Positions 1 through 64,000 of a stretch of 64,000 nucleotides of DNA are shown here, piece by piece; the stretch's first letter is position 1, and every line of letters begins with the position of its first letter. The DNA is from Oculina patagonica (lineage: Eukaryota). The stretch spans positions 11,470,001-11,534,000 of the forward strand of contig NC_135761.1 in assembly GCF_052425735.1 (NCBI RefSeq), written 5' to 3'. Below the pieces are notes generated by a model, which made no database searches, was not told the DNA's origin, and saw nothing but the letters and a program-made list of their open reading frames with translations. A program made the position numbers and the translations under genes.

Positions 1-410
1 AGGCGAAAAAATAAACGCAACTATAATCATGACGCAAAACAAAGGCTTTGCACTAAAATCGCCTATGTCCGTTTCCTCGTCACGATTTTATCTCGGCTAC
101 ATTATCATGAGAATGGTTTTGGCCCATGAAATCGTAAGGAGGAACTCGGCTAAAGGAATTACGGAGAAAACGCAGATGATAATAATAGACTCAGCAATGA
201 ACACATGCAAGTACAACGAGAAAGCAATTACGACTCGAGCGACAACAAATGCGCTTCTAAAAGCTTCATTGTTATCTGCGATGATAAACGAATCTTGATA
301 ATGTTATCAGCCGTCCAGCAAACCAACCAAAACGTCTATAGTGTCAACAAACGCGCTCTTATGGACCTCAAATCAGCTACAAATCTAGTAACATAACACG
401 GGAAATATTA

Positions 411-880
411 CCTTTTCAATCGGGCGATAAATCTGATATCAAGTCACTCTCGCGCGCTCAATTCCGTGTCCAAAGGGTTTCAAAGAAAGACCACGAGATT
501 TCACCAGCCGCTAGCCGCAGACGTGTTTTTCAAGAGTCGAATCTTTGCTCTGCTGTGTATAATGTCGCCAGATCGAACGGGTTTCTCTAGTCAAACCAGA
601 GGTCACTGCCACTACAGAGAGAATCACTTGAAGAATGCAAACTCGAGATTTCTTTAGGTATCTTGTTGCTTGAAGCCTGCAGTTTGTAAATAGAAGCCCG
701 TCGACTCCGAGACAGAATCTGCTTTTTGTTTCACAGAGAGCAAATAAAAACTCGCCTTCTTTGAATCCGTTCACCAAAGCAAAACTCGCGAATCACTGCA
801 CACAGTTAAAGACTACGAACCGACACGAAATTCAAATGAGAATTCATACTGACTCCGGCACAGGCGCGCAGTGGGTATTT
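411..880 (-). other. Possible non-coding 5' exon of a minus-strand gene running off the left edge
   Basis: Minus-strand donor-like AAAG|GTAATA at 410/411 follows a CpG-rich stretch with no convincing ORF. Inference only. Confidence 0.25.
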
Positions 881-3108
881 TATTGTCAATAGGAAATCTT
901 GTGTCGGAAACCCTAACCACTGAGTCGAAAGCCACTAATTCCTGTCAAAACAGCGGCGAATGTTGGGAGATATAAAACTGACATCTTAATTCAACTCGTC
1001 GTTGCCAAAGTTTTCCTAATGTTCCATTATTATATAATAGCTGACTGGAAGAACCACAACAACAAATAAACTCAGTCACTTGACCTAAATGTTTCAATAA
1101 AGATTTACGTGACATAGACTATTGGCGATATGATGAAGTATTTTAGCCGAGTGCGCCGTCAAGAAATTCAAATGCTGACACGAAGTTTACCCACAAAAAC
1201 AAAAGACGGGATGTACGTAACAAAAAAAAACAATTACTCTCTTCCGTTTTTCTGCGTATAACGCGACCGCCGAACGCATATTTGGGTGCTGTTAGTCATG
1301 CAGAGAGAAGCGCGTCACATCCCAGATCACTACATACCTTTCAATACGTGGTGTTTCCCTCGTAAAAACTGGCTCGTTTCCACATAACTCTACCATATTG
1401 TCACCACTATCTTCGCGTTGCGTCTCGCTTCATTTTCCGTGGATCTTTATGGATGATCTAAACACAACACAGCTAAATTATCATTATGAAAATGCCCCGT
1501 GCTTGTCAATATTCATTAGCACGGTCCACCGACTCCAGGCCCTAAAAGGGGGTAACGTGACATTTATTAATAGAGCCAAGACGTTTTAAATTGTTTATGT
1601 CTGTTTATGATTAGCCGTGTCAAAGTTGATCCTTTCAAAGGGAGGGCACCATACTAATTAGCTTTTATTATAAAATCTACGATTTCCAATCACGGATAGC
1701 AAACCACAGTGAAAATAAGTCCATACCGTTCAAATCTGCCGAAATCGCAACGTGGTGTACCACCGAAAGGGAGAGCTAAGTTCCAGACACTCAGAGCAAT
1801 TTTCATCGCCTTTTATCGACAGGAACCAGTCAAAACAATCGCCCACCTAATCACAAATCCATTGTCTGCTCCTTGGTTTCCCCAGTAAGACAGAAAAGTT
1901 TGCTTTTTTATTGCAAATCTTACAAATACAAGAAACATGTATTTTGCATTACAGAAAGCCAATAAAACGACCTTGATCAAGATATTGTGACCTTCGCTTG
2001 AAAACCCGGCCAAGCGATGAATATTCGTGGCAGTTGTGCAGCCGGGCTGTCTATCAAAGCTAGATAACGTTCTTGTTATGAAGAGAAAGTAAACAATTGG
2101 AGCTGAGAAGAGCGGAACTCACGCCCATTATAAGCAGCAATATCAAAGTGTTTTTCAATGCCACCCAACAGACTACCAACGCCTAACTCTTTCAGTGAAA
2201 TACCTATTCGTAAAGTCCTATAATCACCTCGGATTTTCAGACTAGAGTGTGTGTGACTTTTCGTTTGTAAAATGTCATTTTGAACTTTCGTGATGGGAGA
2301 AATGTCCTCCTATTGTTTTCGGAGTGCTAAAAATCGACAAAAGGACACACTTTGTTTTTTTAGTGTCCTTTGTCCAATACATTGAACCGCAAACAAGACG
2401 AGTTTAGAAATTTAGAAGTTCAGTATCTATTCAATAAAATGAAACGCAAAGCAATCGAGGAAAAAATCAGGAAGGGCCAGTCACGGCCCGTCTTTAACTT
2501 CTTCAGCCCGGAGAGGATACAGTTTCGGAACAGACTTTTTTCACGGTTTTTCGACGCCATCTTGGATGGAATGAGAACACGTTAAAATTACACGGCATTT
2601 TGACGATCCCCCCAAACGATCAGTTCGTCCGATTTCCAATATATTCCCGCTGGAGTTTGCCATATTTAAAAAAGAGCAATTTGAAATTTGAAATTTCATT
2701 TATAGCAAATAAACTAGTGATAAGTATTGTGACGAGAGAAGGAATGGCCAGACGTGTGTAAGCGTTTATCTATTAGACGTTTCTGAATGTAATCTGAATA
2801 CCGTTACAGCTCTACTACTAAGCCTCCTTCATCTCTTTTAAGTCCCCCGCTCTCAGCTCTAATAACAGAAATGGCCCCCCTCTCCCTCTGGAAGATTTTT
2901 ATAAGCCCCCTCCCCATATGGTAAATCACAACAATATTACATGGAAACAAACCACTATTGTTAATATTTTGTGAAATATTTTACCAAACAGCACTAAAAC
3001 ATTAAAAAAAAAAAAACACTACATTTCTTTTTAAGGTAGCCTAACTGATATATGATTTGAAATACGTCCACCGTCTTTAATAAGTCCCCCTCTCTATTAA
3101 GTCTATTT

Positions 3109-3226
3109 AGGGGAGCAGGGAGGCGCAGGGGGAGCCCGCCTCCCACCAATGTGTCCGGGTTCGATTCCGGCCAGGTACCATATGTGGGTTGCGTTTGTTG
3201 TTGGTTCTCGTCCTTGCTCCCAGGGT
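3109..3226 (+). mobile_element. 5' fragment of tRNA-derived SINE (same family as 13396-13703)
   Basis: gggagcagggaggcgcag...gcctcccaccaatgtgtccgggttcgattcc...atatgtgggttgcgtttgttgttggttctcgtccttgctcc matches the 13.4 kb copy. It ends just before a small TAGCCTG..CAGGCTA element (3238-3323). Confidence 0.8.
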
Positions 3227-5294
3227 CTTATTAGAGTTAGCCTGCGTTGCAGCCGGACGTGTCACTACTGAAAACCTCGGTAAAGACTATACCAGGGTTT
3301 TTAGTTCGTCTGCGACGCAGGCTAATCTAAATCGGCGTTGTCAAAATCCAATGAATGTTGATGGAAGTTACATACTGAAATTAAAAGATCCGTATCATTC
3401 GTATGCATTGGCCACAAAAAAATGGTAAAATATTCAGTCTGAACTCTCTTAGTTGAAGATTTCACTTCACATTCTCAGAGTTTTCAACAACGCTCCAGAG
3501 AAAAAAAGTGCCACGCGACCATCTCACGTTTTATCAAGTTTTTTTAAGTTTTTGTTTTTCTTCTTGCTCAGCTCGTCCATGGAGCACTCGTAAAAAAGTT
3601 GAACTGGAAAACGACCGCAGCTGTTTTTGTGTTACAAACGAAAACGGGTGGAAGTTGGAGAGCAAATTGTCACGGGGGGCTGGGTCAAGCTTGCTTCGCG
3701 CCTTGCGCCACGTGCGTTCGAGGCTCCCAGAACAAAGCGAAAGCGCGGCAGACGAAAAGGGAAAGAAAGACTGAGCGGCTCTCATTTTTCTCGCTCTCGT
3801 TCGCCCTTTCACCCGTTTTCCCCACAATACCTGAACCTGGAACAGGTTAAATTTATTAAAGAGGAACTGATGGGAGTTAAGTCGACGTTTAAGGCTCCAA
3901 CAGATGTAGCAAACCACAAGTTTCTTTAGAACTGTGGAACTGACTTCAGGTCAACCGATCAAAATTTCCATAGATTTACCAACCTCGTTCTAGATTTACC
4001 CGATAAACTAATCCTTCTTAATTAATGCTGCTTTTATCTCTATTAACCAACCCATGACAACAATATTCGCATTAATTGGACGGAAATTGGTTATGTTGCC
4101 AGTAATTTCTTTTTCTTATGATCTGTATATATGGTCAAATATGTTACGCCAAAATATTTATAGATTCTTGCTATATTCTACCGAAATATTTGACCTTTAG
4201 CGATTATACACACTTATCTATAACGCTCAGTGCGCAAGGAACATGCCGAAGACTAAGAGTAGGCTATTAAATGGAAATTTAGCCAGTAATGTGAAGGATA
4301 GGAAGCGAACAATAAACAGACAAAAATTCGAAAAAAATCCTCGCAATGTTTAAAAGTCAGCCATATTCTGGTTTCACGTGGAAACATGCCGACCAAAAGA
4401 CTGCAACGGAAGCTATCATATATACTAAAATCGTAAGCGGCGCAAACTATATCAAAGAGCTAAGAACTATAAAAAAGTCACGGGGATTTCGCAGATTTTT
4501 TATTTTAACTGTTCTGAAATATGTGGTAGGCAACTTTACCCATGCATGAGAAACATTTATCTTTGAACATTTGACTGAAGGTATAAAGTAACCTTTATTT
4601 GGGGATAGAAATCAAACTTCGAGATCAGCTATAGTATATATATAGTATCGATTTTTTTGAAGGCACGTGGAACTTGACAACTTAAAAACGTTGGCTAACG
4701 TTTTCAAATTGCAATCCATTCAATCCAAGCCATCCGTAGCCAAACGCACTTTTAAACAGTTTTAGTACTCTAAAATAGCAAATTATGTATGTAAGTTTAA
4801 TTTTCGTACTTCTTTTTGAACTCACGGAATTTGTAAACTTTATTCACTTACATTGACAATGGCGTCATGAAGACACCGAACGGTCGGATTATATCGCTTA
4901 TTTTTACATATTTATGTATAACAAAATCATTATTGATAAAAATAGCAATTGTTAATAAAAATGGACCATTATTTTTAAGTTCCTACGACACAAACATAAA
5001 TTTTGGCTTTTCAAAAATCTGTTGAAATCCTTGACACAGTCAGAAGTTTCTAGTCCAAGACAGCCAAGCCGCAGTGACTCTAGTTCTGAGCTTATCGGCA
5101 AGCACCGGTACATGTCTGTGCCTTCTGTATGTGCAATTTAAAAAGTTGTTAGCAAGAAGGCCTGTGACCATGACAACATAAAACTTGGCACTTGAAACAG
5201 TTTATGCTGATGAGCCGTATATCTCTGAGGGATCAGATGTGGCCATTTCCTGATGTGCAAATATTTATGTCGTGTTTCTACTGGTCGGTGATTA

Positions 5295-5470
5295 CAGTGG
5301 AACCTCGATTTAACGAACCTCTATATAACGAAGTCCTCGATATAACGAACGATATTTTTCGTCCCAGTAATAGCAAATTATATGGAAAAGAACCTCGATA
5401 TAACGAAACCTCGATATAGCGAACACATTTTGCCAGTCCCTTGGCCCTTCGTTATATCGAGGTTCCACTG
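5295..5470. mobile_element. Tc1/mariner(pogo)-type MITE
   Basis: TIR CAGTGGAACCTCGAT / ATCGAGGTTCCACTG, TA on both sides, internal ACCTCGATATAACGAA repeats. Confidence 0.85.
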
Positions 5471-5571
5471 TACCCAGAGAGCCAGGGTATTAAGTGAGCT
5501 CCTGGCGAGCATGCACAATTGGTTTTTCTAGGGAGGTCGATGGGAATTCTCTCACAGGGCCGAGTCAGTGG

Positions 5572-6310
5572 CATAGGCGTACGAGGCGGGGGGGCGAGGG
5601 GGGCTGCAGCCCCCCCAGTGCCGAAATTTTTCGGGCAAAATGCTTAGAATTCGGGCAACAAGCCTGGAGAAAAAATAGAAAATAAGCCGACAATTCTCAA
5701 CATTACGTTCAAAATGAATTACATCGACAGAAAAAGTATTGAAAATAAAGCAAACTTTGTGGTTCAAAAGTCCAAATTTCTCTTTCATTTGCTTTCGTTT
5801 CCTCTCGCAATTTGCTACAATCATGTTCGAGATTTCTAGCAAATTCAGCGTGGCCCCTCAGTTTGATTCAGTCGCTATCAGCTATTCCATAGCTTAAGCG
5901 TTTGCTCGCGGTGGGTCCAGCTTTGCTCTTTTTGACTCAAATATTTAGTTCTCAGGGCTAACTCAAAACTTTCAACGAAAGGTTTCAACCTATTCATCCT
6001 TGAATTTTTCACACGCTTTTGTGTAACTTTCAAGTGGGGGAAAAACAATACAAATTGGCTCCCCAAAAAAACTTTAAGTTTAGTTGAACAAGAGCGGATG
6101 AATAAAATATTTCCAAACTAAAGGGTTTCAGTGCATTGACACCTTCGGGCAACGCCACGAAACTAATTTAAGAACTAAGCAAGAAGGCAAGGTTTACACG
6201 ACTTTGTTGTTCATTTTATATTCCTCTTTATTCAGCTTTCAATGCATGTTTTTTTTTTCGGGCAATAAGGTCTCCGCCCTCCCAGGTCCGAAGGTGCCCG
6301 TACGCCTATG
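5572..6310. mobile_element. Non-autonomous hAT/P-like DNA transposon
   Basis: TIR CATAGGCGTACG / CGTACGCCTATG; perfect 8-bp TSD GTCAGTGG (5564-5571, 6311-6318). Confidence 0.9.
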
Positions 6311-7156
6311 GTCAGTGGTATGCCCTCCAGTCAATTTTGCCGATTTGACTTTGTAAAAAGTTATTCCCTGCATGCTCGAGATCAAGAACTTTACCTCCAT
6401 ACGCGCTTTTTGTCAACCACGCGGTCACGCAGGCGGCGGATCACGAATCACTCTTCACGCGATGCAAGCCACTACAAATGCCTCTGCACGCGCGAGATCT
6501 CGAAACGTTCATAGAACCCGCAAAAAAACATATTCTAATTTGTTTTAAACCTCCAATAATGGCCGCCGTGACGTGAAAACGTGTTCATCAGTCGCAAACT
6601 CTCACACGCAGTAATTTCAAGTAATTTCTCAGTGAAGATGAAAAATGCACGAGTTTTCTTTGATATCAAATACTCACTGTTCCCATGAAATGACAGGACT
6701 AGCTTCGCCTTTTTTCTGACGCTGTGAAAACTTTCGCAAGATTGGAAGATTTCCGCTGAATCCAAGAAATTAAATTTATGCATCCAATATTTTAAGTCTC
6801 ATATGAAACCATCATGCATAATTAACTACGGCCAATACCGAAATCTTTATCGTATTTGCCGGAAGTCTTAAGATATACAATTAATAAGAAGGAAGTTGGT
6901 AAAGTCTTACCTCTCGTGGTGCCATCCAAATATTGTTTTGGAAGAGAAAAGTACGGCGCAACATCGGCTATACGCATCGAGTGAAAATATCAAAAGCTTT
7001 TCAAAAGGGAACAAAATATCGTTTTACATGCAGGTGTCTTTATGACCGAGAGGGGCTGGATCGAGTTTGTGTCAGCGGGAATAGAGAGGAACGCCTGGCA
7101 GAAAACAGCACACTTGGCCATTTCGCTGAATCAGCTATGTATTTTGTGCTTCTAAT

Positions 7157-10100
7157 ATGACTTCTGCGTCCTTTTTAAAGAGCAAAGCTTTTAAAGAAAG
7201 AGAAGAAAATGCAAGGGAAAAGGTGCGGCAAGCGGCCAAACAAGATCTGGTAGCGGATTTATCCAGGTACTGTACTTATCCCAATGAATAAAAATTAATG
7301 TTCAATATCGAGTTGTGAGCTGAGATTTTGAGGCGAAAATAGTTAGGTAGGTTAAAATGATTAAAGGCCTGATCGACACAGTTTGAGATAGCTTTTCTGC
7401 TAAGAAACAACTTCCCAAAAGACTTACAGTGTATCTACTATTGAATCTCACTGATTATTAAATGATTCATGAATCTATAAAATAAAGGAAGCATGTCAAC
7501 CGAAGCATAATACAAACATTATGTAGAACTGGTGAATTGGATCGTGGAGATGAAAATGTGATAGACGTAAATCAATAAACAACACAGAGAGGAGAACTAC
7601 TTCCATAATTTTGATCAACATTACCTTTTAGTTCAGCAGTGGTGGACAAATTCATCCTTTCAAACAAATTCTGTTGGCTGATTAATAATTCAGTCAGCCA
7701 AGTGTTTTCTTGAATTTGAATGAGAAAATGTGACCTTATATTAATATTTATGTAGTAACTTGTCTTGCTTTGACTTGTAGGCTTTATGGAGATACAACCT
7801 TCAGTGATGTGTCATTTATAGTGAGCAAGTCAGAGTTTCAAGCTCATACAGTTGTCCTTAGAGCCAGAGCCCCAAATTTCTGTCGACAATTTCTTCCAAG
7901 GCATGCTTCACCCGTTGCTGTCCAAACATGCATCCAGATAAATGGATTAGAAGCCGCTGAGTTTGAGGCATTTCTGAGGTAAAGAAGATGTTTAGTTACA
8001 GTATAAAACCTTGAGTATTTTACCAGTTTATAGGAATGATATTGTTATCTAATGATCATGCTGTATGGTAAGTCCGCAAATTTATGTGTTATTTCCACAA
8101 ATGCTAAATACCTTGCAAATAAGCAGGGCTGTCATAAAGGGCCCTGACCCGTAATACCTGTTATGGCTGAGTCCACTCAATGTTAAGGGTGAAGATGTAG
8201 ATTGGTGTTATGTTACACTTGCATACAGAGCGAAATGCTATGGGTGATAATTTCAATGTAACAGCTGCTTGAAAACTTAATAACAGCCCTGATATGCAGT
8301 GCTCGACACTACGCAGACACAGCCCAGGACAGAATTCAGTGCGGACTCCACGCCAGACAGAGACAATCACACACTCAAACTGGGAGCCCGCCCATAGGAC
8401 GCCAGCTGAGAGAGCGCGGACCACTCGAACGGAGACGACCCGCCTGACGACGGAGACCCGCCGCCCGACACCAAAGGGACTGGGAGAGAGAAGTGGAACC
8501 GCCAGGGCGAGGGATGAGAGGACAACACAGAGAGAGAAGAAGGGATCACGGGACGAGGGATGAAGTCGGTGCGAGGGAAGAGAGGTGGACCAACAAAAGC
8601 GAGAAGGACACTTGGCTATAGGGGGGGGGGTGGGGCAGTGATTGTCCTTGTGGGCAGTGATTATTTGTACCTCGCCATGCCAGATCCAAAAGTTAGTGTC
8701 GAGCACTGATATGGATGGTTCTTGTCAAGGGGTGTTTGAGTTTTTTTTTTTTTTTTCCTTTGTGGCCCAGGGGGGGTACTTGCAGTATACATGACGGGGG
8801 GGGGTCCGACGGAGCTTCATATTGCGAACCCAAAAAAATACATGAGCCTGAAATTTTACACCCAAAATAATACCTGACATCAAAATTTTCTACCCCAAAA
8901 AGTACAAGACCTAGCACCTCTATACTGATTTATTCAACAAAACAGACTTTCAGACCTAAAAAAATATATGACAGATCTCGTTACCCAAAAAAATACCGAG
9001 GGTGTAAATTTTCAACCGAAAAAAATACGTCGGACCTCCCCGTCATGTATACTACAAGTACCCCCCCCCCCCTGGGCTTTGTGGAAATCTGGCTTTCTCA
9101 AAACTAACTAGTTTTATTATATTAAAACTACCATGTTTCAGACAGCAGTCTATTCTTAATTATCATTCTATTCAGATATTTATTACCAAAAATGATGAAT
9201 TTTATTCTGTTGTTTCTGAAAAGGTCTGCTTATACTGAAGATGACTTTAAGGACTATAATGAATCAAGATATCCGTGGACAAAGCAGAAAAATTTGTCAT
9301 GCTCAGTGGATAAAATCAATCATGTTATTTGTGGAAGTGAATTCAAAGGAGACAGTACAAGTTTTCAGAATGATGTAGATGGAATTTGCAAGTCTTGCTT
9401 TACCACCCAGTCTGGTTCTACTGTGCCAGATGATAGCGTTACATTAACTGGACCAATTGACCCCGTAGAAACTGGTCAAGATGACGTTATACATACTGGC
9501 ACTCATTCATGCTGTGACGTGGAAAGTAACAATTCAGAAATTGCCAGCAGTGATGCCGTTGGCTTGGAAAAGGAAGATAGGGCAGATCCTCGGCAAAATG
9601 ATAATAAAGAATTTGCAACTGATATTTCTGCTCATGTAGTTGACACATTTAATAATACAGAACTCATTGCCCAAGATTCAAGTCATCTTCGTGCTGATAG
9701 TCATAGTAACATGGTCCAACAGAATGATAATTCACTTGTAACCCATCAGTCCCAAGACCAAACAAATCAGAACAAAACCAATTCAGCCAATGGACTTGAT
9801 TCTATGGTTGTTCAAGAAACTAGAACTGTACTTGACTGTCCTCGAGGTGGTTGTGAATTTGAAACATGTAAACCACATTCAAGTTGTGGTTTTAATGGTC
9901 TGCCTGAAGGATTAGGAGCAGCAGATGCAACAACTTCTGAAATGACTACGACTGACGACAAAATTGTTCAAAATGGTTTCAAATCAAAGCAAGGTTATAA
10001 TTACTGCAATTACCTAAATGTTACTATTGTTAGCGGCTACTAATTTTAGCGAATTTAGCGAGTTGGGAAAAAATCGCTAAATTTAGTACTCACTAAAATC

Positions 10101-13100
10101 TGTATCGGTAAATTCAATACTTGTAAGTACGTACCTTATACTCCCTTTTTTTAATTGAGACGCCATTTTGTTTTTTTTTTTTTCCTTTTTTTTTTTAATT
10201 TTTTTTTTTTCTTTTTAAAATAAATTTTTTTTTTTTGCGGTTTTTTTTTATTTTTTATTTATTGTAGCGAAAAAAAAAAAATGCCCCTTTTAAAAAAGGG
10301 GAAAAAGCCCCTTTAAAGTTTCGGAAAATCACTTAATATTATAATAATAATTAAATAGTCGCTAAATCTTGCTCAAAAAAATTGCTAAAATTAATAGCCC
10401 CTAACAATAATAACCATAAGGTTTTGTGATATACAGTATGTGGAATTGGTAAATCAAAACCATATTTTGCCTGTTGATAATGGGATTTGAAAGTAGGGAT
10501 ACCAATATACTAGAATGAGATGAGCTCATCAGCATGTGTTGGATATGAGATGGTATCATAGCCAACGAGAAGGGTAGCGCGTATCTGTCTCATATCCATC
10601 AAGGGTGAGTGGAATAATATTATTGTTTTATTAAAAATACCCAAAGAATTGCATTATTTGAGCTCCTCGGCTGTTCTCGCTAAAGCATACTCCTTCCATA
10701 TTTGTGGTCCATGGTATGGCCTGTAAAAAAAATCAAAACTACCTAGTTATTGTTACTTAATAAATTTTTCGCGGGCACTTAATTTTGCGAAAATGGAACG
10801 GCCATATTTCGCGGGACTTAAATTTCGCGATGTGGCCAAAAAAATACGATTACAGGAACTAAATTTCGCGAAAATTGTCAAAATACTGGTCTACATTAAC
10901 AAACAGTAAGTCTCAAAATTGGTACAACTGATTTTAATTTTCTACTGCAACAGTTTCCAATGACACTGAACAAAACCATATAACAAAACAAAACTTTAAA
11001 AACAGTTTAACATGTTCCTTTGCAAGGAGGTAGAGCTAGTTTGATGACTGTACCAAGGTAATATAAGTAGTTAACTGACGGCAACGTTGAATATTCATAA
11101 CGAATTATATAGAAGGGTATTAAATTTCGCATCGTTATTTTTCGCGAGAACCTTTTTTCGCGGGTCTTAAATTTCGCGATTTTTTGAAAATCAAAATGCG
11201 AAAAGTTAAGTCCCGCGAAAATAAGTAACAATAAGGTACCAATTATATACCATGGCTTATAGTTTTCAAGAATGTGGGATATTGTATCAGCTCACTGCCT
11301 TGGTGAAGATTTAGTGGAAAAGCATGACAGTACAATATTACCTGTATTCAAAATATTAGGGATGGGGCAGGGGGTGGGGAGGGTTGTGGGAAGACAATTC
11401 CAATCTACAGAACTTTGACAATGATCTGCTGGTTGAGAGAAAGTGTTAAGAACTCCTGACACTGGATTTCTAAAAGTATAAATTTTAAAGCATTTGTGGA
11501 GAACTGTAAAATTTGTGGTTAATTATAAACTTTTTTTCTTCAGATCTTGACCTTTCATTGGATCAAATGGTACAAAATAAGAATAATAAACCATCAGAGA
11601 ATGAATTAGATGTACCCCGGGGGGGGGGGGGGGGGTGAGTTACATGTATGACATTACACATAATGAATTTATTTATGGGTTGAATTATGTTCAATAGTCA
11701 ATTTTTCTCATGTTGATGTAGCCAATGTGTTTCTAAACTAATATAATTAATATGTAAATCATGGAGTTTCCTTCTTTCAGACAAAACAGTAATTACTGGT
11801 ACAACATAATTATAATATTTAGTTTTTCTTTTTTTTAATTCTCAGAGCTGCTGCTGCAGTCTTGGCCAAGATTTAATGCAGTTGTTTATTAGTGAGGTTG
11901 GAACTGATGTTGTATTTCGAGTCAGTGGGGACAAAGTTAAAGCACATAAGTAAGTGCTGTCAGATACAAAACTGATTATGCCCCTGCAGGGCTGTCATTA
12001 CGTTTTTTAAGCAGCCGTTACATTGTGGTTATCACCCGTAGCATTTTGCTCTGTACAGTATAACATAATTTCATATAACACCAAATGAATCAACCTCTTC
12101 ACCCATAACATTGAGTGAACTCAGCTGTGAAAGATGTTACGGGTTATGGCCTTTAATGACATCCCTACCCCCTCTGCTATTGAAATATGCAGAAAGTTGG
12201 TTTATTTTATGATTGATTTTGTGTATTAACTTCCAGAGCCATTCTGTGCGCCCGTTCCAATTACTTCTCCGCTATGCTGTATGGTGACTGGATTGAAGGG
12301 AAAACTAATGAGATTCCTCTTATTGGGTGCGTCAGTTATTACCAATCAGTAATGATTTGATTAATGGATACAACAGATTAGTCCAATGGTGGGGTCTAAG
12401 CATAATGTGCTAAGAATCTCAACTCTCACTGTACAGTTATTATAGATTGAAGTATAGCAGGATTTGGTGTACCCCCCCCCTCCCCCGTACTCCACCCCAA
12501 ACATCACAAACCTCTACAAATTGTATAAACCAGGGCATATAAGAAGAATAATGCCAGATGCGTGGTGGCCTAATGGAATAGCATGCTGGACTCCAAAATG
12601 TGTGATCAGGACTCAAGCTCTGATTGGGGTCATTGTTCTTGCACAAGACACTCTACCCTTGCTTTGCCCCTCTTCACCCAGGTGTATATGGGTACCGGCA
12701 AATTAAATACTGGAAGAGGGGGGGGGGGGGTTGCCCTGTGATGGACTATCATTCCATCCAGAGCGGAGTAGAAAAATTTCAGTCAACAAAAAACAGAATG
12801 TTGTGCACAGAAACCCTGCTACACCCATGCTAACTACTTCAATCATCTTTTTGTTATTTAGTGTGGATTATAATGGTTTCATGACCATCCTGAAGTATAT
12901 CTATGGAGGAACAGCTCAAGTGAAGAGTGATTCAGCACTAATCTGGTAATTATAAGAAAAAACTGTTTTTCTTTAATTTGTTTTATTTCTTTTTTTTTTT
13001 AGTTTTTGCACCTTTCAATAACATATGACTGAACTCTGAAGTCAAACCTGACTAATGATTATGCTTTTTGCTGCTATCAATCATAATTATGGCAACAGTT

Positions 13101-16100
13101 TATGGACCTTGAAACAACAAGATGGATGAAAATCCACCAATCACAACCCACAGACATGAGGTTTTGAACCCATTGAACTGTTCTTAGACTGTTTACTGAG
13201 AGGTCCACTAAGGTGATTGACAGCAGCGAAAAATGAAACCATTGATTGAGTTTGATAAAGTGGCAGAGTTCACATCTAGTTGAATGGCACAGTAATCTTT
13301 AAACAAAAATCATAGCTCTGAGAACAAGCAATTTTACAGGTGTATGATGTGAATAATCTTTAGAACTACCTTAGTAGACACTCATCATAATAGGAGGGGA
13401 GCAATTTGGGATGGCGCAGTGGTGAGAGCGCTTGCCTCCCACCAATGTGGCCCGGGTTCGATTCCCGGACCTGGCGTCATATGTGGGCTGAGTTTGTTGT
13501 TGGTTCTCGTCCTTGCTCCGAGGAAAGTAATTTTTTTTTTTTTTGTTTTGTTTTACTCCGGGTTCTCCGGTTTTCCTCCCTCCACAAAAACCAACACCTC
13601 TAAATTCCAATTCGATCGGGAATCCGAGGGCCACAGATTTGTCAGTCGAAAGACTGTTATGTGCAACCCTCGTAATTAACAAAGTTGATTTATATTTATT
13701 TATCATGTTCCATTAAAAATACAGGAATCTATCATCAATTAGTATTTGCTGATAAACAATGGTCTCATGCACAATACTCTTGAAAGAGAAATTATTTTCG
13801 TGATTTTTGGCTTGTTAATACTTTAACAAATGCAGCTGTATATTAGCCACTTATTGTTTGCTTCATTCTATTAATTTGTAGTGATACATTACCACTTGTG
13901 GACATGTACGGTCTTGAAGGGCTGAGGGAAATCATAATCTGCACTTTAAAAATTGACAAGTGTCACATGTTTCATAAGGTGGGATATTACTTAATAAACT
14001 AAGTACATGTACTCAAAATATATGAAAGGATAGAGAGAGCTGTTGCAAGAGCAGACCGTAATGCTTTCGTACTTCTCTATTCATCCTGTAAGTACACACA
14101 TGAAGGTAACATCCCAAGTTTATAACTGGAAACTTTCGGTGATCACCAGTGTGGGGTGTCACCATTCTTACAGTCAAACTGGATGTTCTTTTGATGGGAA
14201 CTCTACAAAGTTGAGGTACAATGTTCCGATATTGATTGACAGTTTGCTTGTCATAACTTGCAACTTTCAGTTTAAATTTGTTTAGTTCAAGCAAGTTGTA
14301 AAGTTCCGGTTTTCATTTTGCCATATAAACTAGGTTATTAACCACCTTAACGGCTTTGTTTCAAAAAAAAAAAAGAAAACAATTGCCCCTTATTCAACTG
14401 TTCATCAACAGAGTGCGAGAAATAATCATCCAGTTTGACTGTAAAGATATAAAGCACTCCTGGATTATATCACAGATTCTTTGAAAATTAACCATAGAAA
14501 AAAAAAAATTCTTTTCCAGCCCTGCACAGAATGTTTAGTTGGTGTCCCTGAGTGTTTGGAAGTATCTGAGCTGTTCAGTCTTACTGACCTAAAGAAATCT
14601 TGCATCAAGTGAGTGGTTCTCTTATGCAAAAATAAATGTCTGCCGAGGTCTGGTTGTTCAAAGGGTAGTTAATATCTACCAGATAAAACACTTTCCAGTA
14701 GTTAATGTAGTTGGTTTTGAATTGAGATGATGTTTTTTAGTAAATGACACAGGCATACTCAAAAAAAAGAATTTTCAAGTGTTCCTAACAGTTCCAATAT
14801 GTGACCTTCAAATTAGTGCCTCAGATGCTCTACCACTTAGCTAAAGGAGAATTGTAGTGGCTTAACTTATCCAAATACACCTATCCAGTGGATTTTGATT
14901 CATTTGGTGGTTAGCCTGGTTAGCTCAGTTGGTAGAGCGCTGGACTGCTGTGGGGAGGTCGTGGGTTCGAACCCCAGACCGGACCAACACTCAGGGTCTT
15001 AAATAACTGAGGAGAATGTGCTGCCTTTGTAATCACTGCAAATGTTAGACATTCTAGTCCTCGGAAAAGGACGATAAACCGTAGGTCCTGTCTCCTGTAT
15101 CTTCAGTCTTATATATAATAGGGGACGTTAAAGAACCCACACACTATCGAAAAGAGTAGGGCACGAAGCTCCCGGTGTTGTGGTCTGTGTACAGCGCATT
15201 TGAACATATACACATGAAAAATGCGCTATATAAATTCATTATCATTATCATTAGCAATATCCACCCTTTGTTTAGTATAATAGGTAATCATACAGTTTCA
15301 AGTTCAATTTGGAATTAATTTGTATGAGTGAGTTTTTCAAAAAGCGGCGAGTGCAATTTCAGCTTTTTGAAAAACTCACAAGTGCAAATTAATTTCAAAT
15401 TGAAGAATATCGATGTGTAATTTGCACTGATGTTACACTTTTAGCTCTGGTGTTACAACTGAACTGTACTACTCGAGCAATTTTTCATGTATATTAATAT
15501 TATCTGTTTTATAGATATCAAATTGAAATTACAGTAACTGTATGTAATTTTTACAGATGGATGGCCAAACACTTTGATCGTTCTCTGAGCAGCAAAGGAT
15601 TTGCCAGCCTTCCTAAGCAGCTTCAGGAAGAAATTCTGGTGGAAATTCAGAGAAACTTTGTAAGTTATTCCGTGGGGCAAAACTTGATTTTATTGAAGCA
15701 GAGTGTTATTGCATATTGCAAAATTATTCTATTGCAGGGATGGTGCAAGTATGGTGCAGTGGTGAGAGTAATTACCTGGCGTAATCACCTTGATTCAGTT
15801 TGTTTTTGCAGGTTATAGCATCAGCTATAGAAGTCTTAAACCACTGTGACAAACTGTCCTCGTGTACACCGCTGGTCAAGTGGACTGAGCCTGTTCACGT
15901 GGCTGTCTCCACTGTTCAAGAAACATGTCTGCTGTTTGCTAGTGACCAGTTTTTCTCATTGGTTGATGAAAGGAGCTTTCATGAAATCCTGAAGGTAAGT
16001 TTGTGGTTTTTTACGATTGGTCATTTGTAAACATCACAGGTTTTCTTTCCATGTGTAAAATGTAATTTCCTCATTTAAATGTCAACAAAGCCATTTTTCA

Positions 16101-19100
16101 GACCTGACAGAACTTTGTTTGTGGAATCTTTTATATATAACTTTATTTTTGAGCTAGTAGATATCTAGTTTACAAGTCCTATATCACATCGTGGATATAA
16201 CTTTTTCTTAGCAAAAACATTTCTGGATGGCAAGCCGAGTACATGTACTTTTTAATATCAGCTACTGAGAAACTGATTGACTGACTGACTGACTGACTGA
16301 CTGACTTGCGGCTGACTGACTGACTGACTGACTGACTGACTGACTGACTGACGGTGATTGACTGATTGTCTGACTGACTTACTGACTAAATGACTGTCTG
16401 ATTGACTCACTGTCTGACCGAGTTACCCACTGACTGACTGACTGACTGACTGAGTGATGAGTACTTGTTGACTGACTGATGGATGGACAGACGGACGGAT
16501 GGACAGACTGACTGTCTGACTGAGAGATTGATTAAATAATACTGACAAACTGACTCTCTGTTTGACTGACTGATAGACTGTTAATTAATCAATAATTAAT
16601 TGCCTGAATACTTTGTATCGCTTGCTTTATACTCTGATCACTTTAACTATTGATAGCAAAATCAGTGAACAGTATTGAGTTTGCTACAGTACCATATTTC
16701 CTCTCTTTCCCTCAGTAGCTTAGTTGACGTATTTTAGTTGGTATTTATCTTAATTTTTTTTAGGGAGTGGGCTGGTCAGTGCCTGTCCTGGAGAAAATTC
16801 TTTCTGCGGTAAAAAGAAATTTTACCATTGAAAACTGCTGTGACCAGCTAAGGGCCATTCTCAAGTTAAAAAGGATCATTAATCTTAAGACCCAAGAGGA
16901 AGGCGAAGAGTGCTACCCAGAGGTAGGGAGTATTTTCTCAATGGCCCAATTTTTATTATTACAGACAACTGAATTATTTGTTCGTATAGTGTGATTGTCC
17001 GGGGGGGGGGGGGGGGTACAATTTTAGAGATGCCTAGATGCAATTTGGAATGGCGGCATAAGTCCTTTTCTTTCATCGCCACCAGGATCTGGAACTCAAT
17101 ACCGCCATTTGTAAGGGACGCTAACGATCATTTAACTTTTAAACGATTACTAGGTAAATATTTTAGGTTTTAATGTTTTTAATGGTTTTAATATTTTTAA
17201 CTCTTTTAGGTGCCTATTATTATATTATACATTTATTATATTATTATACATATTTATTATATTATACATATTTACATATTTACATAGATAATTATATAAT
17301 TTTTTTTTCCTTTTATACAATTTTGCGTTCGCGCACACATTTTAACGAGCGCTTGCGCTCCTAGGTGTCGCGTGGGTAAATAAAGTATTGTGTATTGTTG
17401 TTGTTGTTTAGAGTGGCACTGAAAACAGAAGTCTTTTTGAGAGTCAAGTGAAAAGTTGCTTGTCAGTTGATAATGTTATAAGTAATATGTCAAACATAAG
17501 AGGCAGTGTTTCATCGGGATATCCAAACACCGAGAGGAGAGTTGAAAATGCAATGCGCAATTTTTGACGAAATTTGAGGTGTTTGATTAAAAAGAGAAAG
17601 AAAATCGAAAATATCTATGCTAATAGAGACCGGGTATCCAAACGTGCTTTACGGTTACTATTTTCTTTGTTTAATCTTGATGAATGTTTAATGAGTTTGA
17701 GAAGCCTGGTCAAACAACCGTTAGTTCTTTTCTGAACGACCCTTACCCGAACGATTGCACTATACAAGCTACTGATACTCTTGGGCTTAAACCATTTACT
17801 GTACTTTGACTTGATTATTCTCAGGCGGCTAATTCATCGCCAGTTTAGTTCAGTACATGAACTCGGTAACAAAGTTGTACAAAAGAAGTATTTTTTCAAA
17901 TATGGTGTTCGTCTCTCAACAAAAAAGTTAAACAAAACAAACAAAAAATATCAAAAGTTGACATCTGTTTAGGGTAAATTTTTCAGTCCACAAGCTCACT
18001 GTATTTGCCTTATGTTTTGTTTTGTTTCTCTCTCAGGAGGTAGTTGATCTCGTGGTCAATTTACACAATGACTGTGTCAAGTTCATAAGATCGAACCTTT
18101 TTAAAGTTACTCGCTCAGAGGGATGGAAACGATTAAAGATTGTCACTCAACGGGAAGTAAAGGAAGGTAATGTCTGGTATAAACTACAGTAACTTGACAC
18201 ATTACAAGAAATTCACCAAACATGTAAGGGTGAAAATGCATATGAAAGGTAGCCTCCAATGCACTTGCCACGTGTTCCTCCCAAGGAAGATCACGTGACG
18301 AGCCCAAAAAAGCGTCTGCATAAGAGGCTATGTGCTAGGTGCATGGTGTGGGACATCCGAATGGTAAATATAAAGCTTGTAAAAATATAGTCCATCCAGT
18401 TTTGAAACGCAAAGTACTCTTACAGAAAACAAGCCCCCAAACCGTAAATGATATTCTTTATATGAGTATCACAGGCTCACCGATGTCTAAACGTTCTTAA
18501 ATTCAAGGTTTTTTGCCTAAAATGCTCCCGCGATCTTTTTCGAAGTTTTTTGGCAATCCTAGCTGGAATCTCTTCAGCTATTGCTGAAAACTGCTAGCTC
18601 AAAGTTTACAAAAAAGAGTTTTGCTGCGTAGCACTCAATAGTTACAATAAGTGTTCTTGGAGTGTTCTTGGAGTGCAAAGAGAGTTTTTTTAAAACACAG
18701 ACGTTTCGGGGAAACCCCTTCATCAGTGTAAATATGATGTCTAAAAGGAACGTTTGGGCTTACGTTACGTGCGCGTCGCTTAAAAATAAACAGAGCGCGA
18801 GATTGAGCGCGCTTAGCGCACGTTGACAAAATTTAAGGTCATTGCCCTATATCATTGCGCCCTACTGCGAGAATTTTACGGGTATTTGGCGCGCGCGCGC
18901 GAACATCAACAAATGGCGGCTTTCATGTGGAGTCCGCGAGAGAAAATTGTCACTTTCTCCCAAACGAGCCGGACCATCATCATATTTTTGTGAGGATATC
19001 CATGAAACAGATCATGTGAAAAATATATCGCTAAAAGGGACGCAACGAGGAAAAAGGGAACGTCTTCCCGTGTGACCCATATTAGTTCCCAAGTACGGAG

Positions 19101-21085
19101 GTAATTTGTCAGTTCTATTTCAGGGAATGACCTTAAATGAACGTCAGAATATTTTTGTCTGAGATTTCACATTTTAATTCTCAGACAAAAATAGTCTGAC
19201 GTTCATTTAAATTTTGTAAACGTGCGCTGAGCGCGCGCGCAATTTCGCGCTCTGTTTATTTTTAAACGACGCGCACGCAAGACATTTAACGTAAGCCCAA
19301 GCGTTCCTTTATTAGACATCATATATATGTACACTGATGAAGCGTTTTCCCCGAAACGTCTTTTTTTTAAAAAAAAAAAACTCTCTATGAACTCCAAGAA
19401 CACTTATTGTAGCTCAAAGTTTAACTGATTGTTAATGGTTCAAGCTATTTTGTGTTAATCCAATAGGTGCCGTGTTTAGTGGCCTCGGGGATTCAAGAGA
19501 TCGTTGTAGCGGAAAAAGAAGCGCACCACCTTCAGCGCAGGTAAGTTTAATTTAAGTGTCGTTGAAGACTGGAGAAGAAACAAAATAAATGACTACTGAA
19601 AATAACATTCGAAAGTTATATGCTGCAGTTTGAGTTGCTCGGCTCTTTTCAGTGGGTTTTAACGTGCACAGTTCTCCAACCATTCAAAGCGAAGCTGTTG
19701 TCTTGTTAGCCAATCAAATGAGAAAACCAACCAACACGTGATTTGGATTACGCAACTTTTCCCGCGCCAGCAATCTGTCACGTGCTTTTTCTTCGCATTT
19801 TTGATTGGTTAATTACGCCGTTTGTGGTCATGGAAGTTGGCTTTGTTATTGCTTCGCATTTATTTTTTAGGATTTTTATTTCAAAACTGCTGTATAACCA
19901 AAATGTATTTTTTCTTTTATTTTTTTTTTTTCGTGAAAGGCTTCTAGCAGGCCACCAACCAGAAGTGCTTTGCAACGTGTTGGAACTGAGTCTCGCGCTA
20001 GAGGACTGGGGAGAGGAAACGCCGCAGCTGGCGGACATCTTAACAGAAGCTCCCAGCAAGAAAGGCCTTCCTCGGCTAGGAGCTACCCGGGTAGGACTGG
20101 TCCTGTGCCTTCAAGTACGCGGCCCACCTCAGGACGGCCCTCATCTGCCCAGAGCGGTGTAATGTCGGGCCGTGGAAAAACGCCTTCAGCTTCAAAGAGC
20201 GCCGCTTCTGAAAAGAGACCTTTGTCAACCCGGGCGCCTGTAGTTCCAGGTAGTTCAAGATTGTCTTCTTCATTTTCGAGAGACTCAGCCAAAATGTCAT
20301 CTGCTCAGAGTTCTTCCGCGTTAGGACGTGGGAAAACATTGTCATCAAATGCACCTTCTGCTCAAAGATCTGGTCAGAATACAAGAAACATTCCTCCGGC
20401 GGCATCTAACAATAAACGAAGCTCTTTAGCAGCTCAAGAAAACACTACTGGGAGGCCTTTATCTGCTGCCAGCTCTTCTGGTGCTATAAAAAAGGCCCCA
20501 GCAGCTTCCAGGCCTCCTCTACCGACTGGTAATGGCAACAGTAACTTGTCAAATAGATTCACAAAAGAAAAGCCCCTTTCTGTTGTGGGTTCTCGCGTAC
20601 CATCGAAAAAAGCACCTACCGGTTCTAAAGCCGTGCCTGTCACAAACTCGCGGCAATGTCCTACTAAAGAATCCAAGGCAGCTACGGCTTTATGTAAGCC
20701 AAACAAGGCGTCTTCGTCAACAGATAGCAAAGGAACGGGCGCGAGAAAGGAACTCTTTAAAAACACAGCTAAAGAATTAGATGCCAGTTCTGGACTTGAA
20801 AGTAAATTGGTTACCAGCTTGATAGAAGAAAGTCAGTCAAGTGAAAATGATAGCAGTAGAGTTAGAGTAACAGATGAAACCTTGGACAGCGAAAATGAGA
20901 ATAATTCACAAGCTGGTGCACAGGCCAACAGCCTTGACCGCGAGGAGGCTGCTCCTGTATCCACAAGCACAGAAAACTTGCAGGAAGTTTCATTACTATT
21001 AAGTGAAGTGGTTGACGAGGTCTGTTCCAAATCACAGTGTGATGATTGTCCGGATAACGCCAAGTTCAATGATTCACTAGACTAA
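7157..21085 (+). CDS. BTBD8: BTBD8-like protein (two BTB domains, BACK-like helical region, long S/P/K/R-rich C-terminal tail), ~1134 aa
   Basis: Exons 7157-7266, 7781-7978, 9224-9993, 11544-11611, 11846-11949, 12237-12326, 12862-12945, 13882-13978, 14520-14608, 15557-15659, 15812-15994, 16764-16922, 18037-18166, 19467-19540, 19940-21085; GT-AG with consistent phases (exon 4 donor uncertain). Motifs SDVSF..FQAHTVVLRARAP, LGQDLMQLF..KAHKAILCARSNYFSAML.GDW.E, DMYGLEGLRE..CHMFHKP and CIKWMAKHF..FASLP resemble vertebrate BTBD8 as I recall it. Confidence 0.85.
8125..8291. mobile_element. hAT-like MITE (CAGGGCTGTCAT TIR), copy 1
   Basis: CAGGGCTGTCATAA...TAATAACAGCCCTG; homologous to 11987-12166 in the opposite orientation. 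No clear TSD. Confidence 0.7.
8297..8708. mobile_element. MITE with 15-bp TIR and 5-bp direct flanks; anomalous GA-rich interior
   Basis: TIR CAGTGCTCGACACTA / TAGTGTCGAGCACTG; ATATG on both sides (8292-8296, 8709-8713). Confidence 0.75.
8766..9076. mobile_element. MITE with CCCAG(G)n TACT termini and 8-bp TSD
   Basis: CCCAGGGGGGGGTACTTGCAGTATACATGACGGGG / CCCCGTCATGTATACTACAAGTACCCCCCCCCCCCTGGG; TSD CTTTGTGG (8758-8765, 9077-9084). Confidence 0.9.
10013..10422. mobile_element. Degenerate TA-flanked MITE with homopolymer-rich interior
   Basis: Left ATTGTTAGCGGCTACTAATTTTAGCG and right TTGCTAAAATTAATAGCCCCTAACAAT are inverted repeats. Confidence 0.6.
10742..11236. mobile_element. TA-flanked MITE (AAATTTCGCG repeats) nested in an older repeat
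   Basis: TA|CCTAGTTATTGTTACTT ... AAGTAACAATAAGG|TA; the flanks rejoin into a repeat homologous to 41855-42100. Confidence 0.75.
11987..12166. mobile_element. hAT-like MITE (CAGGGCTGTCAT TIR), copy 2
   Basis: CAGGGCTGTCATTA...TAATGACATCCCTA; inverted homolog of 8125-8291. Confidence 0.7.
12557..12785 (+). mobile_element. CORE/MIR-like tRNA SINE, degenerate
   Basis: tggcctaatgg..gctggactcc head; gcacaagacactc..cacccaggtgtatatgggtaccggcaaa core shared with 30945-31233. Confidence 0.7.
13396..13703 (+). mobile_element. Full-length tRNA-derived SINE
   Basis: A box TGGCGCAGTGG, B box GGTTCGATTCC, body tactccgggttctccggttttcctccctccacaaaaaccaacac, (TTTA)n tail. Confidence 0.85.
14914..15253 (+). 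mobile_element. tRNA-derived SINE with V-SINE-like core and LINE-like 3' tail
   Basis: TAGCTCAGTTGG and GGTTCGAACCC boxes; core aggacgataaaccgtaggtcc...ttaaagaacccac..gaaaagagtaggg; tail agcgcatttga..aatgcgctatataaat(CATTAT)n. Confidence 0.75.
16272..16580. repeat. (GACT)n microsatellite with (GACG/GATG) variants
   Basis: Long imperfect GACT tandem array read directly. Confidence 0.95.
17020..17408 (+). mobile_element. 5'-truncated CR1/L2-type LINE 3' end
   Basis: Encodes ..KSFSFIATRIWNSIPPFVRDANDHLTFKRLLGKYF*, a typical CR1/L2 ORF2 C-terminus, followed by a 3' hairpin, AATAAA and a (TTG)n tail. Confidence 0.7.
18695..18730 (-). ncRNA. Minimal type I hammerhead ribozyme (intact)
   Basis: Minus strand reads UACA CUGAUGA A GGGG UUU CCCC GAAAC GUC UGUG: core, stem II, ACGU-type stem III and stem I all present. 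Confidence 0.75.
18837..19132. mobile_element. Kolobok-like MITE nested in the palindrome
   Basis: TTAA|GGTCATTGCC ... GGGAATGACC|TTAA. Confidence 0.8.
19331..19365 (+). ncRNA. Hammerhead ribozyme copy, disrupted
   Basis: ACA CUGAUGA AGCG UUUU CCCC GAAAC GUC UUUUU: core intact, but stem II and stem I are mismatched relative to the minus-strand copy. Confidence 0.6.
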
Positions 21086-21879
21086 TGTGTGCTCGCTAGA
21101 AAATTAGTTGTCAATGAAAATTAAAATTTAAACTCAGTTGTATATGTCGTGTATTTTCAAGTTCAGACCCTTCACTAGATCTCCATTGTCTCCCGACTTC
21201 CTTGTCGGATTCCGATTGTTTACGATTCTTTTCCGAATTATACGTAACCAATCGGCCACAGTGCAGTGTCCTTAGGAGAAGCAACAAAAAAAGAAAAAAC
21301 TGATAGCCAAACTGGCTAAAAACTGGTAGCCAAAAGAGTAAACAGACGATGTTTTTATGTCACCACTTATGGAACTAGTAGTAATGTTTCAAAACGTCTA
21401 CTGTTTCTTCGGCCTTGGTTACCCGCCTTTTCTCTTATGTCTTGCGCTTCGCGCTTTATGACCTGTAAGAAAGAGGTTGGACGGCTCATATGGAAGGAAA
21501 AATTGTGCTGTTAGCTGTACAAGGAGAAATATTGTGGATGGTTCATATCTATTTATCGTGATAAATAAGAAAGCAAATGAGTTTTTTCTTTTATTAGTTG
21601 AACTTTCTCCTGATTTCTCTTTGTGCCATATTGTTTATCACGATCACAATAAACACTGAGTTTTAAAAATACCAGAGCTGCCCTAGTCTTTTCATAGCGA
21701 TAATAATTCGATTGTGCGTTTTACCAGCTTAACGATAACGAAACGCTAACTTAACTTTGTTTACGAAAAAAGAAAAATAATCATTCAGTCTACGAACGAA
21801 CATGCGCATTAAGTACCACAGCATAAAGGAACGGTTCAATTCAAGATTACTTTCAAAGCCAGATACAGCGCTACACCCA

Positions 21880-24800
21880 TCAGCATATAATGCACATATG
21901 GCCGCGGCTGCCCCTGCTTTTGGGTTTTTGTTCGTTCGTAGACTGGAAGGATAAAAAACAGCATCGTACACCAGTTGTGGGACGCGGAAGTGAAGGCATG
22001 CGCTGCCATACACGAGTTGCCACGTCGAAGCACTCAACGGAATTCAAACTGATCCCGTCCCATCCCCCGACGAGGTAGATTTTGTTGTTGAATACGCACG
22101 AGCCCGCGTTGGATCTGGGCGTGCCCATGGGAGCGACCTGCGTCCACTCAAGCGTCGTAAAGTTGTAGCACTCTACGGATCTGAGAGTGTCGTTTCCATC
22201 GTAGCCGCCCAGAACGTACATTTCGTCTTCTGTAACAACTGCGCTTGGAAATGAGCGTCTGTCACGCATGGGTTGGACCTCTGTTGAACTCCACGTGTCC
22301 CTGTTGAAATGAAAGTAAAGGCTGTGACGATTGAAACAAAAAAAATTGCGGGAGCAATTATAAATTTCAGATTTTGGAAATGTTTCCCCGTTTGCCTGCT
22401 GTACACAACTTTTATTGCGAACGCAAAGTCTGCTTCTGAGAAGCAAAGAAAGGGTCAGTTGATTTTTTTTTTCAGAAACACTTCCGCAACAAGTTTCACT
22501 GAAAATAATGTTGACCAGATTCCAGGCTCGCGCGGGGCTTCACATTCCCTTCTTGTGCATTGCGCATCCTTTACGGCACTATTTCCCGTGTGAAATTTTC
22601 TTAGCTTGCCTCAGCAAAAAGCAAACAGTTGGTATTTTCCTGGATGTAGGGCTAATGCTCGACATCTAAGCTGCACAAATTAAAAATTTCGATTACTATG
22701 GCCATCAAATTAGAGCGTTCACTTGCCTACTGTGGCGTTACAACAAAGCGACATTTGGCTAAAAAAATGTAGTGTTATGTGCTTTAAAAAGAGGCGAGAA
22801 AGAACACTCCTCGAAACGTCTTTTCGACGCCTTTCCAAGACGACGCGCTTGACATTTTGCTCCTTTTTATAATGTGCCAAGCGCCGAAGAGAGTTCCCCC
22901 CCCCCGCCCTTTCCTTAACAAATGAGTGTGAACGACGCTACTTCTTCAACAAATCACAAGCAAGAACAACTAGCTCGAAATTAGGTTACCGTATGCGCGA
23001 TTTCCCGCGCTTGAAAGTTTTATGTTTTATTTGCAGCGAGCTCTGATTGGCTCATTGCATCAGTCTTGTTAGCTGTGATTGGTCAGATGTCAGTACTTCA
23101 ATTATGATGTTACTACAATCATCTCAAAACCGCCCTAAACAGATCGTATTACCTTGTGGTATCATAACACTCCACTGTGTTCAGAATACTCGATCCATCA
23201 TGGCCGCCAATGACGTAAATGGACTTCCCATGAGCCACTGCGCAGATGCACCTTCTTCTGGTCGGCATTGGAGCCTTCGCACGCCATCTTCAAGAAAGTT
23301 AACTAAATCAATTATCGATACATTTCTTGGTATCTTAAGTTCGGGCCAAACGAGGATGAGAGTTGATGAGAGTTGACTCTCGTGAGAATTTTCATCAACT
23401 CTCATTGACTATCATCAACTCGGGCCAAACGAGAACGGAGTCCGTCAAACTCTCACTGACTCTAATGAAAAATTTGAGCAGTTCAAAGGATCGATGAGTG
23501 CGCACGAGAGTTCCATGCCAAACGAGAACGAGAGTTTAGAACTCTCATCAACTCTCATCTTCGTTTGGCCCGGGCTTAAGACATAATTTGGCTTTGCCTA
23601 AAAAGCCTATCCAATCGAGCAGATCTTTCAAACATTTTTATGTTCTCACGTGTAGTCACTATGTGTAGTCTGACTAAAGTTATTTCTTTTTTGGGGGGGG
23701 GGGGGCTATGTGCGCATGCGTAGCGTAGCCATTATGCAGGAGAAACTGTAAGGCTTTAGTTTTTCAAAATAGGGGGAAATTTTAAGAAAAATGTAATTTT
23801 AATTTTGGGAGAGTGTCTCAACAATTTTGCTTGTTGTTGTAGTTGCAGTATAGAAGACGCATTCACGCCACTGTTAGTTCATTTAATTACTGTTTAATTA
23901 GAGATCCCACAGATTTCTTTTGTTTCCTTTGACCTATTTTTCAATTACCTGCCAGATTGAAAGCCAAAGCATTCCAGGGTATTCAGCGTGTTTTGTCCGT
24001 CATAGCCACCGACAATATAAACATGACCATCTACCTCGACGGATCCATGTTTGCTTCTCCGTGACAGCATATTAGGCAGGTTATGCCACTCCTTCTGTCG
24101 TACATCATAGCGCTGAGCTGGGAACAAACATAAGAGCAAACGCAACATTTTTTTAACGTCAATTAAAAAACTAAAAACTGCTAGTTACTGTTAAGGCTAC
24201 ATGATAATCATATGCCCAAGAAGCTGAACGAGCCAGTTCTTGAGTATTATCAAGATAAACTTGTCGCGGTCCATTTGGCGAATCTATAAATTGATTGGTT
24301 GAGCTATCGGTGACTATCAATCGCGCTTTCTTATATTCAAAGTATCTTCAAGATTCAAAAAGAAAAATCAAAGTCAAATAAAATAGTTTTGTGTGATAAA
24401 CTATAAGAAACGTCAGCTAACTCAATTGACAACTCGCTTCCGCTTACCGATGCAAGCGTATCAACGTTGGTAACATTTTTCCAACTAAAGAAAACCTCTA
24501 TTACACTTTTGCTCCAAAGCTGCTTTTCATGCATTCAAATAGGTTCATATTTAAAGGCCTGGAAAAACGGAGGTGTTATTACTGTCACAAGTATTCGCAA
24601 GTTGAACTAGCGTAGACCTGCGTTGGGTTGCTAAACGCACACGCAAGTTTACTTGCAACTAAAGTACACGTAAGTTAGCAAAAAAGAAGCCATTTCAAGG
24701 CTACTGCGAGCGCCGCAATTCAGTACTTGAAGTAAACAACAAGTACTTATGTTGACTTGCTTTAGGAGGCCTAATGGTAAAAAAAACCTTGCTTCCACAT

Positions 24801-26763
24801 GCGCGTAAATTTGATCAAGATCACAGTGAACGCACTCATCTCAAGTCAACGCAAGTACAGGCCAGTCCTGGCCAAACAGAGTCGCGAGCAGACGCGAAGT
24901 TTCGCCAAAAAGCCGTTAAAGTTTTCACGCGCAATATTATGTGTTACCTATATCGAGTGTCTCGGTGTTGACGTTGGAGTACCCTCCTGTGACGTAAAGC
25001 TGTCCTCCATAGCTGGAAATTCCATGGTACCCACGATCCCTTGTAAACCGCGGCAAGTCGGACCATAGCTGGGTCACCACATTGAAGCCGTAGACTAAAA
25101 AAAAATAGTTAGCAAATATGTTCAGTTTCGATTCATGATTTATTAACTGCGCGTATACTAGAGGCCTCGCCAAACATGGTCGCAAGTAGACGCAAGTCAG
25201 TCGCAAAATGAACTTGCGTACAGACTCGCGTTGCCGGCCAAACGGACTCGTAAGTTTACTTGCAAGTGCACACAAGTTGTTAAAAAAGGTCAATTCAATG
25301 CTACTGCGCGCGCTGCAATTCAGTACTTGAAGTAACTCTCAAGACTTGCGTTGACTTACGTTGGGTGGCCAAACGGGGAAAAAACTTGCGCTGACTTGCG
25401 TGCAAATTTGATCTCGACCAAAGTGAACGCAAGTCATCGCAAGTCAACGCAAGTGCACGCAAGTCCTGGCCAAACGGAGACGCAAGCGAACGCAAGTTAA
25501 AAACTTGCGTCTACTTGCGCGTCCGTTTGGCCAGGCCTTAAGAGTTGCGTGCACTAACGTCTCTCGAGTTCCCTTCTTATTTAGAGAAAAGTATTATTTT
25601 AACCAAATCTTCGTTTGCGTTTTTTAACAGGGGTGCTTATGAGAAAAATGTTTTCTAATGGGAGCGTTTATCTGAGGAAGTCGGGCGCTGAAACTTGCCC
25701 ATCGTTGCGGTGACCAATCAGTGTAGAAAAAACAACTTACTTTTAGTAGTTTTAAATGCTTTATTTACGAGCTGCAAATGTGATTGCTTTGTCGTGAGTT
25801 GTGCAAGAGGTAATCTTTCCTACCTGTACTCTGATTGTGATAATCTCCATTGCCTCCCATGGCGATGAGAATTTCGTGAAAGCGTTCGTAATTGCGTGGC
25901 CTGGTTCTCGTGCTGTCCAGCAGTTGGCGGCGATCTGGTAACAAATGATAATGCTGTGCTTCTTGCAGAAATTCCTTGCACCTTGGCGAGGTGTTGAAAA
26001 GTTCTTCGTTTTCAACTACGTCAACAAGATAATACGGTGAAACAAGAGGAAGACGAACATCCTCCATTAAAACCGGAAAGAACTCCCGTCTGTTTTCTCG
26101 ATCGTAGTTTATCCAACCAAGTAACGCTTCGTATACCTTTTCTTCGTTTTCCACTGAAATTTCATCGCTCTGGAGTAAAACCTGTATTTGTTTCTCGTCC
26201 AAATTCAGGAACTCTTCACTCTCGGCCACGTGGGGGAAATTTTGAAAGATGAAATTATTTGTAATCGTCCAAAGTTTTTGACACGCGTAAGTCTCCGCAA
26301 GACTTTGAATGCCGAGACAGTTCTTGACACTAAGTCGGCTTTCAAGAAAACGCGAGCATGCATCTTTTACAGACTGTACAAGCATCAGATTCGCGCCTTG
26401 AAGGATCGGCTCGACGTTGTTCCAGTCCAGTACAATCTCGCCAGTGTAAATAAATCTCAATATCATTTTCATGCTGTCCTTATCGACGCCTGTGATTGTG
26501 ATCTCGCGTTGGTTACGTTCCTTCATGTTTCCGTTGAACATGGCGAAAAAATAGTCGGAGCTGGCGGAAAGGATATTCCTATGCGCTTGAAACTCTTCGT
26601 CTTCAGACTTGATCGTAACATCGCACATGATGCCTTGTTTTTGGAGCCCACTTAATCTCTTCAAGACATCTTTTGAGTATTTTTCATCCGAAAAGACGAA
26701 ACTATCGTCCATAGCTTGTCTTTTCAAATTAACCTTCTGAGGCAATCGTCTTTTCGGCCGCAT
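21880..26763 (-). CDS. Kelch-like protein (BTB-BACK-6xKelch, Cul3 adaptor type) with C-terminal CaaX (CIIC), 603 aa
   Basis: Exons 26763-25824, 25094-24948, 24117-23949, 23287-23153, 22300-21880 total 1812 nt in frame; CDVTIK..FQAHRNILSASSDYFFAMF (BTB), NCLGI..VRLPLV (BACK), six GG-containing Kelch blades. Confidence 0.92.
23339..23575. mobile_element. PIF/Harbinger-like MITE
   Basis: CGGGCCAAACGAGGATGAGAGTTGATGAGAG / CTCTCATCAACTCTCATCTTCGTTTGGCCCG inverted ends; TAA/TTA flanks. Confidence 0.75.
24555..24920. mobile_element. Older copy of the ACGCAAGT-repeat MITE
   Basis: Homologous to 25162-25539 (gctactgcg..gcaattcagtacttgaagtaa; cctggccaaac). Confidence 0.6.
25162..25539. mobile_element. 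PIF/Harbinger-like MITE with ACGCAAGT/ACTTGCGT repeats
   Basis: AGGCCTCGCCAAAC..CGCAAGTAGACGCAAG / CTTGCGTCTACTTGCG..GTTTGGCCAGGCCT. Confidence 0.75.
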
Positions 26764-27074
26764 AAAACTACTCTAACATAAAGGCTACATTGTAAAAACC
26801 AAGCTTATCTGAAACTGATTCTTATAACGTACGGCGTTCTCTATTATCACGTAAAATTCGTAATTAAAGCGAGATGGTTATATCATCATTAATTAGATCA
26901 TTAGTTCTGCTTAATTAATTATACCATAAGGGTTGCTCCTTGATGCAACAAAACGAATGAAATTTATTACATTTTGTCATGTCATTCAGAGCAATAAGTT
27001 ACACTTAGTTTAATTTTAAAATCAGAAAACAGCCCGAGCTTGCGCGAACCCGCGCGCGCGCTCAGCCATATACA

Positions 27075-27161
27075 CAACCTGGTTACCAGGGCCTCTCCCT
27101 TTCCTCCTTTGTCTCCTCGACGACAAGGGAGGAAAAGGAGAGGGGGCCTGGAACGAGGTTG
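27075..27161. mobile_element. 87-bp CAACC..GGTTG MITE with 9-bp TSD
   Basis: TSD CCATATACA at 27066-27074 and 27162-27170. Confidence 0.85.
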
Positions 27162-27207
27162 CCATATACATAACGGATGCGTCAGTCTTTACTTCAAAAA
27201 AATACGT

Positions 27208-27279
27208 CAACAACTTTCCCAGGCTCTCTATCTCGGACTACAAGGGAGGAAAAGAAGAGAGAGCCTGAGAAAGAGGTTG
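27208..27279. mobile_element. Second CAAC..GTTG MITE with near-perfect 9-bp TSD
   Basis: AAAATACGT left, GAAATACGT right. Confidence 0.7.
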
Positions 27280-27899
27280 GAAATACGTTTTGTAGAATTT
27301 CAATTCGTGTCAAACGCGGGCTCAGTCCATTCTCGGATATTCCCCGTCAGGTCGTCTGCATCAGCACTGTCTGCAGTTGGGCTCGACACAAGTCCACCAT
27401 CATCGCTTCGTCCAGCTACGATTGACGAAGTCCCGACAAACGGAAAGTAGCAAAGAAACCAACCTCGTATGCGCATCTGGGCAATAAACTTTCCACGCGC
27501 ACGCTTATCAGTGTAAAAAAAAAAAAATTAAACTTGAAGAAACTTCTTAGTAGCTTAATATATATAGACGACGTAGAAATACGTTTCCAAAGAGTTTCTT
27601 AGCAAAGTCGTGGCAAATAGTTCTACTCTGGTTCTAGTTGAGTGCTTGCAGTGAATTGCGTTTACTTTCCAGTTGATCGTAATCAAACAGGGAGTGAACA
27701 GGTTCGCCGATCGACGGATTTGGCCTTAAAGCGCACAAATGGCGGACTAGAAATTGAGCGGATTCGCAGATTTTCCTTCGAGACTTTTTGAGAAATGCAG
27801 AATATAATGTTACCTTCGTATCGGCAAGAAGTGATGAAAAACTTCTTAAAAAAATGGGATTTTAGAATGACTACAGTCCGTTGCAGTGAAACGAAACGC

Positions 27900-28042
27900 A
27901 CCCTGCAAGCAGAGCCCTTCCTTTTCCACTGATCTACTTGAGAATAAATGACTTCAAGGAAATGACACGATTTATGCAGAGCCTCTTTCTACTTCTCAAA
28001 TATCAACTGCAGGGAAGTTAAAAGTGGCTCTGCTCGCAGGGT
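27900..28042. mobile_element. ACCCTGC..GCAGGGT MITE
   Basis: ACCCTGCAAGCAGAGCC / GGCTCTGCTCGCAGGGT inverted ends; a related half-copy lies at ~51677. Confidence 0.6.
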
Positions 28043-28634
28043 GAGTGAAACTATACCACAGATAACTTTCAAGCACTGATTGGGCCAAAAAAAAAGCCTG
28101 GATCGGTGAATTTGCGTAACCCCTTTTCCCTTCCCCCATCTTATTTCTACACTGTCTCAAGTTTTCACCGTTTTGCTATCCACAGTCACAGCCAGTTGGT
28201 CTTGAGAAAGTTAACAACTAACAGTTATGACTAATACTCCAAATACTGAAAGGCTGTTTTCAAAAATCCCACTATAAAACAAGGAGAAACACAATCGCTT
28301 TGTTTTTGACGTACATGATGAAACGAGGTTTGCTCCCTTTTTGTTTACAAAGGTTTTTCTAATTCCAAAATTAGAAAATAAACGTGAAGGCATTTCTTTT
28401 TCGTATCCGCTTATATCTTTCCCTCCTAATCACTTGCTTATTTTGGCCTGCGCCAGAGGCTGTGCATGTGAAAACCGCGTGTTGTTGAGCAGACTGGAAA
28501 CGAATCTGGCGTTTGCTCATGCGCAAATAGGCTGACGCAACTACTGCATGTGGAAAATTCTTCCCGCAATACCGAGAAATTCTTGCTAATAATTTGGAAT
28601 AAAGGCCCTTTTTTCGGTGGAATTAGACATAAAA

Positions 28635-31600
28635 ATGGCCGAAGATGAAGCGGTAAGTATACTGTGTTTGTTAACTAATGTACTATTGAAAATTTAGGTC
28701 TTTTAGCCAGTCTGATGTCCTGTAATTTCACTGTGAAAATCGTAGATGTTCGACCCAACGATGAAGAAGAAGAAGAAAAAGAAGAAGGTTCTTTTAGATC
28801 TTGATGCTCTTGAAGAGCCAAACGCTCCCTCCAATGTGGATGAGAAAAACGAAAATGCTCCTGAAAACGAGAATCAGGACAATGTAGCGACAGAAGAAAA
28901 AGAAGACAAAGAAGATACAGGTAAAAATGATGATGACGAAGTAACATGAAGAATATTATTGCATTGTGTGATCTTCTACGCTAATTGTTGGTCATGTAGT
29001 GATCTTGTACTCAACGTGATCACTTCTAGAGCGTCACAGTGGCTCCTTACGTCCTAAAATTGGAAGCGAGACCTAATTTTTACGCGTATAAGTAATCACA
29101 GTACTTAGAGTTTTCTTTCATAAGCATTGTAACGGATACTGATGGAGCTTTCATGTATGTTGAATGAATGATATTGATATTGTTTGCATGGATCAACGTT
29201 ATCAATAACCTCACATTTACCTAGAGGCTGACATGGAGAAAATACACTAATTCCCACTCACATCAAAGCCGAAACATGTTTTAAAGCTGTTAGTATAAAG
29301 CTGTTAAGTATTAAATTTTTGCTTGAAACATTGTGGCCATTATAGTGTTCCCATAGAAAAGTTATGCATACAGTCGAAGCTCTCGTAGGCGGACACCCTC
29401 GGGACGCAAAAAAAGTGTCCATAACTGGACCTGGCCGCGTACGATAATGGTTTTCGTAAGCAGCCACCAGAGGTGTAGGGGGAAAGATGGCCTCTTACGG
29501 GAGCTTGCCCAGCTAACAATAACCAGACAGACGTAGATGACGACAAAACAAACACTGAAATATGGTACTGTAATTACTGTAAAATCATTGTGACGAATGT
29601 CGATGTGAAGTTGATTTATAAAAACACGATACAGAGGTTGTTAATCGGATTTTCTTTGGACTGTCCGCTTACGGGAGCTTAAAAACAAAGAAAAAGTCTA
29701 AGTCGTAATCTCTAAAAGTGTCCGCGGCCGCTTACGGGAATGTCGGCTTACGAGAATGTAAAAATACAGAGTTTGTATGGGAGTTAAAACGGGGTTTCAG
29801 ACAAGGCGACCGTAAGTAGAGCTGTCCGCTTACGAGAGACTCCGTTAAGAGAGTATTGACTGTAATTGGAAAAATGTTTGAAGATTGTTGCAGTTTCTTC
29901 TTTCAAAACTAAGCAGGGCAAACATTAGATTAACAAGCCACAAGTGTCATGGGAGTGGCATGACTCACATCTTTACTCCCGTTGCAGTGTCCTTCCATGT
30001 TCCTTGTGGCTTGCGCCTTTGCTGCTCACCACTACGGTCTAATTTTGCATTCATTCTGTTTGTGGAGAAAAATCATGACCTTTTGCAGACTGAATTGAAT
30101 GTTGTTGAAAATACAGTCTTTCAGTTTCAGCCACATACCATATTTATTTGATTAAACGCCTTTCTCGAATGAACGCCGCATTTTAGGGCAAAAATATGAT
30201 AAACGCCGCCCTCAAATATTAATAAACGCTGCATCGTGGTGCAGCCGTGGCCTTTATTCAAATAATAGACTCAAAAGGCAAATGCAGAAATAATCAACCT
30301 AAAAAATATTTTCCTTGATTGTAACAATGTTTTAAGATATTGAAAATGACTTTTCAGACATACACTAAAACATGGTTCTGTTTTTTAAATTCAGTTTTCA
30401 TACCAAGAAAGAAATAAATAAATTGAATTTTAATAAAACGCCACTCTCGTAAAAGCGCGCCCTCAAATAAATGCTTCACTTGAAATGTGATAAATAAATA
30501 TGCCCCGTAAATAAGGCTGGATGTGCATTAACATTAGTTTCTCAGAAATTAAGCGCCATGACATATGATGTATTTCAGAATAAATATTAACACTATAAAG
30601 ACATGACGTTTCGGTAATAACATGTCACCATTATCAAATACAAATTTTACAAGGTACGTAACGATATTTATAGAAAAGAGAGTGTGAAACTTCATTGCAA
30701 TAAATGAGGCGTGAAAAACAGAAAAATGTGACTACAAACGATGTAGTCAGCATTTGACTCCTGGAAAGATGACTTAAATTTATATCACCCACAAACCAAT
30801 TTGTTGCAGATATCTTGGATCTTGATGACTTTTCTGGAATGAAGAAAAAGAAAAAGAAGAAAAAGAAACCTTACGATATGGAAGGACTTGAGGATGCGCT
30901 ACCGGTCAGTAAAGCTAATAATGATACCGTATTGGTAAAGCATATGGAAGGCGGAATGGCCTAAGGTTTAGTGCGCTGGACTCCAGATTGAGCGGCCTGG
31001 CCGGTGTCATTGTGTTGTTTTCCTGTGCAAGACACTTCACTCTCACAGTGCCTCTCTCCACCCAGGTGTATTAATGGGTACCGGCAAACTCATGTTGGGG
31101 GTAACCCTGTGATGGGCTAGCATCTTATCCAGGGGGGGAGTAGAAATACTCCTAGTGGCTTCATGCTACTGAAACTGGAATAAGCTCCTGCCTGTATGGG
31201 CCACTAGGCTTGACCCAGACTTAACCTTTACCTTATTGGTAAAGCATAGACAAAGTAAGCATGCTGATTTCATGTGCAAAGATGCGCTGCATAATGTTAT
31301 GTTTATAAATACAGTATATACACTTGTGGGCTGATGCAACCATGTTGAAAGAAGCTGGTGTACATAGATTGAAACTAAAGCATTTCTGCCCTTCTGTTTT
31401 AATACTGTTTTAATTTCTTTGCTGAGTATGTGAACTTTTTCACTTCAGGATTCCTCAACTGATAACAAATCAGAAGAAACCGGAGAGGGAGAAAAGGATT
31501 CAGTAGCTGAAGCTGTAGATGACTTAGACTTCAGTTTTTCAACAAAGAAGAAGAAGAAAAAAAAGAAGGTGTGTAAAGCTGTGCATTTTGATCAGTTTTT

Positions 31601-34600
31601 CGAGAATTTTTTCTTTAATCGTTTGTCATCTGTTCAGTTAAATACATATACCAGTAGCTTAACCCTGGTTTATGAACAATGGAAACACACGTTTAAATAC
31701 CAGAGATACATTTTATGCATCGATTGAATGTTGAAATCTTAATGATTGCAAGATCTGTTTGATTTCATGTGCATATTGTGAATACAAGTCTAAGAGCAAG
31801 AGGATGAAGAAAAGGAAAATTTTGCAGTAGCAGTTTGTGCTTACACTTGAGTCTAGCCTGTCTTTCCTGGCAGTGAATTAAGGACTTTTGTCATGTGCTT
31901 ACTCTTCTACATGCACTTGTTCTAGCATTGCATGTCAAGACCAGGTTTTATTAATCTCGGGAGGGCACGTGGTCACGATGGAGTGAAGACGCGTCTTGTT
32001 TGAGCTCCGACTAAACCTGAAATTTATTTCATTTTAAATCATCTTTTTGTGAAAATGCTTCATGTCAGGTAAAACTTTAAGATCCGGAAAGAGCCTGCCA
32101 AGTTTAAATTGCGGTAAACAACGTGAAGACAAGCCGCCGCGGAAAGAAAGCAATAAGCCGACGCCGAAACACGAAGACGCCATGACAGCTGAAGTCTTGC
32201 AGGAGTTGAAGTCTATGAGGAATGACCTCACAGGACAAATTAAAAAGCTAAGTGTCGATCTTACAAACTTTCAACAGGACACGAATGCAAGATTAGCCAA
32301 AATAGAAAGCGTAATGGCGAAAATTGACGAGATAGATAACTTGAATACCAGAGCAGACAAGCTCGAAGAAGATGTCGGCCTTATGCAGGTTTCTTTGACG
32401 ACTATGAATTCTACAGTTGCAGCCTTTAAATCTAAAACGGAAAGAAGCAACGAGGAGCTCAAGAATAAAGTGGAACACTTAGAAAGATATTCTCGAGACT
32501 TCAATATCCGCATTATAGGCGTCGAAGAAGAAGATGGTGAAGATTGCATGTCGATTGTTATTGATTACTTCAAAACTCTTGGCTTTGAAGACGCCTTTAG
32601 AGAGTTGGAGAACGCTCATCGAACAGGAAAAAAGCGGGTCGATAAAGCCAGGCATATTATTGCGAAATTGTATAGTAGACCCTTCAAGAGGAACCTACTT
32701 CGAGCCGCAAAAAGTCCAGAGAAGAAACATGTGCTTAACGGAGTAAGAATAGTCGAGGACTTCACACCTGGTGACTTTGAACTGAGAAAAAAAGCGCTGC
32801 CTAAAATGAAAGAAGCTTTTGAGGCAGGAAAAAAAGTTCGGTTCACCAAAGGAAAGTTATTGATTGACGGTATGGTTTCTACTATTTGACAGAATGCATT
32901 AGGTAAAATAGATCATTTATATTCTTTATGTTTGTTCCTGAAAGCAGTCGGAGCGCAACTAAGATCAGCGCAATAATCATCGCGCTTCTGTTTTTCACTC
33001 GCTGTCGGAATGCTTGTGCATTGCTGCACAACCGCGAATTTTCAGAGTGGGCAATTGTCGTTATTTAGTTGCTTTTTCGTCGCTTTATTTTTAAGCGTAT
33101 ATACACCGTATTACTTGTTTACCTCAAATACTATAAAATTTGACACCATTGACTTAAGATATACAGTTTACATTTTAGCAGGTTGTAGTTATTTATTTAT
33201 ATTAAGATCCATTCCCTCCGATTTCATTTACTATATTACTTTTACTTGCTCAAATGGTTTCGGGTAGGCTTATTTCACTGAACATTCGAGGCATCAGCAA
33301 CTATCGAAAACGAAGAACAATTTTCACTTGGTGCAGAAAACAAAAAGCGGATGTTATTTTTCTACAGGAAACTCACTCGACTGAGAAAATTGAATCTCAA
33401 TGGAAAAGAGAATGGGGCGCTCCATTCTATTACTCTCATGGGGCTAGCAATGCCCGAGGGGTTGCAATCTTAATCCGAAACAACTTTGATTGCATAGTAG
33501 AACAAAAGGTAGCCGATGCACACGGCAGATTTCTTATACTCAAAGTATTACTCAAGGGAGAACAAGCTCTTTTGGTTAACATATATGGCCCAAATCGAGA
33601 TAATGAATTAGTAGCTTTTTACCTTTCGCTGTTGCAAACTATCGAGGAAAATGACTTCGACACCATTGAAAATATCATTGTGGGTGGAGACTTCAATTGT
33701 CCGTTAAACCCAACTGTCGACAAAAGAGGTGGAAACCTTTTTCCAAGACAATCGGTAATTAATACAATACAAGAGCTACAATCGGAACTGGATTTGCATG
33801 ACATTTGGCGTGTCAAAAACCCTACCACGCGTAGTTATACGTGGAGTCAGTCAGAACCTCAGATTTTTTCTAGATTAGATTATTGGTTAATTTCAAATTC
33901 TTTGGCAGATAACGTTAATACTGTGGATATAATACCCTCTATCAAAACTGATCATTCCGCAATAACAATAGAATTTCAAGACGTCAATGATAAAGCTAAG
34001 GGTCCCGGCATTTGGAAACTCAATTGTTCCCTACTAAGCGATGAGGTTTACGTTGAAAGAATAAACTCTTTAATACCTACTTGGGTACAAGAAGGGAAGA
34101 AGGATCTCAAAGACCCGCGATCAGTATGGGACTGGGTAAAATATAATATTAAAAAATATTCGAGAAAATACTCAATGAACAAATGTAAGGAAAAAAAAGC
34201 TGAAGAACAGATGTTAAACAAGCAATTTCAAGATGCGTATAAAATTTTTAAAGACAATCCGTCCCAACAAAATTCAGCAGCTTTAAATGCGGTACAAGAA
34301 CGAATTGAAAAACTTTATGAAAAAAAGGTTGAGGGTATAATTGTGAGATCCCGGGCACGCTGGCATGAACACGGAGAAAAAAACTCCAAATATTTTCTTA
34401 ATTTAGAGAAACGTAATCATATAAAAAAGCATATTCGGAAACTTCGCATGAGCGGCGTGATCACTACCAACCCTTATGAAATTTTGGAAGCTGAAAAGAC
34501 ATTTTATGAGAACCTTTACAAATCCAAGCATAACTGCTGTCCACAAAACCAATCATATTTCAGGTATGAAGACCTGCCAATACCGACTCTCTCTCAAGAA

Positions 34601-37147
34601 CTCAGACAAAGTGGTGAAGGAGTAATTAGCCTAGAAGAATGCACTGAAGTTTTAAATTCATTCCCTTTAAATAAGGTTCCAGGCAATGATGGATTACCAG
34701 TAGAATTTTACAAAACGTTTTGGTCTTCAGTTGGGAAACTTCTAGTGGAATGTTTTAACGAGTCATTTGAAAAGGGGGAAATGAGTTCATCCCAAAAGCA
34801 GGCCGTGATTACGCTTATTGAAAAAAAGGATCAGGATCGCTGCGAGCTTAAAAACTGGAGGCCAATCTCACTTTTAAACGTTGACGCGAAAATAGCTTCG
34901 AAAGTTATTGCCGAAAGAATGAAACGTCTTTTACCAGTATTAATTCATGCAAATCAAACAGGATATATTCCAGGTAGAAATATTGGGGAAAACATACGTT
35001 CAATTCTTGATATAATGAGCTTCACGCGAACTAAAAATTTGCCAGGTCTACTGTTATTCATTGACTTTGAAAAAGCTTTCGATAGCTTAGAATGGGATTT
35101 TCTTAATAAGTGTTTGGATCTATTTAACTTTGGACCTGATTTCAAAAGATGGGTTAACACCTTTTACAAAAATGTCAAAAGTTGCACAATAAACAATGGA
35201 TTATGTTCCCACTATTTTGATATTGAACGTGGGGTGCGACAGGGTGACCCTCTTTCTCCATATCTTTTCGTAATAGCTGTTGAAATATTGGCTATTGCTG
35301 TTAGAAATGATAAAAACATCAAAGGGATAAAGTTAGATGGCACGGAAACTAAATTGTTACAGTTTGCTGACGATACAACTACTATTCTAGCTGATTTGAA
35401 CTCTGCTCAGGCTTTGCTTAAATTACTTGATTACTTCGAGAAAATTTCAGGATTAAAATTAAACGTCATGAAAACTGAAGCCATGTGGATTGGATCTCTT
35501 CAGGACTGTGAAGAGGAACCAGTTGGATTTAGGTGGAAAAAATGTGTCAAATTTTTGGGTATCTTCATTACATATGACGTCAAGCTACTTGTTGAAAAAA
35601 ATTTTAAACAAAGATTGAAGAAAATTGCAAAGTTAATAAATCTTTGAAAGTCAAGAAACCTTTCCATTCATGGCAAAGTCAACATAATTAAAGCAATCCT
35701 TCTCCCAAAAATGATCTTTCCAAGCTCTTTTTTAAGCACTCCGTCACCTGTAGTAAAAGAATTTAACTCCTTGGTTTTTAACTTCCTGTGGAATGGGAAG
35801 GATAAAGTTACCCGACGCTCAACGTACGCACCTTATACCTTAGGTGGTCTTAAAATGATCGACCATGAAAACATGATAAAAGCACTAAGATTAAGCTGGC
35901 TGAAACGAATTATGGATGTAGAGTGCTCTGGCTTTTGGAAGCTTTACCTCAATTATCTTTTGAGGAACCAAGGAGGATTATTTTTCTTTCAATGCAATTA
36001 TGATGTAAATAAATTAAATATTTCATCAACCTTTTACCTTGAACTTTTATCATGGTGGTCTGAATTAAGAGAAAGCGCAGACCCTGACAGAGGTTACAAA
36101 TATATTTTTTGGAATAATAAAGAAATTTTGATTGAGGGCAGGACTATTTTTTATAGGCATTACTTTAATAATGGTGTTGTTTTTACAAAGGACCTGCTTT
36201 TTGATAAGACAAACACTGAGTCTTTCAGTACCATGAAAATACAAGGTTTATCAAATACAAATTTTTTAGTTTGGACTGGTCTAAGACAATCTGTCCCACT
36301 GAACCTACGTGGCAATGTGCCTAGCTCTAAGGAAGTTCTTGATATAGAAAATTATAAATGTCGAAATTACTATTGTCACTTAATAAAACTCAAATATGAA
36401 AAACCTAGCAAATGGGATAAACTCGGTCTAGAATTTGATTTGAGAGAAGATCAAATTTCATGGGCATACCTTCTACCTTTGAGGGTAGCAAGCGAACCTT
36501 ATGTACGCTCCTTTCAATACAAGGTGTTAAATTCTATTCTCTTTTCAAATGACCGCCTGTTTAAAATAGGCTACGTAACAAATCCTAACTGTACTTTTTG
36601 TCAAGTGAGTCGAGAAACTATCAATCACTTTTTGTTTGAATGCACTTTTTCAAAGTCTTTTTGGAATACGGTGACCGTTAATATTTTGAATAGGCTTGGT
36701 AGTTTCGGATGTCTCTTGTTACGTGATGTTATTATTGGAATTCTGAAGGAGGGAATGGACTTGGTAAACTATATAATAATTTTAGGAAAAACGTATCTTT
36801 GGACCTGTAAACGAAAAGGAATTAAACCCAACTTTGATCACTTCAAACAAATTTTAGAAATCAAATACGAAACTGAAAAATATATCGCTTTAAGACAAAT
36901 CAGATTAACGTGTTCAACAAAAAATGGAAAGCATTTGAGGAAAACGTCTAGAATAAGTAAAGTTAAGTAATAAGTTAGGTAAGGTAAAGTAATTACTCCT
37001 GTTGTACTTATAATTTTGTATGTTTTAGTATACGGTTTAAAAAAAAAAAAAAAAAACCTTGAGAAACTAAATTGTAAAGTAAAAATCTATTGCACATAAG
37101 TATAGGTTAAATCTTATCTTCTAATTTTGTAAAGTGTTGATTATCAA

Positions 37148-37178
<31 letters not shown>

Positions 37179-49911: not shown

Positions 49912-51724
49912 TTGACTGACAGCTTGTATTTCACTGCAAACTGTTGTAAACACAAATGTGTTAATATATTTCAGCAACACCGGTTGTCGATGTATTTGTA
50001 AGCTTACCTAGCTAGTAAAAATTTTGGACAAGTCTCTGCTTTTAAGATGAAAATGACCACTGCCCCCTGCCTGTCCACATATGTAATGTGGGAAATTTTA
50101 AATGTTACAACCTTTTAGCAGGTCAAAACAAAAGTATATATGAAATACCACCAACAGCGGTCATATTTCAATTCGCCAGAATGAGTCAGCAGAGTTCTGT
50201 ATGTTTTGCATATATTATTATTAGCTAAAACTGATATGAGATTTAATTTTAGATAATTTTGCAAGCATCCTTTCAAAACAAACCTTCGTTTATTATACAA
50301 ATTCTCATTTCTCTTCAATTCTAGTTTATTTAACAGTATAAATTTAAAATCGAGAGACGTAAATGTAATGTATATTGTGGAGTGTGAGTGCTTCACCCTG
50401 CTTTGCCACGAGAGAAACATATCGATCAAATAATTGATTACCGCTCTTTCAGCTTAGAGAATATTTTAAAATCTTTAAACGTAAGAGCCTAAACTGTTAA
50501 GTGATGATCGACAATGCACCTTATAAAACGTGAGCTAGCCTAGCTATATATGCAGAGAAGGCAGCTTGTAAATACATGTAAGCTTACAAAAGCTGACATG
50601 TTCGTATAAAAGTTCAGAGATGTAGTCTGACTGAGAATTATAAGCAACAAATAACGGATAGATCACTCGGTTACGTTTATAAATATTATCTGGCGATGTT
50701 GTTTATCCTTTCAGGTGATAAAGTGAGTGACCTAAATATTTATTGCTCCGAAATCTCATTCGGAACACCCCATTCAAACGAACTTTCATTGATTCGAACT
50801 TTTATAAGCTTATTACATACAGCTGCAAGCTAGCTGCACATATTACGGCTACACAAATCGTATTTAAACCCGCTATTACGTAAGAAAATCTCGTCTTTCT
50901 AGATCTACCCTTCAACTTCCTACCTCGCTGTCACAGTCTGCAAGCTTCGACGGCCACAAGTGTAAAAGGATCTCTCCGACCGGCGCCGACACTTTTGTAA
51001 CGCAAGAATTCTTCGCATATTCTATTCTATTGTTTGCCAGCTCTTCACGTGTACGGGTTTTTACTGGCTTCCCAGGAGGCTGAACACAACTTGGTTGACA
51101 AAAGTTATTCTTCTTTTTTTAAAACAAATGCCTTTCCACAGAGACAAAATAAAATGCTTTTCCACAAGGCGCGCAGCTACTTCACAAATTCACTCTTCTC
51201 GAAGAAAATCGACCGAAGTTCGCGTGCGCGCGTATTTTGCAATCTCGATCCCAGACTCTGTGTGTACGATGTCTGATACTTGCCAAAATAAATCACGTTT
51301 TTTCCGAACATTAACATAGTTCATTGTTTTCCTAATCACAAATCGGCATAGATAATTACGTATTCTAACGGCCGTTTAAACTGTCCTTGATGGGCTATAG
51401 GAAAGTCTAAAAAGTTTATAAACCTCTGAAGATTTCGGGGTCTGTTCAGACTGGTAGTAAACAGGTTGTAAAAAAACCCTAGGTCGTAAATTGCCTTTAC
51501 GGTTTGTCGGATTTTAATACGCCTACTTCTACGGTCCACTGAAGCCATTGTTTACTGAATTTGATTGTGATCTGTGCGATGCAGATTATTCTAAGAAGGC
51601 GTAGAGGAAACGTCATTGTGGCCGCGAAATAGATCTTGCAGTCCCTATTTTGCGACTGTTTAAATTGCAGGACCACACCCTGCGAGCAGAGCCTCTTCTA
51701 ACTTCTATGCGGCTGACAACCTGG

Positions 51725-51810
51725 TAGCCGCGAACAGCCGCCCCATTCGCGTCCCGCCGGAGCGAAATCGCGTTCGCTCCGGGGACGGGGAGGGGCTGTA
51801 TTCGAGGCTA
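51725..51810. mobile_element. Academ-like mini-MITE with 9-bp TSD
   Basis: TAGCCGCGAA..TTCGAGGCTA; TSD ACAACCTGG on both sides. Confidence 0.85.
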
Positions 51811-53710
51811 ACAACCTGGAAAGATTGTTAATTTTAAAGCCCAGTAAAATTATCTAGCGAAGAATTGGTCGAAATCGTTGACAAATTAGTTGAGTTCTTT
51901 GTATTTTTGACTGTCATTCATATACATTCATCAGTAGAAACAAATTGAATATTGCGTCACTAAGAACAATGAATTTGTGAGCTAATTAACACCCGTTGGC
52001 GCTTGTAATTTGTGCTTGTCGTAATCTTAATTATTCACGGTTATCTTTGATCTTTTCGACCTATAAGGAATTTTGCTATTTAATTTGATAGGTTGTGAAC
52101 ATTTCGATTGGTTCAGTTTCAGATGATCATCATTAAAATCTTATCAGCTTATTATGTAGAACTCCACTTATCAGTGGGCTGTCTGAAATACTTTATTTCC
52201 CCCCTCGATTCAACCATACCCTACGTAGACGCTTTTTGGGTTCAAATGATAGCGTAGGAGGCTACAGCAACGGATAATGAATGATGTACAATAACGGACC
52301 GTGACTAAAAGATGACCTGATTGACTTCAGTGAATAAATGGTAGTAAATAAATTAACTATTCAGTGAGGTGGTATAAAAATCCCATTTAACGGATCAAGC
52401 AAAAACGACGTTCTATTTGGAATAATGAAATTTTAAGACAAGTTTTGGAAGAAAGAAATTTCAGAGAACGAATTAAGGAATGAATTTATATTTCATTATT
52501 TCTGTAAACCGCCTTATCTTAAACCTATAAAACTGGGGCACAAACCGCAAATAATTACTTTGTCCACACTGATTTCTTTCATATCTTGTATCTGTATGGT
52601 CGGCTTAGGTAATTTCAGTCCTCCTGCCTGCTTGCAATTCTCTGACCGGACACCAACTACCTTCTCTTGTTTCAGTGCAAACTTCCGGGGGAGGCACTCC
52701 CCGAAAAATTGCGGGATGAGGGTGTGCACTTGCTGCTCTCTTTTAAAAAACCTACATCCTACTTCAGACCAGAATATGCACTGATTTTCCCTACCTTGTT
52801 TCAGAGCTGATCCCAAAAATCGACACCGTATTTCAGACAAAAAACCTTTTTAAGATAATATCTAATTGCTGATCGGAGAGCATAAACCATACCCTATTTC
52901 AGACGAAAACAGCTCAAAAACCACAACCATCCCGCTGCAAATAGCTATAGAGCTTATATTAGGAGGGAATACCCCTTCCACCCCCTTCCTCCCCAGTGCC
53001 GCTGCGCTAATTCTCACTTATTTATCTAGGGCTCAGACGAGTGGGCGGGGTAGCTAGCACAACGGCCTCGGATTTAACTTGTTTTTCATTTCTCGACCCT
53101 GCGAAGCAAAATACGATTGGATATTAAAAAGGCACCCATCAATAAAGCTGTCAAATACATAATGATGTTCCTTAGACGCTTATTGCGACATCGGTGACAA
53201 AAAAAAAACTGAGAGGAAAAAATTGTGTTGAGTCATCCTGCAGAGCTGAATCAGTATGTTTTACTGTGAAGTACGATCAGTCAATACTATATTCAAGAAA
53301 CATCGAAGACGAAACAAAAAGAGGGCGATCACCCAGGTGTGGGAGGTGGAGGAGGGGATCCGAAATTCCCAAAGAGCCCGAAGACGCTTATAGAACAAAT
53401 AAGTGTAGCGTCAGTTTAGCTTTGAAAACATTATAAAACATAGCAATAAAATATAAAGCTCTTTAAAGTTATGCTCACAAGGCTTGCACTCTGTTCGTCC
53501 GCAGTTTCCGTATTTTCTCGACATATAGCTCTTGGTCTTCCGCCTGATCTTTATCGAAACATGGTTTGCAAGAATAGAAACTGAATTGACTTCACTTTCC
53601 AGCCTCAGCTATAATTAAACAAGGTGTATTCTTAGAGAGTTGCAGATTTTGGCAGTACGGCGGGAACGGATGGACTCTTTATTGAGATGATCGGTATAAG
53701 CGGCTTGAGG

Positions 53711-54437
53711 CACAGGCTCCCAAGCTCAAAAGTCGTTTTGATGTGAAGAGCCCCAGGCGGCGACCTAAACGTGGTGTATGCGACAGGGAAGAGAAATGTA
53801 GGGAAATCACGGATCTCAAAATCGGATTGAAAAGACCACCAAATGTGCGCTTGTGTCTGCGAATGAAGCACGAGGGAAGGAAGTCGTGTCCCCCAGAGGA
53901 GGGACCACCACGATCGCTGCAGAGCCACCACAACGCCCCCCAAGGAAAGTCGAACGACACGGCTACACGGGGGGCCGGAGAGAGTCGCCTCGAGAGGGAC
54001 GACGGCGAGCGGACCCAAGGGAGGAAGCTGCGCATAAGATGAAAGTGGGAAGCGGATGGCACCCCACGGAGAAAAGAAGAATCGCGAGGAAAGACAAGTG
54101 GATGCGATCACCGCGGCAAACACATTGTATGATTGCGGCCAGGGCAGCAGGGAAGTGTGTGTGTAGCGCGGACTGGATGGACATAGAGTTGGGAGAAAAG
54201 AATTGTGTGAGCGACCGTGGGAGGGAAGAAGGAAGCGGGAGAGGGGAGGGGGATGGATGATGTGGGATGGACTGAGGGAGAGGAGTGGGGAGGGGAGAGA
54301 GGGAGAGGGAGAGAGAAGGGTGGAAGCGGGGGGGGAAAAAGAGACCGAGAGAATCCGTGACCCACACCAACACAAGCGGAACACACGAGAGGGCCGAGGG
54401 CCAAACACAAAAAGACGATTTGAGCTTGGGAAGCCTG
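53711..54437. mobile_element. TIR element (hAT-like 8-bp flanks) with GA-rich anomalous interior
   Basis: CAGGCTCCCAAGCTCAAAAGTCGTTTTGATGTG versus CACAAAAAGACGATTTGAGCTTGGGAAGCCTG; GCTTGAGG at 53703-53710 and 54438-54445. Confidence 0.7.
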
Positions 54438-55486
54438 GCTTGAGGTGTCTCAGGGATACCTTTAATCACTCAGTCGAACGTGCATGAAGCTTCAGAAGCT
54501 TGTTTATTGAATTGTCTACAGAAACAGTTGCAAGCAATATCGATATCCGTCAGATGAGTGAAAACATTTTGCTGTGTTGATACGTTTAAGTTTAATTTAT
54601 TGTGAATTAAAAGATCGTTGAACTATTTGCTTTTATATTTTGACATGAAATACTCGCATGTGTTTCGAGTTCTTTCTTTTCAGAGCGCCCGCGAGCAGCC
54701 GTTCCGCTCACGCAACGTGAAATGTTTCGTGCGGCGTTATTTCAATTGTTTCTCACGCACGTCAGGATTTCATTTTACAGGCATAAAAAAGAAAACCATG
54801 CTTTTCGATTTACTGCATATTATTTATACATCAAACGACACTAAAAGCCTCTTCGTCGACCGTTCAGTAGTTACAAATGTGACAAACGATTTATACAGTT
54901 CCAATATGGCCTACCCTACTCTCATTGACGTAATGCATGGGAAATTTTTAGAACAAGTTGTAAATAACTAACCTTACTTCGCTTGTCTTTCAAAACACCT
55001 TGCCCCTGAGTAAACCGAAAATGCAGTTGACGAGAGAAGTCGATGTGTGACGAATGTTTGGAATTTGCCGAGTCATTGCCTGTTTTCAAGCCGTAAAAGG
55101 CCAAATATCGTATTTTCACTGCATTGTAATTCAGACAAAAGGCAAATAACGGTTCGCGGCTGACTGCTCAGACGTGATTTATTTTCATTAGCGACGGCCT
55201 AATCCTTCGGAACTACGCATCGATAGGACGCCATTAAGTGTCCAAACACTTCAACTTCTTTAAAGTTCTTTGACGTCAAAGAAGTTCTTTGATGGCTTTA
55301 ATTTACGTGACCGTGAAATACTAAGACCCGGTTCGTTTAGTTTAAAACCAAAAAGGAAAAAATGCATTTTCTTTTGCAGAGATACAGTTTTTTTTTGTTT
55401 CTGTAACGGCAGTTCGTCAAAGAGTGATATTGCACGATCTTTAATTATGTAATTGTTAAAGTGTGCTATAATACTAACAACAGAAT

Positions 55487-55936
55487 GGGCGTGTTTAAAA
55501 CAGAAGGCGAAATGCGAAATGACGAAATGGCGAAATGATACTGAAGATAAAAGCCAAAGTTACAATATTACCGTTTTACTGGAATCCAATTGCTTATCTT
55601 AGATGACTCCGAAAAAAGAACGCACACAATTCTCCGTCACGAACTACTATGGTCACGAGTCCCCGACATGTTTGATAGTGTCTCTGTTACGGCGCGTGAA
55701 CGCCAGGACATGATCGAAATGTCGGCGCGTCCACGGAAATTTTCTCTACCCCGAGCGCGGTGGCCAACAACGAAGACACGAACCTCCGCGAAGAAAGGCA
55801 CTGGGACGTATCGAAGGAGTGGTGAACTGAGCCTGTACACTGCTATGTCCCCAACCCCGGAACAACTATATGGTTTCTTCTCCCTCGTCCTTCGTCTCGC
55901 CGTTCGCCTTCGCCATTTCGTGTTTTAAACACGCCC
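55487..55936. mobile_element. Mutator-like MITE
   Basis: TIR GGGCGTGTTTAAAACA / TGTTTTAAACACGCCC; 9-bp TSD CAACAGAAT. Confidence 0.9.
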
Positions 55937-57819
55937 CAACAGAATTAATCAGGGTTTTTTTTGTGTCAATATCGTTTCAGCAAGTTTTATCACCTTGGGC
56001 TATCTTGCATATAACGCCATTTCCCGTGAAACGTAGCTTTTGTTATTAATATACATGAACCTGAAACTGAGTGGTTTAATTTAATAGAATGACAAAAAAT
56101 TGATGCTTCAATGCTTCTGAACAGTAAATATTGCTATGTGCTCTTGCGTTTTACAACATTCCAATGTGTTTTCCTAGAAAAAGCACATTTTTAAGAGAAG
56201 AGATGGGTGGGTGCTGCGCAGTATTTTGGGTGGCGGAAAAACCCTACCCCTACTGATAAGGAAATGTGTATCCCATTTTCAATCTCGTTCCCAGGTTCTT
56301 CATTTCCCCTCAGTCCGAAATTTGTCCAAGTGACAAGTGACCAGACCCAACCAGCAAGAAGAACGCGAAAAGCCCTGGGGATGAAATATATCCTTTATGT
56401 GGACCTGAAGAGGTCCATGTGGTGGGGGATGAAATATATCCTTTATCGCGCGTTAGCAAGCCCAGTGTTCAAATTTTATGATTCCTTTATTTTTTTAGAG
56501 AAATGGACTTGTGGTAAACGAACATTTTGCAAGTTTTTTCACTATTTTTTACTGATTGGTAGATGGGAATTTTGACTAACGCACAATATTGGATGTAGCT
56601 CATTAATATTAAGATATACCATAAGTTATTTTTATTATTGGCAAACGGATAGGGTATATAACAACAGATAGCAGGAAAAAAGCAATTACTTGGCACAGAG
56701 GAAGTTGTCAATTTCCTTCATGAGAACCAGCCTAGAACTGCTGTTTCAAACGGAGTTTTGCAGAAGAAGCATTTAGTCACCTTAATTCTATATATAGTGT
56801 ATCAGTTATAACAATAAGTTACAATTAACATAAAAAATTCAGGTTCCCTCAGTTTTCCTAGCTACCTGTCAGAGTTTTAGGGTTTAGCCGATATGTTAAA
56901 ATTTTAGCACGGTGCGTGGAACATCATCGACATATCTTCTTATTCGATCTATAGAAATATTGAAGACCCATAGAGACCCATAGTGTACAATGGTGTATTC
57001 TGTTAAAGCCTTTGTCTTTCCAAACTAGCTACCTTACTAAGGCTGTCGGGTAGAATATCAACAAAAAAAAATTAATTACTTTTTTTCTAGCCACGCCTTT
57101 GCGACAATTCATACAATTCCACCTGTTGATTCACATTCAAGAGCGTGTATTTACCGGAACCTACAAATATATTTGCTTCTAACAAAACGGTTTTTTTAAT
57201 CAAGGTGATTGACATTAAACCTTAGGTTTACATTACGTAGTCTGTGCCAGAAACTCGCAATTTGTTCTCTTGTTTTGGCCGTAAAAGTTGCATTAGCTGC
57301 AAAAATGCAGGCGAATTTATCTCGACTCGAAAGTTGATTATCAACTGGAAGATGATCAGGTAAATAAAGGTAAATGCAATAAACCGCCGTGTCTTTCAAA
57401 CAAGTGTTCATTTGCCCGCCGACACAGCACAACTGTTCCTTTAGAATTTCATCGATACGACCATCGTTTGATGGCATACAAAGGGATTTGATAGCTTACA
57501 ATTTTATTCGAATTGTTTGGGGCCCTAAGACAAAACGAAACTCGCAGAACATAATTTGATTAAAAAAAAGAATGCAACTTTTCACATAATACCTAGCGCT
57601 GAGTGCTAGTAATAAATCCTTCCTTTTGACAGTGGGCAGTATAGCATCCCTCGTTTCACGCTTCACAGCCAAGTAATAACCTCAATGTTCTTTTGCATTA
57701 TTGTTATCGGAAAATCCGGTCATGTAAAAAGGGAGTAAAGTTTCTTCTCAACTCATTAATAATTCGTCAAGTTAAAACAAAGAAAATCATAACCGTGAAG
57801 GAGGTTTGGATACCCGGCT

Positions 57820-58035
57820 TTAATAAGCATAGATATTTACGATTTTATTTTTCCGTTTACTCCGTAGTTTTTGTTTCGATTGAGAAATTATCAAACACTC
57901 GAGACAGTGTTACATCGGCTATCCAAACACCTCAAATTTCGTCAAAAATACTCCGCTGCGTGTCGTATTTTCAACTTTCTTCTCGATGTTTGGATATTCC
58001 GATGAAACACTGTCTTTCGTGTTTGATATACTTTT
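57820..58035 (-). repeat. Interspersed repeat, inverted homolog of ~17490-17600
   Basis: ttggatattccgatgaaacactg is the reverse complement of cagtgtttcatcgggatatccaa. Confidence 0.6.
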
Positions 58036-61000
58036 AGAACACGGGTGGTCCTCGAATTCACCTTCTATGAAACTAGTTTTTTTTTTTTATATTTCTGTCA
58101 CTAGCTCTAACTAAGATCCGTTCTCTGGGACCATCCCCTCCCAGCTCACTGACAACAGTGTCTTACTGCCTTGGGTGTAATTTAACAACACAAACATCGG
58201 TATCTTACTAAGAAGCATTTCAAGTCACCACAGCACACGAGACTGGTATTGGTAGAAATTATTTGGAAAAACATTTTTTCTAAGATTTAATTATAAACTG
58301 AAACTTCACCAAGTTAACGGAGATGCTGAATACATAATTAATTATTTAGCAGGTGCCTCATAAATAAGATATATTAAACCTAGGTTATCCCACTCTGGTT
58401 TGGGCGTGAAAGTTTTGGATATAACAAAAAAAGGCTTACAAACTTCTATCACAGTAGCTGTTACTATCAAGGGCCATTGTTATTTAAGTATTAAGTGATA
58501 TCCCGAGAATTTTCACTGTGTATCCTTTCAAGAATCATTTGTGCATGATTATATCCAAATTTCATTTAATGCTGACTGGTGGCCATATTTAACAGTAGAT
58601 TACTCTTAATATCACTAAAACAAAAGAGTGATTTGGAGCACGTCATATGTGTTCTACAATATGGGCGCGCCTTTCGAAACTCGCACCTAACGGCAACTTT
58701 TTTTCTCAAATACATTTGCGCTTAGCCTAAAAAAACATACTACGTATAATTTTAAAAGACTGGAGCAAAACCCACAATAGTAAGAAGGCAGTCAGTAGTT
58801 CACACATAACCGAATTTACCAGTTGGTTTCTCTTGTGAACTTGGAAGATAATGTATGCGTTAATGATTTCAGCGAAGAAAATTGTAAACTACGGGAGGCG
58901 CGGAGAAAGTTCATTCTATCCTAGTCCATCGCGGTGCACGCTTGAAAATTTGTGAAATTACTTATAATCTAACGGTCTTGGAAATATCACACACGCGTGT
59001 ATATCGCACATTGATATGCTGCTATAGTATAATTACTCTTACCTTAATCCTGTGTGGGTGCAATATTGGTATATTAAATCTCTCTTGGCTGTCAGTTCTT
59101 TACTGGCCGGTTCGCGCAACCTTCAGTGCTGGTCCCAGATCAGCTTAAACCGCTAGACGCTAACGGGCTACATTTTAAGGGTTTATTATAGGCGGCGAGC
59201 CAACATTTAACAAGCCTCAGTACTGCCAAGCCACATATGTTGTTCTAAAACTGTCGACTCCAGCAGGTGGCAAGAGCTGGTACCCAGTGCCCACGTGCCC
59301 TTTCCAGCGGTTATACGTGAAGTGTTTTTACTCTCTGCTTGCCCTGTGTCGGACACTTACATGCCTCAAGATTTTGTCTTTTTATTCTTTTGTCAGCACA
59401 TATATGAGTATTTTTTTAGGTTCATCCTCCGATTTATTTAATAACAATTCCTTATGGTCAGCTACTGTTTTGAGACAGCTGGGCCTAAAGAACAATGTCG
59501 AAGGGTTACTGACTCAATCGGCTTTACACCTGAAATTTAGAAACGCCCAAAAATATTCGGAAAATAACTAGACTTAGCTGTTTTTGGATAATCTATCGCG
59601 AGAAAACAAAGAATTCTGCCAACGATTTCAGCCCAGCTGATATTGGGGTGTGGCTAGCGCTTTTTAAATATATTAATATTTTAATTATTTTTTCTGTGCA
59701 GATGACATTTTCGAGACATTTACTCAAGTGCCTGGTAATACAAAATAACACGTTTTGAATTTGTTAGCGAGCCATTCAGTTCACCTGAAGAATAAAACAA
59801 ATACAGCTTGCAAGCTGAGTATTTTCGCGCACGATCAACATCTCTTACACTTCCAAGTTGGCCAGTGACTTCGTCTTGAATTGAACTGGTAAAAACCATG
59901 AACACAGTCTCAGACTGACATTTCGCAAAATGTATGAGAATCGTGTCAGGAGAATTGATATTTCGACAGTGACTACGTTCGAAAAATACGAAAATTTAAG
60001 CCAGGATTTATAATACATTTTGAGAAAAAAAGCGCTTCGATCTTCATCGGTTTGTTATAACGAAAATTGTAACGATTTAAATGTTGAGAACGTAGCCGGG
60101 ATGCGTGTTAGAGGGAAAACAGCAAACAAATAAGTTAGTGTAAATGTTGAGAATGCTCTGTGGTCATTCACTCCGTTGGGATATTTTTGGGAAGTACCAC
60201 GCTTTCAGAAAAAAAAACTTCTTTGAGAACGTGAATTTCAGCCTCCTCACTGGTCGCTCTCAAGCGAGAAAGACAAAAGTCTCTTTCGTGAGTTAAAAAC
60301 TATAAAAAGACTACAAGGCGACCAGAGAAGACGGCCAAATATCTTGCAAATACACAAACGCTACAAAACGCTCTAAAAGCCTTCAATAGTTATACAATAG
60401 CTTTTCCAAAGAAAAGGAGAGATGGGTTTCGATCGAATTTTAAATCCGTGCTGGGGACTGGTACCAAGAGAGAGAAACTGTTGGTCCCAGATCTCCCGCG
60501 TCAAAATATTCAATATGGCGGCGTTGAGCGCAAAATAGCCAAGTCAGTCAGGTAAGTTTTTATTAATACATTAGACCTCCTTGGGTGCTTCCTGGAAAAT
60601 TTTTCGTATAGCCCCAAACTTAATTATGCCGTACAAATTCTTCAACGACTTCAACTTTATTTATTTTATATACATGTAAGCTTACAATACAAATTTCCAA
60701 ATGTTTGCCACCCCAAGCCCAGAGTTTTGGCAAAAGAACTACAAACTTCTGCAAAGTTGTATGCATGATATAAATTAAGTATGAAGGAATATACGGAAAT
60801 CTTGCCGCCCTCTGTAGGTGTGTTTGTTTCAGCTGCACTTGCACAGAATAGCCAGCTAAATATTTGACCTTTGGATAGCTTATGAGCCATGAGGTCCATG
60901 AAAGGTCATGAAATGAAATTTGCGAGGTAAACTTCATTTCCATTAAACTTCAGCTACAGAAATTAGGGTTCGTCTAAGGTTCGTCGCGATAGAACTCAGT

Positions 61001-61678
61001 TTATGAGCTAATGAAAAAAATTTACACTTATATAATGACAAGGAGATATAAATTCAATCGATTTCAAATCGATTCAAAGCGATTGATCAATAAGTTTATA
61101 TTGAGAATAATGTGCTCCAATTCTCCAACAATCGTGTATTATTGCTTTTCTGAAAACTACTTTAACCGGCCACATAACACGATTTACCAATTTATTTTTA
61201 ATATATCATTATATCATACGCTAGGCGTGACGTAGAACATGGTTTTTAAAATCTCACAAAGATGAAATATGGAAAACATCCCAAACAAAAACTACCGTGA
61301 CATTTGGCACGCTTTGCAGACCCGGAACCATGTCACGCGTGACCGTGTCATCACGTTTTATCAATGTATTCTCCGAGAACTCATCTGCGTCGTTTGGCAA
61401 CTTACATGTAAACTGGTTCGTATTCTTGCATTTTTGTATTTTTTTTTACGGAAATCAATTCGTAAACAGTAAATAACGTTACCTGAATCTTTTCCCGCCA
61501 AAAGTTCGAGCGAGAGCCCAGATTTCGCGCGTTGCTCGTTCGGGAGACTGGGGTATGAAGCGTTGTGTTTACATCCTGTCTGTTTTCAATAATATTTTTG
61601 ACACGTTGACTTCCATGTAGCAATTATCTAGAATTCAAGAGTTTCTTTCAGCCAAGTGTGTCTCTAGATTGTCAAGGT

Positions 61679-64000
61679 ATGCTCCCAGTAATCGAGGAGG
61701 AAGTGAAACGTTTTTATAGCGAGTTAAACATAGAACAACCCATCGTTCGCAATCCATTCATTCATCGAGAGGAAATCACAAGTCGGAAGAAGAAATTTGA
61801 GGTGCGTACTATTAAGACGGGCCGTTAGATTGACTCTTTTTTTGTATGCTTGCTAACTCATAATTTGCGGGGTATTCTGCAGTTTAGCCCGATTTTATCT
61901 ACAGACCTGGAATATAGGCGTTTGTATTTTTCAGTGTACAAAATCGTAAAACGAATGGTTCGTTCGCACATGCCCTGACGCTTCCCCCCCGAAGCGAAAC
62001 CTCATTCGTTTCGTAGGGGTTTATAGTTCAAAGTAATTTGTTTGTCGTTATAGCGATCATATGTTATCGATGTTGTTAGTTTTTCTAGATTCATTTGTTC
62101 ATTTGAACCATGGATTATTGCAAATAATATTCGTTTTCTATGCGTATATCTTATAAAAATTATCGCTTTCTGAAGTTAACCTGTATGTTATCAATCTACA
62201 CCCCCACAAGCAACTTCTACAATTTTATTAATGTTTAACAATTTTAACACGTAAATTACAAAGTTCACAGCTGTTTATATGCAATCGAGGATCTAGGTAA
62301 ACGATTTCGTTTTTGTTGAGACAATTCAAGGCATTGTGTATCAAAAAGGCTCAGGTGAAAACCCCGGTTCAGTTTCTAGACATTTTGGGGTTGCAGATCT
62401 ACAAAACAATATTCCAGGACATTATTATTTAATGATACACATAATACAATACCTGCTAAGTAAACGAATCTTAATGGGTTTATCCATAAAGTCAATGCAG
62501 ATTTTTTAATGTACATCTTTTTTGTGTAGATATTTCCATTTCCATTTTGCACAATCTTTTCCGAAATTTAGAATAAATCTTAATTAACTGTGCAAAACGT
62601 TCTTTCAATATTTTTAATGACTGAAAAAATAATTATGCGGTTGTAAATATAGGGATTTATGATATAAATGGACTGTTTGCATTTTCTAGCATGATGTGAC
62701 TTTGGGAGTCCCCTCTTTGACTCTCCCCTTTTATCCTAAATCTGCCAAAAATATTTATTTGCAGTCAGCAACAACCCTGTATAAAAATTAATGGTTTTAT
62801 TTTAACCCAAGGGACCAGTTGTTCAAAGGGTGGATTAGGATTATGCTATCCACTGAATAAATTGCTATGCAGTGGATAAAGGGTGGTTCTCATATGATCG
62901 GCCCCGTTCATTTCTAACACATCGATCATTTTGCAAATACTGAGACGATCAAAGTGATTGGAAGCGACCAGGGGTTCTCATATGATTGTTCCGGATGGCA
63001 TGGTATGAGCATGTGAACCTACGAAAAACAATCATTTTAGCCCTTGATCCAATTTGCAACACAATGACAGCCTTCAATGAAAGATCAAAACTTTTTGAAG
63101 TGACAGCTAATGCAATAGAAACGATCGGAGCGATTATATAAGAACCAGCCTTAAGTGTTAACAAAACTTAATATACTACCCAACAGATTAGTGATTTATA
63201 TTCCATCCTTTGAACAGCTGGTGCCAGTTGTTTAAAAGGACAGAGAAAACTTCAATTCCTTTTATAAGTCTTCTGAGTTCCTTGAGAAGGATCTTATCTC
63301 TCTAGAATGGGATGCTTGTCCATCACAACATTTTGTTAGTTACCAGTAAATTTTGTACCCCTAGCCAGCCAGGCTGAATCAACTTTCAAGATATTACTAT
63401 ATTCAATATTCAATATTACAAGAAAAAGTAAAGTGCCTTGCTTACAAACATAATTAGACCCTTAGCAGCATGATCGGACACGACAAATCTAGTCTTATCA
63501 TTATGTCATCATTTGATTACCTTATATAATTACCAAAACAAAATTCTTGAACAGCCAAAACAGTGAAGAAAAAATGCAATGCAAGCCAAGCCACCATAAA
63601 AAAAAAACATGAAACAAGCCAAAAATAAGGAATTCTTGTACATCCTTATTTGATGAAAAATTTTTTGCTAAGACTGAAAAATTGCCCAATCACCCCTCAG
63701 AAGTATAATGTTCTTCCTTTTTTTGCTAACTATTAGTTTTAATCAGTTTTAGCTAGCCTTGTATATTTTTTTTTAAAGCAAGCTAGTGCATGCTTTATTT
63801 TTTTCTAATCAGATGGTACAGCTTATTTCAAATGGTTACCCTAACTTATAAAAGGAAGTTTAATTTGACATCAAAATCTTTAGATCCTCAATAATCAATA
63901 GACATATTTGATTTTGACAGATTTGTGTGGGCTTCATATTTCTTCTTCCAATTCGTCTATTAGCGACTATTTTGCTGTTTCTATTTGCTGGGATATGGTG
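61679..64000 (+). CDS. Lysophosphatidylcholine acyltransferase (LPCAT1/2-like), N-terminal part; gene continues beyond the window
   Basis: Exon 61679-61801 (MLPVIEEEVKRFYSELNIEQPIVRNPFIHREEITSRKKKFE) splices in phase 0 to 63921+ (ICVGFIFLLPIRLLATILLFLFAGIW). The NPF followed by a transmembrane LLPIR pattern matches LPCAT N-termini. Not present in the ORF track. Confidence 0.75.
62812..63226. mobile_element. Nested MITEs in the LPCAT intron
   Basis: Outer CCAGTTGTTCAAAGGGTGGA..TCCATCCTTTGAACAGCTGG; inner AAGGGTGGTTCTCATATGATCG..CGATTATATAAGAACCAGCCTT (62879-63152). Confidence 0.6.

Follow-up and report, generated by a model that had tools for sequence, protein, structure and literature searches.

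The window, which is the whole 64-kb stretch of DNA analysed here, contains an insert of 829 bases located inside an intron of a plus-strand gene of the coral Oculina patagonica. The flanking upstream exon (18037-18167, +) is preceded by a pyrimidine tract and AG and followed by GTAATG; it is BACK-like, with a weak match to BACK_BPM_SPOP (E 0.0065). The downstream exon (19468-19541, +) has the borders ccaatag/GTGCC and GCGCAG/gtaagt, and its 3' splice site lies 44 nt past the right end of the insert. A BTB domain (Pfam, E 1.5e-7) is found upstream, on the same strand as the flanking exons.

An exact 14-nt direct repeat, TAGCTCAAAGTTTA, at 18595-18608 and 19410-19423 brackets the insert. Both copies, which adjoin the family homology on both sides, represent the target-site duplication, so the earlier note was right in letting a 14-bp direct repeat bound a pair of inverted arms. 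Between them lie two copies of the 3'UTR of a Penelope-like element (PLE). The minus-strand copy carries a 'tail' extension of 36 nt (18609-18644, -) that aligns to ...taac(a/t)attgagtgctacgcagcaaaactcttttt at the family terminus. Its distal part follows at 18645-18836 (-), delimited by the alignment of the arms and with 82-87% identity to family copies; this arm also shows an internal duplication of 11 bp near 18651-18672 and small deletions. The proximal, 5'-most part of the same copy (19137-19167, -) is the reverse complement of 19176-19210 and has been severed from the rest by another transposon. After an apex of 8 nt (19168-19175), where the inversion junction is located, the plus-strand copy runs without a tail from 19176 to 19409 (+). 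Alignment to family copies, and to the end of the open reading frame (ORF) and 3'UTR of a nearly complete element, places its start right past the position of the parental stop codon.

The two arms form an inverted pair of about 230-260 bp (18640-18846 against 19123-19414) with a block complementarity of 90-96%; overall they diverge by about 7% plus six indels. The variants AAGCCC, CAAAAATA and GACGTTC are common to both arms and unlike the family copies that were fetched. The earlier note also described inverted arms around a hairpin. Both are present, but the hairpin at 19133-19210 (35-nt arms, 94% complementary, 8 nt apart) is only the inversion junction, forming the apex of a true palindrome of about 505 bp once the unrelated transposon held by the left arm is discounted. 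Searching the centre alone refuted the idea that this hairpin is a nested mini-MITE or family sequence lost from the left arm. Likewise, the centre at 18847-19122 was considered as a 5' continuation of the PLE (GIY-YIG coding), and shows no similarity to the family by tblastn or blastn. Rfam yields generic microRNA-hairpin matches only on the apex, which at 42 bits are sub-threshold (gathering score 83) and were dismissed. The insert contains no ORF and has no known way to move, and is thus a fossil.

The arms are separated mainly by a non-autonomous DNA transposon (MITE) of 296 bp at 18837-19132, which the earlier note does not mention. It has 13-bp terminal inverted repeats of the GGTCATTGCCCTG type and is flanked by a duplicated TTAA (18833-18836 and 19133-19136). 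Removing the MITE and one TTAA restores the continuity of the minus-strand PLE copy. A first look at the genome gives at least 573 candidate copies. TTAA borders the element in 10 out of 10 copies (this one and nine aligned others), with unrelated flanks; the nine match the copy at 18837-19132 only across 18833-18970 and 19109-19136. With fixed terminal inverted repeats and a duplication of fixed length, the nested element behaves as a regular DNA transposon with inverted termini. It landed in the left arm after the PLE insertion, and so provides a relative time stamp for the locus.

Each arm contains a hammerhead motif. The pattern CTGATGA..GAAACGTC has exactly two matches in the window, at 18700-18726 (-) and 19334-19360 (+), against a chance expectation of 0.01; these are the two divergent motifs that had been noted earlier from the sequence, one per arm. 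The minus-strand motif (18697-18729) reads, in assembly letters, ACA CUGAUGA A GGGG UUU CCCC GAAACGUC UGU. This minimal type I hammerhead is, without mismatches, the commonest form of the family, with 40 identical sequences among 123 genomic copies. The plus-strand motif (19331-19363) has decayed: GCGU replaces GGGG in helix II and UUU replaces UGU in the 3' strand of helix I, giving three mismatches to the family form, all of which arose on the plus arm as judged against family copies. The expected core (C3-A9, G12-A14, A15.1/U16.1 and a cleavable H17) is intact in both motifs, which read CUGAUGA ... GAAA-CG-UC. Both also display the pattern CUGAUGA-A-G...C-GAAA-CG-U that characterizes minimal PLE hammerheads (PMC4209133), and the motif at 18697-18729 has all four traits considered diagnostic there. 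Differences are more pronounced in the helices: pairing is complete in the minus copy (GGGG/CCCC and ACA/UGU), whereas the plus copy (GCGU/CCCC and ACA/UUU) has lost two of the four helix II pairs and, in helix I, the middle one. The distinction drawn in the earlier note between intact stems on the minus strand and broken stems around a preserved core on the plus strand thus holds, as does its view of the arms as Penelope-like sequence with a minimal type I hammerhead in which a palindromic ACGU replaces helix III.

Genome-wide, the hammerhead of the window is found in 123 copies at up to three mismatches, against none for the pattern read backwards, and about 940 minimal hammerheads of the PLE type are present in this coral genome. 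Thousands of such motifs have been reported in one coral genome (PMC7229834). Compensatory changes support the helices. A sister subfamily has AGA/UCU in helix I, a double change, and other families show GGGAC/GUCCC, GAGAC/GUCUC, GGGC/GCCC and GGCU/AGCC. Rfam lists no hammerhead family for 17500-20500 even at E<=10, a silence that we take as expected for motifs without helix III. The exact plus-copy motif had no match in a scan of metagenome contigs. Minimum free energy folding of the isolated motifs gives non-catalytic alternative pairings and is uninformative on activity. According to published experiments, single-copy minimal hammerheads of PLEs show no detectable cutting, while dimers cut slowly and with low activity (PMC4209133); cleavage can be protein-assisted (PMC11167929). 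The minimal type I hammerhead of each arm belongs to the life cycle of the parent element.

This parent is an autonomous PLE. The earlier note suggested a genome-wide search for a partner element with GIY-YIG and reverse transcriptase (RT), and such an element is indeed present. A first look with the arms gives at least 847 candidates in the genome. A near-full-length copy elsewhere in the genome (L059) contains an ORF of 741 aa in which a PLE-type RT precedes a C-terminal GIY-YIG domain. Motifs read by eye are ADKGG, LPKIHK..PGRPIVS, AMGTKMGP, RYIDD and a CX2C linker, and the GIY-YIG stretch reads GVTYAITC..YIGKTGRRL..R..EH. Pfam reports GIY-YIG with an E of 0.0023, which is below its own cutoff, and no score for RVT_1. 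The nearest ESM Atlas clusters contain RVT_1, HTH_animal and GIY-YIG (score 0.97). The putative RT membership is based on the motifs read by eye and the Atlas lead. A sequence search of this ORF against the Protein Data Bank returned chance-level matches only. The window arms align to the 3'UTR of L059, whose stop codon directly precedes their starting point. This identifies the arms as 3'UTR sequence of an autonomous RT/GIY-YIG PLE family, beginning just past the stop codon.

Other palindromic copies bounded by a target-site duplication, for which the earlier note had advised searching, are found as well. Eight other dimers (nine loci, two of which are one duplicated insertion) carry the same insertion marks, with a tail on one arm only and target-site duplications of about 11-17 bp: L031, L033, L035, L036/L037, L038/L039, L040, L041 and L042. 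In the window the duplication is 14 bp and the tail is likewise one-sided (18609-18644 only). All 19 motif pairs that are at most 3 kb apart are oriented (-,+), with their 3' ends outward, which corresponds to the inverted, head-to-head form of a pLTR. Direct (tandem) pLTRs are absent for this family among the copies listed; the direct form is seen in a sister family, with two same-strand motifs 3 kb apart (C1:11534894 and C1:11537908). Arm length of the dimers varies from about 30 to about 800 bp. The longest arms reach into the ORF, and the larger dimers contain pieces of it with RT and GIY-YIG motifs. Arms within a dimer are often 98% identical. Four loci have one and the same short dimer, recognizable by arm-specific variants and embedded in larger shared repeats of 1-1.35 kb.

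All of this is very probably explained by one old integration of an EN+ PLE, which left two heavily 5'-truncated 3'UTR copies head-to-head, their 3' ends pointing outward, within a 14-bp duplication in the intron of a plus-strand BTB gene. There is nothing unusual in such a double insertion, which was dead on arrival, contains just the non-coding tail of a PLE and involves no separate foldback element. PLE insertions have been described with inverted 5'-truncated copies, a tail of 30-40 bp at one end and hammerheads in the pLTRs (Craig et al. 2021, PMC8557442), the one-sided tail also by Frangieh et al. 2024 (PMC11167929). The inverted pLTR arrangement to which the earlier note referred is an established PLE form (PMC8557442, PMC4209133, PMC6765202). 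With respect to the mechanism, both strands of a staggered endonuclease cut may have primed reverse transcription, and the tail-plus and tail-minus ends would reflect two alternative start sites. In vitro, the purified PLE protein of Anolis nicks both strands of its target and extends them, using two RT start sites (PMC11167929); the outward 3' ends of all 19 pairs agree with this. Alternatively, the first cDNA could have snapped back on itself, which would account for the near-symmetric arms and the apex of 8 nt; the sequence appears to fit either route. After insertion the arms diverged by their 7%, the TTAA-specific MITE entered the left arm, and the plus hammerhead took its three substitutions. 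As no empty (uninserted) allele was found in the assembly, the notion of one event draws on the target-site duplication and the analogous build of the other dimers.

The earlier note favoured a different origin, namely a self-standing, non-coding foldback ribozyme retroelement of which the sense hammerhead was disabled by selection against cutting of the host pre-mRNA. We regard this as very unlikely. The retroelement itself does not stand, given that its arms come from the 3'UTR of an autonomous PLE and differ in length among loci. Some dimers do get copied, as seen from the one present at four loci, although its position inside longer shared repeats fits passive copying. What remains to be weighed is the asymmetric decay: the sense motif has three changes, all in helices, and the antisense motif none, and according to a preprint, introns and exons show a depletion of animal retrozymes (10.64898/2026.07.22.740005). 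Assigning changes in the non-coding arm of about 240 nt by the majority base over the fetched copies, however, gives about 7 for the minus arm against about 10 for the plus arm. Against this background the split of 0 versus 3 within the 33-nt motif is not significant (Fisher p 0.21-0.23), and the probability of three or more changes in the plus-arm motif is 0.17 under a uniform rate. As helices make up most of the motif, changes in helices are also to be expected. One other dimer of the family has the same 0/3 split, whereas most have 0/0 or 1/1. Moreover, minimal PLE hammerheads cut slowly and only as dimers (PMC4209133), and each transcript strand contains a single motif here. Folding predictions for the host-sense RNA have 29 of the 33 motif positions base-paired to the opposite arm, which would probably mask the motif regardless of its integrity. 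The selective explanation thus lacks statistical support and nothing points to selection as the cause of the damage; the split fits neutral decay, in which three of the roughly ten substitutions on the plus arm hit the motif by chance.

Two independent back-to-back insertions, for instance by a second copy homing into the first, are just as improbable as the foldback retroelement. PLEs favour insertion into or beside earlier copies (PMC6765202) and the arms of the window have clearly diverged. Yet a single exact duplication surrounds the pair with no inner duplication, the arms end at a nearly identical truncation point with 8 nt between them and have subfamily variants in common, and the uniform orientation of all 19 pairs, often with 98% identical arms, argues against separate events. 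Even less credible is a foldback DNA transposon or MITE in which the hammerhead-like strings are incidental. The long inverted termini and the direct repeat at the flanks are what one would expect of it, but the family lacks fixed ends: the duplication ranges from about 11 to 17 bp, the termini are unequal due to the one-sided tail and arm length is variable. Also, longer copies run from the arms into the RT/GIY-YIG ORF, and the true MITE at 18837-19132 behaves otherwise, with its fixed TTAA and 13-bp inverted repeat. Palindromes are prone to assembly error, so the two hammerhead copies might in reality be identical, or the palindrome collapsed or misjoined. Tandem and inverted PLE structures are known to upset assemblies (PMC8557442). 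Nonetheless, the many differences and indels between the arms outside the motif and the MITE in only one of them are unlike a collapsed or mirrored assembly, and about half or more of the words sampled from 17900-20300 are present in several public runs, which is weak evidence as it is not site-specific. An error of this kind is extremely improbable, to the same degree as the DNA transposon.

Coming back to the single PLE integration, no host function of the insert is indicated. Its most likely molecular consequence would be a long intronic double-stranded RNA hairpin, in which, as folding of the insert RNA predicts, the motif is buried. PLE hammerheads, inverted double insertions and one-sided tails have already been published, and the locus, being one more fossil, matters little on its own. 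It is of modest value as a clean, datable example: the target-site duplication can be read, and so can both kinds of end, with and without the tail, and the near-symmetric point of inversion. A broader form of the selection idea would be that, across the approximately 940 copies, sense-orientation intronic hammerheads lose helix pairing faster than their antisense dimer twins. We give this very little chance, and faster decay of the sense arm is not demonstrable from the locus at 18595-19423 alone. If true, it would be the first evidence that such weak ribozymes cut host pre-mRNAs in vivo enough for counter-selection. Head-to-head dimers offer a natural paired design for studying selection on sense-strand ribozymes, each being its own control.

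Compared to canonical EN+ PLEs (the clades Penelope/Poseidon, Neptune and Nematis) there is no essential difference. In the parent ORF the RT precedes a C-terminal GIY-YIG, the hammerhead is located in the terminal repeat region, 5' truncation is frequent and an adjacent inverted 5'-truncated copy is present, as are the 30-40-bp tail at one end and long target-site duplications of variable length. The window copy is an extreme case of truncation in which the 3'UTR is all that is left. Similar agreement is observed with the minimal hammerheads of PLEs (Cervera & de la Pena 2014, PMC4209133): the CUGAUGA and GAAA cores, the G10.1-C11.1 pair, the palindromic ACGU that stands in for helix III, the shortness of helix I, and the occurrence within a genome of many sequence families that show compensatory changes relative to each other. 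Helix II differs, with 4 bp in the window motif against 6-8 bp in those of Schistosoma and Drosophila. The finding that minimal hammerheads cleave as dimers has been attributed to Lunse et al. 2017 (PMC6765202).

Metazoan non-LTR retrozymes, including those of Acropora millepora (Cervera & de la Pena 2020, PMC7229834), are alike in being small non-coding hammerhead repeats in a coral, thought to be PLE-dependent and having long target-site duplications. They consist, however, of head-to-tail arrays with units of 220-240 bp, and their hammerheads are canonical, with loop-loop contacts, fast cutting and circular RNAs. The insert in the window has two head-to-head copies only, with one motif of the minimal kind per strand and no tandem unit from which a monomer could be released. 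Finally, the inverted 5' segments of L1 elements arise by 'twin priming', in which both target strands prime within one target-site duplication. There the inverted piece derives from a different, upstream part of the RNA, whereas both arms in the window represent the same 3'-terminal segment.

The insert at 18595-19423, in an intron of the plus-strand BTB gene, is a truncated double insertion of a Penelope-like element (PLE), of a known kind, in which a small non-autonomous DNA transposon (MITE) nested afterwards. It lies within an exact 14-nt target-site duplication, TAGCTCAAAGTTTA (18595-18608 and 19410-19423), and its inverted-repeat arms (18640-18846 against 19123-19414) pair in blocks that are 90-96% complementary; on both points the earlier note was right. 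Discounting the apex and a misaligned end, the arms differ by approximately 7% overall. The left arm, a minus-strand copy, terminates in a 36-nt tail (18609-18644) absent from the plus-strand copy on the right. An 11-bp tandem duplication is also seen in the left arm at 18651-18672 (GTGTTCTTGGA twice), where the family has a different one (AACACTTATTG twice), and the right arm stops at the first unit of this repeat region. Searching the assembly yielded no uninserted (empty) allele. Sequencing runs that contain the stretch include several from corals and a coral metagenome, which points to a coral source.

The hairpin reported between the arms is present (19133-19210, with 35-nt arms), but it is the apex of a palindrome that the MITE interrupts. 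The centre repeat, 18837-19132, is unrelated to the PLE arms and is a TTAA-specific MITE of 296 bp within the left arm, with TTAA at 18833-18836 and 19133-19136. A search with the centre alone gave at least 573 candidates. Nine other copies align to the window only at 18833-18970 and 19109-19136; together with the window's copy they share TTAA borders and 13-bp terminal inverted repeats (GGTCATTGCCCTG / CAGGGCAATGACC), and the flanks are unrelated. Typical copies measure about 455 bp, and the inner part of the window's shorter copy (approximately 18971-19108) has no match to them. With the MITE and one TTAA taken out, the left arm continues into 19137-19167, leaving a palindrome of about 505 bp of which the hairpin is the apex (innermost 8 nt at 19168-19175). 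The sole Rfam matches at the insert were sub-threshold microRNA-hairpin models placed at the apex, and they were rejected.

Rather than belonging to a separate foldback ribozyme retroelement, as previously proposed, the arms correspond to just the 3'UTR of an autonomous PLE that encodes an endonuclease, because longer copies carry a reverse-transcriptase/GIY-YIG open reading frame (ORF) and the arms start past its stop codon. The own genome (529 Mb) gave at least 847 first-look candidates for the arms, and aligned family copies extend upstream beyond them. The larger loci L031-L033 consist of inverted arms that reach ~800 bp at 98% identity and include ORF pieces with reverse-transcriptase and GIY-YIG motifs. 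The partner element that the earlier note suggested looking for is represented by L059, a near-full-length copy with a 741-aa ORF containing ADKGG, LPKIHK..PGRPIVS, AMGTKMGP, RYIDD, a CX2C linker and a GIY-YIG block. Pfam gave a GIY-YIG match below cutoff (E 0.0023) and no RVT_1 match in this ORF; the nearest ESM Atlas clusters carry RVT_1, HTH_animal and GIY-YIG (0.97). Read in the frame that other copies share, the ORF terminates in ...GMNIDLKF*, and the window's arms start directly past that stop. Among long copies of the parent PLE, L059 (2523-4748 and 4856-5803; G000:C9:372500-379500) is the nearest. The final ~16 residues of its ORF are off that frame, its hammerhead is split by a ~660-bp insertion, and the 2.5 kb upstream revealed no direct repeat.

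The genome-wide search for other palindromic, duplication-bounded copies turned up the same build at nine further loci, which amount to eight separate dimers (two head-to-head copies, 3' ends outward, within one target-site duplication): L031, L033, L035, L036/L037, L038/L039, L040, L041 and L042, where each double entry has identical flanks and is counted as one insertion. In every one a single arm bears the tail, the second arm ends near ...cttattg, and a duplication of ~11-17 bp brackets the whole. Among the motif matches listed, all 19 pairs at most 3 kb apart are (-,+), head-to-head with 3' ends outward; tail-to-tail or tandem pairs number 0 of 19. Motif-to-motif spacings in this genome cluster at ~51-64, 84-140 and 324-338 nt (634 nt in the window, 334 nt without the MITE), which hints at preferred inversion points. 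One short dimer, with 64 nt between motif starts, occurs at four loci on three chromosomes in either orientation with 97-99% identity (L060 1361-1647, L061 1481-1796, L062 1274-1589, L063 1347-1663). Its arm-specific variants are CCCGG in one arm and UCUGG in the other; it adjoins GGTCACAAATGTAATAA-type tandem repeats, locus pairs share 1-1.35 kb, and it seems to have been copied passively within a larger repeat. Another PLE family (helix II GGGAC/GUCCC; C1:11534894-11537937 with C1:11535190-11535546) has the classical build, with two same-strand hammerheads 3 kb apart and a 922-aa open frame between them.

Each arm carries one hammerhead motif, on opposite strands as described before: the 64-kb window contains just two matches to CTGATGA-N-GAAACGTC, at 18700-18726 (-) and 19334-19360 (+), where shuffles expect 0.01. 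The minus copy, ACA-CUGAUGA-A-GGGG-UUU-CCCC-GAAA-CG-UC-UGU, indeed has intact stems (GGGG/CCCC, ACA/UGU), and the plus copy keeps the core with both stems broken (GGGG to GCGU, UGU to UUU). Allowing three mismatches, the 33-nt motif has 123 genome matches (61 forward, 62 reverse; 40 identical to the minus copy) against none for the backwards-read pattern. No Rfam hammerhead family is listed at the insert even at E<=10, and an exact-pattern scan of metagenome contigs did not find the plus-copy motif. A sister subfamily has helix I AGA/UCU instead of ACA/UGU, a double compensatory change, and helix II GGGG/UCCC (C3:1930135, C3:1972955, C3:2013008, C3:2029824, C1:14011909, C1:14917678); four of these copies lie 17-43 kb apart on one chromosome. 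The looser pattern CTGATGA-N8-24-CGAAACGTC occurs 940 times genome-wide against 3 in the reversed control, with helix II variants GGGAC/GUCCC, GAGAC/GUCUC, GGGC/GCCC and GGCU/AGCC. Thousands of minimal PLE-type motifs have already been reported in a coral genome (PMC7229834).

The decayed copy is the sense copy for the host, as had been stated, because the host gene has plus-strand orientation, with a BTB domain encoded at 7770-7982 (+, Pfam E 1.5e-7) and exons with proper splice signals upstream (18037-18167) and downstream (19468-19541) of the insert. Between the right end of the insert and the 3' splice site of the latter exon lie only 44 nt (19424-19467), which places that end within the likely branch-point region; the exon still has good splice signals. 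A Kelch-repeat gene at 21880-24148 (-) is convergent with the BTB gene (last exon: Pfam Kelch_1 E 5e-33, C-terminus ...HMCIIC).

The earlier note attributed the decay to selection against cutting of the host pre-mRNA, and the three motif changes do fall in the sense copy, with none in the antisense copy. However, when each difference was assigned to its arm of origin by comparison with fetched family copies, ~7 substitutions fell on the minus arm and ~10 on the plus arm, and the 0 versus 3 split is not significant (Fisher p 0.21-0.23; P(>=3 on plus arm) = 0.17; P(0 on minus arm) = 0.36). An identical split is found in one other dimer of the family, the remaining pairs being 0/0, 1/1 or similar. 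Furthermore, folding of the host-sense RNA of the whole insert predicts a long hairpin (-384 kcal/mol) in which the opposite arm pairs with 29 of the 33 motif positions; masking of the motif would be probable irrespective of its state. Each strand also has a single motif, whereas the PLE minimal type needs two. The asymmetry cannot be told apart from chance, and the selection account is unsupported.

The motif matches the PLE minimal hammerheads, whose published traits are an unpaired base between 9 and 10.1, a G10.1-C11.1 pair, a palindromic 15.2-16.2 and compensatory families (PMC4209133). All four are present here, including the extra A unpaired between 9 and 10.1 and the palindromic ACGU, with which helix III would be possible only between two molecules. 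For such hammerheads single copies show no detectable cleavage and dimers cleave slowly (PMC4209133, PMC6765202); alternatively, cleavage needs the element's own protein (PMC11167929). In purified form, a PLE protein nicks the two target strands, extends each of them, and initiates reverse transcription at two sites one tail-length apart (PMC11167929). Such nicking and extension would offer a ready mechanism for double insertion, although favouring either double priming or snap-back synthesis would be a matter of inference. Known marks of PLE insertions are an inverted 5'-truncated copy beside another copy, a tail of 30-40 bp, in many cases confined to one end, and hammerheads within the terminal repeats (PMC8557442). 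The insert and the eight dimers have in common with these published insertions the inverted truncated copies, the one-sided tail and the hammerheads in terminal repeats.
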